Origin: Desulfovibrionales bacterium
Lineage (GTDB): Bacteria; Desulfobacterota; Desulfovibrionia; Desulfovibrionales; JBKHAV01
Length of the DNA: 60,074 bases
Direction: 5' to 3'
Assembly: GCA_046542715.1 (NCBI GenBank)
Contig: JBKHAV010000004.1
Location: forward strand, 1 to 60,074
Under the pieces are notes generated by a model that saw nothing but the letters and a program-made list of their open reading frames with translations, did no database searches and was not told where the DNA came from. The position numbers and the translations under genes were made by a program. Shown piece by piece: positions 1-60,074 of this stretch; the first letter of the stretch is position 1, and each line of letters opens with the position of its first letter.

Positions 1-913
1 GAAGCCATTTGGGTCGATGCAGGAGTCTGTTGAGCAGGGGAATGGCCTGATAATTGGTCAGAAAGAGCCCGGTAAACACGAGCAGGCCTCCCAGGATCAG
101 TGCGGGAGTGAGGGTTTCACCCAGGATCAATCCGCCCAGAACGACCCCGACGAGGGGCACCAGGTTGATGAATACCCCGGCCCGGGTGGGGCCGATGGCT
201 TTGATTCCCTGATAGTACCAGCAAAAACCCAGCCCTGTGCCGAAAATCCCCAGATACGAGATGGTAACCCACCCCTGAAGGGATATGCCTGCAAGATCGG
301 AAACGAGTCCCTGAGTGAGCGCAGGGATCAGAAGGGCGGCAGTGCCCACGATGCAGGAACCGGTCACGGCTGTAAGCGGTGTCAGCGAAGCCATGACCCG
401 CTTGCCGATCAGGGAGTAAGCGGTCCAGCTGATCACGCAACCCAGAAGAGCCAGTTCCCCCTGGCCGATTTCCCCGTGAAGCAGGTTCAGGGGGTTTCCC
501 CGGGCAATGACCACGCCTGCCCCTGTCAGGCAGAAAAGGATGCCTATTCCTTTGAGCGCTGTCAGTCGTTCACGGAAGAACAGGCTGGAAAAAAGGGCGA
601 TGGAGATGGGGTTGAGGGCGATGATCAGGGCGGCCCGTCCGGCCTGAATCGACTGCAGTCCAAGGAAGAAGAACACATTATAGGCGAAAACGCCGGTCAT
701 CCCCAGGAGAAAAATCCAAAACCACTGCTCTTTTGGGATACAGGGGATCCGGCGCTCGATTCGCAACGTCACCATGGAAAGGACGAGGGAAGCCAGTAGA
801 AAACGGAGAAACGCTGCGGAAAAAGGGTCCAGCTCCATGGACAGGAGCCGTCCGGCCACGAACGTTCCACCCCAGAAAACAGTGGCAAGTGTCAATTGCA
901 GGTAAATACGCAT
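1..913 (-). CDS. DMT/EamA family transporter (3' end runs off the window)
   Basis: Manual translation of the minus strand from ATG at 913: MRIYLQLTLATVFWGGTFVAGR...FLRFLLAS...YLGIFGTGLGFCWYYQGIKAIGPTRAGVFINLVPLVGV...LGETLT. This shows two EamA repeats and no stop before base 1, which is why it is missing from the ORF track. Confidence 0.9.
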   Translation of the reverse strand, partial: MRIYLQLTLATVFWGGTFVAGRLLSMELDPFSAAFLRFLLASLVLSMVTLRIERRIPCIPKEQWFWIFLLGMTGVFAYNVFFFLGLQSIQAGRAALIIALNPISIALFSSLFFRERLTALKGIGILFCLTGAGVVIARGNPLNLLHGEIGQGELALLGCVISWTAYSLIGKRVMASLTPLTAVTGSCIVGTAALLIPALTQGLVSDLAGISLQGWVTISYLGIFGTGLGFCWYYQGIKAIGPTRAGVFINLVPLVGVVLGGLILGETLTPALILGGLLVFTGLFLTNYQAIPLLNRLLHRPKWL

Positions 914-1023
914 ATGATATCCTGTAGCCTTGTCAGGGGGCGTGGAACGGGAGGAGTGATTACGGCATTTCAATGGGCGCGTCCAGAGTGAAATCCCGAA
1001 GCAGTGTCATAATCGGAGGTCAT

Positions 1024-1383
1024 ATGACGGAACGAGGAGCAGTGGAATCGACAAAGCTGTGTATCGTGTGGAGCACGGCGGATCGGGAAGTCGCCTTGAA
1101 CATGATCTTCATGTTCGCTGAAAACAGCAGAAAACACGAGTGGTGGGAACGCGTCAGAATCGTTGTCTGGGGCCCTTCAGCCAGAACGATCGTCTATGAT
1201 GGAGAGTTGCAGGTCGAACTGGGCAGACTCTCTGAAATGGGAGTCGAACTCCAGGCTTGCAGGGCCTGCGCCGAGCGGTACGGGGTGACGAAACAGCTCG
1301 AAGATTTCGGTCTGGAGGTCAAGTTCATGGGGCAGCCGCTTACGGACATGCTGATGTCGGACTGGAAGGTGATCGCGTTCTGA
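1024..1383 (+). CDS. DsrE/DsrF-like family protein
   Basis: GGAGG RBS then ATG at 1024; motifs IVVWGPSA and ELQACRACAERYGV are typical of small DsrE-like proteins. Confidence 0.75.
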   Translation: MTERGAVESTKLCIVWSTADREVALNMIFMFAENSRKHEWWERVRIVVWGPSARTIVYDGELQVELGRLSEMGVELQACRACAERYGVTKQLEDFGLEVKFMGQPLTDMLMSDWKVIAF

Positions 1384-1504
1384 TTCCTGCGGATGATGGA
1401 ATGAAAGATCAGCCGAGCTTGGGAAGTCCGTCGGTACGATGTAATTTCATCGATACGGTTTTCATCCAAATGCTACCTCACCAGAACCAAAAGCAGTGGA
1501 TGCT

Positions 1505-2188
1505 TTAGACGAGTCCGGCTCTGGCGCTTTCCAGAAAATCCTTGTGGCGCTTTCCATATGGCGGCCGGCTGAAAAAGGCGGAGCCGGAAACCAGGATATC
1601 GGCACCGGCTTTCACGATCTCAGCGGCGTTTTCCAGGGATACTCCCCCGTCCACCTGAATGCGGGTGTCTGCGCCGGCCGCCTCGATCATCTCCCGGCAG
1701 CGGCGTATCTTGTCCAGGGAAAAGGGAAGGAATTTCTGGCCGCCGAACCCGGGGTTGACGCTCATGATCAGCACCATGTCACACTGGGGCAGGACGTATT
1801 CGATATGGCTCAAGGGGGTGGCCGGGTTCAGGGAAACCGCAGGGGCTGCCCCCAGGTCGCGGATATGGCTCAAGGTCCGCTCCAGGTGCACGGTGGCTTC
1901 TGCGTGGACGCAGATGAGGTCGGCACCGGCATCCGTGAACTGCTCGAGATACCGTTCCGGCCGGTCGATCATGAGATGGACGTCGAAAAAGAGCCTGGTG
2001 TATTTCCGCACGGCCTTGATGATGGGGGGTCCAAGTGTGATATTGGGCACGAAACTTCCGTCCATCACGTCCCAGTGGACCCACCTCAATCCGGATTCCT
2101 CAAGGGATTCCAACTCCTCGCGCAAGCGCCCGAAATCCGAGGAGAGCAGGGAAGGGGAAAGGATAATCTCGCGCTCAGACCGCTTCAT
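1505..2188 (-). CDS. rpe: Ribulose-phosphate 3-epimerase
   Basis: SPSLLSSDF, HWDVMDGSFVPNIT, DVHLM, MSVNPGFGGQKF and VDGG motifs. Confidence 0.97.
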   Translation of the reverse strand: MKRSEREIILSPSLLSSDFGRLREELESLEESGLRWVHWDVMDGSFVPNITLGPPIIKAVRKYTRLFFDVHLMIDRPERYLEQFTDAGADLICVHAEATVHLERTLSHIRDLGAAPAVSLNPATPLSHIEYVLPQCDMVLIMSVNPGFGGQKFLPFSLDKIRRCREMIEAAGADTRIQVDGGVSLENAAEIVKAGADILVSGSAFFSRPPYGKRHKDFLESARAGLV

Positions 2189-2645
2189 TGTTGTCCTCCT
2201 CTTCCATGGGGAAATCCACTTTGATCTTGAACATCTTTACGGCCGGGAGGTTCAGGATGGGAATTCCGGTCTTTGCCGTGATCTCCTCGAGTGTGGCGCA
2301 GACCTCCTCCCAGGAGGGGCCGATGAAGGTGAACCAGACATTGTACTCGTGCTCCCGGAGGTAGTTGTGGGTCACTCCGGGGTGGCTGTTCACCTCGGCC
2401 ACGAACTCGTCCAGCTTGTCCTCGGGCACTCGTGCCGCGCACAGCGTGCTGCGCCAGCCCAGCTTGCGGGACTGGAAATTTGCGCCGATGCGGCGGATGA
2501 CCCCTTTTTGTGTGAGCGCCCGAACCCGGGCCAGGGTCTCGGCCTCGGTCAGTCCGACCTCGATGCCGATTGCCTCGTAGGGGCGGGGAACCAGGGGGTA
2601 GCCGGTCTGAATGATGTCGAGAATCTTGCGGTCGAGGGTGTCCAT
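2175..2645 (-). CDS. ahbA: Siroheme decarboxylase subunit alpha (Lrp/AsnC-like)
   Basis: AsnC-like HTH, GVIRRIGANF and GVTHNYLR motifs; lies in an operon with ahbC, ahbD and hemB. Confidence 0.88.
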   Translation of the reverse strand: MDTLDRKILDIIQTGYPLVPRPYEAIGIEVGLTEAETLARVRALTQKGVIRRIGANFQSRKLGWRSTLCAARVPEDKLDEFVAEVNSHPGVTHNYLREHEYNVWFTFIGPSWEEVCATLEEITAKTGIPILNLPAVKMFKIKVDFPMEEEDNNEAV

Positions 2646-2658
2646 GGTTTCTCTATTT

Positions 2659-2950
2659 TGCGAATTACTGAATTTGCGAATTATCGAATTTTCGATTTGG
2701 CGAATTGGCGAATCGTCGAATTTGCGAATTGAAATGAGCGAATTGAAATGGGCAAATCACGTACTTTGACGCCGAAGAAGGGCCCCTGAATCGTTCATGG
2801 CAGCAGCCAGGCTCCCGAATCGACTCTTCCCCTGCCGTGAATTCGCCAATTCGTCAATTCGCCAATTCCTACCTATTCGCCAATTCGTCAATCCGTCAAT
2901 TTTTTCCAATTCGCCAATTCGCCAATTCGTCAATTCCTACCTATTCGCCA
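2659..2950. repeat. Pair of inverted degenerate 8-mer tandem arrays (NNCGAATT)n ... (AATTCGYC)n
   Basis: Nine octamers at 2659-2730 plus two 14-mers to about 2758; about 13 complementary units at 2840-2950. Confidence 0.9.
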
Positions 2951-2951
2951 A

Positions 2952-4073
2952 TCACTTTTTCTTCGGCTCGTACGTGCACAGGGGTTCTTCAGCCAGGTAG
3001 TCGGCGCGCATGGTTTGGGCCCGGGCGCGGCAGCCGCCGCATACCCGGTGATACTCGCAGGGACCGCATTTGCCGGTGTAGGCGTTCTTGTCCCGAAGAT
3101 TTCTGAACTCTGCAGAGTTTTTCCAGATCTCGGGAAAGGGTGTTTCCTTGGTCTGGCCGCAGTCAAGCTCCAGATACCCGCAGGGCTGCACCTGCCCTGT
3201 ATGGGAGATGAAGCAGAACCCGATGCCGCCCAGGCATCCCCGGCTCACCGCATCCAGGCCGAAGTTCTCGAAATCCACCGGGATGTTCTCTTCCCGGGCG
3301 CGTTGTCTGAGGATGCGGTGGTAGTGGGGAGCGCATGTAGCCTTGAGGTGCATGTCCGTGGTTTTGCGGAAATCGTAGAACCAGTTCAGGACCTCCTCGT
3401 ACTCCCGGGCCGTGATGATTTCGTCCGGAAGTTCTGCAGCCCGGCCTGTAGGCACGAGCATGAAGATGTGCCAGGCCACGGCCCCGAGTCGTTCTGCCAA
3501 ATGGAAGATTTCCTTGAACTGGGAGAGATTGTTTTTGGTCACCGTCGTGTTGATCTGAAACGGGATGCCGGCTTCCTTCAGGTGCTTGATGCCGCGCAGG
3601 GAGGCGTCGAACGCCCCGGGCACGCCGCGGAACGTGTCATGGCTCTCCGCGCTCGGACCGTCGATGGAAATGGAGCAGCGCTCGATTCCGGCTTCCTTCA
3701 TCCGGCGGGCGTTTTCAGGCGTAATCAGGGTGCCGTTCGGGGCCATGACGCATTTGTGGCCTTTGGACTTGGCGTAGGCCACCAGTTCAAAGATGTCATG
3801 GCGCATGAGCGGTTCCCCGCCCGTAAAAATGATGATGGGGTTGCCGCATTCGGAAAAGGTGTCGATGAGCGCCTTGGCCTCCTCTGTGGAAAGCTCTCCG
3901 GGATACGGTTCTGTGTGGGCCTCGGCCCGGCAGTGCTTGCAGGCCAGGTTGCAGGAGCGGGTGACCTCCCAGGCGATGAGCCGAAGCTGCGGCATGCCGT
4001 CTTCGGCTGTCCCGTGGGGGTGAGTTCCTGGATGGCTCTTTTCAAGGGTGTTCTTGTGCGCGTGCTGGTGCAT
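2952..4073 (-). CDS. ahbD: Radical SAM heme b synthase
   Basis: CNLACKHC radical SAM motif, SPASM cysteines (GCLGG, CGPCEYHRVCGGCRARA) and ahb operon context. Confidence 0.9.
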   Translation of the reverse strand: MHQHAHKNTLEKSHPGTHPHGTAEDGMPQLRLIAWEVTRSCNLACKHCRAEAHTEPYPGELSTEEAKALIDTFSECGNPIIIFTGGEPLMRHDIFELVAYAKSKGHKCVMAPNGTLITPENARRMKEAGIERCSISIDGPSAESHDTFRGVPGAFDASLRGIKHLKEAGIPFQINTTVTKNNLSQFKEIFHLAERLGAVAWHIFMLVPTGRAAELPDEIITAREYEEVLNWFYDFRKTTDMHLKATCAPHYHRILRQRAREENIPVDFENFGLDAVSRGCLGGIGFCFISHTGQVQPCGYLELDCGQTKETPFPEIWKNSAEFRNLRDKNAYTGKCGPCEYHRVCGGCRARAQTMRADYLAEEPLCTYEPKKK

Positions 4074-4079
4074 GATGTG

Positions 4080-5057
4080 CTATTTTGAGTTCTTGAGAAA
4101 CGTTTCTGTGAAATAGGACAAAATGATATCAGCTCCGGCCCGTTTGATGGCGGTCAGCGATTCCAGCATGGCGCCATGTTCATCGAGCCAGCCCAGCCGG
4201 GCCGCAGCCTTGATCTGGGAATATTCGCCGCTGACCTGGTATGCGGCAATGGGCGTGTCAAAGGTGTCGCGAAGTGTCTTGATCACGTCCAGGTAGGGTC
4301 CGGCCGGTTTGACCATGAGGATGTCCGCCCCTTCGTCAAGGTCCGCCGCAGCTTCGCGCAATCCCTCGAGTGCGTTGGCCGGGTCCATCTGATGTGAACG
4401 GCGGTCCCCAAACTTGGGCGCGCCTTCGGCTGCCTCGCGAAAGGGACCGTAAAACGAGGACGCGTACTTCACGGCGTAGCTCATGACCGGCAGCGACGCA
4501 AAGCCGTTTTCGTCCAGGGCCGCCCGGATCGCGGCGACTCGGCCGTCCATCATGTCCGAGGGCGCGACCATGTCAGCCCCGGATTCGGCATGGGACAGCG
4601 CGGTTTTGGCGAGCAGTTTCAGGGTCGGGTCATTGGCGATTTCGCCGTGCTCGATCACCCCGCAGTGGCCGTGGGAGGTGTATTCGCACAGGCAGACGTC
4701 GGTGATGACCACCAGTCCGGGGAAGTTTCTTTTCAGTGTCCTGACCGCACGCTGGATAACGCCGTGTTCGGCGCAGGCCTGGGAGCCGGTTTCGTCTTTT
4801 TCAGCAGGGATGCCGAAGAGAATGCAGGAGACCAGCCCGTTGTCCACAGCCTGTCCCACCTGCTCTACCAGCCTGGGGATGGAGAGCTGGTACTGACCGG
4901 GCATGGAGGAGATCTCTTTTTTGAAATCATCCTCCCTGTCCACCGCGAAGTAAGGCTGCACGAGATCTTCGGGGCGAAGCGCGGTCTCGGCGACCATGCG
5001 CCGGATACCGGGGTTCATTCGCAGGCGGCGGCCTCTGTAGAATGCGGGCATTGGCAT
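4080..5057 (-). CDS. hemB: Porphobilinogen synthase
   Basis: [38 protein letters not shown] and AYQVSGEY motifs. Confidence 0.98.
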
Positions 5058-5078
5058 AAGCTAACCTCTGTTGAAGAG

Positions 5079-5220
5079 AACTTCGAATATGGAAATCAGA
5101 AATTCGAAAGAAACTCAAAAAACCTGAGAGAGAAAGAAGCTTTTCTGCGAACTCTTATCCTTTGATCTTTGATTGAAGCGAAGCTCTTGTTTCGAATTTC
5201 GATATTCGAATTTCGAATTT
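5079..5220. repeat. Inverted degenerate 7-mer tandem repeats (AAATTCG)n ... (CGAATTT)n between ahbC and hemB
   Basis: AACTTCG AATATGG AAATCAG AAATTCG from 5079; GTTTCG AATTTCG ATATTCG AATTTCG AATTT at 5189-5220. Confidence 0.75.
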
Positions 5221-6406
5221 ATTCTTCGATCCTGATCTCTTCATCCGTCAGATAGCAAGCCGGGTCGTCGGCCCAGATGTCGCCGTACACGGCCTCGGCC
5301 CGCGCCCGGAAGTTGCCGCCGCAGATATTCAGGTACCTGCAGGACTGACATCTCCCCTTGAGATAGGGGCGCTTGTCCTTGAGCTTGTGCAGGAGTTCGA
5401 TATTGGGATCGTCCCATATCTCTGAAAACGGGCGTTCCAGCACATTGCCGAAGGTATGGTTTCTCCAAAACTGGTCGGCATGAACCCGGCCGTCCCAGGA
5501 GATGCAGCCGATCCCCCGGCCGGTGGAATTGCCCTGGTTCCAGGAGAGCAGTTCCAAAACCTGTTCGGCGCGTTTTGGATCTTCCCGCTTGAGTCGCTCG
5601 TACACGAGCGGGCCGTCGGCGTGGTTGTCCACGGTGAGCACTTCTTTTTCCAGGCCGGCCTGGTACAGCGCCCGGGTTTCGTCCATGATGAGGTGAACCG
5701 CGGCGCGGGTTTCGGCATGGGTCAGGTCCTCGTTCACCAGTTCCGAGCCCCGCCCGGAGTAGACGAGATGATAGAAGCAGATGCGGGGCACTTCGAGATC
5801 CCTGATCAGCTGAAAAAGAAAGGGGATGTCTTGGGCGTTGCGCTTATTGATGGTGAAGCGCAGTCCCACCTTGAGATCTTCGGCCTTGCAGTTCTCGATG
5901 CCTGCCACAGCCATGTCAAAGGCTTTGTCAGAACCCCGGAATTTGTTGTGGGTCTCGGGTGCGCCGTCCATGGAAATGCCCACGTAGGAGAGTCCGACTT
6001 CCTTGAGTTCCCTGGCTTTTTCCTTGGTGATGAGCGTGCCGTTGGTGGAGATGACCGCGCGCATGCCCTTGGATGTGGCATGGAGGGCAAGTTCGACCAG
6101 ATCCTTGCGCACGAGGGGTTCCCCGCCGGAAAAGAGCATGACCGGCGCTCCATAGGCAGCCAGATCATCGATCATCTCCTTGGCGGCGTCTGTGCCGATG
6201 ATGTCCGATCCCTCTTCCTCCACGGCCTTGGCGTAGCAGTGCACGCATTTCTGGTTGCAGCGCTGGGTGGAGTTCCAGACGACAACCGGTTTCTTGTCCT
6301 TGGAGAACTGGAGCAGATGGGAGGGCAGCTTTCCGGAGTGACGGCCGTACCGGAGTGCATCCGAAGGCTCGACCGAGCCGCAGTAGAGTTTGGAAATACC
6401 GATCAT
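5219..6406 (-). CDS. ahbC: Radical SAM 12,18-didecarboxysiroheme deacetylase (Fe-coproporphyrin synthase)
   Basis: MIGISKLYCG...DALRYGR N-terminus, CNQKCVHCY, TVDNHADG and CGGNFRARA; GAGGT RBS before ATG at 6406. Confidence 0.92.
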   Translation of the reverse strand: MIGISKLYCGSVEPSDALRYGRHSGKLPSHLLQFSKDKKPVVVWNSTQRCNQKCVHCYAKAVEEEGSDIIGTDAAKEMIDDLAAYGAPVMLFSGGEPLVRKDLVELALHATSKGMRAVISTNGTLITKEKARELKEVGLSYVGISMDGAPETHNKFRGSDKAFDMAVAGIENCKAEDLKVGLRFTINKRNAQDIPFLFQLIRDLEVPRICFYHLVYSGRGSELVNEDLTHAETRAAVHLIMDETRALYQAGLEKEVLTVDNHADGPLVYERLKREDPKRAEQVLELLSWNQGNSTGRGIGCISWDGRVHADQFWRNHTFGNVLERPFSEIWDDPNIELLHKLKDKRPYLKGRCQSCRYLNICGGNFRARAEAVYGDIWADDPACYLTDEEIRIEE

Positions 6407-6704
6407 GTATGACCTCAATCAGGGTTGTATTCTCATGGCTGACTGCACCTCGTCCAGGCAGTCAAGAAGATACCTTGTAATGATTTCGCCCTTGTCAGGC
6501 AAGCGCGGCAACGGGACGAATCAACTTGAAAATGCTGTCTTTCCTTTCTAATAAGAATTTCTCTCAGGAGGGCAAGGAAGATATGAAAGAAAGGAAACAT
6601 TCGGTATCGAGATACCATGAATGACCGGTATTTCGAACACCTGTGCGCTGAGTCGCCGATGGTCGAATTCCAGCAGCAGTCAATACCTAACGCACTGAAG
6701 GAAT

Positions 6705-6735
6705 AAAAAACGAGCCCTCTTTCGAGGGCTCGTTT
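6705..6735 (-). terminator. Intrinsic terminator after lon
   Basis: Hairpin CGAGCCCTC-GAAA-GAGGGCTCG followed by a T-run on the minus strand. Confidence 0.8.
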
Positions 6736-6755
6736 CCGTCATCTTGGCTTGACGA

Positions 6756-9206
6756 TTATTGATGCTTTCTGCGGAATTCTTCCTTGAGCAGGGAGTGGGA
6801 GACCGGGATGAACCCGCCCTGGCCGCAGAAGAGGTGTTCAGGTTCGACTTCGAGCAGGGCCTCTGGAAGAACCTCGTCCATGTGCTCAACCGGCTTGATC
6901 TCCAGATCCTTGAGGATCTCGGCCGGAACGTCCTTGAGGTCCTTTTCGTTGTCCTTGGGGATAAGCACCTTGGACAGCAGTCCCCGGTGAGCGGCCAGGA
7001 GCTTTTCCCGCAGCCCGCCGATGGGCAGGACCCTGCCGCGCAGAGTGATCTCGCCGGTCATGGCCAGATCGTTTCTGACCGGCTTGTTCAGGAGCACTGA
7101 GACCAGGCTGGTGGCCAGGGTGATGCCGGCGCTGGGCCCGTCCTTGGGTGTCGCTCCCTCTGGGACGTGAACATGGATGTCCACATCCTTGTAGAAGTCG
7201 GACCGAAGTCCGAAGTTCTCGGCACGGGAGCGGACATAGGACAGGGCTGCCCGGGCTGATTCCTGCATCACGTCGCCGAGCTTTCCGGTGATCTCCACTT
7301 TCCCTGATCCAGGCATGAGCGCCACCTCGACGACGAGCAGTTCGCCGCCCAGCTGCGTCCAGGCCAGCCCGGTGGTCACGCCCACCTGAGGATTCTCTTC
7401 GCGCTCGCCGAAGCGGAACTTGTGCACGCCAAGGTAAGCGGGAATGGAGGTCTTGGTGATGTTCACCGTCTTTTTGAGATCTTTTTCCTCCACCAGCTTC
7501 TTGGTCACCTTGCGGCAGACCGAAGCGATCTCCCGTTCCAGGCTGCGCACGCCCGCTTCCTTGGTGTAGTGGCGGACGATCTCCAGGATGCCGTTGTCGG
7601 ACAACGAGATGTTTTCGCTGCTCAACCCGTGCATCTCCAGCTGCTTGGGAAAGAGGAAGTCGCGGGCAATGTGCTTTTTTTCGGTCTCCAGATACCCGGG
7701 CAGCTTGATGATCTCCATTCTGTCCTGCAGGGGCAGTGGAATGGTATGCAGCTGGTTGGCCGTGGTGATGAAAAAGACCTTGGACAGGTCATAGTCCAGA
7801 TCCAGATAGTGGTCGCCAAAGGCGTTGTTCTGCTCCGGATCGAGAACTTCGAGGAGCGCCGACGCCGGGTCACCGCGAAAATCGTTGCTCAGCTTGTCGA
7901 TCTCGTCCAGGCAGAACACAGGGTTGTTGTGCTGGGCCCGCTTGAGGGACTGGATGATCTTTCCGGGGAGGGCGCCGACATACGTGCGGCGGTGGCCCCG
8001 GATCTCAGCCTCGTCCCGCACTCCGCCCAGAGAGACCCGGACGAACTCCCGGTTTGTAGCTCTGGCAATGGACTTGGCAATGGAGGTCTTTCCCACGCCA
8101 GGGGGGCCGACCAGACAGATGATGGGCCCTTTGAGCGTGTTCACGATGCTGTCCACGGCCAGATACTCCAGGATGCGTTCCTTGGGTTTTTCCAGTCCGT
8201 AGTGGTCTTCATCAAGGATCTTTTGGGCCTCGGCCAGGTCGGTATTGGTCTCCTTGGTCTTGTTCCAGGGCAGATCAAGGATCCAGTCCACATAGTTGCG
8301 GACCACCGTGTACTCGGCAGAGGACGGCTGGATCTGGCGCAGCTTTTTCAGCTCAGCAGCGCATTTTTCCCGGGCCTCGTCAGGCATGTCCTTGCCCTTG
8401 AGACGCTCTTCGAGCTCGTCGACCTCCTGTTTTGGGTCACCTTCGCGGCCCATCTCCTTGTTGATGGCCTTGAGCTGTTCGTTGAGATAGTATTCCTTGT
8501 GGTTTTTTTCCAACTGCTTCTTGACTCTGGACTTGATCCGCTTCTCCATGGAGAAGACCTCCACTTCGGACTGCAGCACGGTATAGACCGTTTCCAGCCG
8601 TTCCATGGGATCGGTGATCTCCAGGATTTCCTGCTTCTTGACGAAATCCAGCTTCAGATGCGGCACAATGGCGTCTGCCAGCCTGCCGGGCAGTTTCAGG
8701 GAGAGCATGGCCATGATGCTCTCCTGGGGCAGTTTCTTGTTGATCCGGCCAAAGCTTTCCACTGCCTCGTGGGTCAACCTGACCAGGGCGTCTGATTCGG
8801 CGCTTTCCTCCTCTTGTTCTGCCAAAGGCTTTGTCAGAACAAGCGGGAATCCCTCCCGGATGGAAAACGGAACGTCTTTGGGGCATGTGGCGCGGTACAA
8901 TCCTTCGAAAAGCACTTTTACGGTCCCGTCAGGGAGGCGCAGAAGCTGCAGGATTTTGGCAACCGTCCCCATGTCGTAAAGATCCTCAGGTCCGGGACGC
9001 TCTTTTTCAGGCTCCCTCTGGGCAACCAGGAAAATCTTCTTGTTGTAATCTTTGAGGGCTGCCTCCACGGCTTTGATGGATGCATCCCTTCCAACGAAGA
9101 GCGGGATGATCGACCGTGGGAACATAACCACTTCCCTCAGGGACATGAGAGGGAGAACGGCTTCAGTATATTGGGTGACCCCGTCCCGATGTTCGGAATC
9201 GGTCAT
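6756..9206 (-). CDS. lon: ATP-dependent Lon protease
   Basis: LON N-domain, Walker [10 protein letters not shown] and catalytic PKDGPSAG. Confidence 0.98.
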
Positions 9207-9254
9207 TAGAACCTCCTGTAGTTCCCGGCTGCAAAAGCCGGGAGGGTTGTCACA

Positions 9255-10505
9255 TCAGGCCGTCTTGACTTCCTGTTCATAGAACAGAAGGGGTTCGACG
9301 TTTTTTTCCACGACGGCCTTGTTAATCACACATTCCTTGACGTTTTCAAGGGATGGGAGCTGGTACATGATTTCGAGCATGATGATCTCGAGCACGTTTC
9401 GCAGGCCGCGGGCTCCTGTCTTGCGCTCAATCGCCTTTCTGGCGATGGCGTTCAGGGCGTTTTGAGTGAACCTGAGGCGGACATTGTCCAGCTCGAAAAG
9501 CTTCTGGTACTGCCGGACAAGGGCGTTTTTCGGTTTGGTCAGGATCTGGATCATATCCTCCTCGCTCAGTTCGTCCAGTGCGGAGATGAGCGGTATCCTG
9601 CCGACGAATTCGGGGATAAGCCCGAACTTGATCAAATCGTAGGGGTGAACGTTGGAGATGAGCTTGTAGGGATCATCCTTGTCCACGCTGGAAATGTTGG
9701 CGCCAAAGCCCATGGCCGACCCTTTGAGACGGTTCTGGACGATCTTTTCCAGGCCGATGAACGCGCCGCCAAAGACGAACAGGATGTTGGACGTGTTCAG
9801 TCTGATGAATTCCTGCTGGGGATGTTTGCGTCCACCCTTTGGGGGGATGTTGGCTTCGGTCCCCTCGATGATCTTGAGCAGTGCCTGTTGCACACCTTCA
9901 CCGGATACATCTCTGGTGATGGAGGCAGATTCCGACTTTCGGGCGATCTTGTCGATCTCGTCCACATAGACGATGCCCCGGGACGCTGCATCCAGGTCGT
10001 AGTCTGCATTCTGCAGCAGCTGAACCAGGATGTTTTCCACATCCTCGCCAACATAGCCGGCCTCGGTCAGACTGGTGGCGTCGGCAATGGCAAAGGGAAC
10101 ACGAAGTATGCGGGCCAGGGTCCGGGCCAGCAGGGTTTTTCCGGAACCGGTGGGGCCGATGAGCAGGACGTTGCTCTTGTCGATTTCCACGTCATTTGCT
10201 TTCCCACCAGCATAATTGACCCGTTTGTAATGGTTGTGCACGGCCACGGACAGGACTTTCTTGGCATAGTCCTGTCCCACAACATAGTCGTCGAGCTGTT
10301 CTTTGATCTCTGCGGGCGTGAGGAGCGGCCCCTGATCCAGCGGGTTCTGCACGTCATCCTGTACAATGATTTCCGTGCACAGCGAGACGCATTCGTCGCA
10401 GATATACACGTCCGGGCCGGCAATGAGCCGCTTGACCTCGTCCTGGGTCTTGGAACAGAACGAGCAGCACAGATCTGTGGTAAGCTTACCGTCTTTTTTC
10501 GTCAT
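9255..10505 (-). CDS. clpX: ClpX ATPase
   Basis: Zn-binding CSFC...[26 protein letters not shown] and GARGLR; start taken at MTKKD. Confidence 0.98.
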
Positions 10506-10518
10506 TTTTCCTTCCCAA

Positions 10519-11118
10519 TTAGACTTCCGCGACCTCTCGTCTCGAGGAGAGCACCCTGTCCACGACTCCATACTCTTTCGCTTCCTGGGCATTCATGAAG
10601 TAGTCCCGTTCAGTGTCTTTCTGGATCTTTTCCAGGGGCGCTCCGGTGTGACTGGAGAGAATCTGGTTCAATGTTTCTTTCAGACGAATAATTTCTCTGG
10701 CCTGGATGTCAATGTCCGTGGCCTGACCCTGGAAGCCGCCCATGGGCTGATGAATGAGGATTCTGCTGTTCGGCAGGGCGTAGCGCATGCCCGCTTCACC
10801 GGCGGTGAGCAGAAGGGCGCCCATACTGGCAGCCTGACCCAGGCACAATGTGGCCACCGGGGCGGAGATGTACTGCATGGTGTCGTAGATTGCCATGCCT
10901 GCGGTGACCGACCCTCCAGGGGAGTTGATGTAAAGGTTGATCTCCTTTTCCGGATTTTCAGATTCCAGAAACAGAAGCTGGGCGCAAATCAGATTGGAGA
11001 TGTTGTCGTCAATGGGGGTCCCCAGGATGATGATCCTGTCCCTGAGCAGCCTCGAATAGATGTCATAGGCCCGTTCGCCTCTTCCTGAGGACTCGATGAC
11101 GATAGGGATAGTCGGCAT
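10519..11118 (-). CDS. clpP: ClpP protease proteolytic subunit
   Basis: [19 protein letters not shown] and HQP motifs. Confidence 0.98.
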
Positions 11119-11284
11119 GTGCTACTCCTTTGAATTCATCTTATATAATAATCATTATCGGAAAGTTGTCAGCCTCTGAAAGCTCTATTCACTGCGGACC
11201 GACGATATGCACAATACGTAATCACCGGGATAAGTATAGCAACAATCAAAACCAATTGCCACAGACCAGCCAGGGGCCAGGGAT

Positions 11285-11316
11285 AAAAAAAGGAGCGGAA
11301 CACGGGTTCCGCTCCT
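11285..11316 (-). terminator. Intrinsic terminator between tig and clpP
   Basis: AGGAGCGGAAC-N4-GTTCCGCTCCT followed by a T-run on the minus strand. Confidence 0.75.
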
Positions 11317-11345
11317 CTTCAACAGGCACCTTTAAAAGAGGACAG

Positions 11346-12680
11346 CTACTCTCCTTTCGGGGACTCGGTCTCGCTTTTCGCGTTCACCTCAGAAGGGGCG
11401 GCTTGCTCGATTTCAGCATGCTCGTAGAGGAAGTCCATGGCCTTGTCCGCGAGCAGCTTGTCCTTGATGGCGAACATGAGGTTGTTTCGCTCGTGGTAGT
11501 CGCGCAGCGTGTTGTAATCCTGTCCGGTGCGCATGGACATCTGCTGCAGATACATGTCCACCTCCTGGGGGGTGACCTTGATGTCCTCCTCATCGGCAAT
11601 GTCCAGCAGAACGAGCTGGGACCGGACGATGTCCTCGGCGAGCGGTTTGACTTCTTCTCTGAGCTGGTCCTCTGTCGTTCCGGTGGACTCGAGGCTCTTG
11701 CCCTTGCGCTCCAGGCGATCCTTGCGGTCTTCGACCATTGCCTGGATTTGTCCGTTCAGCATGGTTTCGGGAAGAGGGAAGTCGAGTTTGGACGTGAGCT
11801 GGTCCAGAAGTTTCTTCTGCGTGGCGGACCTTATGACCTGGGTCCTGCTCTCGATATAAGATTTTTCAATGGCCTCTCTGAGCTGGTCCACGGATTCGAA
11901 TCCCCCTGCCTTTTTGGCAAATTCGTCGTCCACCTCAGGAAGCTTCCGTTCCTTGATGGCGTGGAGCGTGACCTTCATGGTCACGGTGTGGCCGGCCATT
12001 TCCTTGTTCAGGAAATCTTCGGGGAAGGTGACCTCCCCTTCGGTGGTCTCACCGGGCTTCAACCCTTTGACCATGTTTTCGAAATCCTCGAGGGCCTGAC
12101 CTTCCCCAATAGGCATTTCGAAATTGTCCGCCGTGATATCCTTGAGTTCTTCCCCGTCCTTAAAGGTATGGAAGGTGATCACGGCAATGTCCCCGTCCTG
12201 GGGGTGCCGGACTTCGGTCACCGGAGTGGGAACAGCCAGGTTCTTGCGCAGCCTGTCGATGACCTCCTGAACGTCCGACTCCTTGATCTCAACCTTTTCC
12301 TCGGAGACCTTGAGTCCGGTATACTCGGGAAGGTCGAAGTCAGGTTTGACCTCGAAGCTGAGGGAGTATTCAAAGGGCTGATCCTTGACCAGCAACCCGG
12401 CGTCCACATCGATGCGCGAGAGCGGAGTCAGGTTCTTTTCGCCTATGATCTCGTTGATCTGGGCATTGATCAGGTCTGTGGTGGCTTCGGAGTATATCTC
12501 CTTTTTGTAACGGCTCTCGACCAGGGATGTCGGGACCTTGCCCTTCCGGAACCCTTTGATGTCTGCCTGGCGCTTGTACAGAACCACCGAAGCCATGAGC
12601 GCTGCATTCACTTCTTCCGCGGGTACGGAAATGGTGATCTTCTTTTTGACCGGTGAAAGGTCTTCTACCGTATAGTCCAT
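11346..12680 (-). CDS. tig: Trigger factor
   Basis: GFRKGKVP ribosome-binding motif, FKBP domain, and tig-clpP-clpX-lon synteny. Confidence 0.96.
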   Translation of the reverse strand: MDYTVEDLSPVKKKITISVPAEEVNAALMASVVLYKRQADIKGFRKGKVPTSLVESRYKKEIYSEATTDLINAQINEIIGEKNLTPLSRIDVDAGLLVKDQPFEYSLSFEVKPDFDLPEYTGLKVSEEKVEIKESDVQEVIDRLRKNLAVPTPVTEVRHPQDGDIAVITFHTFKDGEELKDITADNFEMPIGEGQALEDFENMVKGLKPGETTEGEVTFPEDFLNKEMAGHTVTMKVTLHAIKERKLPEVDDEFAKKAGGFESVDQLREAIEKSYIESRTQVIRSATQKKLLDQLTSKLDFPLPETMLNGQIQAMVEDRKDRLERKGKSLESTGTTEDQLREEVKPLAEDIVRSQLVLLDIADEEDIKVTPQEVDMYLQQMSMRTGQDYNTLRDYHERNNLMFAIKDKLLADKAMDFLYEHAEIEQAAPSEVNAKSETESPKGE

Positions 12681-12963
12681 TCTTTCTCTCCTTCAGTTCG
12701 CTCAGAAAACCACCTCCTGTTCCGATTCGGAAGAGGGGCGATTCACTGAGACGGAAACATGATACCCGCTCAGGGAAAGTCAAGTCATCCCGACAGCGGT
12801 GATTGTACGTAAAAAGATCATTCCCAAAACATAAACCCGTCCAGAAAGTCAACTTTTTTCCGTGAACGGTTCGCTTCCAAGCAGCGTGTTGGGCCTGGTG
12901 CTCTCAGCGTGTTGCTCTGGTGCTCTGGTTGCGATAAGCCGAAAAGAAAACGAGCGACATGCA

Positions 12964-14364
12964 ATGGATACCACGAAAACAGCCCTTGTACAGAACCTTC
13001 TCGACAGGCCGGTGGAACTGGCTTCCCTGCTGGATCAGCTTCCTCTGGCTGTGGCCCTGCTGGATCCGGAGCGACGCGTTATTTTCATGAATCACGCCAT
13101 GGAGAACCTGACCGGTTTCTCCATGCCTGAAATTTTGGGATTGCGCAGCTATCACGTCCTGCGAAGCAATCTCGCCTTCGACCTGACCCGTGAGAATGCA
13201 CCCGACGCCGCCGACGGTGCGGTTTCCGGGGAAGGCGATATTTTGAACCGTAGCAGAAAAAAGGTGCCGGTCAGGATCACTTTGGCCCCTCTGCGTGACT
13301 CAAACGGCAGAACCCGAGGGTATGTCGAGGCGGTCGAAGATTTGCGGATCTCGCACAGCATGGAAGGGAACCTGTCTCAAGGGTTCAGTTTCAGCGGCAT
13401 TGTAGGCCGGAGCCCGGAAATGGAGAAGGTTTTCCAGATCATGCCGGTCATAGCCCAGAACGACTCCTCCGTGCTCATCACCGGGGAGACCGGGACAGGA
13501 AAGGATCTTCTGGCCGAAGCCATCCATCAGTCGTCAGGGCGGGGCAAGGGGCCGTTCATCAAGGTCAATTGCGGAGCGCTTCCTGAGTCTCTTCTGGAAT
13601 CCGAGCTGTTCGGGCACCAGAAGGGTGCCTTCACCGGGGCGGTGGACAACAAGCCAGGGTGGTTCAGGCTGGCCCACAAGGGGTCGCTTTTCCTCACGGA
13701 GATCGGCGACCTTCCCCTTGCGCTTCAGGTCAAGCTGCTGACGTTTCTGGACGATCAGGTCATCTATCCGCTGGGCAGTACCAAAGGGGTGCAGGTCAAT
13801 GTCCGGATCATTGCCGCAACCCACAGAAATCTGGAACAGATGGTGGAGCAGGGGAGTTTCAGGCGCGATCTCCTGTTCCGGCTCAATGTCATTCGGCTGC
13901 ATCTTCCCCCACTCCGGGAGCGTGGCGAAGACATACGCCTTTTGATCGACCATTTCGTGCAGATTCTGGCCAGGAGGTTCAAACGCCCGGTCAAATCGGT
14001 GTCCCGGGAAGCCATGAATATCCTTCTGGATTACCATTATCCCGGAAACGTAAGGGAGTTGCGCAACATTCTCGAATACGCCTTGGCCCTGTGTGTATCC
14101 GGTTCCATTTTGCCGGAACATCTCCCGGCCTACATGAAAGAGATGAGCATTGCGCCTTCGGGAGAAGCGCCTGAATGGGAAAGGGTTCAACAGGGTCAAA
14201 GGGCCGTGGGACCGGACGAGAACCTGAATTGGGACGAAGTTGAAAAGGGGATGATCCTCGATGCCCTGGTCAGGTCCAGAGGCAAGAAAAGCCGGGCGGC
14301 CGACCTTCTGGGCTGGGGTCGCAGCACCATGTGGCGAAAGATGAAAAAGTACGGGATCGGCTGA
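12964..14364 (+). CDS. Sigma54-dependent enhancer-binding protein (PAS-AAA+-Fis HTH)
   Basis: N-terminal PAS, GETGTGKD, ESELFGHQKGAFTGA, YPGNVRELRN and a C-terminal HTH. Confidence 0.95.
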   Translation: MDTTKTALVQNLLDRPVELASLLDQLPLAVALLDPERRVIFMNHAMENLTGFSMPEILGLRSYHVLRSNLAFDLTRENAPDAADGAVSGEGDILNRSRKKVPVRITLAPLRDSNGRTRGYVEAVEDLRISHSMEGNLSQGFSFSGIVGRSPEMEKVFQIMPVIAQNDSSVLITGETGTGKDLLAEAIHQSSGRGKGPFIKVNCGALPESLLESELFGHQKGAFTGAVDNKPGWFRLAHKGSLFLTEIGDLPLALQVKLLTFLDDQVIYPLGSTKGVQVNVRIIAATHRNLEQMVEQGSFRRDLLFRLNVIRLHLPPLRERGEDIRLLIDHFVQILARRFKRPVKSVSREAMNILLDYHYPGNVRELRNILEYALALCVSGSILPEHLPAYMKEMSIAPSGEAPEWERVQQGQRAVGPDENLNWDEVEKGMILDALVRSRGKKSRAADLLGWGRSTMWRKMKKYGIG

Positions 14365-14367
14365 TTG

Positions 14368-14685
14368 ATGAAAGTTCTTATCCCCATTCACAATGACGAC
14401 GTGGCCCCCAGATTCGATCTGGCAACAGAGGTATACGTGGCGGAGATTGAAGGTGATGGGACCGTCCTGAACGAAAGGACCATTGTCCTGCCCCAGGCCT
14501 CTTCCGAAGACCTCTGCAGCTTCATTGTAAGGGAAGGTGTCGATCTCGTCATTTGTGGAGGGATCGAAGACGAGTTCTATCAGTACCTCAGGTGGAAATC
14601 GGTCACAGTGATCGACTCGGTAATGGACAGCTATGCGAACGCCCTGGACGACATCGCCTCGAGAACCAGAGAGAAGGGAAGCTAG
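14368..14685 (+). CDS. NifB/NifX (FeMo-co binding/IssA-like) family small protein
   Basis: VAPRFD and VDLVICGGI motifs; coupled to the enhancer-binding protein gene. Confidence 0.75.
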   Translation: MKVLIPIHNDDVAPRFDLATEVYVAEIEGDGTVLNERTIVLPQASSEDLCSFIVREGVDLVICGGIEDEFYQYLRWKSVTVIDSVMDSYANALDDIASRTREKGS

Positions 14686-14734
14686 TTGTCTCATTTTGTC
14701 TTTTTTTGAAACGTTTTACTTGTATCATTTTGTC
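14686..14734 (+). promoter_or_regulatory. Putative enhancer (UAS) direct repeats TTGT(C/A)TCATTTTGTC
   Basis: Copies at 14686-14700 and 14720-14734, about 60-110 bp upstream of a sigma54 promoter. Confidence 0.55.
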
Positions 14735-14796
14735 GCACTAGTGTTTCGCCCTCTTTTCTTTCATTGCAAGTCATTGAATTTCCAAATAGGTATTTT

Positions 14797-14812
14797 TGGC
14801 ACTAGCATTGCT
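14797..14812 (+). promoter_or_regulatory. Sigma54 (-24/-12) promoter
   Basis: TGGCAC-TAGCA-TTGCT is a consensus match with exact GG-N10-GC spacing. Confidence 0.85.
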
Positions 14813-14844
14813 TGTAGGTCTCCAATTCGAGGAGGCGTATGGGT

Positions 14845-15225
14845 ATGAATGCCAGTGTCCTTATCGTGGAAACCGACACCGCTTTTTTGCAAAACCTCGC
14901 GTTCCGGCTGCGCCAGAACGGGGTTGCCGTTTACGAGGTGGAGGATCCCGATGACGTCAAGGGTGTCATCTCTAAAAATCCCGTTGAAGTGGCTCTGCTG
15001 GATCTAAACGGTTTGAAGCAGGGCGGAATCAAACTCCTGAAAGATATGAAAGCTTCCTGGCCGGAAATAGAAGTAATTGTGATCAACGCTCCTGAGCAGG
15101 TTACACTGTCCATTGAGGCAATGAAAATGGGCGCGTATAAGGAACTGCACATTCCCTTTGATCTGGCTTCACTGCTTGATATGATCGTCAAGGCGCAAGG
15201 GGCGAGAAAAGAGAAGAACCCCTGA
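14845..15225 (+). CDS. Single-domain response regulator receiver (atypical)
   Basis: VLIVE, ALLDL and AMKMGAY receiver fold; the conserved Lys position reads HIPF. Confidence 0.8.
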   Translation: MNASVLIVETDTAFLQNLAFRLRQNGVAVYEVEDPDDVKGVISKNPVEVALLDLNGLKQGGIKLLKDMKASWPEIEVIVINAPEQVTLSIEAMKMGAYKELHIPFDLASLLDMIVKAQGARKEKNP

Positions 15226-15275
15226 CGGGTTCCCCTCTTGACTCACGTGGAAAACTTATGGAAGGAGGGGCCTTC

Positions 15276-15821
15276 GTGGAGAAAAGAAAAGTCAAAGAAT
15301 TCATGGTTCCGTTGGGGGAATATGCCAATGTCGGCATGGAAGCGACGGTCCTCGAAGCGATACAGGCTCTCAGCAAGAAAAAGGACACATCCGGGCAGCA
15401 CAAGCATACTACCGTGCTGGTGATGGATGAAAACGGCACGTTCGTCTCCCGGTTGACGCTACTCGACCTCATGGCCGGGCTGGAGCCCAAGTACAGGCAG
15501 ATCTCTGAGATCAATTTGAACCGGTTCGGCTACAGCCGTGACTTTCTGCAGACCATGCTCAAAGACTACAACCTTTGGGAGCACTCTTTGGAGGACGCCT
15601 GCAAGGGCATTCCCACGACAAAGATCAGCGCGATCTTGCCGAAACTGGAAAAGGGCGAGTACATCTCCGCAAACGCCACACTCGATATCGCTGTTCATCA
15701 GATGATCATGACCAGGTTTCATTCTCTTCTTGTCACCGAGGGCGAGGTCGTGGTCGGCATTGTGCGTTCCATCGATCTGTTCAGGGTCTTTCTGGAAAAG
15801 ACCGATGCCTGCGAACTCTAG
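15276..15821 (+). CDS. CBS-domain protein
   Basis: VKEFMVP...ATVLEAI...VLVMDENG and LLVTEGEVVVGIVR CBS pair; GTG start after GGAGGGG. Confidence 0.8.
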   Translation: MEKRKVKEFMVPLGEYANVGMEATVLEAIQALSKKKDTSGQHKHTTVLVMDENGTFVSRLTLLDLMAGLEPKYRQISEINLNRFGYSRDFLQTMLKDYNLWEHSLEDACKGIPTTKISAILPKLEKGEYISANATLDIAVHQMIMTRFHSLLVTEGEVVVGIVRSIDLFRVFLEKTDACEL

Positions 15822-15851
15822 TCTCAGGGACATGAAGGAGGTTTCGATATT

Positions 15852-17315
15852 ATGAATGCCGCAGCCGCAGCCTCGCAAGTCGATTGGAAAAGGATATTTT
15901 TCATCTTTCTCGGGTTAGGTCTGTTCACCATCGTCTATTTTTCCCCCCCCTGGCCGGATGCCGTGGATCCCATGGGCAAGAATTTCGAACTTTCCCGGGA
16001 GGCCAAGGGTGCCATAGCCGTGTTTCTGCTCGCAGGCGTCTGGTGGGTGTTCGAGGTGGTGCCTATCGGCGTGACCTCCCTTGCCATCGGCGTGCTTCAG
16101 GCCGGATTTCTGATTCGTCCCGCCAAGGAGGCCTTCAAGGACTACATGGACCCTTCGGTTCTATTCATCTTCGCCTCTTTGATCATCGGCGCCGTGTTCA
16201 CCAAGACGGGGCTGACAAAACGGCTGGCCTACAAGATGCTCATGATCGTGGGCGAGCGCACGAGCATGATCTATCTGGGCGTGTTCGTCGTCACCGCAGC
16301 CATGACCCACATCATGGCCCACACCGCAGTGGCCGCCACCATCTATCCGCTCCTGGTGACCATCTACGCGCTGTATACGAGCGAGACCAGGCCCACCAAG
16401 TTCGGCAAGGGGCTGTTCATCGGCATGGCCTACGTGGCCGGTGCCGGATCCATCGTGACCCTGCTGGGCGCGGCCCGCGCTCCCATTGCCCTCGGCTTCT
16501 TTCAGGAAATCATGAACAAGGACGTCACCTTTTTCCAGTTGACCTACTACATGTTTCCCGTGGGCTGGCTCATGACCTTCCTGCTCTGGGGCTTTTTCAT
16601 GCTCTTTTTCAAGCCGGAAAAGGACCGTATCCCCAACCTGCGGGAACGGGCCAGGGATCTCAACGCAAACCTCGGATCCTGGTCCCGGCAGGAGATCCAG
16701 GCGGCCGTGATCGTTGGCGGGGTCATCTTCATCATGTCCCTGCGCTCCTTTGTCCCCGAACTCAAAGTCATAGACAAGACCGCTATCATTCTGACTTCCA
16801 CCATCTTGTTCTACCTGCTGAGAATTTTGGACATCAATGACCTGGAAGGTGTACCCTGGAACATCATCCTGCTGTTTGCCGGCGCCATGTCCATCGGGTT
16901 CTGCATGTGGGAGACCGGCGCTGCCAACTGGATGGCCGTGAACTGGCTGACCATGTTCCAGGATGCCAACTGGTTCATCTTTGTTCTGTCCATCGCCTTT
17001 TTCGTCATGATGATGACCAACTTCATCATGAACGTGGCGGCGATCGCCATATCCCTTCCCGTGGCCCTGGTCATCGCCCCATACCTGGGGGTTGCCGGAG
17101 ACGTCATCCTCTTCTCCTCGCTGGTGGTTGCAGGTATGCCGTTTCTGCTCCTGGTGGGTGCGGCGCCGAACGCCATTGCCTACGATTCCAAGCAGTTCAC
17201 CACCGGGGAGTTTTTTTTGTACGGCATCCCGGCAAGCGTTCTGCTGATGGTCGTGGTCGCTTTTGCGGTCTACGTGCTCTGGCCCATTATGGGGATGCCG
17301 ATTCAGTTGGGCTGA
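15852..17315 (+). CDS. SLC13/DASS family Na+/anion symporter
   Basis: Many TM helices; WWVFEVVPIGVT, VPWNIILLFAG, TNFIMNVAA and PNAIAY motifs. Confidence 0.88.
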   Translation: MNAAAAASQVDWKRIFFIFLGLGLFTIVYFSPPWPDAVDPMGKNFELSREAKGAIAVFLLAGVWWVFEVVPIGVTSLAIGVLQAGFLIRPAKEAFKDYMDPSVLFIFASLIIGAVFTKTGLTKRLAYKMLMIVGERTSMIYLGVFVVTAAMTHIMAHTAVAATIYPLLVTIYALYTSETRPTKFGKGLFIGMAYVAGAGSIVTLLGAARAPIALGFFQEIMNKDVTFFQLTYYMFPVGWLMTFLLWGFFMLFFKPEKDRIPNLRERARDLNANLGSWSRQEIQAAVIVGGVIFIMSLRSFVPELKVIDKTAIILTSTILFYLLRILDINDLEGVPWNIILLFAGAMSIGFCMWETGAANWMAVNWLTMFQDANWFIFVLSIAFFVMMMTNFIMNVAAIAISLPVALVIAPYLGVAGDVILFSSLVVAGMPFLLLVGAAPNAIAYDSKQFTTGEFFLYGIPASVLLMVVVAFAVYVLWPIMGMPIQLG

Positions 17316-17538
17316 TATGATGCAGCAGAGAGCCTGGTTCCGTTCTTCACGGAACCAGGCAAACATCCGCCAACCTGAAATCTGATAAATGTTCAAATGG
17401 GCTGATGCCGCGGCTAAGCTTTGTCCATTATTTCACGCGTAGAGTAAGCGTTGACAGGTTTTCTGATGTATGCAAATGAGTCCCTTCCCTCAAAAAGGAT
17501 GATATTTTTCCCGCGGACCATCAGCAGAGGCAAAGGTA

Positions 17539-18135
17539 ATGCAAAAAGATAGTCAGGCCGGTCAAAAGGTCTCCTTCTATACTGGAAAGCGCGGCATTCT
17601 CCTGCAAGCCGTGCTGCTCATGGTCATATGGCTCCTACTGAGCGGCCATTACGATTTGCTGCATATCTTCTACGGGGTCCTGTCTGTGGTCTTTGTGATC
17701 TTTCTGAACTACCGCATGCACTACGTGCCCCTTGCTCCTGGAGAGATGCCTGGCAGCTTCCACATCAAGATCCCGAAGCTGATTGGCTATCTGTTCTGGC
17801 TCCAGTGGCAGATCATTCAATCCGGAGTCTACGTGGCTTATATCGTTCTGCATCCCAAAATGCCCATAAACCCCATGCTGGTCCGTTTCCGGTCCAAGCA
17901 GCCCAATGTCCTTGCCCAGGTCATTCTCGGCAACTCCATCACCCTGACTCCCGGAACCGTCACTTTGGATATCAAAGACGACGTCTATACCGTGCACGCC
18001 CTGACCCGGGATACAGAGGAAGGTCTGGTGTCCGGGGAGATGGAGGCCAAGGTGGCCCGGCTGTATCTCGATGAATGTGAGCCCGGCGATGCCTGCAGCC
18101 ATGTGGAACTGATCACTTCGGGACGGGGGCTCTGA
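17539..18135 (+). CDS. mrpE: Na+/H+ antiporter subunit E
   Basis: GNSITLTPGTVT motif. Confidence 0.9.
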   Translation: MQKDSQAGQKVSFYTGKRGILLQAVLLMVIWLLLSGHYDLLHIFYGVLSVVFVIFLNYRMHYVPLAPGEMPGSFHIKIPKLIGYLFWLQWQIIQSGVYVAYIVLHPKMPINPMLVRFRSKQPNVLAQVILGNSITLTPGTVTLDIKDDVYTVHALTRDTEEGLVSGEMEAKVARLYLDECEPGDACSHVELITSGRGL

Positions 18136-18398
18136 TGCATACTTTTTTTGTAACCATTGCTCTGGTTCTGGGGGTTATTCTCCTTGTCCCGTTCTACAGG
18201 GTGTTCATGGGGCCCACTGTATTTGACCGGCTCCTCGGAGCCGCAGCTGTGGGGAGTAAAACCATCACCATTGTCCTGCTCATCGGGTTCATTTTCGACC
18301 AGGTCGACATGTTCATAGACATCTCCCTAGGCTATGCCGTCTTGAATTTCATCGGAGTGATTGCCATGGCAAAATATTTCAGAATTCCGAGGTCCTGA
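18135..18398 (+). CDS. mrpF: Na+/H+ antiporter subunit F
   Basis: YRVFMGPTVFDR motif; 3 TM helices. Confidence 0.9.
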   Translation: MHTFFVTIALVLGVILLVPFYRVFMGPTVFDRLLGAAAVGSKTITIVLLIGFIFDQVDMFIDISLGYAVLNFIGVIAMAKYFRIPRS

Positions 18399-18400
18399 GT

Positions 18401-18742
18401 ATGGCACTGCTCGTCGATATCATCGCTGTATTTTTCATGCTGGGCGGAACTTTTTTCATGCTCATCGGCAGTATCGGGCTGAACCGCATGCCTGATTTCT
18501 ACACCCGGTCGCATGCATCCGGAAAAGTGGACACCCTTGGGATCATGATGTTTCTCACCGGCATGATCTTCTTCGAAGGAATGACCATCAACAGCGCCAA
18601 GCTGCTTCTGATCATCGCCTTCGTGGCCCTGACCAGCCCTGTGGCCACTCATGCCTTGACCCGTAGAGCTCTGCTCTTCGGTCTCAAGCCATGGTACGGA
18701 CCCGAAAAAGATAAGGACGACACCAATGCAATGGCAGATTGA
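18401..18742 (+). CDS. mrpG: Na+/H+ antiporter subunit G
   Basis: GLNRMPDFYTRSHA and TSPVATH motifs. Confidence 0.9.
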   Translation: MALLVDIIAVFFMLGGTFFMLIGSIGLNRMPDFYTRSHASGKVDTLGIMMFLTGMIFFEGMTINSAKLLLIIAFVALTSPVATHALTRRALLFGLKPWYGPEKDKDDTNAMAD

Positions 18743-18971
18743 GCTCATCCTCTTTATCGTCTTCGTCTTGTCCGCCCTGAGCGCACTGGGCACCAAAAAC
18801 CTTCTGGCGGCTGTAGTTCTTCTGAACATCTTCAGCTTCATGAGCGCCTCGATCATGGTTTCCATGGGTGCGATTGACGTGGCCTTTACCGAGGCCGTGG
18901 TCGGGGCCGGTGCTGTCGGTGTGTTCTTCATTCTGGCGATTCTTCTGACCTCGAGAAGGAGTAACGATTGA
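18726..18971 (+). CDS. DUF4040/MbhD-like antiporter subunit
   Basis: GAIDVAFTEAVVGAG motif. Confidence 0.8.
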   Translation: MQWQIELILFIVFVLSALSALGTKNLLAAVVLLNIFSFMSASIMVSMGAIDVAFTEAVVGAGAVGVFFILAILLTSRRSND

Positions 18972-19264
18972 AATCACTCCATTTCATCCTCCTCATCGTC
19001 TTTGGTGGTCTGCTTCTGTTCACGGCCACCGGACTTCCACCCAGGGGGTCCCTGGAGGCACCGGCCCAGCAGGTGGAAAATCCGGTCGGCACTCCCGTAG
19101 CCGGGACGTACTATATTCAAAATGCGTACAAGGACGCCAAGACCCCGAACATGGTTACGGTCGTGCTGGCTGACTACCGCTCCTTCGATACCTTGGGGGA
19201 AACGGTGGTGGTGTTTACAGGGGCCATCTGCGTCATGTTCATTTTGCGCCGGAGGAAATCATGA
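18968..19264 (+). CDS. MbhE-like / MrpB N-terminal-like subunit
   Basis: PNMVTVVLADYRSFDTLGE motif. Confidence 0.82.
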   Translation: MKSLHFILLIVFGGLLLFTATGLPPRGSLEAPAQQVENPVGTPVAGTYYIQNAYKDAKTPNMVTVVLADYRSFDTLGETVVVFTGAICVMFILRRRKS

Positions 19265-19689
19265 GAGATCCCTCGGAAAGCCCGATCGTTCAGGTGGCCG
19301 CTCGTGGGCTGGTTCCTGTGATTCAGATCTTCGGGCTCTATGTCTTCTTTCACGGCCACTACAGCCCTGGGGGAGGGTTCCAGGGCGGCGTGCTCCTGGC
19401 GGCAAGCATTTTCCTGGCTCGCCTGGCCCTGGGGACCGAACTCAGTCAGGTTGCCTTTCCCTCGCGCAAGGCCCTCGCCCTCAGTGCCATAGGAGCCCTT
19501 ATCTTTGCCGGAACCGGGCTAGTGGCCTTGCTGGCCGGTGGACATTTCCTGAATTACGAGTTCCTGCCCCTGCCAGGGCTCGAGCCGGCCATGCTCAGAA
19601 ACTACGGTATTCTGATTATCGAGTTGGGCGTGACCATCACGGTCATGACCTCATTGATCGCCATTTACGATGAAATCATAGGAAGTTGA
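19261..19689 (+). CDS. mrpB: Na+/H+ antiporter subunit B
   Basis: HGHYSPGGGFQGG motif. Confidence 0.88.
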   Translation: MRDPSESPIVQVAARGLVPVIQIFGLYVFFHGHYSPGGGFQGGVLLAASIFLARLALGTELSQVAFPSRKALALSAIGALIFAGTGLVALLAGGHFLNYEFLPLPGLEPAMLRNYGILIIELGVTITVMTSLIAIYDEIIGS

Positions 19690-19691
19690 GC

Positions 19692-20060
19692 ATGCTGGAG
19701 ATCATTCAAGGATACTACGCCTATTTCTTTCTCATCCTGCTGTTCATTATCGGACTCTACGGCATGATGATCAAACGCAATCTGATGAAAAAGGTCATCG
19801 GCATGTCCATCATCCAGAGCACGGTCATCCTCTTCTGGATCGTCAGCGCCTTCAAGGAGGGCGCCACAGTCACGATCTACGATTCTGCAGTTGGGGTGGG
19901 CAATCCCGATCTGTACATCAATCCGCTGCCCCATACCCTGATGCTGACGGCCATTGTCGTTGCCGTCGTCACCCTGGGTGTTTCACTGGCCCTGATCATC
20001 GCAATCTACCGGAACTTCGGCACACTGGAAGAACCGCTCCTCATGGAACGGACAAAATGA
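19692..20060 (+). CDS. mrpC: Na+/H+ antiporter subunit C
   Basis: NLMKKVIG and NPLPHTLMLTAIVV motifs. Confidence 0.9.
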   Translation: MLEIIQGYYAYFFLILLFIIGLYGMMIKRNLMKKVIGMSIIQSTVILFWIVSAFKEGATVTIYDSAVGVGNPDLYINPLPHTLMLTAIVVAVVTLGVSLALIIAIYRNFGTLEEPLLMERTK

Positions 20061-21529
20061 ACGCACACATCCCCCTTCTCATACCGCTTACGTTCCTGTT
20101 CATGGCCCTGCTCGTCCCCCTTGCCGGGATGCTGAACAGGCACCTGGCTCATCTGGTTGCCCTGGCCGGAGCTGTGATCGCCTTTTACTTTTCCTTGGTG
20201 GGGCTCTCCATCGTCATGGATCAGGGGCCGATTCACTATCACCTGGCCGGGTGGCAGCCTCCTCTGGGTATCGAGTTTGTGTTGGATCCCCTGTCCGGCT
20301 TTCTGGAGGTGATCATCACCGGCACAGCCTTGTTCGTGCTCATCTATTCCCGCAGGAGCGTGGAGATCGAGATGCCGGACAAGACCATCCCTTTCTACAG
20401 CCTGACCATGCTCATGCTCACCGGCCTTACCGGCATGGTCATCACCGGGGACCTTTTCAATCTGTATGTCTTCCTGGAGATCAGCGCCCTGGCCGGCTAT
20501 GCCCTGATCGCAATCGGTGACAAGAGGGCGCCATTTTCCGCGTTCCGCTATCTCACCCTTGGAACCGTGGGCGCAGCCTTTTATCTTCTGGGGGTCGCCT
20601 TCCTGTTCATGATCACCGGCACCTTGAACATGGCCGATATTTCCAAGGTGATCCCACTGGTCAAAGACACCCTGCCTGCAGCCACAGGCCTGGCCCTGAT
20701 CATTCTGGGCGCCGGGCTGAAAATGGCCCTGTTTCCTATGCACGCCTGGCTGCCCGACGCCTACACCAATGCCTCCTCTGCGGCCACGAGCCTCATTGCG
20801 CCCATCGGCACGAAAGTGGCCGCCTATATCATGATCCGTGTCCTGATCATCTACGACTTTCCTCCTGTTATCGAGGTGCTGAGCTGGATTGCGGCGGTGG
20901 GGATCATTGCAGGCTCCATCCTGGCTATCGCCCAGACCAACCTCAAGCGCATGCTGGCCTACTCGTCCGTAGCCAATATCGGCTACATCGCCCTGGGCAT
21001 CACGCTGGCCAATCCCCTGGCCTTTATCGGGGCCATGCTGCACATTCTCAATCACGCCCTGATGAAGGCAGTGCTCTTTCTGGCCGCGGGCGGGGTCTCC
21101 AACAAGATGGGAACGCTTGACATCACCAAGCTGCGGGGATTGCCCAAGCAGATGCCGTTTACCACCGCTGCAGTGCTCATAGCCGTATTCTCCATGGTCG
21201 GCATCCCGCCCACGGGCGGCTTTTTCAGCAAGGTCTACCTGATCTTCGGGGCCATCGAGTCCGAAACCTGGTTCTTTGTCGGGGTCATCCTGCTGAGCAC
21301 GCTGCTCAACTTCGTCTACTTCTTCCGGGTGATCGATATCTCGTTTTTCAAACCGTATGGAACCAAGAACGGACCGAGCGAAAAGGCCTTCGAGACCATG
21401 AAGATGAACGAGATGAGCCCGGGCATGCTCGTGCCGACCCTGGTCATTTCCGCAATCATCATCCTGGTCGGCGTCTATAACGGGTTTATCGTAGACAAGG
21501 TCATCGCCCTGGCCGTTCCCGCTTTTTAG
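20057..21529 (+). CDS. mrpD: Na+/H+ antiporter subunit D
   Basis: GDLFNLYVFLE, KMALFPMHAWLPDAY, GTKVAAY and GIPPTGGFFSK motifs. Confidence 0.9.
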   Translation: MNAHIPLLIPLTFLFMALLVPLAGMLNRHLAHLVALAGAVIAFYFSLVGLSIVMDQGPIHYHLAGWQPPLGIEFVLDPLSGFLEVIITGTALFVLIYSRRSVEIEMPDKTIPFYSLTMLMLTGLTGMVITGDLFNLYVFLEISALAGYALIAIGDKRAPFSAFRYLTLGTVGAAFYLLGVAFLFMITGTLNMADISKVIPLVKDTLPAATGLALIILGAGLKMALFPMHAWLPDAYTNASSAATSLIAPIGTKVAAYIMIRVLIIYDFPPVIEVLSWIAAVGIIAGSILAIAQTNLKRMLAYSSVANIGYIALGITLANPLAFIGAMLHILNHALMKAVLFLAAGGVSNKMGTLDITKLRGLPKQMPFTTAAVLIAVFSMVGIPPTGGFFSKVYLIFGAIESETWFFVGVILLSTLLNFVYFFRVIDISFFKPYGTKNGPSEKAFETMKMNEMSPGMLVPTLVISAIIILVGVYNGFIVDKVIALAVPAF

Positions 21530-21755
21530 GAAAACGTCGCCTGCACAGGCAGGGGTGATCAGCGTCTACAGCGAGATCAACCAGGGGAACACAGTTGAAT
21601 AGAGATAACGCGACAGCCGGCCGGTCCTGATCCGGCCTGCCCGCCGAGGGCGTGAGGAAACCAGGAACCACGTTTTCCGATGCAGCGATCTTCCCTGAAT
21701 TTCGGAGTGCTTCGGGGACATCATATCAGTTGAGTGAAAGGGGAGGAGGAATACC

Positions 21756-23789
21756 TTGGATATACAGTTTGCGTGGCTCTGCTTGATCTTCCCTCTGATC
21801 GGGGTCCTTCTGACGCCGTTCCTGGCTCGCATCGGCCCTGCGTTCAGGGACTATGGTCCGGTATTTTTCTCTTTTCTGACTGCCGCGTCCGCGGTCATGC
21901 TCCTGCCGCTGCTTTTCGAGTCCGGCAGACTGCCTCTGGAAAGCGTGTATGTCTGGCTGGACACTCCGATCACGGTCAGCTTCGGCATTCTCCTGGACCC
22001 CCTGAGCATCATCGTGGCCAACGTCGTGGCCGTGATCAGCTTCTTCATCATGGTCTACTGTCTGGGCTACATGAAGGGCGACCCCTCGGTGATGCGCTTT
22101 TGGATGCTCATGAACGCCTTTATCGGCAGCATGCTTCTGCTGGTTCTGGCCAACAACCTGCTGTTCATCTTCATCGGCTGGAAGCTGGTGGGCGTATGCA
22201 GCTACGGGCTGATCGGCTACTACTACCGGGACGAGAAGAAATACTGGATCGGCGGTCCGGCGCCCTTCAAGTTCGCCACCCCTTCCTCCTGCGGCCTCAA
22301 AGCCCTGGTGGTCACTGGCGTGGGCGACATGCTCATGCTCGCGGGCATCCTGATCATGTATTACTACTCCGGCACCCTGAACCTCATGGAACTCTACCAG
22401 ACGGCACCGGAGTGGATTCCGCAGATGGCCGCAGTGCCGGGAATGATCATCTTGGTCAGCATCCTGCTCATTGCCGGACCAGTGGGCAAATCCGCGCAGT
22501 TTCCACTGCACGAGTGGCTGCCCGAGGCCATGGCCGGCCCAGGTCCGGTATCTGCGCTCATCCATGCCGCAACCATGGTCAAGAGCGGCGTCTTTCTCGT
22601 GGCCAGGCTGATTCCCATCTTCTACTACGGATACTGGGTCGCCGGCTCACAGGAAGCCCTTTCCTTTTTCGTCATCGTGGCCTGGATCGGGGCAATCACC
22701 GCCTTTCTGGCCGCCAGCCAGGGCATAGTGGCTTTGGAGCTGAAAAAGGCCCTGGCTTACTCCACGGTCAGCCAGATCGGCTTCATGATGCTTGCCCTGG
22801 GCGTGAGCGGATTCAGCCAGAGCCTGCTGGTCCACGGCTACTCCGCGGGCATCTTCCACCTGATGAGCCATGCCATGTTCAAGGCCTGCCTGTTCCTCAC
22901 CGCCGGCACCGTGATCCACTCGGCGCATTCCATCTACATCCATGAGATGGGGGGGCTGCGCAAGTACATGCCCTACACCTGGCTTTTTATGACCCTGGCT
23001 GCGCTCTCCCTGATCGGGGTTCCGCCTCTGCCCGGGTTCTGGAGCAAGGACGCCGTGCTCCTGGTCACCCTGGAGTCCGGCCACTACATGCTCTTTGCCG
23101 TGGCTATCGCCACGGTGGTCATGACCGCCTTCTACACGGTTCGTTTCGTGGGCATGATCTTTCACGGCAACAAAAGCGAGCACATCCTCAAAGAGGAGAA
23201 GAAAGAGCACGCCCACATCGGAGAAGGCTACCGCACCCAGACTTTTGCCTGTGCCGCCCTGACCGTGGGCATTGTGGTCTTCGGTCTCTTCGGTCTTGCT
23301 GCCGAGCATCTGCTGCAGGACCTTTTCAAGGTCAAACTCGTGCACGACCTGACCCTGCCCGTCGCAGAGCACGCCCTGGCCTTTCCTAAACTGCTGATAC
23401 CCACCCTGGCCGTATTGAGCGCTCTGCTCGGCGCGGTTCCGGCATATATGTTTTACGTTTCAGGCAAATGGAACGTTCAGGCGATTTTTCAGCGGTCCAA
23501 CCTGGTCAAGCTGGTCCATATTTTCCTTTGGGAGCGCTGGTTCCTCGACAAGATCTTCAACTGGGTCTTTGTGTGGGGAACGGTCCGGGTAGCAGGGTTT
23601 GTTTCCGGTGTCTTTGAGGCCATTCTCGACACTGCGGTCCATCGCAGGATGCCCAGGGTCGTCACCCGGGGCGGAAACGCGCTCCTGGAGTTCATCCACG
23701 CCGATGCCAAGGATTTGACCAACAACATTGCCTACGTCCTGATCGTCTCCATCTTTTTCATCGTCGCAACCTTATGGTGGATTCAATGA
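21756..23789 (+). CDS. NuoL/MrpA-like proton-conducting membrane subunit
   Basis: GKSAQFPLHEWLPEAM, SALIHAATMV, LAYSTVSQIG and HAMFKACLFL; TTG start after GGAGGAGG. Confidence 0.88.
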   Translation: MDIQFAWLCLIFPLIGVLLTPFLARIGPAFRDYGPVFFSFLTAASAVMLLPLLFESGRLPLESVYVWLDTPITVSFGILLDPLSIIVANVVAVISFFIMVYCLGYMKGDPSVMRFWMLMNAFIGSMLLLVLANNLLFIFIGWKLVGVCSYGLIGYYYRDEKKYWIGGPAPFKFATPSSCGLKALVVTGVGDMLMLAGILIMYYYSGTLNLMELYQTAPEWIPQMAAVPGMIILVSILLIAGPVGKSAQFPLHEWLPEAMAGPGPVSALIHAATMVKSGVFLVARLIPIFYYGYWVAGSQEALSFFVIVAWIGAITAFLAASQGIVALELKKALAYSTVSQIGFMMLALGVSGFSQSLLVHGYSAGIFHLMSHAMFKACLFLTAGTVIHSAHSIYIHEMGGLRKYMPYTWLFMTLAALSLIGVPPLPGFWSKDAVLLVTLESGHYMLFAVAIATVVMTAFYTVRFVGMIFHGNKSEHILKEEKKEHAHIGEGYRTQTFACAALTVGIVVFGLFGLAAEHLLQDLFKVKLVHDLTLPVAEHALAFPKLLIPTLAVLSALLGAVPAYMFYVSGKWNVQAIFQRSNLVKLVHIFLWERWFLDKIFNWVFVWGTVRVAGFVSGVFEAILDTAVHRRMPRVVTRGGNALLEFIHADAKDLTNNIAYVLIVSIFFIVATLWWIQ

Positions 23790-25297
23790 ACAGCGCTGTT
23801 CTGCTTCAGATAGTCTTCATTCCGGCCCTGGTCTCCCTGTTCATCTTTCTGTTCAGGTATCAGCTCGGCAAGAAGGCCGGGTGGGTGGCCGCCCTCAGCC
23901 TGGTCTACACGACGTTCCTCCTGCTCCTGGCAGGGTTCAGGCTCTACCAGGGCACTCCCAGGATCTATGAGGAGTATCTGCTGATCGCTCCGAACATCAA
24001 ACTGGGACTCCTGGCTGACGGGCTGAGTATTTCCGTGGCCCTGATCTCCAATATTCTGTGCCTTGTCCTGTCTCTGTTCTCCATCAAGTATATCGACCAT
24101 CGCATCGAACTGATCTACGAGGGAATCGAGAAAAAGCGGGAAGACAGCTACTACACGCGCTTCTTTTATCTGTTTCTCTATTTTCCCATGGGATTCATGG
24201 GCGTCTCGTTTTCGACAAACCTGATCGGGATGTATTTCTTCCTCGAGGCCCTGACCATCACCCTGTACTTTCTGATGGCCTATTTCGGGTACATCGAGCG
24301 GGTCAAGATCGCCATGATGTGCCTTCTTTGGGGTATCTTCTCAGCCGTCTTTTTCCTGGCCGGCGCGCTCATGATCTATTCCCAGACCGGCAGTTTCGAG
24401 ATCGCCCAGATCTCGACTCTGGCCGGAAATCCGCTGACGTTTTGGATCATCACCCTGTTCTTGATCGGTTTTTTCGCCAAGCTGGCGGTGTTTCCTTTCC
24501 ACGTCTGGATGCCCTGGGTCCATGCCGAGCATCCTACCTGCATTGCAGGGCTGCTCGCCGTGTATGCCAATATCGCGGCTTATATCATCGTCAGGATCCT
24601 CATCCTGCCACTGTATGATGACTTCCAGGTCTTCGGTCCCGTGATCATGATTCTGGCCCTGATCACCATGATATACGGATCGCTTTTGACCATGGCTCAG
24701 ACCGACATCAAGCGAGTCGCCGCCTGCTCGACTATCAGCCAGATCGCCTATTCCATGCTGGGTATCGGCGCTCTGACCGCGGTGAGCATCGAAGGCGGGA
24801 TGTTCTTCTTTCTGAGCCACATCATGGGCAAAACCATCTTCTTCTCCACGGCCGGTATCGTTGTCTACGTGACGCACATCAGAAATATCGACAACCTGGG
24901 CGGTCTGGCCGCGCGCATGCCGATCACGGCTCTGCTCTTCCTCTCAGGGGCGATGATGCTCTCAGGGTTTCCGCCCTTCAGCAGCTTTGCCGCGGAATGG
25001 ATCCTGTTCACAGGCATCTTCGAGCGCGGGGCCACGGACACATTGGCCTTGGTGGTAGGCATTGTCGGCGTTTTGGCCATTTTGCTGACCGTGGGCTACA
25101 CCTTCCTGGCCGCCAAGAAGATCTTTTACGGACCGTTGAATGCCAGTCTGGACAAGGACCATATCAAGGATCCCCCTCTGATCATGTCCCTGCCGCTGAT
25201 TTTTTTGGTCTGCCTGTCCGCATTCCTTGGGCTGTACCCCAAGATCGTCATGGACCTGATGCAGCCGGTCATCAGCGGCACCCTGGCTCTGATGTAG
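23786..25297 (+). CDS. NuoM/MrpD-like proton-conducting membrane subunit
   Basis: AKLAVFPFHVWMP, DIKRVAACSTISQ and GFPPFSSFAAE; ATGA overlap with the upstream gene. Confidence 0.85.
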   Translation: MNSAVLLQIVFIPALVSLFIFLFRYQLGKKAGWVAALSLVYTTFLLLLAGFRLYQGTPRIYEEYLLIAPNIKLGLLADGLSISVALISNILCLVLSLFSIKYIDHRIELIYEGIEKKREDSYYTRFFYLFLYFPMGFMGVSFSTNLIGMYFFLEALTITLYFLMAYFGYIERVKIAMMCLLWGIFSAVFFLAGALMIYSQTGSFEIAQISTLAGNPLTFWIITLFLIGFFAKLAVFPFHVWMPWVHAEHPTCIAGLLAVYANIAAYIIVRILILPLYDDFQVFGPVIMILALITMIYGSLLTMAQTDIKRVAACSTISQIAYSMLGIGALTAVSIEGGMFFFLSHIMGKTIFFSTAGIVVYVTHIRNIDNLGGLAARMPITALLFLSGAMMLSGFPPFSSFAAEWILFTGIFERGATDTLALVVGIVGVLAILLTVGYTFLAAKKIFYGPLNASLDKDHIKDPPLIMSLPLIFLVCLSAFLGLYPKIVMDLMQPVISGTLALM

Positions 25298-25589
25298 CGA
25301 GAACTGTTTCGAGGGTGCCTGCTGGAGAACTCCGACTTATCGCTGTTCACTGCAGGAAAAAATCCTTCCGAGCTGTCGGCTCTGCAGGCGAGTATCACCC
25401 ACTTGGGACCGTACTGCCTGCGAGATCCCGATCACAAGACACGAAGAACTCTGGGTTTCGTCTGAGTGAGGAAGACAGCTGAAACCGGAGTTTCAGTATC
25501 AGCTGCTTTTTCTGTAAAATCCCTTTGCAGTGAATTTTCGCAGGAATCCGCCCCATTTCTTCAAAGGGGTGAGCCGGGAATTTGCAGTG

Positions 25590-26429
25590 TTATTTTCCGG
25601 CAGACTCCGGCCACTTCCCGATGACTGCGGTGAGAAGTCGTTCCAATTTGCCGCTGGAAGCCGCGGCCTGGGCGAGGACATCGTCCAGAGAGGTTTCCTC
25701 CATGCAGTCTGGGAGATTTTTGTTGGTCAGGCAGGAGATACCGAGCATTTCGATACCCATGTGGTGGGCGGCGACAGCCTCGAGAACGGTGGACATCCCG
25801 ACGGCGTCTGCACCGAGGAGCCGCAGGGCGCGAGTTTCCGCCGGGGTTTCGAGGCAGGGCCCGGTCAGTCCCAGGTAGACGCCTCGCTCCAGAGGTATTG
25901 CATTGTTCAGGGCCTCTTGGCGGGCCAGGTTCAGAAGTCGCGGAGAGTAGACCCGGCTCATGTCCGGGAATCGCGGACCCCAGACGTCAACATTGGGACC
26001 GGTGAGGGGGTTGCAGCCGGTGAAATTGATATGATCCGTGATGCCCATGAGGTCTCCGGCGCTGAATCCGGGATTGAGGGCACCTGCCGCATTGGTCAGA
26101 ATCAGCCCGCAAATTCCCAGGTGATGAAGTGTGCGCACGCCGAAACAGACCTGGGCAGGGGAGTACCCTTCGTAGAGGTGAAAGCGGCCCTGAAGAGCGA
26201 GGACCTCTCGGCCCGCGACCTTTCCGTGCACAAGTCTCCCTCCGTGCCCCTGGACCGTGGAAACCGGAAATCCAGGGATGTCGGCGTACTCCACGGACCG
26301 CTCACTGATCTTTTCAGCCCACCGGCCCAGACCTGTGCCCAGGACCACCCCGACGGCCCCGTCCTCCTTGAGTTTCAGGGCAGAGCGGACGTATCCCGCT
26401 GCTTTCTGGACATTTTCAACAGATTGCAT
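25590..26429 (-). CDS. punA: Purine-nucleoside phosphorylase (trimeric type)
   Basis: VLGTGLG, GRFHLYEGY, TNAAG, ETPAE and VGMSTVLE motifs. Confidence 0.92.
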   Translation of the reverse strand: MQSVENVQKAAGYVRSALKLKEDGAVGVVLGTGLGRWAEKISERSVEYADIPGFPVSTVQGHGGRLVHGKVAGREVLALQGRFHLYEGYSPAQVCFGVRTLHHLGICGLILTNAAGALNPGFSAGDLMGITDHINFTGCNPLTGPNVDVWGPRFPDMSRVYSPRLLNLARQEALNNAIPLERGVYLGLTGPCLETPAETRALRLLGADAVGMSTVLEAVAAHHMGIEMLGISCLTNKNLPDCMEETSLDDVLAQAAASSGKLERLLTAVIGKWPESAGK

Positions 26430-26738
26430 AAGAATCTCCATTTTCGAGTTGATCTTTCACCGATGCGCATTGTAAACGGTTTGTGCATTTGAGTTCAGCC
26501 AGGCGCTGACATAAACTGTAGCGGAAGGTTGTACAACCTGCTCGGCCCAAGTATTTCTGTTCACCCACATCCCCTTGGCCGTATCGCGGCGGCTCATTTC
26601 TTTCATCGCGATGAACTGCCGAAAGTACGATCGCTGCAGCAGGCACGATCCGGGGAAAGGGTCACTATCTCCCCTGTTTCCAGGGAAAACCGTACGATAT
26701 GAACATGGAGCTGACTCCATCAATACACAGGAACTGCG

Positions 26739-28157
26739 GTGTTGAAGACTAAGCACAAGGTACTCGTAGCAAACAGGGGCGAGATTGCAGTCAGGATCAT
26801 TCAGGCCTGCCAATCCCTGGGCGTTGATTTTGTGGCTGTTTACACTCAGGAGGACAGCCATTCCGGACACGTGGATCTGGCCAGGAAGTTCGGGGGCGAA
26901 AAATCGCTCTACCGCATCAGCACCTACACTGATTCAAACGAACTCTTTGCCGTGGCAGACGACGCCAGGGCCACTGCGATCCATCCGGGATACGGCTTTT
27001 TTTCGGAGGACTTCCGTTTTGCCCGCAGGGTGGACAAGCGCAGCCGAAAGCTCATATTCATCGGCCCCTCCTGGAAGGTCATCCGTGAACTCGGGGACAA
27101 GATCAACACCAAACGGCTTGCACGCAGCCTGAACGTCCCCACGGTTCCGGGATCCGACCGTCCAGTGTTCAATGAACTCGAGGCCGAGGAGATCGCCCAA
27201 AACCTGTTCTCGTTTCAACGGGATCAGGGAATCGAACGGCCGCTCATTCTGGTCAAGGCCTCGGCCGGCGGCGGGGGCATGGGCATCGAGGAAGTCGATG
27301 ACCTGGACAAGTTCAAGACTGTGTTCCGGCGGATTCGCAACTATGCCAAACGGCAGTTTCGCGATGAGGGTGTCCTCATTGAGCAGCGGATCATGGATTT
27401 CAACCATCTCGAGGTCCAGATCCTGGGAGGCCGTGACGGGAAGAATATCGTCCACTTCGGCACCCGGAACTGTTCCGTGCAGAGTCCCGGCCACCAGAAG
27501 CGGATCGAGGTGGCCCCGGGCTTTGCTCCGGGCGAGATCAATTACGCCTTTGATGCCGGCAAGGTTCTGGACGATGTTACGGATTACTCGCTGCGCATGG
27601 CTGCGGCCGTACAGTACGACAGTGTGGGCACCTGGGAATGGATTATCGGTCCCACCGGAAAGCCGTTTCTCATGGAGGTGAACACGAGGATTCAGGTAGA
27701 AAACGGTGTCTCGGCGATCATCTCCAGAATCGGGGAGCGCCGGACCGTAAGCCTTATCACCGAACAGGTCCGCCTTGCGCTGGGTGAGCCCATGGATTAC
27801 ACCCAGAAGGACGTAAAACTGGAAGGAGTAGGGATCGAATACCGGATCATCGCTGAACAGCCTGAAAACAAATTTGCCCCCTGGGTGGGAACCATCAGGG
27901 AATTTTCCTGGCCGGACAAGGAATGGCTCTGGATGCATACCCATGTTCCCCAGGATAGAGAATACGAAATTCCCACGGAATACGATCCCAACCTCGCCCT
28001 GGCCATTGTCTGGGGCAGGGACCTGGAGGAGGCCAAGAAGCGAGGGCGGGAAATCCTGGACTCCATTGTTCTGGAAGGCGCCAATTCAAAGGGGGAGCCG
28101 CTTCAATCCAATATCAAGTTTCTCCGGGAAAAGACCGGAGATCTGCTCGAGTTTTGA
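26739..28157 (+). CDS. accC: Biotin carboxylase (acetyl-CoA carboxylase)
   Basis: VLVANRGEIAVRII, HPGYGFFSE, KASAGGGGMG and MEVNTRIQVE motifs. Confidence 0.9.
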   Translation: MLKTKHKVLVANRGEIAVRIIQACQSLGVDFVAVYTQEDSHSGHVDLARKFGGEKSLYRISTYTDSNELFAVADDARATAIHPGYGFFSEDFRFARRVDKRSRKLIFIGPSWKVIRELGDKINTKRLARSLNVPTVPGSDRPVFNELEAEEIAQNLFSFQRDQGIERPLILVKASAGGGGMGIEEVDDLDKFKTVFRRIRNYAKRQFRDEGVLIEQRIMDFNHLEVQILGGRDGKNIVHFGTRNCSVQSPGHQKRIEVAPGFAPGEINYAFDAGKVLDDVTDYSLRMAAAVQYDSVGTWEWIIGPTGKPFLMEVNTRIQVENGVSAIISRIGERRTVSLITEQVRLALGEPMDYTQKDVKLEGVGIEYRIIAEQPENKFAPWVGTIREFSWPDKEWLWMHTHVPQDREYEIPTEYDPNLALAIVWGRDLEEAKKRGREILDSIVLEGANSKGEPLQSNIKFLREKTGDLLEF

Positions 28158-28221
28158 TTCGAACAGACCTGAAGGATGCCCCTCATCAAGACCCTTAACC
28201 ACAATCCGGGTACATTGTCAT

Positions 28222-30465
28222 ATGGATGTTGAAAAGCGAATTCACGACCTGAACCTGCGTCTGCAGTATATCAGGGATATATTCGGACACAAGGAGAACG
28301 CCAATGTCTCCCTGTTGCAGTCCAAACTGAATGCTTTTCTTGCCAGAGAGGCTGAACTGACCATCCAGGAACTGGCTACCGAACTTCATGCCCTGGAAGA
28401 TCTCTTCGCCTTTCTCGAGAAAAAGCTGGACCGGGAATTGACCCCCATGGACCGGGTGCGCATCGTGCGCCATCCGTTCAGAATATGCCTCAAGGATATC
28501 CTTGAGCATGTTTACGACAACTACACGGAGATCGGCGGTCAGGACGAATATTCCATCGATCCGAGCATGCTTATCGCCAGGGCCTACATCACAAGGCGTG
28601 TCGGGAATAAAGTCCATAATCAGCCGGTGATGGTCATCGGGCAGGAAAAGGGACACGGTCAGGAGTTTCGCAACGGCGGTTCAGTCAAACCCTGGGGAAA
28701 TGCCAAGGCGCTTCATTACATGCGGGTCGCTGAGACCGAGAACATTCCCATCCATACCTATGTGTTCACGCCAGGCGCATTTCCCATCGAGGACTATCCT
28801 GGTGCGGCCCAGCAGATTGCCCGCAATCTCTATGTGATGGGCGGCCTGAGGGTTCCCATAGTGGCTGTGACCTCGGAGGGCGGTTCCGGGGGCGCCGAGG
28901 CGATTGGACTGGCCGACACCAGGCTTATGCTTTCTCATGGCTATTATTCGGTGATATCGCCTGAAGGGGCGGCAGCCATCGAAGGCGGGCTGCGGGACGG
29001 GATGCGGGCTACGCCGGAACTCATTGAAAAATGCGCCCGCCAGCTCAAGATCACGGCCCGAGACAATCTGGAGATGGGACTTATCGACCGGATGATCGTC
29101 GAGCCGGACCTTGGCGCCCGTCCGAATCATTACGAGTTTTTCAAACAGCTCAGAAGTGAGGTCATCCAGGCCACGGACGAGATCGTCCTCTCTGTTCGGG
29201 GCATGAAGATGTTCCGGTTCGAGGCGTTGCGCAAACGAAAGGCCGGTCAAGTGTATGTCCGCTGGAGTCTGAACAGCAATGCCAAAGACCGGCTTGTCTG
29301 GAGCAGGTATCAAAAATACCGCAACCTCACCCAAAATGCTTACCTGGACAAAAGAGGGGCCTGGAACAAGAGCACAGACTGGTGTTATGAAGCTGGATGG
29401 TCGGTGTATTCATTTCTTCGATACGACATTTTCGGGAAACACCAGAAGCGGTTGGCCCATTTTGTGGAGGATATGGAAGCTGAAATGCATATCCTCAAGG
29501 ATCGCTTGAACAAAGGTATCGGCAAGATCAAACCGGATTTTCTCACCCTTGGAAACGGTTCCCGGGAGGAAAACAAGGGACTGACGGAACTCTCGTCCTG
29601 GGACGACAGCGATTATTGCGCCCAGGAGGAGCATTGTTATGTCAGCCCTCAGGCCAAAGACGATCGAACGGTCAGTTGTCCCAATGCCAGGGAATACGGG
29701 TGTCTGGATCAATGGGCCCCTGACCTTTTTGGAGAATGGGCCGGGGTGTGCAATTGTTGCGGACACCACTTTCCAATGGAGTACCAATGGTATCTCAACA
29801 ATTTCTTTGATCCAGGATCGATTCACGAGTTCAACAAGGGAATCGAGGCCGGCAATCCCTTGAAGTACGAGGGGCTGGACATGAAGCTGGAGGAGACCAA
29901 AAAAAAGATCCGCCAGCGCAGCGCCTGTATGACGTTTGAGGCCCGCATCCGGGAGATCAATGTGGTGGTGGCCATGTTCATGGCCAGATTCCGGGGAGGC
30001 AGCGTAGGGGCGGCTGAAGGAGAGAAATTCATCCGTGCGGCCGAGCGGGCCAGAAAAAAACACCTGCCGTTCATCGCCTATGTCCATGGAACAGCCGGCA
30101 TACGGATTCAGGAGGGGACCAACGGGGTCATTCAGATGCCGCGCTGCACGCTTGCGGTCAGACGGTACATGGAATCCGGAGGGCTGTATCTGGTCCTCTA
30201 CGACACAAAATCCTACGCCGGACCGGTTGCCAGTTTTTTGGGGTGTTCCCCGTATCAATTCTCGATTCGTTCCGCTGACATCGGGTTTGCCGGTCCAGGA
30301 GTCATCAAGGAGACCACCGGCGTAGACATCCCTCCGGATTACCATAAGGCATACAACGCCCTTTCCAGGGGGCACATCCAGGGCATCTGGGACAGACGGG
30401 AATCCCGGGATAATCTCAACCGGGCCTTGCTGACCATGGGCGGGCGCAATTTGTATTACCGCTAA
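28222..30465 (+). CDS. Acetyl-CoA carboxylase carboxyltransferase, fused alpha/beta
   Basis: AccA-like N-half (VRIVRHP, GQEKG, EGGSGGA, YSVISPEG) and AccD-like C-half (Zn cysteines, GGSVGAAEGEKF, GIRIQEG, IGFAGPGVI). Confidence 0.88.
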   Translation: MDVEKRIHDLNLRLQYIRDIFGHKENANVSLLQSKLNAFLAREAELTIQELATELHALEDLFAFLEKKLDRELTPMDRVRIVRHPFRICLKDILEHVYDNYTEIGGQDEYSIDPSMLIARAYITRRVGNKVHNQPVMVIGQEKGHGQEFRNGGSVKPWGNAKALHYMRVAETENIPIHTYVFTPGAFPIEDYPGAAQQIARNLYVMGGLRVPIVAVTSEGGSGGAEAIGLADTRLMLSHGYYSVISPEGAAAIEGGLRDGMRATPELIEKCARQLKITARDNLEMGLIDRMIVEPDLGARPNHYEFFKQLRSEVIQATDEIVLSVRGMKMFRFEALRKRKAGQVYVRWSLNSNAKDRLVWSRYQKYRNLTQNAYLDKRGAWNKSTDWCYEAGWSVYSFLRYDIFGKHQKRLAHFVEDMEAEMHILKDRLNKGIGKIKPDFLTLGNGSREENKGLTELSSWDDSDYCAQEEHCYVSPQAKDDRTVSCPNAREYGCLDQWAPDLFGEWAGVCNCCGHHFPMEYQWYLNNFFDPGSIHEFNKGIEAGNPLKYEGLDMKLEETKKKIRQRSACMTFEARIREINVVVAMFMARFRGGSVGAAEGEKFIRAAERARKKHLPFIAYVHGTAGIRIQEGTNGVIQMPRCTLAVRRYMESGGLYLVLYDTKSYAGPVASFLGCSPYQFSIRSADIGFAGPGVIKETTGVDIPPDYHKAYNALSRGHIQGIWDRRESRDNLNRALLTMGGRNLYYR

Positions 30466-30563
30466 GAAGAGAGTAAGTCCGGAGACGAAATTCCGGAAGC
30501 AGGCGATTACGAGTCAGAATTTTCGAATCAACGAATTAACGATTTCACGAATACCACATCATT

Positions 30564-31211
30564 ATGGACATCAAAGAGCTTCTGGAAGAACTCAAGGCCT
30601 CCCCTTACGAGCAAATAGAGATCAGGGCGCCGCACAGCGGGACGGTCCACTTCGTGGTCACGGAACCCGGGACAAAGGTTATCGATGCCACAGGGACGTG
30701 GAAGGAAAAGCCGGGGACATTGCTTGCCACCCTTGAACGGGAACGCAACAAAAAGCCGCTGCATGCCGAACAGAAAGGGGAAATCGAAAGTCTGAACATG
30801 GAACTGGAAAACTCCTTTGTACAGGCCGGCACCCCTTTGCTCACGATTCGTCATCTCCTCACCCGGGAGGAGGTACTGAGCAAACTTCTGAAGAAAGCCC
30901 TGCACCTCTTTTCCGCCCCGGAAAAAGCCAAATACTACTTCATCCCGGAAATCGAGCAGCGGATCAAATCCAAAGGCTGTCAGTCCATAAAAGTGGTTCC
31001 GGACATGGACTTGTTCATCCTTTCACGCATGAAGCGGGAGACCGCATTACCCTACTCAGGGCCTGAAGGAATCATCTACATGGTGTATTTTCAGCCGAAT
31101 GAAAATGTGGAGATGGGCGCCCCCCTGATCGGGGTATGTCCCCAGGACCGGCTGGAGATGATCGAGGAGGTGGTCAGCCGCGTTCAAAGCGAGTGGAAAG
31201 GAGTGGAATAG
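30564..31211 (+). CDS. Biotin/lipoyl attachment-domain protein (BCCP-like, duplicated domain)
   Basis: Two biotinyl-like repeats (IRAPHSG...VQAGTPLL and SRMKRET...VEMGAPLI); acc operon context. Confidence 0.7.
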   Translation: MDIKELLEELKASPYEQIEIRAPHSGTVHFVVTEPGTKVIDATGTWKEKPGTLLATLERERNKKPLHAEQKGEIESLNMELENSFVQAGTPLLTIRHLLTREEVLSKLLKKALHLFSAPEKAKYYFIPEIEQRIKSKGCQSIKVVPDMDLFILSRMKRETALPYSGPEGIIYMVYFQPNENVEMGAPLIGVCPQDRLEMIEEVVSRVQSEWKGVE

Positions 31212-31248
31212 ATCCAAAGCTTTTTTGACCGCCGGGAAAGGGGGAGGT

Positions 31249-31596
31249 ATGGGGAAATATCTTCAGATTCGTCTTACCGCATCGACGTATCGGCCGGAGG
31301 ACGTCCTGAAAGCCTGGCCCAAGCTTGCAGCCGGGGCATGGCCCATGGGAACGGAAAATGTGTCCCGAACCGGTGTTCTGGAGCTTGTCGACGCTCTTCT
31401 TGACCAGTACCGCTTCGGAGAGTTGGATCAGCATTGCAAACGCGAGTTGAAAGACGCCGGTATAGAGCGGTTGGCATATCTTAAAACACAGTTGGACAAG
31501 GCCCTTGGCGACTGGAATGCCGGCAAGGCCAATGAAACGAGCAACACGATAGAAGAAACCCTGGACGAGCTGGAACAGACGTGCAAATGGGCATGA
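31249..31596 (+). CDS. Hypothetical protein
   Basis: GGAGG RBS; 115-aa ORF lying between acc and ssb. Confidence 0.65.
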
Positions 31597-31636
31597 CCGT
31601 GACCAGTTTCGCAGGGATGACCATCAGGGGGTGCAC

Positions 31637-32092
31637 ATGGCCGGAAGCATGAACAAGGTTATTCTGGCGGGACGACTGGGGCAGGATCCAAAACTGGCAT
31701 ACACGGCTTCGGGCTCTCCCGTGGCGAACTTCACGATGGCAACGGACGAGTCCTACATGAAGGACGGTCAGAAGGTCGAACAAACCGAATGGCACCGGAT
31801 CGTGGTCTGGGGCAAGCAGGCGGAACTCTGCTCCAATTATCTCTCCAAGGGGAGTCTGGTTCTGGTGGAGGGCAAACTTCAGACCAGAAAATGGGAAGAC
31901 CAGCAGGGTCAGCCCCGCTATACCACGGAGATCGTGGCCCAGAGGGTCCAGTTCATGGACTCCAGACAGGACGGCGGCACCGCCCAGGCCCCGCAACGCA
32001 ACAAACCCGCCGAAGAGTATAATTCCCGTGACGAGGACATGGGCCCTGCATTTCCATCCGAAGCCAGCGGAATGGATGATGTACCGTTCTAG
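31637..32092 (+). CDS. ssb: Single-stranded DNA-binding protein
   Basis: [23 protein letters not shown] and C-terminal DDVPF. Confidence 0.97.
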
Positions 32093-32124
32093 CGGATACT
32101 TTACCCAAAACTGTCAACAAACGA

Positions 32125-32156
32125 AGCGAAGCCCTTAAATGGGCTTCGCTTTTTTT
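32125..32156 (+). terminator. Intrinsic terminator after ssb
   Basis: AGCGAAGCCC-TTAAAT-GGGCTTCGCT followed by a T-run. Confidence 0.85.
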
Positions 32157-32277
32157 GGTTGCTGAAACTTCGCAGCATGGACCCAGGGAGGGGATACTGC
32201 GGTACTCCTTGAGAGATTACGGGCTGTAAGGGTAAACACGGAATTTTCCATGATGCTGTTTATGGAGGCCAAATCCA

Positions 32278-33354
32278 TCAGCCGAGGATGAAGTTCACCA
32301 GAAAGCCGGCTGTGACGGCCATGACCATGACGGAGGCGAGAAAGGCTGCCAGCAACTGGATCTTGAAAATACCTTTCAGCATAGCGACCTCCGGCAGGCT
32401 GGCTCCGGCTCCGCCTATGATCAGAGCGATGACCGCGCCGGTGCTCATGCCCTTTGCAATGAGACTGGCTGCAATCGGCACCATGGTACTGGCGCGAAGA
32501 TACAGCGGGATACCAACGACTGCGGAAATCGGTACTGCCAGGGGATTATCGGCCCCGGCAAGCTGGACAACCATGTCCGAGGGGAGAAAACCGTGGACAA
32601 TCGATCCGATGGCCACACCGAGGATGATAAAGGGCATCAATCTGCGGAATTGAGTGACCGCGTCATTGAAAATGCGTTTCCATCTATTTGGTTGCCCGAC
32701 CAGAGTGCTTTCGGCAATCGGCAGAACGAGGGTGCCATTGTCACCGCCTATCGCGCTTGTAGCTCTTTGTGACTGGTCGCCGGTTGTACAGCATTGCGTG
32801 GCCTGATGTGTGGGTATATTCTGCAGAGGCTGCGGTGTTTTCGAACAGCAGCCTTCCGTTTCGATAGTGGCCCGGCCGGCTGTTGCAGAAGAACCGGATG
32901 GGGCGAGAACGTCCTCTTTGATATATGCCGAAAATCCTGCGGCTTCCAGCAGATAGCTTATGATAATGGCAAGGGCTATGGCGACAATGGCGTATATTAC
33001 AGTCACCTCAATTCCGAGAAGGGTGAAAAAGAGCGGAATGATGATCGGATTGACCAACGGAGAGGTGAACAAAAACGCCATTGTCGGCCCAAATCCTGCC
33101 TGGGCTCGCAACAGTCCGACGGTTACCGGGATGGTCGAACAGCTGCAAAATGGTGTCAGGCTGCCAAGCAAGGCTCCGATGACATACCCTCTGCCGCCTC
33201 TGCCGGAGAGCATGCGCTTTACCCTTTCCCGGGGGAGAAATTCATTGATCACCCCCACCAGGAAGCTGATGCCGATAAAAAGCAGAGTCAGCTCCGCCAT
33301 GGCATAAACAAAGAAGGTCAGTGTTTCTTGAGCCAGTTCTGCTGAAAACTCCAT
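32278..33354 (-). CDS. ArsP/DUF318 family permease
   Basis: LTPFCSCSTIP, FTSPLVNP, GIPLY and GAGASLPE motifs; central loop with two CC pairs; downstream of arsR. Confidence 0.88.
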   Translation of the reverse strand: MEFSAELAQETLTFFVYAMAELTLLFIGISFLVGVINEFLPRERVKRMLSGRGGRGYVIGALLGSLTPFCSCSTIPVTVGLLRAQAGFGPTMAFLFTSPLVNPIIIPLFFTLLGIEVTVIYAIVAIALAIIISYLLEAAGFSAYIKEDVLAPSGSSATAGRATIETEGCCSKTPQPLQNIPTHQATQCCTTGDQSQRATSAIGGDNGTLVLPIAESTLVGQPNRWKRIFNDAVTQFRRLMPFIILGVAIGSIVHGFLPSDMVVQLAGADNPLAVPISAVVGIPLYLRASTMVPIAASLIAKGMSTGAVIALIIGGAGASLPEVAMLKGIFKIQLLAAFLASVMVMAVTAGFLVNFILG

Positions 33355-33367
33355 CCTTTTCTCCTGT

Positions 33368-33387
33368 ATTTCTAGAACATTCGAAAC
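33368..33387. promoter_or_regulatory. Putative ArsR operator (copy 2)
   Basis: ATTTCTAGAACATTCGAAAC directly upstream of the permease; near-identical to the copy at 33811. Confidence 0.65.
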
Positions 33388-33437
33388 ATTGAGGCAAAAA
33401 AAAAGCCTCACCTTCCTCTTCGGTATCTTTCCCGTAT

Positions 33438-33746
33438 CTATTTGTCCTTGGGAACGGCTGGATGCAGCGTGCAACATTCCGAAATGAGATAATCGGTCAG
33501 CTCTCGTATTGCCTTCATCTGCGGTTCGCAATAAAGGGTCCGGCTTTCTCTTCGCTGATTGACCAGACCCACCTGTACCAGTCGGTTGATGTGGTGTGAG
33601 AGGGTGGAGCCGGGAATGTCCAACTCCCGGCCGATCACCCCTACCGGCAGACCGCCCGGCCCCGCCCGGACCAGAAGTCTGAAAATGGAAAGCCTGGTAC
33701 TATTGCCCAGCTCCGCACATCGTTTTGCGGCAATTTCGAGGTCCAT
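33438..33746 (-). CDS. arsR: ArsR/SmtB family repressor
   Basis: LGNSTRLSIFRLLV...STLSHH...LVNQRRESR winged HTH; C-terminal ECC vicinal cysteines. Confidence 0.88.
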   Translation of the reverse strand: MDLEIAAKRCAELGNSTRLSIFRLLVRAGPGGLPVGVIGRELDIPGSTLSHHINRLVQVGLVNQRRESRTLYCEPQMKAIRELTDYLISECCTLHPAVPKDK

Positions 33747-33810
33747 CTCCGTTTCTCCTGTTTTTTCGGTGAGGATGGTTTATAGAGAATCGGAACCAAT
33801 TGTCAACCAG

Positions 33811-33830
33811 ATTTCTAGAACAGTAGAAAT
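33811..33830. promoter_or_regulatory. Putative ArsR operator (copy 1), adjacent to a TTGACA-N16-TATAAA promoter on the minus strand (33779-33806)
   Basis: Imperfect palindrome ATTTCTAGAACAGTAGAAAT. Confidence 0.65.
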
Positions 33831-33900
33831 GAAAGTTGCTGAGTTGTCTGTCTTCGGTCGAGAAGTGAGTCCACATTCCTCAGAACATGATGACGGCCCC

Positions 33901-33934
33901 AAAAAAAAGCCCGCCTGAGTGTGTCAGCGCGGGC
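33901..33934 (-). terminator. Intrinsic terminator after the diguanylate cyclase gene
   Basis: GCCCGC...GCGGGC stem followed by T8 on the minus strand. Confidence 0.6.
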
Positions 33935-33961
33935 GCGTAGTTAATTCGGGCAAAGATCCGG

Positions 33962-35650
33962 TCAGGCCGAGATTTTGTTGCAGTAGAGAAAATAGTTGTT
34001 TCGGGTGGATTTTTTGACCGTGTACATGGCGAAGTCAGCGTTTTTGAGCAGCACGTCCACTTCCTCGCCGTCAAAGGGGTAGAAGCTCACCCCGATACTG
34101 GTGCCGAGTCGGGAAATGGAGTCGTTGATGACAAAGGGCTGGGATATGGAGCGGATGATCTTCTGGGCAATCTTTTCAGCGTAGGCGATCTCCTGAATGT
34201 CCTGAAGGATGATCGCAAATTCATCCCCTCCCAGCCGGCAGGCCGTGTCTGTTTCCCGGATGCACTGCTTCAGCCGGATGGCAACTTCCCTGAGCACCCG
34301 GTCGCCTGCGCTGTGGCCGTGCTTGTCGTTGATCTCTTTGAAATGATCGAGATCGATGAAAAGCAGGGCAAAAAGACTCTGGTTTCGATGGGCCCGGGAA
34401 ACCGCCTGGTGCATGCGGTCGAGGAAGAGTGAGCGATTGGGGAGATCGGTAATGGCATCATACAGGGCCATGTACTGGATCTTTTCCTCGGCAAACTTGC
34501 GATTGGTCACATCCTCGATCATGACCAGGGCAAATTCCGGATTGCCTTGAAAATCATGGATCAGCGAAACATTGCTTCTGCCCCAGATCATCTGGCCGTC
34601 CCTGCGGAAGAGCCGTTTTTCGATCTGGTACTGGTCAAGCCTTCCGCTGAGCAGCCGTTCATGGAGTTCTCGTTCCGGGATAAGGTCATCCGGGTGGGTG
34701 AACCGGCTGAAATTCATACCGAGGATCTCTTTGCGATCAAAGTCGAGCATGTTCGAAAATGCAATATTGCATCTGGCTATCTCTCCCTGGAGATCAATGA
34801 GGGCTATACCGATGCTGGCTCCCTCAAAGACGAAACGGAACTTCCGCTCACTCTCGCGCAGCGCCCGTTCAGAGCGTTTTCTTCTTGAGATGTCCTCGAT
34901 CACGGAGATCAGGTACTTGGGTTCGCCAGGAGTTTCCATGACCACGGAAAAGGTAAGATTCACCCAGACTTCAGAGCGATTCTTCCGATAGAGCCGTTTT
35001 TCCACTGAATGGGTCCTGAGATCGCCGTCCAGGATCTGATTGATTTGCTCCTGATCGATGTCCTGGTCTTCGGGGTTGGTGATCGATCGCATATCCATGC
35101 TGAGCAGTTCATTTTCCGAATACCCCAGAATATCCGCGAGCTTTTGGTTGATCCGAAGGAATTTGCCCGCCTTGTCCAGGTGGGCGATGCCGACCGCAGC
35201 CTGTTCAAAGGTTGCCTTGAGGCGCTCCTCACTTTCCCTGAGGGCTGCTTCTGCTTTGCGTCGCCTGCGTCTGGTCTCTGCTTCTTTCAATTCACGTCGG
35301 ATAGCAGGGGTGAGCCTGGAGAGATTTCCCTTGACGATATAGTCGTGTACCCCCGCCCGCATGGCTTCAACAGCAAATTCTTCACCCATTTTCCCCGAGA
35401 TCATGATGAAAGGGATGTCAAGCTCTCTTGCCTGAACCATCTTCAGGGCTTCGAGCCCTCCGAAATCCGGGATCATGTAATCGGCAAGGATGACATCCCA
35501 AGTCTGCAATTCAAGGGCTGTTTCCATCTCCGGAGCCGATTCCACCCGTTGGTATCGAGGCTCGAAACCGCCTCTTTCGAGCTCTTTAACTACGATGAGG
35601 GCATCGACTTTGGAATCTTCTACGATGAGAACTTGGAGAGGATTATCCAT
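33962..35650 (-). CDS. Diguanylate cyclase REC-PAS-PAS-GGDEF
   Basis: N-terminal receiver (VLIVEDS, ILADY), two PAS domains, DLDHFKEIND and RLGGDEF. Confidence 0.92.
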   Translation of the reverse strand: MDNPLQVLIVEDSKVDALIVVKELERGGFEPRYQRVESAPEMETALELQTWDVILADYMIPDFGGLEALKMVQARELDIPFIMISGKMGEEFAVEAMRAGVHDYIVKGNLSRLTPAIRRELKEAETRRRRRKAEAALRESEERLKATFEQAAVGIAHLDKAGKFLRINQKLADILGYSENELLSMDMRSITNPEDQDIDQEQINQILDGDLRTHSVEKRLYRKNRSEVWVNLTFSVVMETPGEPKYLISVIEDISRRKRSERALRESERKFRFVFEGASIGIALIDLQGEIARCNIAFSNMLDFDRKEILGMNFSRFTHPDDLIPERELHERLLSGRLDQYQIEKRLFRRDGQMIWGRSNVSLIHDFQGNPEFALVMIEDVTNRKFAEEKIQYMALYDAITDLPNRSLFLDRMHQAVSRAHRNQSLFALLFIDLDHFKEINDKHGHSAGDRVLREVAIRLKQCIRETDTACRLGGDEFAIILQDIQEIAYAEKIAQKIIRSISQPFVINDSISRLGTSIGVSFYPFDGEEVDVLLKNADFAMYTVKKSTRNNYFLYCNKISA

Positions 35651-35879
35651 CGAGTATCTCCTGCTCCGTCATCAGGCCAAAGCTGCTGCCGATCGACCTT
35701 GGATGAAGGTGATCAGTCGAGGTCGGCAATGAAACGTTTCTCCACAGGAAAACCAAATCATTTGAGATCTGGAACGCAATTTCTTGCTTCGGTTTCGAAG
35801 CTCGATATGCCGCAAGAGAGAAAAATTTCATTTGAGTAAGTATGACCTCTCGTCGGTGACCAATGACGTTATCAAATGG

Positions 35880-36422
35880 TTAATCCTTCCTATTTCGCCT
35901 CTGACTGTTCGTTTCACTGGGGATCTGTTCCTCCAGGGACCTGAGATATCGGAAAAGGAGCCTGCCGGCTCTGGGGCCTTTTCCTTTCTCCCGCTCGAGA
36001 ACGGCCTGAAGCACAAGCCGCGTGAGCTTGGCCCTGTCACATTGGGGATATCGTTGTAAAACAGTGTCCATGGCAAGGGAATTGTCTGCGAGGAGCTGGT
36101 CTCGTAACCTTTCCACCTCGTGAAATGCATCGGCTTGGAGTTGTCGCTTCCGATCGATTGCTGCGAAATGATGCCGTATGGGCTCTACATCCTCGGAGCG
36201 CAGCAGTTTGCCGATGAGCTTGCGTTGTCTTTGCAATCCTCCTCTTTTTTTGATGCTTTTTGCTGTGCTCACGGCATCGAGGATCTCCTGAGGAAGCTCC
36301 ATCTGCTGGAGCGTTTCAGGAGAACACGCGATCAACCGGGAGCCGATTTCCTGGATTTCAGCTGATGCTCGTTTGCGTGCGGTCCGGCTTTTGGACGACG
36401 TTCCATTCTCATTCATGGTCAT
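35880..36422 (-). CDS. yjgA: Ribosome-associated YjgA/DUF615 family protein
   Basis: SRTARKR...QRQRKLIGKLLR...FHEVERLRDQL...LFRYLR pattern. Confidence 0.85.
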   Translation of the reverse strand: MTMNENGTSSKSRTARKRASAEIQEIGSRLIACSPETLQQMELPQEILDAVSTAKSIKKRGGLQRQRKLIGKLLRSEDVEPIRHHFAAIDRKRQLQADAFHEVERLRDQLLADNSLAMDTVLQRYPQCDRAKLTRLVLQAVLEREKGKGPRAGRLLFRYLRSLEEQIPSETNSQRRNRKD

Positions 36423-36539
36423 GCATGTGGTGCAAAAAAATTGTTCTGAGAGAGTGACTTCGAGACTGATGTCTCCTGAGGAAAGAGTCACCTGTATCCC
36501 CTTTTCATGAATTTATCCACCCTTTCAAATTCTTTTTGT

Positions 36540-36962
36540 TCATCTGATGACCAGTACCGGGCATTCGGCCCTGTAAAGGACCCTGTGCGTGGCACTGCCC
36601 AGAAAGAACCCTTCAATTTCACTGTGTCCCCGAGACCCCATGACAATGAGGTCGATTTTTTCAATGTGGGCAACTTCAGCAATGAGATCAACCGGCCTTC
36701 CCTCCAAGACCCGGTCCGAATAGGAAATGCCGGCATCATCAAGCATCACCCGGTATGGCTCCAGAAGTTCATCAGCCAACTCCTGCATTCTTCGGGAGAC
36801 TTCGGCATAGACGCCACCTTCCCGGGCATAAGGGAAGGCGAGTTGGCAATGAAGAAGGAGAATCTCCGCCCTGAATTTTGATGCTATCTCAGAAGCATGC
36901 GTTGCCGCGCGAAGAGAGGGGTCGGACCCGTCCACCGGAAGAAGAATTTTTTTGTAGGCCAT
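36540..36962 (-). CDS. Universal stress protein
   Basis: KILLPVDGS and DLIVMGSRG...LGS...CPVLVIR motifs. Confidence 0.93.
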   Translation of the reverse strand: MAYKKILLPVDGSDPSLRAATHASEIASKFRAEILLLHCQLAFPYAREGGVYAEVSRRMQELADELLEPYRVMLDDAGISYSDRVLEGRPVDLIAEVAHIEKIDLIVMGSRGHSEIEGFFLGSATHRVLYRAECPVLVIR

Positions 36963-37226
36963 GTTTCCTCCAATTGCAGTTCATGTTCCAGGATTGAAAT
37001 TTTTAAGAAATTGGAACGAAGGGAGTTCCATGTCAAAAAATGATCTGAAATATCGGGAGTTACACGAAAATCCATTGTAATGGTACACAATCCCAAGGCT
37101 TGAGACAAAGGAAAGAATAGTCCCATGAAAGTGGATTTTGTCTGAATAAAGTGGAACAATCTTAGAGAATTCTCCATTCTGGTGAGAGCAACCAAGGGTT
37201 CACTCCATACAGCCCAGGAGAGCGAC

Positions 37227-37565
37227 ATGCTCAGGAAAACAGCCGGACTGATTTGTTTTGTTTTTTTAGTCCTGACACTCGGGTGCGCCGGATCCAGAGC
37301 GCAGGAAAAGCTGCTGGAGCAAGATTACCACCAAATGAGCGATGACCAGCTTCTGGACTACTATTTTGCGCTCGATGAAGAGATCGACAGGTGTGAGCAT
37401 GCCGGAAACCGTGGTTCAATCGGTCTGGGCACCGGGACAAGAGGAGGAAACATCGGTTTCGGCATCGGCGTGACCAAGGGATTGACCGGTTGCAACCCCG
37501 GAGAACTCCTTGAGCGGAGGCATCAAGTCAGGGAAGAACTTCAAAGGAAAAACCTTCTTCCCTGA
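37227..37565 (+). CDS. Putative lipoprotein
   Basis: Signal peptide with lipobox LTLG-C; Gly-rich segment; AGGAG RBS. Confidence 0.7.
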   Translation: MLRKTAGLICFVFLVLTLGCAGSRAQEKLLEQDYHQMSDDQLLDYYFALDEEIDRCEHAGNRGSIGLGTGTRGGNIGFGIGVTKGLTGCNPGELLERRHQVREELQRKNLLP

Positions 37566-37623
37566 TCCGGAAGATGCTGCAGCCGCACAATCGTCTGCAG
37601 TTGAAGTCATAAGCTTTGAAAGA

Positions 37624-37653
37624 GCAAAAGCCCCGGGCAACCGGGGCTTTTGC
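37624..37653. terminator. Bidirectional-type terminator hairpin
   Basis: GCAAAAGCCCCGG-GCAA-CCGGGGCTTTTGC between convergent genes. Confidence 0.75.
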
Positions 37654-37838
37654 GTTGAAGGGGAGAAGGTGTTGTCTTGATTCGGACGTGGAAGGAGGGC
37701 TCACCTGTCCGAATCCTTGCGCGTATCCGGGTCCGGCTGCGGCCGGGGTTGAAAAAACCGCAGCCTCTCCCTATCCGCATCGGCACTGTCGCCGTTGATT
37801 CGAATCTAGGGCGAAAAGATTACAGGAATCTTTCCCTA

Positions 37839-39233
37839 TTATGAATTTTTTGCAAGGTGCGACGTCGGTTTGTTCTTGAAATGAATCGTAACCTTCAACC
37901 CCGGCGAGTTGTCGGCAAAAACGAGTCGGCCATGGTGAAGCTTTGCCACGGCTGAGACCAGGCTGAGCCCGAGACCGCTTCCAGGAGTGCACCGCGATGA
38001 TTCCAACCGGTAGAATCGCTCCAAAACCTTGCTTCGCTCCTTGCGGGGTATGCCGGGGCCTGTATCTGCAACAGACAAGGTGAGTTCACCGTCTTGCTTT
38101 CCAAGCGTCAACTCGATTGTTCCCCCTTCAGGGGTGTACTTTATGGCGTTGTCCAGCAGGTTGGCCAGAGCCTGGGCCAGGAGGTGCTGATTTCCACTGG
38201 TTTTGAGCCCGGGCTTATGAATCTGCGTCTTGAAGGCAAGCCCCTTTTCTTCTGCAAGGGGTTCATAGAGTTCGGCAACATCGCGGACCAGCCTGCCGAG
38301 ATCGATTTCTTTCAATGTTTCTCGGTGTGAGCCTGCTTCTGCCTGGGTGATGGTGAGCAGGGCGTTGAATGTCTTGAGCAGTTCGTCAGCTTCATCAATG
38401 GTTTGTTGCAATATTTTTCTGTACACATCCACATCGGGTTTCTCCAGCAGAGAAACTTCCAGCCTGCTTCGTATCCGGTTCAATGGGGTGCGAAGATCAT
38501 GGGCGATGTTGTCGCTGACCTGTTTGATGCCGTTCATGAGGTGTTCGATCTGGTCGAGCATGGAATTCAAATTTTGCGCCAGCTGATCGAATTCGTCGTC
38601 ACCCCCTTTGAGGGGCATGCGCCTGGTCAGATCGCCCCGCATTATCTCCATGCTCGTGCGGTTGATGTTTTCGATCCGCCGGAGCAGGCCGCGACTCATG
38701 AACAATCCGCCGAAAATGCCCAGGACAATGGTCATGCCGAGACCCCACCCAAGGGACTCGATGATTTTCCGCTGTATGGCGTTTTTTTCGGACACATCAC
38801 GTCCGACCAGAAGGTGAAATTTTCCTTCCAGAAAAAACTGACGGGCAAGGATCGTGTTTTGCTGCTCTTTTCCATTGCCGAGAGAGAATTGAATCCAGGA
38901 CTCATCGTTTCTTCCGGCATCGGGCCATTTTTTGAGATTGCCGACCAAAGGGGCGAAGGAATCATCAGTGAGCAGATAGAAGCTCCCAACGGTGGATTCC
39001 CTGGAGACCCGTTGATTGATTACGTCGATCAGCCCTGTAAGGCCGAGTTGGGTGTATTGCTCGGCAAGTCCTTGTATCTCCGCATTGATGGTTTCCACAG
39101 TTTGACGTTCCATGAAGCTCGCTGTTGTCCAGTAGATGAACCCAAGGAGCAAAATGACGGAAATCCCGAAAAGGGACATGTAGAGAAGGGCCAGCCGAAA
39201 GGCAGAGGAGTCGAGTATTCTAATCGGCTTCAC
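37839..39233 (-). CDS. Sensor histidine kinase (2TM-HAMP-HisKA-HATPase)
   Basis: IAHDLRTPL, NLLDNAIKY, DTGPG and GSGLGL motifs; GTG start overlapping the response regulator stop region. Confidence 0.93.
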   Translation of the reverse strand: MKPIRILDSSAFRLALLYMSLFGISVILLLGFIYWTTASFMERQTVETINAEIQGLAEQYTQLGLTGLIDVINQRVSRESTVGSFYLLTDDSFAPLVGNLKKWPDAGRNDESWIQFSLGNGKEQQNTILARQFFLEGKFHLLVGRDVSEKNAIQRKIIESLGWGLGMTIVLGIFGGLFMSRGLLRRIENINRTSMEIMRGDLTRRMPLKGGDDEFDQLAQNLNSMLDQIEHLMNGIKQVSDNIAHDLRTPLNRIRSRLEVSLLEKPDVDVYRKILQQTIDEADELLKTFNALLTITQAEAGSHRETLKEIDLGRLVRDVAELYEPLAEEKGLAFKTQIHKPGLKTSGNQHLLAQALANLLDNAIKYTPEGGTIELTLGKQDGELTLSVADTGPGIPRKERSKVLERFYRLESSRCTPGSGLGLSLVSAVAKLHHGRLVFADNSPGLKVTIHFKNKPTSHLAKNS

Positions 39234-39900
39234 GAAGAGAGTATCCTGACCCGCGGATCGTCTGCAGCAAAGGGCTGTCAAACCCCTTATCGATTTTCTG
39301 ACGCAGCCTGCTGATATGTACGTCGATGACATTGGTTTGTGGATCGAAAGAATAATCCCAAACCGATTCCAGGAGCATGGTGCGGGTAACAACACTTCCG
39401 GCATGGCGCATGAGCTGCTCCAGCAGGGCAAACTCCTTCGGCTGCAGCTCGATGGATCGGCCGGACCGTTTCACCGTCCGGGAAATCAGATCCATTTCCA
39501 GATCTGCAACCCGCAGCACAGGTTCGCCGCTCTCATTGTGTTTCCGTCTGGTCAAGGCTTCGAGGCGAGCCAGAAGTTCCGCAAAAGCGTATGGCTTTGC
39601 CAGGTAATCATCCCCGCCGGCCTTGAGTCCCTTCACCCTGTCGTCGACATCGCCAAGGGCGCTGAGAATGAGAACCGGGGTATTGTCATCTGCATTGCGA
39701 AGAGTTTTGACAATGGACAAACCGTCCATCTCCGGGAGCATTCGGTCTACAATTATGACATCGTATGTTCCGCCGGTCGCCATGAGCAGCCCTTGACGGC
39801 CGTCCGGCACATGGTCCACCACGGCGTTGTTTTCCTTGAGTCCCTTCACCATGTAGGCTGCGGCCTCGAGATCGTCTTCAATGATGAGAATGCGCATCAT
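39220..39900 (-). CDS. OmpR-family response regulator
   Basis: RILIIEDD, IVDRMLP, GGDDYLAKP and winged HTH VIDVHISRLR...TIRGSGY. Confidence 0.95.
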   Translation of the reverse strand: MMRILIIEDDLEAAAYMVKGLKENNAVVDHVPDGRQGLLMATGGTYDVIIVDRMLPEMDGLSIVKTLRNADDNTPVLILSALGDVDDRVKGLKAGGDDYLAKPYAFAELLARLEALTRRKHNESGEPVLRVADLEMDLISRTVKRSGRSIELQPKEFALLEQLMRHAGSVVTRTMLLESVWDYSFDPQTNVIDVHISRLRQKIDKGFDSPLLQTIRGSGYSLREAD

Positions 39901-40168
39901 TCTTTTCCTTGGTGTTCATCGGCAGAATGTAAAAACGGGGCGGGAAAAAGGCAACAGCTCAAGCCGTTGGCCTGCCGGTTCTCAGATTTGGAGAAGCAGA
40001 ACTCTCCACCGGTCAAGGGAACCTGACACAGCATGTTTTGCTCTCGTTACCAGGATGTTTGCTTGACCCACCACAGGCGTCGGCCCATGTGACAGCAATA
40101 CCGGTTTGGATCATGTACCAAACAATACCATACCATCAACGGTTTTCGGCAACTTTTTCCAGGAGCCC

Positions 40169-40750
40169 TCAGGACCTTTGAAATTGACGCCTCCATGGTG
40201 TTCGAAAGCGTAGCAGTGAGGAGAATCCGGTATTCACCGGTCTATAAATCGTACTCACTTCTCCCGCGGGTTCTGTGGAGTAAAAAGTCTTGGGGTCGAT
40301 TTTCTTGATGACCGGAAGAATCTTTTTCAAATCCTTGCGCATACAGGCCACAAACAGGATGGTCACAGGCCCGGTGCCTCCCTGTCCGGCTATGGTGGTT
40401 ACTCCGTACCCCTCGCTGCGAATCGCCCTGGCCATGGCATCCCCATGGGTCGGGGATATCGCCCTGAGAACAACCTTCCCAAGGGCGATTCTTCGTTCCA
40501 GAGCGATGCCTGCGACGTTTCCGGCGGCAAAGCCGAGAACATAGCAAAATCCGAGGAATGGCTCTTGGGAGATTTTTGTCAGGACTGCCGACGTGGCAGT
40601 CAGCCAGATGGTCATCTCCAATACGCCGAGAAGGAAGGCCGTCCGGCTTGCGCCCTGTACCAGGGATAGAGTGCGGACCGTACCCAGGGTCAGGGCGAGA
40701 ACTTCAGCCAAAAAAACCAGAAACCCAAGAATGAACAACGAAAGACTCAT
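40169..40750 (-). CDS. DUF5698/DUF2179 (YebE-like) membrane protein
   Basis: TLGTVRT, GFAAGN.AG, GYGVT and KKIDPKTF motifs. Confidence 0.75.
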   Translation of the reverse strand: MSLSLFILGFLVFLAEVLALTLGTVRTLSLVQGASRTAFLLGVLEMTIWLTATSAVLTKISQEPFLGFCYVLGFAAGNVAGIALERRIALGKVVLRAISPTHGDAMARAIRSEGYGVTTIAGQGGTGPVTILFVACMRKDLKKILPVIKKIDPKTFYSTEPAGEVSTIYRPVNTGFSSLLRFRTPWRRQFQRS

Positions 40751-40923
40751 CAAGTCCTCCTGATTCTGTCGTGAAGAGAGTTGGAAAAAATTTGGTTCAG
40801 GGTGCGGGAAAGGAGAAGTTCGGAATCGGTCCCGCAGGGCTTGGCTGTTTATGGAAGATGAAAGGCCGGGTCGACTGAAATTTTATTCATGCTGCCAACA
40901 GGAAATGCAGGGACAGGGAAGAG

Positions 40924-42279
40924 TCAGGAAAATGCGGAAAGAACTTTCTGCACCGGTTTGAAGGAAGGGTCGATATTACGGCATTTGAGAAAAAATTCCT
41001 GCGCCTTGTCCTTATGCTCATTTTTGAAAAAAATCATGCCGATATTGAAGGCTATAGGGGCGCTGTTTTCATGGAAAAGGGTGTCAAAGCTCAAGGCCTT
41101 TTCCAGGTTCTCCATGGCCTGTGGATAATTTCTTCCCTCCATGTAGGCCATGGCGATGTTGTAGTAGAGCGAAGGATCTTCAGGGGAAATTTCCAGGGCC
41201 CGCTTGTATTCGGTAATGGATTCCATCCACTTGCCCTGTCTTCGCAGCGAAATGCCCAGTTTGTTGAAAATCTCGATATCGGACTTTCCAAGCATGTCCT
41301 TTTTGATGTCCAAGGCTTTTCGGCAGTATTTTTCTGCGATCACGGGTTCCTGGCCGGCGCACATTTCCGCGATGCTCATGGCGATATCGCTGATGGCGCT
41401 GAACGCTTCCCGGGTTGCCGTGGTAATGGCCTCGTCGAAATAGGATTCAGCACTTTCCATATTGCCGATTTCGATGTTCAGCCCTCCAAGCGTCACTTTT
41501 CGGCGGACGTTCAGGGGACTCAACCGGTCCAGCTTGGACAGGTAGTCGATTTGAGCCTGAACATCACCTTCCTCCCTGTAAAAATCAGCGAGCCGGAGCA
41601 GCGGTTCCAAATAGAGCTTGGCGCTGCGACTGGCCTCCTGGTAGGCTTCGACAGCCTTATCCTTCTGTCCGAGTCCTCGATAGGCGTCTCCCTTGAGCAT
41701 GAGTGCCGCAGCACTGTCAGGCTTCAAATCGAGGATCATATCGGTGATCTTGAGAACCTCGGTAAACTCCGCATTTTGCAATCTGTTTTTGCCCTTGTCG
41801 ATGAGATCCCCGATTTTGGTCTGCGGCCTGATGGTCATCGCCATCTTCTCGATCAGGGTGTTCATGCTGAAGGGGCGAATGATGAAATTGTTCACCCCCA
41901 TTTCATGGAGATAGACCAACGCGCCCTTGTTCACCTCACTGCTCAGGACAATACACAAAATATCTTCATATAGTGTTTTGATATTCTCAACAAAATCCGT
42001 GGTTGAACGTCCGTTCACGACCCGCTCGACAAAGAGCATGATCCTTTGTTTTTTCAGAGCCAGACTCTTTATCTGCTCCATAATGAGCGCAGGATTGGTT
42101 GAGGAGAAGAGACAGTCGGAATTGACCGCAAGGTTCTTTATCAGGAGCGTGCGCAGCGTTTTCAGAAATATTTTGTCGTCGGAATAGGCGATAAAACATC
42201 CTGAATCGTTTTCAAGGAAGGAGATGATGGTTGCTCCGAATGTCTCTATTCGGGAATTTCCAGTGGGTATTTGCTCCAT
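40924..42279 (-). CDS. Pseudo-receiver plus TPR-repeat protein
   Basis: Degenerate REC domain (GVNNFIIRPFS) followed by multiple TPRs (FNKLGISLRRQGKW, LYYNIAMAY). Confidence 0.8.
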   Translation of the reverse strand: MEQIPTGNSRIETFGATIISFLENDSGCFIAYSDDKIFLKTLRTLLIKNLAVNSDCLFSSTNPALIMEQIKSLALKKQRIMLFVERVVNGRSTTDFVENIKTLYEDILCIVLSSEVNKGALVYLHEMGVNNFIIRPFSMNTLIEKMAMTIRPQTKIGDLIDKGKNRLQNAEFTEVLKITDMILDLKPDSAAALMLKGDAYRGLGQKDKAVEAYQEASRSAKLYLEPLLRLADFYREEGDVQAQIDYLSKLDRLSPLNVRRKVTLGGLNIEIGNMESAESYFDEAITTATREAFSAISDIAMSIAEMCAGQEPVIAEKYCRKALDIKKDMLGKSDIEIFNKLGISLRRQGKWMESITEYKRALEISPEDPSLYYNIAMAYMEGRNYPQAMENLEKALSFDTLFHENSAPIAFNIGMIFFKNEHKDKAQEFFLKCRNIDPSFKPVQKVLSAFS

Positions 42280-42485
42280 AAATGTCGTGAGTGGTCGCTT
42301 CGGTCCAATTGGGAAGTGTGGGCCATTGAGAGTTCATTGCTGCTGAAAGCAGCATTTTCCTTTCACATTCTGAGATCAAAGGCAATGATTCTGCCGGACC
42401 AGCAAGAAAACACCTTTCGTTCGAGATGCGAAATTCGTACCTAAAGCGCGTAGGGACCACATTGTCGTGGGCCGTAGGGGAATGA

Positions 42486-43835
42486 TCAGGGCAGCATATG
42501 TCGTATGAGGGTGTATCCGAATGACGGGTAGGCCCAAAACATGGATTTCAGTTCTCTGGCGGGAATTTTTTGGCGTATGGCCAGTGCAAAGACGTTAATC
42601 ACTTCCTCAGAGGCGTGCCCGAGGAAATGTGCCCCGAGAATGGTGTCGTTGTCCTTGTGAAGGAGCACTTTTGCAGCTGCTGGCGATTCGCCGAGTCGGC
42701 GGTAGGGGGACCAGTCAGCAGTTTCCTTGTACCGGCGCAGAAAAGGAATGGATTTGCTTTCGAGTTCCTCTTCGGTTGCGCCGACAACGGCCATCACGGG
42801 GTGCGTAAACAGCACTGCCGATACTGCGGAGTACTCAACCTCCAGATCGTTTCCGTGCAGCAGGTTATGGGCCGCGATCTCGGCTTCTTTCAAAGCCACA
42901 GGAGTGAGTTGAGGTCCCTCTGGAGTGACGTCTCCGGCAGCGTACACATGGGGATTGGATTCCGACTGCAGATATCTGTTGACGACGATGCCCTTGGCGT
43001 TTGCAGCAACTGATCCGGCTTCGGTGTCCAGCTCTGACACGGCAGCCACTCTGCCGGCACCGTGAACAACCATATCCGCTTCCAGTTCGACATTGCCTGA
43101 TTCCCCCGCCCGAACCAGAAACGAGTTCCCTTGCGGCTCAATGGAATAAATCGGCGCGTTGTAATGCACCTTGGCCCCGATGGCCTGGGTGTGTGCGCAG
43201 AGCAGTGCGACCAGGTCCTTGTCAAAATGCTTGAGGCAACGGTCGGAACGCTGGATGATATCGACTTTTGCCCCGGCGCGGACGGCGACATGGGCGAATT
43301 CGAAGGAGATGTAGCCGCCACCTACGAAGACGATCCGTGACGGAAGCTTATCAAGTTCAAGAAAATCAGCGCTCGAGGAGAGGTGTTTCAAACCTTTGAA
43401 CGACAGGGGACGCGGCTTTGCGCCGGTCCCGATGAGAATTTTCCCCGCCTGGATTTCCTGATCGTCGATACGAACCGTGTTCGGACCTGTGAACCTTGCC
43501 CGGCCGTGAAATGTCTGTACTCCGAGTCGCGCCAATCCCTTTTCCACACCCTTTGGAACCGAATCCGTAAAACTCCGCTTAAACTCCATAAGCTCCGGCC
43601 AATCGATCGACCACTTTCCATGCAGTCCGTGTCCCTTGGAGTTCTCGGCCTGAACCCAGGCGTCTGTGATATCGAAGAGCACCTTTTTGGGCTCACACCC
43701 CCGCAAGGGACAGGTGCCGCCAAAAGGGCGATGATCGGTCACAGCTACGGATCGACCGGCTTGACGGCAGATTTTGGCTGCAGTTCCACCGGCTACGCCT
43801 GATCCGATAATCAAGACATCGAATTTATTGCTCAT
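42486..43835 (-). CDS. Class I pyridine nucleotide-disulfide oxidoreductase (glutathione reductase-like)
   Basis: GSGVAG, GGTCPLRGCEP redox disulfide, GGGYISFE and YAAGD motifs. Confidence 0.9.
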   Translation of the reverse strand: MSNKFDVLIIGSGVAGGTAAKICRQAGRSVAVTDHRPFGGTCPLRGCEPKKVLFDITDAWVQAENSKGHGLHGKWSIDWPELMEFKRSFTDSVPKGVEKGLARLGVQTFHGRARFTGPNTVRIDDQEIQAGKILIGTGAKPRPLSFKGLKHLSSSADFLELDKLPSRIVFVGGGYISFEFAHVAVRAGAKVDIIQRSDRCLKHFDKDLVALLCAHTQAIGAKVHYNAPIYSIEPQGNSFLVRAGESGNVELEADMVVHGAGRVAAVSELDTEAGSVAANAKGIVVNRYLQSESNPHVYAAGDVTPEGPQLTPVALKEAEIAAHNLLHGNDLEVEYSAVSAVLFTHPVMAVVGATEEELESKSIPFLRRYKETADWSPYRRLGESPAAAKVLLHKDNDTILGAHFLGHASEEVINVFALAIRQKIPARELKSMFWAYPSFGYTLIRHMLP

Positions 43836-44136
43836 TGGGATACGCGTCCTTGGATGGAGTGAAATGCTCTGGTGGAACAAAGAAAACCGATTCGTTCATA
43901 TCGTGGTTGGCGGATCGCTCAAACGGCTGAATCGAAAGCACCTCCTCTCGAGCCAGAAAAATTCGGACGCCGTCCAGATCTTCAAACACGTAGGTTTGCG
44001 ATCCGTGTTGAAGTTCAGGGGGATGTCGGGAGACATAATCTCTGCCTGTCGAGGTCGTTACAAAGAAATGGTGGTGCGACTGGCAGGCTGTCAGGGCAAG
44101 AAAAACAGCAAGGATGATCCACAGGTGCAATTTCAT
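43825..44136 (-). CDS. Small lipoprotein (YgdI/YgdR, DUF903-like)
   Basis: GGAGG RBS, lipobox LTA-C and a beta-rich domain. Confidence 0.6.
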   Translation of the reverse strand: MKLHLWIILAVFLALTACQSHHHFFVTTSTGRDYVSRHPPELQHGSQTYVFEDLDGVRIFLAREEVLSIQPFERSANHDMNESVFFVPPEHFTPSKDAYPNEQ

Positions 44137-44326
44137 TGTGCCTCCGGTCAAATTTTTTCGATCATAGCACATACGGGATCACTTTCAAGCGAAATGACTT
44201 TGTATTCAATGCGTTGACGGTTCAAAACGATTTAAACCAATCCGTTGCGGTGTTGACACCTCTTTGAGGATCAACGAGAAGTGCGTGCTGAAAGCCTATT
44301 CCGACTCAACTGCTCAGGGAGAATAC

Positions 44327-45181
44327 ATGCTCCAAAGGACATTTTGCCATTTGCCCGGAGTGGGCATCAAAACCGAGCGCCGCCTGTGGGAACAGGGGAT
44401 CATTTCCTGGGAACTCATGGTAGCGCGCGCAACGCTTCCTCCTCGGCTGAACAACGCCAGGAAGCTCCTTGAGGATTCGATTTCGCACCTCCAGAAGGGC
44501 AATGCCGAATTCTTCGCCGCGACACTTGGCCCGCAGGAAAGCTGGAGGATGTTCCACGAGTATAAGGATCATGTGGCGTACGTGGATATCGAGACAACCG
44601 GAGGTACTCCCGGCAATGACCATATCACGGCCATTGCCCTGTATGACGGCCGAACAGTTCGGACCTATGTCTATGGGGAAAATCTGGAGCAGTTCGAAGA
44701 AGACATCGCTGATACGAAACTGCTGGTCACGTTCAACGGCAAGTGCTTCGATGTCCCTGTCATCGAGCGGGAACTGAGGATCCGCATGCCGGAGGCGCAT
44801 ATCGATCTGCGGCACCTTTTGGCCGGGCTCGGATACCGCGGCGGGCTGAAGCGTTGCGAGAAGGCCTTTGGGTTGAACCGGGACGAGCTGGACGGGGTGG
44901 ACGGGTACTTCGCGGTCCTGTTCTGGAACGAATACCAGCGAACCGGTGACCCGAAGATTCTGGAGACCCTGCTGGCCTACAATGTGGAGGACGTCATTTC
45001 GCTGGAAATCCTGCTCCACCACGCCATCAATCTCAAGCTCGAGCAGACGCCGTTTTACAGCGAACTGGCCTGTGAGGTTCCGCGAATTGCAGCCAACCCT
45101 CATAGGGCACACCAGGAAGTGGTCCTTCAGGCCAGGGAAAACATGTTCCGGTACTCTGTCCCCCGTTGGTTTCAGGGCTAG
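44327..45181 (+). CDS. RNase H-like (DEDD, YprB/RNase_H_2) exonuclease with N-terminal HhH
   Basis: HLPGVG, YVDIETTG, TFNGKCFD, HIDL and YNVED motifs. Confidence 0.85.
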   Translation: MLQRTFCHLPGVGIKTERRLWEQGIISWELMVARATLPPRLNNARKLLEDSISHLQKGNAEFFAATLGPQESWRMFHEYKDHVAYVDIETTGGTPGNDHITAIALYDGRTVRTYVYGENLEQFEEDIADTKLLVTFNGKCFDVPVIERELRIRMPEAHIDLRHLLAGLGYRGGLKRCEKAFGLNRDELDGVDGYFAVLFWNEYQRTGDPKILETLLAYNVEDVISLEILLHHAINLKLEQTPFYSELACEVPRIAANPHRAHQEVVLQARENMFRYSVPRWFQG

Positions 45182-45473
45182 GAACGTCCTCAGGGTTTTG
45201 CCCGGGCCGGAAGCGGCAGTCTGACTCTTTCTCCATTTGAAATTTCTGCACGCGATGTGATCCGCACGACTCGCATCATCGTGATGTGTTCACCTGTCTG
45301 CTGGAACTGTTTTTCTCAGGAGCGTGGTCTCGTTTTCCCCCCCAAGTGCGTTTCTGAAAATTTTCTTCACAGGAAAAACCGGGTTCGCACCAGCAGCCGA
45401 ACGTATTGCATTGTCTTTGCTCCATCTTCCGTCTACAGAGAAAATAGCGCAGGAACGCTGAAAAGGAGCAGTT

Positions 45474-46379
45474 GTGCAAAAACTCGATATCCAGGGGTTT
45501 TACCGGGAACTTTTAAACAGAATCCGTGAAGGAATCTACTTTGTGGATTCCACAAAGAGAATTGTCTTCTGGAACACAACTGCAGCGGAGTTGACCGGGT
45601 TTTCAGCGGACGAGGTTCAGGGCAAACAGTGTTCGGACAACATCCTGATGCATGTCGATAACGATGGTGGAAACATCTGCCTGGCCGGCTGTCCACTGGC
45701 CAAAACCCTGAAGGACGGAAAATCGAGGAGTGCGGAGGTCTACTTCCACCACAAGGATGGCCATCGTGTGCCGACCCTGGTCTTTATCGAACCTGTATTC
45801 GACCAGGAGGGGCGCATCATCGGCGCTGTGGAAACCTTCAATGACAGATCCACATATCTTTCCATGCTGGAGCGGTTCAAAGCATCCGAGGAAGAGCACC
45901 TTCTCGACACACTGACCGGGCTGGGGAACCGCAAGTTCGGGGAGATCACCCTACAGGCCCGACTGGACGAGTTCAAACGCTACCAATGGCCGTTTGGTGT
46001 CCTGTTCATCGATATCGATCACTTCAAGAAGATCAATGATACTCATGGCCATGCCTGCGGGGACAGGGTTCTGTCCATGGTGGGGGCGACCATTGCGGGC
46101 AATCTCCGCTCATTTGATATGGCTGTGCGGTGGGGTGGTGAGGAATTCGTGGTCATCCTCACCAACGTGGCTGCCAAGGAACTCCGAAAGACTGCGGAGC
46201 GGCTGCGCAATCTGATCAAATCTTCGAAAATCTCCCTTGACGGAGAGGAGCTGCGGGTAACGGTCTCCATCGGCGGAACCATGATTCAGGAACATGATTC
46301 CGTGGTCGACATCTTGAAGAGGGCCGACGAGCGCATGTACGTCAGTAAGCGTGAAGGGAGGGATCGGGTCACGACCTGA
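45474..46379 (+). CDS. Diguanylate cyclase PAS-GGDEF
   Basis: PAS with a C-x15-C-x3-C motif; DIDHFKKIND and RWGGEEF. Confidence 0.92.
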   Translation: MQKLDIQGFYRELLNRIREGIYFVDSTKRIVFWNTTAAELTGFSADEVQGKQCSDNILMHVDNDGGNICLAGCPLAKTLKDGKSRSAEVYFHHKDGHRVPTLVFIEPVFDQEGRIIGAVETFNDRSTYLSMLERFKASEEEHLLDTLTGLGNRKFGEITLQARLDEFKRYQWPFGVLFIDIDHFKKINDTHGHACGDRVLSMVGATIAGNLRSFDMAVRWGGEEFVVILTNVAAKELRKTAERLRNLIKSSKISLDGEELRVTVSIGGTMIQEHDSVVDILKRADERMYVSKREGRDRVTT

Positions 46380-46433
46380 GCGTCAGGCGCAGCAGTCTTG
46401 AATTTTGGGCCGTTATTTTTCCGGTGATCCAGG

Positions 46434-47228
46434 TCAGCGGGCGGCGAGCAGGGCTTCGGCCAGTTCGGCAAACCCCTGACCGCCCCGCAAGCTGCAGACC
46501 CAGGCCGGGTGGGCATCCAGCCTGTCGGTAAAGTCAAGAACATTGGCGACCCCCACTGAATTGGGGAAATAGGCGAACATGGGGGCGTCATTGGGCGAAT
46601 CGCCTGCAAAAACGATCCGCTCGGTTACCGAATCGAGATCGATACCCAGAGCTTCGGAAAAAAAACAGCGGGTCATGGAGAGTTTGTCATAGGCTCCAAA
46701 CCAGCCGTTGACGTGGATCGAGCTGATTTTGGCGCAGGCGCCTTCCTCTTCGAACATCCTTTTGATGCGCTCGACATCACAGCGGGGCAAGGGCGAGACG
46801 TCCTCACAGAAATCAACGGCCAGGTCGGCTTCGCGGAAAGCCTGGTCAGCTGAAATGGCCGCGCCCTGGATCTGGTTGCAAATCTTCAGCCCCAGCAGGT
46901 CAAGCCGCTCCCTGTCGATTTTTCGCTGCTGCGGATCCCGTGCATAGACCCGGAGCATTTTGCGTTCCGCCTCGAGGTAGCGAAAAAAAAAGGCCCCGTT
47001 TTCGCCGATGACCCCGTCAACCGGCCACATTCTGGAGATGTGGTCGCACCATCCGGCAGGTCTTCCTGTGACCGGCACGACGATGATGCCGGCTTGTTGA
47101 AGACGTTCCATCGCGGTGTAGGCCGTTGCCCCAAGGCGGCCCTGGTCGGTCAGGGTGTCGTCGATGTCGGTCAGAACCCAGTTGATCCGGGCCCTGACCG
47201 ATTCGGGCATCTCCGCAAGAGGCCGCAC
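46434..47228 (-). CDS. HAD-IIB family hydrolase
   Basis: DIDDT, VTGRPAGW, GENG, SSIHVN and GDSPND motifs. Confidence 0.88.
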   Translation of the reverse strand: MRPLAEMPESVRARINWVLTDIDDTLTDQGRLGATAYTAMERLQQAGIIVVPVTGRPAGWCDHISRMWPVDGVIGENGAFFFRYLEAERKMLRVYARDPQQRKIDRERLDLLGLKICNQIQGAAISADQAFREADLAVDFCEDVSPLPRCDVERIKRMFEEEGACAKISSIHVNGWFGAYDKLSMTRCFFSEALGIDLDSVTERIVFAGDSPNDAPMFAYFPNSVGVANVLDFTDRLDAHPAWVCSLRGGQGFAELAEALLAAR

Positions 47229-47230
47229 CG

Positions 47231-47728
47231 TCAGATAATCCTCTGGCGGATCTTGGTCACGAAAATTTCAGCGACAATGACCACGGCAAAGATTAACAGC
47301 AGGATGAGGGCGATCTCGTTCCAGCGAAACAGGTTCAACGCCGACTCGAGAGCCACGCCGATCCCGCCTGCATCCTTTGTCTGCACCGCCAGATATTCGC
47401 CGACCATGATTAGGGCGGTGATGGAGATAAGGGTGGCGGCCAGAATGTCGTAGTAGACTGTTTCATACAGATTGCTGACGAGCAGCTTCCATCGCTCGAA
47501 GTTCGGCGGAACCATATCGGTCAGGAACTCCATCCCGTTGCCAAGTCCGGCTACAAAGTGTGCCCAGGAAATGTGCAAGACGGATGTTGCATAAACGGAG
47601 TAGAGGATCGCCAACAGCAAGCCGATCCGGGCTGCCCAGTTGGTCTTGAATGGTTTTTTCAAAATGACACGTGCAGGTTTTTTGAAACCTTTTCGTTTCG
47701 TAAATTTTGTTTCAATTCCCAAAAACAA
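47231..47728 (-). pseudogene. phnE: Internally deleted or chimeric phosphonate ABC permease (PhnE) remnant
   Basis: PhnE-like N-terminus (MVPPNF...LYETV) joined to two successive PhnE-like C-termini (YDILAATLISI...GEYLA and AGGIG...FRWNE...KIRQRII); the EAA core is absent and the ORF is only 165 aa. Confidence 0.7.
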
Positions 47729-48058
47729 ATCTCTAGGTAGTTACGAAAACGTTACAAATTCAATCCATTTTGCTCCGAGCCCGCAAAATTTTCGAGTGAA
47801 TCCGTGGTCCATTCCTCAGCACCAGTGGTGGAGCAAGAGGTCGGGCGTCGTGGCCGATTTTTCCTTTGTCACGACGCCTCAATTCTTGGTCAGCAGGCCA
47901 GTACGCATATTGCAAGTCGATTCACCTGGATTATTTGCCGGCGGATCTGCTCGAGGTACTGAATCGGGTTTGTTCGGACCAAGGGCCTTTCTCTTTCCTG
48001 GGATACCCGTCACCACCTCATCCCTGAGGTTCTCGAGCGTCAACGCACCGCAATCAAT

Positions 48059-49487
48059 GTGGAGCGACTCGGTCGCTTTGGTGAAATCATCGTCTCGACC
48101 CAGGATCCCGTGCGCCGCAGAAATACCCGTTTGGCCGCTCAGATCCTGGCTCAGGATTCCGCGTTTGAACGCGACCCTCTGGTTCACGGAATGGTGTGGG
48201 CGACGTTCGGGTCGATTCGCAAGATCGCTGCCATGCGAAACATTCGAGACACGAATCAGGAGATCATTACCGTACAGAAGCAGCGTTGCGCAGAGATGAT
48301 CGATGAACTCCAACTTCTGAACAAATCCTCTTTATCCCGAAATGTCGACTCCCCGGCTTTTGTTTCTCTGGTCGGAAACCTGAATGCCATGCTGCATCTC
48401 CTCTCCATGGCCGACACGGCATCCACCCTTGAGGAACTTGATGCTCTTAACAGGGCATTCACGACATATCGAGATGCTGCACACCGGATGATCGAGGAGA
48501 GTGTCTACCGGGAAAGTCGGGCGGGCATCCCTTTGAAAACGGCAGAGTTGAACCGGCTTGAGCAGGCGTTCGACGCCAGGGCGGCGGTGCTGCAGAACGA
48601 TATTCAGTGTGATGCGCTCTGGCGGGATTCTCTTTCCAAGCTGGAGGAATTGACAGACAAGCTTTCATTGGGAGCGGCGGCAAAGGCATCAGGCAGAATG
48701 CTTGAAATCAAAGCCGCGGCAATGGGCATAAAGAAAGCTGGACTCCTGGTCATTATCGGGCTGATGCTCCTCATGACCTTGCTCATTCTTCTTTTCAGGC
48801 GCTACATCGTCCAGCCCATCATCAATGCATCCAAAGGGCTGGAAGCTGTTCATTCCGGAAGCGGCCGGTTCGAGATTCCTGAGGCGAGAATTTTGGAACT
48901 CCATGCCATTGGGGATTCCGTGGAACGGTTCGGCAGGGCCCTGGAACAGATTAAAGAGAACAATGTCAAACTCAAGCACCAGTCCAGACAGGATGGATTG
49001 ACCGGTATTGCCAACCGCCGTTCCTTCGACGAGAAGTACGAACAGGAATGGAACCGGGGCCGGCGCACGAAACGTCCTCTGTCCCTGCTGCTGATTGATA
49101 TCGATTTTTTCAAGCAGTTCAACGACACTTACGGACACCAGCAAGGGGGACGAGGCCCTGACGCTGGTGGCCGGAACCATCAACGGGGTATCCAAACGAT
49201 CCGGTGATTTCACTGCCCGTTACGGGGGAGAGGAATTTGTCATGGTTCTCCCGGAAACCGATTCGCATGGAGCACTGGCTATTGCAGACTCGATTCACAG
49301 AAGCATTGCAGATCTCGGTATAGAACACCAAACAGCTGCGACAACTCCCCGGCTGACAGTCAGCATCGGAGTGGCAACGGTGATTCCAAACGACACGATA
49401 CCAAAAGAAGCGTTGCTGAAACAGGCAGACCAGGCTCTTTTGAAATCCAAACGGAGCGGCAAAAATACCACGTGTGCGACGATATAA
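48059..49487 (+). pseudogene. Frameshifted TM-HAMP-GGDEF diguanylate cyclase
   Basis: DGLTGIANRR and DIDFFKQFND lie in one frame and GDEAL...RYGGEEF in the next; an extra G in the G5 run at 49145-49149 explains the shift. Confidence 0.85.
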
Positions 49488-49789
49488 TCGATACTGAGTC
49501 TTCTCCTGGCGGCTTTAGGACAGAAGCTCAGTAACGATGCAGTATCGACTGCAAATTTTTTCTCCTGGTCTCGGGGAAGAGGGTTCTCGGTTTTTGTATG
49601 GAGTGCATGACCCTTCCTGGAATTGACCATTTTTTGCACTTTGCCGGCGCTTTTTGAACAATTCGGGGGAAGAGCGGGAGCACCATCTTGTGAATGGATT
49701 GAAATCCCGGGAACTTTTATTCTTTTTTGGAACCAGCGAGCACCTTCTTCCCCTTGTTTTCGAGGTACGACACGAGCCGGAAAGAATTC

Positions 49790-49806
49790 TTGGCAACAAT
49801 ACTGCA
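49790..49806 (+). promoter_or_regulatory. Putative sigma54 promoter of the hydrogenase operon
   Basis: TTGGCAACAATACTGCA has GG-N10-GC spacing and lies about 80 bp before the first ATG. Confidence 0.55.
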
Positions 49807-49885
49807 TGGAACTTCCTCAAATTCAAGTTCAAAAGACGAATTTCTCCTGTCCTGCCGACATTAACCTGGTGATTGGTGATCACTG

Positions 49886-50950
49886 ATGGCGAAAGGTTCC
49901 AGAGATTTTTCCAGTTTGGTGTTTATTCGTAATATCACTTCGAAACTGGAGAAATATTCCTTTGACTATGAAATGCTGCAGGTCTTTTATGCCATTGACG
50001 GCAAAAAGACAGTTGCCGCGATTGCCAAAGATCTGGACAAATCCGTCACTCAGATGAAGCCCAAATTCGACAAGCTTCATCAACAGCATCTTATTCTTCT
50101 GGCGCCACGGGATGTGGCCGGAATTTCCGAATCACAGGAAAGTGAAAGCAGCATCCCGGAACCCATGCCCGCCCCCCAGGAGCACGATTCCGAGACTCTC
50201 GATCCTCCGGTGATCGATTCCGTATCCGATCTGGGAGGGGAAGAAATCGAGGACATAGTAGGCAAAGAAATCGAGGATATGGATGAGCTCATCTCCGAGT
50301 TGACGCGATTGTCCGGTGAGGAGTTCTCAGTCGAGAAACCATCCGGCATTTCCCAAGTCGTAGGCACGGTGGCAGCAGATGAATCCGAGCTGGTCTGGGT
50401 CGATGATCTGTCGGTGGAGCAGAGTGAAAAGAACACTGCCGAGAGTTCCGCTCAGTCCGACATGGTCACGGAACCTGTAGAATCCAGGCAACCCGCGGAA
50501 AATGAATCCGAATCCCCGTCAGATCATGAGTTGGAAGATGACCCCTTCGAATACATGGACTGGACGGAACCAGAACAGAAGAACAGCACAAGCGATCTTT
50601 TCAGCATTGCAAAAAGGTTGAGCGAATCCACTGATACCCCTTTCAATACCTTCAGTCTTTCACGATCTTCGGATGAAAATATGAACGGGTTCTTTGCGAA
50701 GCCTTCGAAAACACCGGACTCCAGCTTTCCATCTTTTTCCGGCCGAAAAACAGAAGAGGATGAGCCTGAAACTCCACCAGTGAATCAACACGCCATCGAG
50801 CATTTCGAGAACGGCTTGGATGCATTGCAACGCAAGGTTTATGACGAGGCATTGCTGCACTTTGAACTGGCGAGCGAACTTGACCCTCAAAACCGTTTGT
50901 ACAAGGCGAATATTCAGCGAATCAAGACGATAATCGAATCAGGCGACTGA
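49886..50950 (+). CDS. Hypothetical protein: N-terminal wHTH-like domain, acidic disordered linker, C-terminal TPR
   Basis: IDGKKTVAAIA motif; long E/S/D/P-rich middle; HFENGLDAL...YDEAL..FELASELDPQN TPR. Confidence 0.7.
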   Translation: MAKGSRDFSSLVFIRNITSKLEKYSFDYEMLQVFYAIDGKKTVAAIAKDLDKSVTQMKPKFDKLHQQHLILLAPRDVAGISESQESESSIPEPMPAPQEHDSETLDPPVIDSVSDLGGEEIEDIVGKEIEDMDELISELTRLSGEEFSVEKPSGISQVVGTVAADESELVWVDDLSVEQSEKNTAESSAQSDMVTEPVESRQPAENESESPSDHELEDDPFEYMDWTEPEQKNSTSDLFSIAKRLSESTDTPFNTFSLSRSSDENMNGFFAKPSKTPDSSFPSFSGRKTEEDEPETPPVNQHAIEHFENGLDALQRKVYDEALLHFELASELDPQNRLYKANIQRIKTIIESGD

Positions 50951-50962
50951 GTCTTCAACACC

Positions 50963-51463
50963 ATGTCTCCCTATGAACACTCCCATCAAGGTCCTCCCAT
51001 CACCATCGTTGGTGCCGGCAACTGGCTCGTTTCCTGCGACAGGATCGGACCCAGGGTCCTGCAGCTTTGCCAGAGGAGATACGGTTCCGGGGTGGAACTG
51101 TTCGACAGCGGAAGCGCCGGACTGGCACTGCTGGACTGCATCAGGGGACAGGATCTCCTGATGGTGGTGGATGCGTGCAAGCACGGTGGCCCGAGCGGGG
51201 AAATCACAATCAGGGAGATGGATTTTATTTCGGATCTCACCCATGGACCGAGCGTTCATCAGATTGGACCCCTTGAAACTCTCGTCGTGGCCAGACATTT
51301 GTATCCGGAACGATTGCCCCGGCGCGTGTTGCTGGTCATGGTCGAAACCGAAGGAATGATGGAATCGGATCTGGACAGTGTCTGCAGACGGGTCATTGCC
51401 CTATTGGACAGGGAAATCTTCGACTGGCGGAAGCAGCATGAGCAGGAAATTCAATCCGTTTAA
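50963..51463 (+). CDS. Hydrogenase maturation protease (HybD/HycI family)
   Basis: IVGAGNWL, VVDA and SVH motifs; adjacent to the hydrogenase genes. Confidence 0.85.
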   Translation: MSPYEHSHQGPPITIVGAGNWLVSCDRIGPRVLQLCQRRYGSGVELFDSGSAGLALLDCIRGQDLLMVVDACKHGGPSGEITIREMDFISDLTHGPSVHQIGPLETLVVARHLYPERLPRRVLLVMVETEGMMESDLDSVCRRVIALLDREIFDWRKQHEQEIQSV

Positions 51464-51562
51464 CCCCACATGGGCTCGACAACGATGGTTGGCTGCGAAT
51501 TTTCAGCAGTTTGCATCCATCGCCGCATCGCTTTGAACCGGCCAATAGCAGAAGGAGTTGGA

Positions 51563-52054
51563 ATGGATACGCCTGAAAAGTTAAAATATTTACAGGGAAG
51601 CATGATTTTTCTGGCCTCAGTGGCCAATGGTCTGGAGGAACTTGTCGGCCGTGGAGCGCCAAGTGTCACGTTCAGGGCCGGCAGGAATATCGGGCTGAAG
51701 GCCAAGGTCTCCCGAAAGGAGACAGAACTGTTGGAGGCGTTTGCCGGTGTGCGGGACGAACTGCACAATTTGGGAATGCGCTGGGAGTTTGAACCCTACC
51801 AGAAAAAATCCGAAGCCGATCTGGTCACCACAACCGAGGACGGGATGGAGCTCAAACTCGTCTTTCGAGATTGCATGGTTCGTTCCTGTCAATTCTGCTA
51901 CGGACATCCCCAGAAAAATTCGCTTTGCATGCTCCAGCACGGCATCTTTTGCGGTCTTTTGCAGCAGATTTACGGGGCGTGGGCCGATTACGAGCCCATC
52001 CATTCCGGTGAAAACGCCTGCATCGGCATGCTCAAAATCAAGGCAAAAGGATAG
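51563..52054 (+). CDS. V4R-like (hydrocarbon/small-ligand-binding) protein
   Basis: AAGGAG RBS; RAGRNIG helix, DCMVR...LCMLQHGIFCG and terminal NAC pattern. Confidence 0.65.
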   Translation: MDTPEKLKYLQGSMIFLASVANGLEELVGRGAPSVTFRAGRNIGLKAKVSRKETELLEAFAGVRDELHNLGMRWEFEPYQKKSEADLVTTTEDGMELKLVFRDCMVRSCQFCYGHPQKNSLCMLQHGIFCGLLQQIYGAWADYEPIHSGENACIGMLKIKAKG

Positions 52055-52059
52055 ATCCC

Positions 52060-52980
52060 ATGGCTGCAAATCCAAAATTGTCTGTGGAGTGGCTGTCTGT
52101 TTGCTCCGGATGTGAGCTGGGCATCGTCGATATGCACGAAAAACTGCTCACGGTGCTTGAACAGGTTGATCTTGTCCGTCTGCCCATCCTTATGGACACC
52201 AAGGACTATGTCGATGCTGACATCGGGATCATCACCGGATCCATACGAACGGAGCATGACCTTGAATCGGCCAGAAAAATGCGCAAAGCGTGCAAGCTGA
52301 TCATGGCCTTTGGGACATGTGCCGTATACGGCGGCCCCCAGGGTGCGGCCTATGCCCATACCAACGAAGAACTCTTTGACCGGGCGTTTGTGAACAATGC
52401 CACCACATCGACCAGCACCGTACCCAGCGATGTCCCCAAGCTTCTGGACCATTCCCGGCCTCTGGATTCCGAGATCAAAGTGGACTTGTACATGCCCGGC
52501 TGCCCCCCGCATGCGGCGTTTATCTTCGAGGGGCTTGCGTCGCTATTGAAGGCGCGAAAATCCAAGATCGGGCGGCACTCCGTCTGTTACCGGTGCAGAA
52601 GGGTTATGAAGAAGACGGATGTCGCCACCATCCAGCGCACCATTGACAAGGATTTCGACCCGGAGCTCTGCTTTCTTTCCCAGGGGTGCCTCTGTTTCGG
52701 GTCTGTCACCCTGGACCGCTGCCTGTCTCCATGCATGAGCAATGGGGTGCCGTGCTTTTCCTGCGGCGGACCCACTTCGGACATCATCCTTGAACCGCAA
52801 AAGGATGTCCGCAGTCAGGTTGCCCTGCGCATGGCACACCTGACCAAAATTCCCTACGAAGAAATCGTGCATTCCATCGAGAAGCAGGCCAAAACCCATT
52901 TCGCTTATGCCATGGCATCTCCGGTCTTCCGTCAGAAACCGACCTTTCTGCTGAAGAAGTGGATGCAGAGCGAACAATAA
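52060..52980 (+). CDS. [NiFe]-hydrogenase small subunit, MvhG-like (group 3)
   Basis: CSGC, FGTCA, PGCPP, CYRC, CFLSQGCLCFG and C..PC...GVPCFSC ligands; no Tat signal. Confidence 0.9.
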   Translation: MAANPKLSVEWLSVCSGCELGIVDMHEKLLTVLEQVDLVRLPILMDTKDYVDADIGIITGSIRTEHDLESARKMRKACKLIMAFGTCAVYGGPQGAAYAHTNEELFDRAFVNNATTSTSTVPSDVPKLLDHSRPLDSEIKVDLYMPGCPPHAAFIFEGLASLLKARKSKIGRHSVCYRCRRVMKKTDVATIQRTIDKDFDPELCFLSQGCLCFGSVTLDRCLSPCMSNGVPCFSCGGPTSDIILEPQKDVRSQVALRMAHLTKIPYEEIVHSIEKQAKTHFAYAMASPVFRQKPTFLLKKWMQSEQ

Positions 52981-52997
52981 GCAATCAGGAGCCCCCC

Positions 52998-54392
52998 ATG
53001 TCACGTCAGATAGCGATTGATCCCATCACCAGAATCGAGGGACATGCCAGTGTCACCATCGATGTGGATGATGACAACCACATCTCCGGCGCCCTGTTCA
53101 GAGTCATGGACTTTCGTGGCTTTGAAACGTTTCTCCAGGGCATGCAGGTAGAGATGATGCCGACGATGACCGCGAGAATCTGCGGCACCTGTCCTGTGAC
53201 CCACCATGTGGCCGCATCACGCGCCGTGGATAAGGTTTTCGGTGCGACCATTCCGGAATCGGCTGAGGCCATGCGCAATATCCTCAATCTCGGAGCGCTG
53301 ATCAGTTCGCACGCCGTGCACTTTTTTGCCCTGGCCGGCCCCGACCTTCTTCTCGGCCTGGATGCGGACCCTGCAGAACGGAACATCATCGGCATGGTCA
53401 AGAAGCACCCTGCCATGTCCAAGAGCGCCTTGAGGCTGCGGACCATAGGACAGAACATCGTGGAACTGGTCGGGGGACGTGGGACCCATCCGGTTGCAAG
53501 CGTTCCGGGCGGGATGGCCGCCCCGTTGTCCAAGGAGAAGCTTCAGAAGTTGAAGGACCTTGTGGCCGAGGGGATGAATCTGGGGCAAAAACTGTACACG
53601 GCGGCCGCATCCATTCTCGGGACAAAAAAAGAGCTGATGCATTCCCTGCCCTTGGAGACCAACTATCTGGGAACGGTTTCAGACGGAGTTTTGGATTTCT
53701 ACAAGGGTGATATGCGATTCAAGAAAATCGACGGTACCAGTCTCGATGTTCCAGAAGACAACTGGGCTTCCCATATCTCAGAACAGGCAGTGGGGCATTC
53801 CTATGGAAAGTACGTTCTTTTCGATGCCGCCGGAGAGTCTCTCTCCTACCGCGTCGGCCCGCTGGCCAGACTCAACTGTGCAGACAGCATCGACACCCCC
53901 CTTGCCAATGCGGAACTGGAGAAGTTTCGTCATCAATTCGGGGCGATCTGTCATGAAACCGCTGCCTACCACTCCGCACGCATGATCGAACTTCTGCACG
54001 CGCTGGAAAAGCTGCAGAAGCTCGTCAGCAGTGATGCGCTCAAGAGCGACACGGTCAAGTCTCAGCTCGGTTCCCCGCGCAATGCCACAGCCCACGTCGA
54101 AGCGCCCCGCGGCATTTTGATCCATGACTATCAGGTGGATGGCGATGGAATTGTCACCAGAGCCAACCTGCTGGTCGCCACCCAGCAGAATCTGGAGGCT
54201 ATTGATTCCACCATCAAAATGTCTGCGGAACGATATATCGACCAGCCCGACAATCTTCTGCTCAATGCCGTCGAGTTCGGAATCCGGTGTTATGACCCCT
54301 GTCTGTCCTGCGCTACCCACCGGATGGGTGAGATGAAGCTGGAAGTGGTCATCAGGCGGAATGGAAAATTCATCCGCAGAGCAAGGAGATAA
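52998..54392 (+). CDS. [NiFe]-hydrogenase large subunit, MvhA-like (group 3)
   Basis: TRIEGH, RGFE, L1 RICGTC, EAPRG and L2 YDPCLSCATH followed by a cleavable 23-aa tail. Confidence 0.95.
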   Translation: MSRQIAIDPITRIEGHASVTIDVDDDNHISGALFRVMDFRGFETFLQGMQVEMMPTMTARICGTCPVTHHVAASRAVDKVFGATIPESAEAMRNILNLGALISSHAVHFFALAGPDLLLGLDADPAERNIIGMVKKHPAMSKSALRLRTIGQNIVELVGGRGTHPVASVPGGMAAPLSKEKLQKLKDLVAEGMNLGQKLYTAAASILGTKKELMHSLPLETNYLGTVSDGVLDFYKGDMRFKKIDGTSLDVPEDNWASHISEQAVGHSYGKYVLFDAAGESLSYRVGPLARLNCADSIDTPLANAELEKFRHQFGAICHETAAYHSARMIELLHALEKLQKLVSSDALKSDTVKSQLGSPRNATAHVEAPRGILIHDYQVDGDGIVTRANLLVATQQNLEAIDSTIKMSAERYIDQPDNLLLNAVEFGIRCYDPCLSCATHRMGEMKLEVVIRRNGKFIRRARR

Positions 54393-54395
54393 CCC

Positions 54396-55112
54396 ATGCC
54401 CAAAGTTTCTATAGCGGAAAATGGCTGCAGAGGGTGCACATTGTGCGAAGACATCTGCCCTGTCGATGTTTTCAGTTGCAACCCGGAAACGAATCTTGCT
54501 TCGGTCGTTGCTGCGGAAGATTGCATAGGCTGTCTGTCATGCATGTATGTCTGCCCGTCGCAATGCATCACTGTCTCAGACGTCACAATGATTCGACCGT
54601 TTCACAGAATCGAGGAGAACGTCGCCCTTGTGGATCAATTCCTCCAGACGCAGCCGGCCGCCGAAGTATTAACCGGAGAAGAACTCGATCAAGCCTACCA
54701 TGAGGTCGGCATTTTGCTGGCAGAATTTGCTGAGGCAATAACCGAGGTTCTGGGAAGAGGTCATAAATCAGTCGGGCGCAGAGCAGGAACGGTAGCCGCA
54801 TCACATCTTCCTGAAATGTATGAGGAAGATGTTTTGGACGATTTGCTGAAGCACATGAACCAGCGGTTCGGAAGCAGCTTTGATTTTACGTATTCGATAT
54901 CTGATCAGACCGACGTCAGCCTCTGCGTTCAGCCCTGTGGACTTTTGCAGGCAATCCGCACGGCCGGGGAAGAACCAGGGGAGTCGGTACTCTGCCTGCT
55001 CTTCCACGAGTACTGGGCGGCTCTGATCAGTTCCTTTACAGGTGCAAAGTACTCGTACAAGGTCCAGGAGGCCGGTGAAAAATGCTGCATGACTCTGCAG
55101 CCGCTTGAATGA
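54396..55112 (+). CDS. 2[4Fe-4S] ferredoxin fused to a V4R-like domain
   Basis: CRGCTLCEDICP and CIGCLSCMYVCP; the C-terminal domain resembles the 51563 protein. Confidence 0.8.
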   Translation: MPKVSIAENGCRGCTLCEDICPVDVFSCNPETNLASVVAAEDCIGCLSCMYVCPSQCITVSDVTMIRPFHRIEENVALVDQFLQTQPAAEVLTGEELDQAYHEVGILLAEFAEAITEVLGRGHKSVGRRAGTVAASHLPEMYEEDVLDDLLKHMNQRFGSSFDFTYSISDQTDVSLCVQPCGLLQAIRTAGEEPGESVLCLLFHEYWAALISSFTGAKYSYKVQEAGEKCCMTLQPLE

Positions 55113-55192
55113 TATCAGGGCAGCGGATTGGGCCAATAGGCTCTTTATCACTATATTTGTAAACTGAACACATCTGCTGAAGGAGAAGAACG

Positions 55193-55561
55193 ATGGCTAG
55201 CAAGACGGAAAAAATCACGGAAATTTTGCGGGGACTCCGCGTCAGTTCGCCGGATATCTTCGGTGCAGCCGTAGTCAGTCTGGACGGCTTTCTCATTGCT
55301 GCCGTGGCCCCCTCAGAGATTGACGAAGAGCTTGTGGCAGGTATGTCAGCGGCACTGCTTGGAACTGGTGAACGCATTTCCTCGGAACTTATGCGTTCCC
55401 CTTTGACCCAAATCTACGTGAAGTCCGATAAGGGGTTTGTCATTTTGAACTCGGTAGGTTCGGAATCGGTCCTTGTGCTCCTGGTCTCGAGCGAAGCGAA
55501 ACTCGGACTCATCTTTCTTGAACTGCGGCGGATGATCCCTGCTTTGCAGAAGGTCATTTAA
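55193..55561 (+). CDS. Roadblock/LC7 (MglB-like) protein
   Basis: AAVVSLDGFLIA, VAGMSAALLG.GER and AKLGLIFLE motifs. Confidence 0.9.
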   Translation: MASKTEKITEILRGLRVSSPDIFGAAVVSLDGFLIAAVAPSEIDEELVAGMSAALLGTGERISSELMRSPLTQIYVKSDKGFVILNSVGSESVLVLLVSSEAKLGLIFLELRRMIPALQKVI

Positions 55562-55575
55562 AAAGAGAGATCAAT

Positions 55576-56232
55576 TTGCAAACCAGACTCATTGCGGGCA
55601 TCGTTCTGTGCCTGGCCCTTGGGATGGCGGACATCGTGTACCTGAATCTTCAGGTCATGCCTTCTATTTGGGCCACGCGGCTTCCCCAGGGTTCGGCACC
55701 ATCGGACACGATTTCTGGTGGTGCATCATCTGCAATGAGCCAATCGTTTGAGAGCCGAAAAGTGGACCCGGTTGAAGTGGATGTTTCGCTTCAGCCGCAA
55801 TCGAGTGGAAATCCGGAACAGAGTGCAGATTCCACGGCACAAAGATCTTCTCGTGAACACGCGAACACTTCCGATGTTCAGGGGCATGTCTCTGAAGTCG
55901 TGCTGAACTTCCCCCCTCTGGGGTTCAGGTTAGAGCCTGAACAGGTCGCAAAGCTCAGCCGAGTCCTGGATCAGCTCCCGAGCCGTGGGCAAATCCGGGT
56001 CCACATCAGCGGCCACAGCGACAGAACCGGCTATAATTCGGTGGACAACACCAAGCTCAGCCGGCAGCGTGCTGAATCCATTGCTGTGTTTTTGCAGGGG
56101 AGGGGTTTCCCTGCAGAACAGATCACACTTGAGGCACATGGTGCCTCGCAGCCTGTAGACAGGAACAATACTCCTGCTGCCTGGGCAAAGAACCGACGGG
56201 CAGAGGTACGCTTTTTCGAGGACAGATCATGA
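55576..56232 (+). CDS. Membrane-anchored OmpA/MotB-like peptidoglycan-binding protein
   Basis: N-terminal TM; GHSDRTG...N..LS.QRA and NRRAE motifs. Confidence 0.85.
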   Translation: MQTRLIAGIVLCLALGMADIVYLNLQVMPSIWATRLPQGSAPSDTISGGASSAMSQSFESRKVDPVEVDVSLQPQSSGNPEQSADSTAQRSSREHANTSDVQGHVSEVVLNFPPLGFRLEPEQVAKLSRVLDQLPSRGQIRVHISGHSDRTGYNSVDNTKLSRQRAESIAVFLQGRGFPAEQITLEAHGASQPVDRNNTPAAWAKNRRAEVRFFEDRS

Positions 56233-57443
56233 CATTGACGCCAGAAATGATTGCGTGGATCGCCTCTTTTGCCGGAGCGCTTCTTTTTTTCATTGCCGGT
56301 TTTCTTTTGGCGAACCTGAGGGGTGTTTCTGCGACCGGGCAGGGTGCCACGAGACGCGGCCCCGTGGTCGGAGAAACCAGAGATCCTTCCCCCGGGGAGA
56401 ACTTCAATGACTCTTCTCCTCAGGAGATCCGGGCGTCTGATGCAATCCTTCGGGAACTCGAAGAGTACAAAAAGCTTCATGAACAGCAAAAGGAGGAGAA
56501 CAAGTCCATTTTTGCGGCCGCAAAAAGTCGGATCGTCAAAATGAAACGACAAGTGGAAACGACCAATGCAGCCGTTACGGAACTCAAGGCAAAGCTCAGC
56601 GCTGCCCATCGAAAACTGGCAGAGGCTGAATCCGAAAAGACCACATTGTCCGGCGAACTGCAGCGTGTCCGTGAGGAACTCGCATCCCGAAGCGATGGTG
56701 CCGCGGCATCTGCCAGAGAAGAAGAACTCCACCGTGAACTTGCCCTCAAGACGGAGAAATTCGACGAGCAGGTCAGATATCTGGAGAAACTGGAGGAAAC
56801 GAACCGCGAGTTGGCTTCGCAGGCAAAAATCCTCGAAGATGAGATGAAAAGGCTTGCCGACCTTGAAAGCACCAACCAAGAACTTTCGATCAAATCGGAA
56901 CGGCTCCAGGACCGGATCAGGGAAATGGAGAGCCTCAAAGAGGAAAATCGCACCCTCAAATCAAATCTTGTCGAGCTTGAAGCTTCCCATAATGAGATTG
57001 CCCGCCTGAAAAAGGAAAACGCGAAACTCAACTCCATGGGAATCGTAATCCAGGAACCACCCAAACCAAGCACGGTGCTCGCTTCTCCCGATGGGTTCGG
57101 AGGCGCCTGTCAGAATGTGGTGAACCAGCTTTCCAAGCCCAAAACCTCCCGTGGCGTCGTCCTTGCCGACGAACTGGGACTGCTCATTGCAGGAACAGGC
57201 GATCACACGGAATCCATGGCTGCAATGGCAGCGATTTTTTCAACCATGAGCGAACGAGTGGGGTCCATTCTTCCTTTCAGTGAGATCGATCAGATCACCA
57301 TCGCCAATATGGACAAACTCACCCTGACCATGCAGCCTTATGAAATTGCATCCGACAAACTCATTGTCACGGCATTGTCTGTGGGACCGGGCCCGACCCG
57401 TGAGGAAGTGACCGAACTCATCAAGCAGAACGCTGCGGCATAG
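56229..57443 (+). CDS. Membrane-anchored coiled-coil protein with C-terminal Roadblock-like domain
   Basis: N-terminal TM, about 200 aa of E/K/L-rich heptads, then RGVVLADELGLLIAG...MAAMAA. Confidence 0.75.
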   Translation: MTLTPEMIAWIASFAGALLFFIAGFLLANLRGVSATGQGATRRGPVVGETRDPSPGENFNDSSPQEIRASDAILRELEEYKKLHEQQKEENKSIFAAAKSRIVKMKRQVETTNAAVTELKAKLSAAHRKLAEAESEKTTLSGELQRVREELASRSDGAAASAREEELHRELALKTEKFDEQVRYLEKLEETNRELASQAKILEDEMKRLADLESTNQELSIKSERLQDRIREMESLKEENRTLKSNLVELEASHNEIARLKKENAKLNSMGIVIQEPPKPSTVLASPDGFGGACQNVVNQLSKPKTSRGVVLADELGLLIAGTGDHTESMAAMAAIFSTMSERVGSILPFSEIDQITIANMDKLTLTMQPYEIASDKLIVTALSVGPGPTREEVTELIKQNAAA

Positions 57444-57474
57444 CAGGGGGTGAAAAATTCCCACGCAAGACGCG

Positions 57475-57771
57475 CTACCGCGTTGTCACGCTGGATTTTT
57501 TCTTGTTAATTTGAGGTTCAAACCCCTTCCGCTCCTTGTTTTGCTTGAAAATTTCTAAAGTCCTCTCCCATTCTGCCGGAAGACAAAAATCCTCCTCCAG
57601 GATTTCAAAAAATTCTCCACCACCGAGGTTGAGTTCATCCCTTTCCGGATGGTGCTCCTTTAACCATCGCAATGCCTCTTTGGCTTCAGTCATGTTGTCT
57701 GCCGTGAAGCAGTCGATGGGTTTTTTGGTGCCGTCAGCAAGCATTTTGCAAAGCAGAAATTTTCTTGCCAT
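57475..57771 (-). CDS. Small hypothetical protein
   Basis: AAGGAGA RBS before MARKFLLC; 98 aa. Confidence 0.65.
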   Translation of the reverse strand: MARKFLLCKMLADGTKKPIDCFTADNMTEAKEALRWLKEHHPERDELNLGGGEFFEILEEDFCLPAEWERTLEIFKQNKERKGFEPQINKKKSSVTTR

Positions 57772-57867
57772 GGGTTCTCCTTGTCCGACATCCTGCCGTT
57801 GATACGTGGAGAAAAGATTTGTGAAGGACCAATCCTTTCTGCGCCACGATATCATGGAAACCAGACC

Positions 57868-59022
57868 TCAAGGAAGTGGACGAAGGTGTTGACCGGCTTT
57901 CCAGGCCAAAAGGACGGCGAGCCCCAGGACACCGGAAAGGCAAAGCACAAAGACTTCCCAGCCGAAATCCCTGTAGATGAATCCCGGCAGATAGGAACCA
58001 AGGGTTCCCCCAAGATAGTAAAAGGCGATGTACAAGCCGTTGACCACTCCCTTGTGTTCTCGCTCGCGGGCATTGAGCACCCCGGGGGCCAGGGAATGGA
58101 CAAAGAACATGGATCCGCAAAAAAGGAACATGATCATGTACAGCCAGATTTCCATTGGGAAGAGGAACAGGAACAGGGAAATGAGATACAGCATCAGCCC
58201 GATCACCAGGGCCCGAGGTTCGCCACCAAGTCGAAGCGCTGTTCGGGTGGATGTCAGGGAAGCGATCAGACCGGCGAGATAGCCAAAGTATAGAAAGGCC
58301 GCCCGGAGTTCTGTATTTGCCTGGGAAAACTCTTCCAAACGGAAGGGGAGAAAATTCAGCAGGGCTTGAAAGACAAAGAAAAGACAAAAGATAGCCGAAA
58401 ATATCGGCAAAAATCCTCGTTTCATCACGATGTTCCAGGCCAATTTCAGAGTCAAAGCCTGTTTTTGTTCGGGCTTGGGCGAGGAAGGAAAGGCGAAAAG
58501 AAACAGTGCATTTATCAGCAAAGCCAATGCCATGACCCAGAAGGAGGCCCTCCAGCCGAACCAGGCTGCGATTATGCCGGAGCCGAATCGTCCGAGAAAT
58601 CCTCCCAGGATTGTCGACGTCACGTACAGGGCCATGACCCGTCCCACACTCTGTTTCGTCGCCTGGGCAGAGGTCGTGGTCATCAGCGCTGTAAGGGTCG
58701 CGGGAATAAGAAATCCCTGCACCGCACGAAGCAGCACGACAAGGGGGAAGGACGAGGACATCGCAATTCCCGCTTCAGTCACAGAAAGCAGAAAGACGCT
58801 GACTTGGATCATGAGCTTCGGTGAAAATCGCTCCAACAGGATTCCATAAACAATCGGAGCAAAACCGAGCGGGAGGAGGGTGACCGTAACCAGGAGTCCT
58901 GCGGTGGGCCTGGTGACGTCAAAGAATCGGGCAAGAGTGGGAAGCAGTGGCTGTGGCGTATACAGTGCCGCAATGGCCAGTATTGTTGTTGCGGTAGCGA
59001 GATAAGGACCGGGCTTATGCAT
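57868..59022 (-). CDS. MFS transporter (YnfM-like)
   Basis: LYTPQPLLP, GGFLGR and NGLYIAFYYLGG motifs; 12 TM. Confidence 0.88.
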   Translation of the reverse strand: MHKPGPYLATATTILAIAALYTPQPLLPTLARFFDVTRPTAGLLVTVTLLPLGFAPIVYGILLERFSPKLMIQVSVFLLSVTEAGIAMSSSFPLVVLLRAVQGFLIPATLTALMTTTSAQATKQSVGRVMALYVTSTILGGFLGRFGSGIIAAWFGWRASFWVMALALLINALFLFAFPSSPKPEQKQALTLKLAWNIVMKRGFLPIFSAIFCLFFVFQALLNFLPFRLEEFSQANTELRAAFLYFGYLAGLIASLTSTRTALRLGGEPRALVIGLMLYLISLFLFLFPMEIWLYMIMFLFCGSMFFVHSLAPGVLNAREREHKGVVNGLYIAFYYLGGTLGSYLPGFIYRDFGWEVFVLCLSGVLGLAVLLAWKAGQHLRPLP

Positions 59023-59215
59023 TGAAAACGTCCTGAGATAAATCGAACGGTGGTGCTATGGCATGAAATCTTCGGTTCCACAAGCGGACCGGAGGCAGAT
59101 TTCCGTACCCGGTAGCATTGCCTATGAAGACCCTGCAACGAAAATGTCCTTGCAACCTGTGATGCCTCCTCGTATTGTCCCCGACCTCTTTGCATTGAAA
59201 AAGCAGGAAAATCGG

Positions 59216-60061
59216 ATGAATTATCAGGAACTTCTTGCAGTTTCCTATGGAATGGGCGCAGCTCTGTCCTGGGGTACAGGTGACTTTTCCGGCGGCATCG
59301 CCTCCAAAACCAGCGGTGCCCTCGGGGTGGTGCTGTTCAGCTACATGGTCGGCATTTGCATGCTGCTTGTTTTTGCCATTGTTCAGGGAAGTCCGATTCC
59401 GGACACGCGCATTCTCGGGCTGGGCATTGCCGCCGGAGTTACTTCTGTCCTGGGGTTGACCTCGCTCTATCGAGGCCTCGCTTCCGGGCGGATGAGCATT
59501 GTGGCTCCTGTTGCCGCGGTGGTTACGGCAGCGGTTCCCGTTCTGTTCGGCATGGCCGTGGAAGGAGTTCCAGGGAATCTCAAGCTTGCCGGGTTTCTTG
59601 CGGCGTTTGCCGCGATCTGGCTCTTGTGCGCTCCGGATCGTGAGATTCCCCTGCGCCTCAAGGATTTGAAGCTGCCTCTTGTTGCCGGGGTGAGTTTCGG
59701 GATCTCGTTCATCTTCATCGACAGGGCTGCAGAGGTTTCCGTGCTCTGGCCGCTGATCGTTGCCAAAGGCACAGGAGTCCTCATTCTGCTTTCTGTCTTT
59801 ACCCTGAGAAGGATGGGAACCCGGCCGAGAAAAAAAGATTTCCCCCTAATTTTTCTGGCCGGAGTTCTTGATTCCGCTGGAGGGATTTTTTTTGCTCTGG
59901 CCGCGAGCACCGGGCGGCTGGACATCGCTGCGGTCTTGTCTTCCATGTACCCTGCCGGTACGGTTTTGCTGGCCTGGCTGGTGCTCAAAGAGAGCCTTTC
60001 CAGTCGAAGAATGACGGGAATTCTTGCTGCACTGATCGCTCTGGTCTTGATTGCCTCGTGA
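59216..60061 (+). CDS. DMT/EamA family transporter
   Basis: WGTGDFSGG, GRMSIVAP and LSSMYP...LKE motifs. Confidence 0.88.
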   Translation: MNYQELLAVSYGMGAALSWGTGDFSGGIASKTSGALGVVLFSYMVGICMLLVFAIVQGSPIPDTRILGLGIAAGVTSVLGLTSLYRGLASGRMSIVAPVAAVVTAAVPVLFGMAVEGVPGNLKLAGFLAAFAAIWLLCAPDREIPLRLKDLKLPLVAGVSFGISFIFIDRAAEVSVLWPLIVAKGTGVLILLSVFTLRRMGTRPRKKDFPLIFLAGVLDSAGGIFFALAASTGRLDIAAVLSSMYPAGTVLLAWLVLKESLSSRRMTGILAALIALVLIAS

Positions 60062-60074
60062 ACGGGGTGCCAAT

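Follow-up and report, generated by a model that had tools for sequence, protein, structure and literature searches.

A cluster of nine open reading frames occupies positions 49886 to 57443 of the window, which is the whole 60,074-nucleotide stretch of DNA that was analysed. All nine are co-oriented and tightly spaced:

49886..50950, + strand: g1, adaptor protein (weak HTH_47 and TPR_2 matches; AF2 model of residues 1-90)
50963..51463, + strand: g2, [NiFe]-hydrogenase maturation endopeptidase (HycI, TIGR00072)
51470..52054, likely start 51563, + strand: g3, stand-alone V4R-fold protein (AF2 and Foldseek fold match)
52060..52980, + strand: g4, cytoplasmic MvhG/VhuG-like [NiFe]-hydrogenase small subunit (Oxidored_q6, VhuG)
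ORF from 52959, likely ATG 52998, end 54392, + strand: g5, [NiFe]-hydrogenase large subunit (NiFeSe_Hases, VhuA)
54396..55112, + strand: g6, 2x[4Fe-4S] ferredoxin-V4R fusion (Fer4 families; hhalign to g3)
55193..55561, + strand: g7, soluble Roadblock/LC7 protein (Robl_LC7)
55576..56232, + strand: g8, predicted TM/signal-anchored periplasmic OmpA-like protein (OmpA; hydrophobic segment)
56229..57443, + strand: g9, TM-coiled-coil-Roadblock-like protein (hydrophobic segment, composition, borderline Robl_LC7)

According to these coordinates, the gaps between consecutive genes from g1 to g8 are 12, 6, 5, 17, 3, 80, and 14 nt, while g8 and g9 overlap by 4 nt. The 5' neighbour is the gene of a GGDEF protein that ends at 49487, 398 nt before g1, and a convergent 126-aa ORF follows the cluster on the minus strand (57475-57855). 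A preliminary description of the locus as nine co-oriented genes with an upstream gap of about 400 bp and a convergent downstream gene is confirmed.

The small subunit g4 matches Pfam Oxidored_q6 (96.7 bits) and, in NCBIfam, best matches VhuG with 185.5 bits, under the model cut-off of 450. Of its 14 cysteines, four are C15/C18/C87/C148 and nine fall within positions 176-235; direct reading of its N-terminus reveals no twin-arginine motif. The large subunit g5 matches Pfam NiFeSe_Hases, and its best NCBIfam match is VhuA (341.8 bits, under the cut-off of 800); its best PDB matches are MvhA 5odc_F (363.5 bits), 7t2r_D (346.5 bits), and the NAD-reducing enzyme 5xf9_D (299.2 bits). These matches agree with the earlier assignment to MvhG- and MvhA-like subunits and place g5, at the level of sequence, among group 3 [NiFe] large subunits closest to Mvh/Vhu (3c). 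The catalytic motifs reported before, RICGTC (Cys62/65) and DPCLSC (Cys435/438), are both intact in g5 and are followed by a C-terminal extension that is putatively cleavable. The endopeptidase g2, identified by Pfam HycI (37.7 bits, cut-off 23) and NCBIfam TIGR00072 (67.9 bits, cut-off 47.45), is kept beside the structural genes in seven loci (L001-L003, L005, L017, L019, L058).

The usual partners of group 3 enzymes had been described as not encoded here, and this holds: no FlpD/MvhD, Hdr, flavoprotein, or NAD(P)/F420 module was found among the nine proteins with Pfam and NCBIfam, and the FlpD/MvhD matches of the genome lie on other contigs (C77, C174, C170). The match on C77 adjoins a different, Sec-containing Vhu-type hydrogenase, and g5 shares 37% identity with the MvhD-linked paralogue on this contig. 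HoxFU, FrhB, and sulfhydrogenase subunits are likewise not constant partners of the clade to which g5 belongs. The same genome has five other [NiFe] large-subunit loci, and the system is rare, being present in 23 of the 1,399 genomes searched, from four phyla. Rarity and the five further loci indicate an accessory character, which counts for a role in signalling or positioning.

The constant partners are V4R-fold modules. For g3, the fold match supports the earlier description as V4R-like, but the Pfam V4R model is matched with only 13.1 bits, below the threshold of 31. The AF2 model of g3 (pLDDT 95.1) has as top Foldseek PDB matches the V4R sensor domains of PoxR/MopR/DmpR (E 1.4e-4 and weaker, TMq about 0.6), followed by BcsD, TRAPP Bet3, and H-NOX. 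Homologues align only from residue 32 or so, and thus M32 (51563) is the likely true start. The g3 family is small: a search of 1.84 billion proteins gives 62 representatives at E <= 1e-3. It has a conserved set of Cys, Cys-x3-His, and Cys; across 34 sequences, C104 and C122 do not vary and C153 hardly does. In g6, residues 4-65 match Pfam Fer4 and 4Fe-4S dicluster families, and all eight cluster cysteines are invariant in 14/14 aligned sequences. The C-terminal domain of g6 is a paralogue of the g3 family (hhalign probability 99.5%, E 1.6e-22) with C181, C200, and C230 invariant in the same 14/14 sequences and H204 nearly invariant, and a relative, P0157, matches Pfam V4R with E 9.9e-5. The Cys/Cys-x3-His/Cys site shared by g3 and the g6 C-terminus resembles the site that binds structural Zn in PoxR-type V4R domains.

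Phylogenetic analysis of the large subunit, which had been proposed as a check, united 26 V4R-partnered large subunits in one group with an SH-aLRT of 96, and the MvhD-linked paralogue from this genome fell outside it; a careful tree with 28 rows recovered the same clade with a support of 94/95. The enzyme in the window hence belongs to a clade of cytoplasmic group-3 [NiFe]-hydrogenases that is distinct and phylogenetically coherent and whose constant partners are two V4R-fold modules, a free g3 and a g6-type module fused to or encoded beside a 2x[4Fe-4S] ferredoxin. In two of the three subclades, Roadblock/LC7 genes are in tight linkage with this set as well. Among the close relatives (type A) found in the hydrogenase-first search, a Roadblock gene lies within 5 kb in 7/8 informative loci (present in L001-L004, L047, L051, and L058, absent near L005; L052 is cut). 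In the deeper sister clade (type C), one to three Roadblock genes are located upstream of the V4R gene in all nine informative loci, directly adjacent in eight and 1.4 kb away in L062, with the cut locus L056 outside this count. In type B, which has split ferredoxin and V4R genes, only one of six loci has a Roadblock gene. The enzyme can accordingly exist without a linked Roadblock gene, as in five of the six type B loci and near L005.

A Roadblock-first metagenome search led to a similar picture. It yielded 16 loci, 11 of them with at least 49% identity to g7, and g6 is directly upstream in nine of these 11; the remaining two are L022, with a weak V4R-like match only, and L023, truncated by the start of its contig. 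The five loci with at most 46% identity to g7 have no hydrogenase, and the contexts read for three of them (L025, L026, L028) are unrelated. The linkage to Roadblock genes, whose failure in other genomes would have spoken against the original proposal, is therefore conserved. It spans phyla and deep clades and occurs in two gene orders, and because synteny is conserved in this way the gene arrangement is far beyond chance expectation. No paper linking hydrogenases with Roadblock or V4R partners was found in the literature.

In the subclade of the window, g9 is usually encoded as well, g8 often, along with the upstream hairpin adaptor. Of all proteins in the cluster, g7 (Pfam Robl_LC7, 50 bits, cut-off 23) is the best conserved, with 74-96% identity to orthologues where the large subunit has 61-73%. 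The protein g8 matches Pfam OmpA (60.7 bits, cut-off 27.2) and has one hydrophobic segment, near residues 5-23 (19-residue Kyte-Doolittle mean 2.37); it is predicted to be held by a membrane or signal anchor at its N-terminus and to carry an OmpA-like domain that binds peptidoglycan in the periplasm. For g9, the transmembrane segment (about residues 8-26, Kyte-Doolittle mean 2.24) and the coiled coil of about 200 aa of the earlier description stand: residues 71-270 consist to 67% of E/K/R/Q/L/A with 1% P+G, and residues 72-268 give weak coiled-coil-type matches to SMC/Rad50 models. The Roadblock domain is borderline, as the C-terminus reaches 22.2 bits against Robl_LC7 (cut-off 23) and its hhalign match to g7 is weak (probability 12%); at E <= 0.01, Robl_LC7 is matched by 3/9 and LAMTOR5 by 6/9 of the g9 orthologues.

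The g8 gene follows g7 in L001-L004, L014, L017-L020, and L023, and g9 orthologues are encoded in L001-L004, L015-L017, L019, L020, L047, and L051. Since g8 is absent from L015, L016, L047, and L051, where g9 lies directly 3' of g7, the OmpA protein is dispensable, and since L024 has g7 with neither g8 nor g9 within 3 kb downstream, a membrane tether is not obligatory. The membrane- and peptidoglycan-anchored Roadblock scaffold proposed before is thus represented by genes in the window, but not in every locus. GTPases are the usual clients of Roadblock proteins; the 29 loci examined encode none, and the analogies drawn with MglAB and conservon systems are therefore incomplete.

In the adaptor g1, a basic winged-helix-like domain (about 75 aa) at the N-terminus is joined by an acidic linker rich in Pro, Ser, and Thr to a conserved TPR-like hairpin at the C-terminus (residues 1-80, pI 9.5; residues 81-290, 25% D+E and pI 4.1). 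The protein has no Pfam or NCBIfam match at E <= 0.01, HTH_47 (E 0.04) and TPR_2 (E 0.073) being weak matches. The AF2 model of residues 1-90 (pLDDT 71.8) has a strand/three-helix/strand order and no Foldseek match at E <= 0.001, with weak winged-helix matches at E >= 0.05. The designation wHTH-TPR is therefore to be read as a winged-helix-like model and a single TPR-like hairpin. This hairpin is conserved in L001, L002, L003, L017, L019, and L047, while the winged-helix-like domain is confined to the closest relatives (four protein clusters plus L001 and L002). In L019, L047, and L051, a Ser/Thr kinase ending in a hairpin of the g1 type takes the g1 position. The adaptor N-terminus thus varies between a basic winged-helix-like domain and a Ser/Thr kinase, and the C-terminal hairpin is kept.

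The kinases in the g1 position, together with PATAN/DUF4388 proteins in seven loci (L019, L047, L059-L063) and P0133, a fusion of a kinase-like protein with a g3-like domain, did not figure in the earlier description and strengthen the suggested signalling role. The C-termini of the PATAN/DUF4388 proteins of L062 and L063 match the g7 model weakly (Roadblock fusions), and further kinases are encoded in L003, L004 (two), L019, L054, and L057. Against signalling counts that no output domain is universal and that not all loci have kinases, a protein class that Myxococcota encode in abundance anyway.

The suggestion that the role is not catabolic fares less well, and a plain metabolic, scaffolded enzyme is a strong rival. 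The established group 2b H2 sensors are not known to have a C-terminal extension or a dedicated protease, whereas the system in the window has kept both the large-subunit extension and its own endopeptidase, which are typical of catalytic enzymes. A ferredoxin-type wire end would be equally expected of an enzyme that exchanges electrons with soluble ferredoxin.

A membrane-tethered, H2/redox-responsive signalling or positioning complex is, tentatively, the most likely reading; beyond gene linkage, we infer every mechanistic step from sequence. In such a complex, the large and small subunits would split or produce H2 in the cytoplasm, and electrons would pass via three small-subunit clusters to the two [4Fe-4S] clusters of g6, where the encoded wire stops. 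The V4R pair of g3 and the g6 C-terminus may act as the sensor, either of the g6 redox state or of a ligand occupying the hydrophobic pocket of the V4R fold. The highly conserved Roadblock protein g7 would connect the V4R module with the Roadblock-like C-terminus of g9 and so keep the enzyme on the inner side of the cytoplasmic membrane; g8 would attach the assembly to the cell wall. The TPR-hairpin adaptor may recruit an output or input element, possibly a DNA-binding domain here and a Ser/Thr kinase in other lineages. H2 or redox status would then be transmitted to gene regulation, phosphorylation, or localisation, rather than serving bulk energy conservation. A hydrogenase without the usual electron acceptors is thus encoded with V4R proteins, Roadblock proteins, and membrane anchors across several bacterial phyla, and this gene set suggests that cells may read or position hydrogen metabolism in a way that has so far escaped recognition.

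The nine genes between 49886 and 57443 encode a hydrogenase that belongs to a clade of group 3 [NiFe] enzymes with V4R-fold and ferredoxin partners, and this clade is genetically coupled to Roadblock proteins. In the subclade represented in the window, anchors in the membrane and the cell wall are part of this coupling, as is an adaptor whose head is of kinase or, by tentative assignment, winged-helix type. A preliminary description of this DNA had proposed an H2-sensing or localisation system. A signalling or positioning role is indeed the most plausible, if tentative, reading of the gene content. The features are as follows.

48059-49487, + strand: diguanylate cyclase (GGDEF) gene, just upstream of the cluster
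49886-57443, + strand: g1 (adaptor), g2 (maturation protease), g3 (stand-alone V4R-fold protein), g4 (small subunit), g5 (large subunit), g6 (fusion of a 2x[4Fe-4S] ferredoxin with a V4R module), g7 (soluble Roadblock/LC7 protein), g8 (transmembrane OmpA-like protein), g9 (transmembrane coiled-coil protein with a Roadblock-like C-terminus)
51563, + strand: probable start of g3

The genes g1 to g9 are arranged head to tail, with gaps of 3-80 nt at seven junctions, the widest being that between g6 and g7, and a 4-nt overlap at the last one. The cluster is preceded by a 398-nt gap at its 5' side and followed by a convergent ORF of 126 aa. These ORF coordinates confirm the co-oriented, closely spaced nine-gene unit with an upstream gap of about 400 bp and a convergent downstream gene that had been described from the sequence. 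Because a scan for promoters and terminators yielded sites no more numerous than in shuffled sequence, the operon limits are those given by spacing and strand only. The window is contig C101 of a 2.8-Mb assembly that is 87% complete, and near-identical DNA is present in sequencing runs labelled as microbial mat metagenome. The diguanylate cyclase gene is split into two overlapping ORFs, with GGDEF positions 3-55 in ORF 48059-49207 and positions 53-160 in ORF 49095-49487, which points to a frameshift caused either by an assembly error or by pseudogene formation. This gene is part of no conserved gene cluster in the ten loci compared. A functional link to it, as suggested by analogy with 2c hydrogenases, was rejected on account of both the frameshift and the missing conservation.

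g2 encodes a HycI/HybD-type endopeptidase (Pfam and NCBIfam), g4 an Oxidored_q6 small subunit with VhuG as best NCBIfam model (185.5 bits, cut-off 450), and g5 a NiFeSe_Hases large subunit (Pfam, 103.4 bits) with VhuA as best NCBIfam model (341.8 bits, cut-off 800). Although these models are the best ones, g4 and g5 score far below the equivalog cut-offs and do not qualify as Vhu/Mvh equivalogs. The best PDB match of g5 is MvhA (5odc, 363.5 bits). Both catalytic motifs reported earlier were found in g5, the Ni-Fe ligands being provided by RICGTC (Cys62/65) and DPCLSC (Cys435/438) in agreement with the RxCGxC and DPCxxC patterns, and a C-terminal extension follows DPCLSCATH. g4 contains 14 cysteines, enough for three clusters, and a twin-arginine signal is not visible. 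The best matches of g4 and g5 are all group 3 enzymes and none of them is a sensory enzyme of group 2b or 2c.

Group 3 hydrogenases are classified, and their physiology is predicted, by their electron-accepting partner. Among the nine proteins, FlpD/MvhD, Hdr, a flavoprotein, or an NAD(P) or F420 module were not found with Pfam and NCBIfam, and the earlier statement that none of the usual group 3 partners is encoded here was thus upheld. In the HydDB table (PMC5037454), groups 3a-3d are defined by F420, NADP, Hdr, and NAD partners, 3c stands for bifurcation to heterodisulfide and ferredoxin, and the sensory enzymes are those of 2b and 2c. A 'group 3E' has been proposed in a Chloroflexi preprint for an enzyme that is described as lacking regular accessory genes (10.1101/2021.08.23.457424).

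The partners that are encoded instead include two V4R-fold modules, one in g3 and one in the C-terminal part of g6. The earlier V4R-like label of g3 holds at the level of fold, but not at the Pfam sequence threshold. Against Pfam V4R (PF02830), g3 reaches 13.1 bits (E 0.1) at a gathering cut-off of 31, the relatives P0157 (22.8 bits) and P0161 (16.4 bits) likewise stay under this cut-off, and the C-terminus of g6 has no Pfam V4R match. A sequence comparison of g3 with solved structures in the PDB yielded no meaningful relative. The g3 family is small, with 62 relatives at E <= 1e-3 in a scan of 1.84 billion representatives; these align from residue ~32, and the start of g3 is therefore probably at 51563. 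The AlphaFold2 model of g3 is confident (pLDDT 95.1, 34-row alignment A2), and in a Foldseek comparison with the PDB the V4R sensor domains of PoxR, MopR, and DmpR ranked first (probability 1.00, TMq 0.57-0.63), ahead of BcsD, TRAPP Bet3/TPC6, and H-NOX. A V4R/Bet3/H-NOX-like fold of g3 is therefore supported, whereas membership in the sequence family is not. A side observation concerns P0133, a 722-aa member of the g3 family, in which a kinase-like region (TCAD9/APH matches, ~residues 359-419) lies N-terminal to a g3-like domain; this C-terminal V4R-like domain (residues 568-720) shares 39% identity with g3.

Homology between the last 150 residues of g6 and the g3 family was established with hhalign (probability 99.5%, E 1.6e-22), and a Cys, Cys-x3-His, Cys set is kept in both V4R modules. 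The N-terminus of g6 is a canonical 2x[4Fe-4S] domain that resembles RnfB, PsaC, and OorD-type carriers, and its eight ferredoxin cysteines are invariant in 14/14 sequences. A complex prediction for g3, g6, and g7, with g7 as partner (alignments A2, A3, and A4), scored 0.12 against a mark of 0.32, a value that speaks neither for nor against binding.

V4R owes its original name to a presumed vinyl reductase, and relatives bind phenols, palmitate, or haem. The system might accordingly be an H2-dependent reductase with the V4R pocket as catalytic or substrate site, in which g6 delivers electrons to a hydrophobic molecule or a lipid-soluble carrier reached via the membrane tether. The direct fusion of ferredoxin and V4R in types A and C (the subclades of V4R-partnered large subunits, see below), the Cys/His set in both modules, and the link of one subclade to membrane anchor proteins would fit such an enzyme, but this reading offers no candidate substrate and leaves the Roadblock, PATAN, and kinase proteins unexplained, and one locus with the Roadblock gene (L024) has no membrane proteins. 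The structural literature bears on both sides: PMC10933270 describes a ligand cavity in solved V4R/Bet3/H-NOX relatives, and also zinc binding via cysteines in PoxR and in an Asgard (Thor) TRAPPC3 homologue. The conserved Cys/His set of g3 and g6, a candidate metal site, matches the position of this structural Zn site and not that of a known active site. On balance, a reductase is improbable. The V4R sensor domains of PoxR, MopR, and DmpR resemble g3 also in the location of their Zn site within the fold, which corresponds to that of the Cys-rich site of g3; they differ in sequence (12-16% identity) and in context, since here the modules are free or fused to ferredoxin, always lie beside hydrogenase genes, and have no AAA+ sigma-54 activator attached.

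The preliminary description would have failed if the Roadblock and OmpA genes were not conserved together with the hydrogenase. Examined as synteny across genomes and metagenomes, Roadblock proved to be linked in types A and C. A search of genome contigs starting from the large subunit yielded five loci, all of which (5/5) contain g3-g6, and four of which also contain g7, g8, and g9. These four carriers are two Desulfohalobiaceae MAGs, a 'Polyangiaceae' MAG, and a Chitinivibrionales MAG, the last with the g7-g9 trio divergent and 4 kb upstream. The fifth locus, L005 from a Thermoanaerobaculia MAG, has no g7-g9 near the hydrogenase. Elsewhere in the genome of this MAG (L034:9354-10191, on G001:C1), a tandem Roadblock pair with 43% identity is located between genes for hemerythrin-domain and response-regulator proteins.

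A search of metagenome contigs starting from Roadblock yielded 16 loci. Where the g7 homologue was at least 49% identical, g6 was directly upstream in 9/11 loci; of the remaining two, L022 has a weak V4R-like match only and L023 is cut at the contig start. The five loci with homologues of <= 46% identity have no hydrogenase. Such distant homologues were set aside as other subfamilies, the contexts of three of these five loci (L025, L026, and L028) and of L034 being unrelated to each other and to hydrogenases.

Genomes with the system, found by a g6 search in four phyla (the counts include the centre genome and are lower bounds because the best 7-9 candidates per genome were scored)
Phylum of the window: 3/401 (the other 10 matches listed comprise the ferredoxin part only)
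Phylum of genome G003: 3/401
Phylum of genome G002: 8/296
Phylum of genome G001: 9/401
All four phyla: at least 23/1,399

Subclades of V4R-partnered large subunits
Type A (window): ferredoxin and V4R fused; large subunit >= 50% identical to that of the window; Roadblock downstream of g6, within <= 5 kb, in 7/8 informative hydrogenase-first loci (exception: L005, without Roadblock); L052 is cut and looks degraded
Type B: ferredoxin and V4R in split genes; large subunit 42-46% identical; Roadblock in 1/6 loci (L049)
Type C: ferredoxin and V4R fused; large subunit 36-42% identical; one to three Roadblock genes upstream of the V4R gene in 9/9 informative loci

The V4R gene is linked to the hydrogenase in all three subtypes and in all loci read, and the Roadblock linkage spans at least four phyla. 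In type C, Roadblock is directly upstream in eight loci and 1.4 kb away in L062, while L056 is cut; the Roadblock genes scanned with Pfam, those of L053, L055, and L057, were confirmed. In a quick IQ-TREE analysis of 29 large subunits, types A, B, and C formed one clade (SH-aLRT 96; A 97, B 98, C 100) apart from the MvhD-linked enzyme on C77 and the 3b-like enzyme on C125 of the same genome. A careful tree with 28 rows gave the same A/B split. Because the linkage holds in two deep subclades with different gene orders, a functional coupling of Roadblock and hydrogenase is suggested. Two type A loci show further peculiarities. The degraded-looking L052 (G874:C129:1-2200) matches positions 1-181 and 361-464 of the large subunit, 258-306 of the small subunit, and 7-56 of the protease, and represents either a decaying copy or a mis-assembly. 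In genome G876, a second group 3 hydrogenase (L051:16536-18512) precedes the type A locus by ~3 kb; the large subunit of this enzyme shares 37% identity with g5 and falls outside the V4R-partnered clade in the tree.

These data also bear on the reading as an ordinary Mvh-type (3c) enzyme that obtains MvhD/HdrA in trans and has the Roadblock, OmpA, and coiled-coil genes as unrelated neighbours. Mvh/Vhu (MvhADG, PDB 5odc) is the nearest known system in subunit sequence, VhuA, VhuG, and MvhA being the best matches, and shares the cytoplasmic location, the motifs, the three-cluster small subunit, the extension, and the protease. In addition, in a listing of more than 120 large-subunit clusters, sources annotate relatives as 'F420-non-reducing hydrogenase large subunit' or 'Ni/Fe hydrogenase subunit alpha', and FlpD/MvhD homologues exist elsewhere in the genome of the window, where FlpD matches are confined to C77, C174, and C170. 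However, neither MvhD ([2Fe-2S]) nor Hdr is in the cluster, the place of the partners being taken by the V4R-fold modules and the 2x[4Fe-4S] domain; the equivalog cut-offs are missed; types A, B, and C score 342-370 bits with VhuA compared to 495 bits for the C77 paralogue; and the constant V4R linkage, the recurrence of Roadblock in two subclades and several phyla, and the separate clade all argue against chance neighbourhood. This reading is strongly disfavoured and hardly credible. The C77 paralogue (G000:C77:14691-17489, read as L009 and L035) is a canonical MvhD-linked, Vhu-type [NiFeSe] hydrogenase in whose gene an in-frame TGA occupies the first Cys position of DPCxxC; the adjoining MvhD/FlpD gene has an in-frame TGA as well.

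g7 is a clear Roadblock protein, with 50 bits against Robl_LC7 (PF03259) at a cut-off of 23. The C-terminus of g9 is borderline: it scores 22.2 bits with the same model, its orthologues match Robl_LC7 in 3/9 and LAMTOR5 in 6/9 cases, and its hhalign probability to g7 is 12%. Residues 71-270 of g9 are of coiled-coil composition and gave weak coiled-coil-type matches. g8 contains an OmpA-like domain (PF00691, 60.7 bits, cut-off 27.2) at residues 112-207. g8 and g9 have one N-terminal hydrophobic segment each, and the OmpA domain of g8 is predicted to be periplasmic, beyond the membrane anchor. In structure-atlas look-ups (ESM Atlas), g9 appeared as 'hypothetical protein' and g7 in generic Roadblock clusters. 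A g9 homologue at L020:4998-6093 is spread over two reading frames (4998-5723 and 5707-6093), which is attributed to a frameshift or a sequencing error in the metagenome contig.

The membrane part of the earlier description applies to many loci, but not to all. g8 is absent in L015, L016, L047, and L051, where g9 directly follows g7, and L024 has g7 with no g8 or g9 within 3 kb downstream; the latter locus groups with large subunits source-named Thiomargarita, Kentron, and Magnetococcales. The variable absence of g8 and g9 indicates that the central partner is the soluble Roadblock protein, to which the membrane coiled-coil protein is often added, whereas the cell-wall anchor is optional.

The earlier assignment of g1 as a winged-helix protein with TPR motifs was retained for the C-terminal hairpin, whereas the winged helix is tentative. 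The N-terminal ~75 residues are basic (pI 9.5), and their model, with three helices between two strands (pLDDT 71.8), gave only weak winged-helix matches in Foldseek, none at E <= 0.001. An acidic middle region rich in Pro, Ser, and Thr leads to the last ~55 residues, which form a TPR-like hairpin conserved in L001, L002, L003, L017, L019, and L047 (alignment A7). In L019 (954 aa), L047 (568 aa), and L051, the same hairpin is C-terminal on a Hanks-type Ser/Thr kinase at the position of g1. The N-terminal domain (residues 1-85) has four close homologue clusters only in 5.8 billion proteins. As a homologue search with residues 295-354 returned only the protein's own cluster, the spread of the hairpin is that seen in the loci read here.

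Apart from these three kinase-hairpin adaptors, kinases are encoded at L003, L004 (two), L019, L054, and L057. Proteins with DUF4388 (PATAN) adjoin the type A loci L019 and L047 and the type C loci L059-L063, and the C-terminus of the DUF4388/PATAN ORF of L062 and L063 also matches the g7 HMM, weakly. In type C, a deeper sister clade exemplified by L053:13111-14244, L063:5744-6565, and L062:15394-16233, as many as three Roadblock genes stand in tandem before the V4R gene; L053 also encodes a PAS histidine kinase (Pfam), followed by an ORF with an N-terminus that by eye is response-regulator-like.

In myxobacteria, the networks for polarity and motility typically include PATAN/DUF4388 proteins, Ser/Thr kinases, and coiled-coil proteins, and Roadblock-fold proteins usually regulate GTPases, as in MglB, Ragulator, and conservon systems. 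The analogy to MglA/MglB and the Streptomyces conservon (CvnA-D), drawn in the preliminary description, applies to Roadblock/LC7 as the conserved small partner, but not to the small GTPase. With the genome's own MglA-like protein as phmmer query, the ORFs of 29 loci yielded no MglA-like GTPase (E <= 1e-3), and no member of a GTPase family or DUF742 protein is among the nine window proteins. An MglA-like Ras-family GTPase does adjoin a Roadblock/MglB-like gene elsewhere in the genome (G000:C60:6044-6949), which is the only other clear Roadblock match in the assembly. A further possibility is that Roadblock serves maturation or assembly, for instance by regulating a GTPase such as HypB at nickel insertion or by chaperoning the V4R and ferredoxin subunits. 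Besides the usual clients of Roadblock folds, the protease in the cluster and the GTPase HypB, encoded on C121, would be consistent with this; nevertheless, it is very improbable, as no hyp gene or GTPase is linked in the 29 loci as searched with the MglA-like query, a membrane coiled-coil Roadblock-like protein and a peptidoglycan anchor are hard to reconcile with it, and other [NiFe] enzymes mature without Roadblock.

A purely metabolic role deserves more weight and is the strongest rival, although it is less probable than a signalling or positioning role. The enzyme would then be a bidirectional cytoplasmic hydrogenase coupled to ferredoxin or another carrier, with the V4R pair and Roadblock as structural, assembly, or anchoring subunits that place it, e.g., beside a membrane redox complex, and kinases, PATAN, and wHTH proteins would merely regulate it. 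Intact motifs, the cleavable extension with its dedicated protease, the cysteines of g4, and the canonical ferredoxin of g6 speak for this role, and the lack of a linked Roadblock in L005 and most type B loci (5/6), and of linked membrane proteins in L024, shows that the enzymatic core is self-sufficient. On the other hand, the cluster has no flavin, NAD(P), F420, or Hdr module that would connect the enzyme to metabolism, V4R, Roadblock, PATAN, kinase, and winged helix are all folds typically used for sensing or regulation, the system occurs rarely and patchily, with several other hydrogenases present in the genomes concerned, and Roadblock is more conserved than the catalytic subunits: in the same orthologous loci, g7 is 74-96% identical compared to 61-73% for the large subunit.

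According to the signalling or positioning reading, the electron wire would end in g6, the V4R pair would respond to a ligand or to redox state, and the enzyme would be connected via the Roadblock proteins both to signalling partners and to the membrane anchor. Points against a sensor are that the C-terminal extension and the protease have been kept, that no output is common to all loci, and that type B is largely Roadblock-less. Group 2b (histidine kinase-linked) and putative 2c (diguanylate cyclase-linked) hydrogenases, as defined in the group descriptions of PMC5037454, are comparable in that electrons or the redox state of a [NiFe] enzyme feed a signalling protein, as is proposed here, and in that kinases (here of the Ser/Thr type) and other signalling proteins are gene neighbours. 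They differ from the window enzyme, which belongs to group 3, retains the extension and the protease, and has V4R, Roadblock, PATAN, and Hanks-type kinases as partners rather than PAS histidine kinases or GGDEF proteins. The large subunits of the 2b/2c sensors are not known to carry a C-terminal extension or to require an endopeptidase.

A more specific version, which is rather unlikely, is a bacterial TRAPP/Ragulator-like scaffold of V4R and Roadblock proteins that would hold the group 3 hydrogenase at the cytoplasmic membrane and turn H2 availability into a signalling output, with an output element that differs between lineages (Ser/Thr kinase, PATAN protein, or winged-helix adaptor). As in the TRAPP core and Ragulator of eukaryotes and Asgard archaea, Bet3/V4R-fold (g3 ~ Bet3/TPC6) and longin/Roadblock-fold proteins (g7, g9 ~ Robl_LC7, LAMTOR5) are combined, here in one gene cluster. 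In contrast to those assemblies, no GTPase client is encoded, the cargo would be a redox enzyme, and the combination is one of co-encoded genes. The resemblance is one of fold only and is no evidence of a shared origin of the assemblies.

A full-text search of main texts outside subscription journals did not turn up a paper connecting a hydrogenase to a Roadblock or V4R partner. The source names of the relatives ('F420-non-reducing' or 'Ni/Fe hydrogenase subunit alpha') conceal the clade within 3c in present annotation, and surveys that follow such labels and large-subunit classifiers would assign an electron-bifurcating Mvh-Hdr role, which the gene content does not support. The carriers come from sediments and microbial mats and comprise sulfate reducers, Myxococcota, Fibrobacterota, and Acidobacteriota, as well as, by source names only, Thiomargarita, Kentron, and Magnetococcales. 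In these bacteria, a conserved link of a hydrogenase to Roadblock, V4R, PATAN, and kinase proteins would make H2 sensing, or the subcellular positioning of H2 metabolism, accessible to experiment. It would also provide, in bacteria and genetically defined, a pair of the folds from which the TRAPP and Ragulator scaffolds of eukaryotes are built. If the scaffold reading is true, the clade would represent a second class of H2 sensors, one that lies outside group 2 and is evolutionarily independent of it, and a case of prokaryotic teamwork between Bet3-fold and Roadblock-fold proteins without a GTPase encoded alongside.
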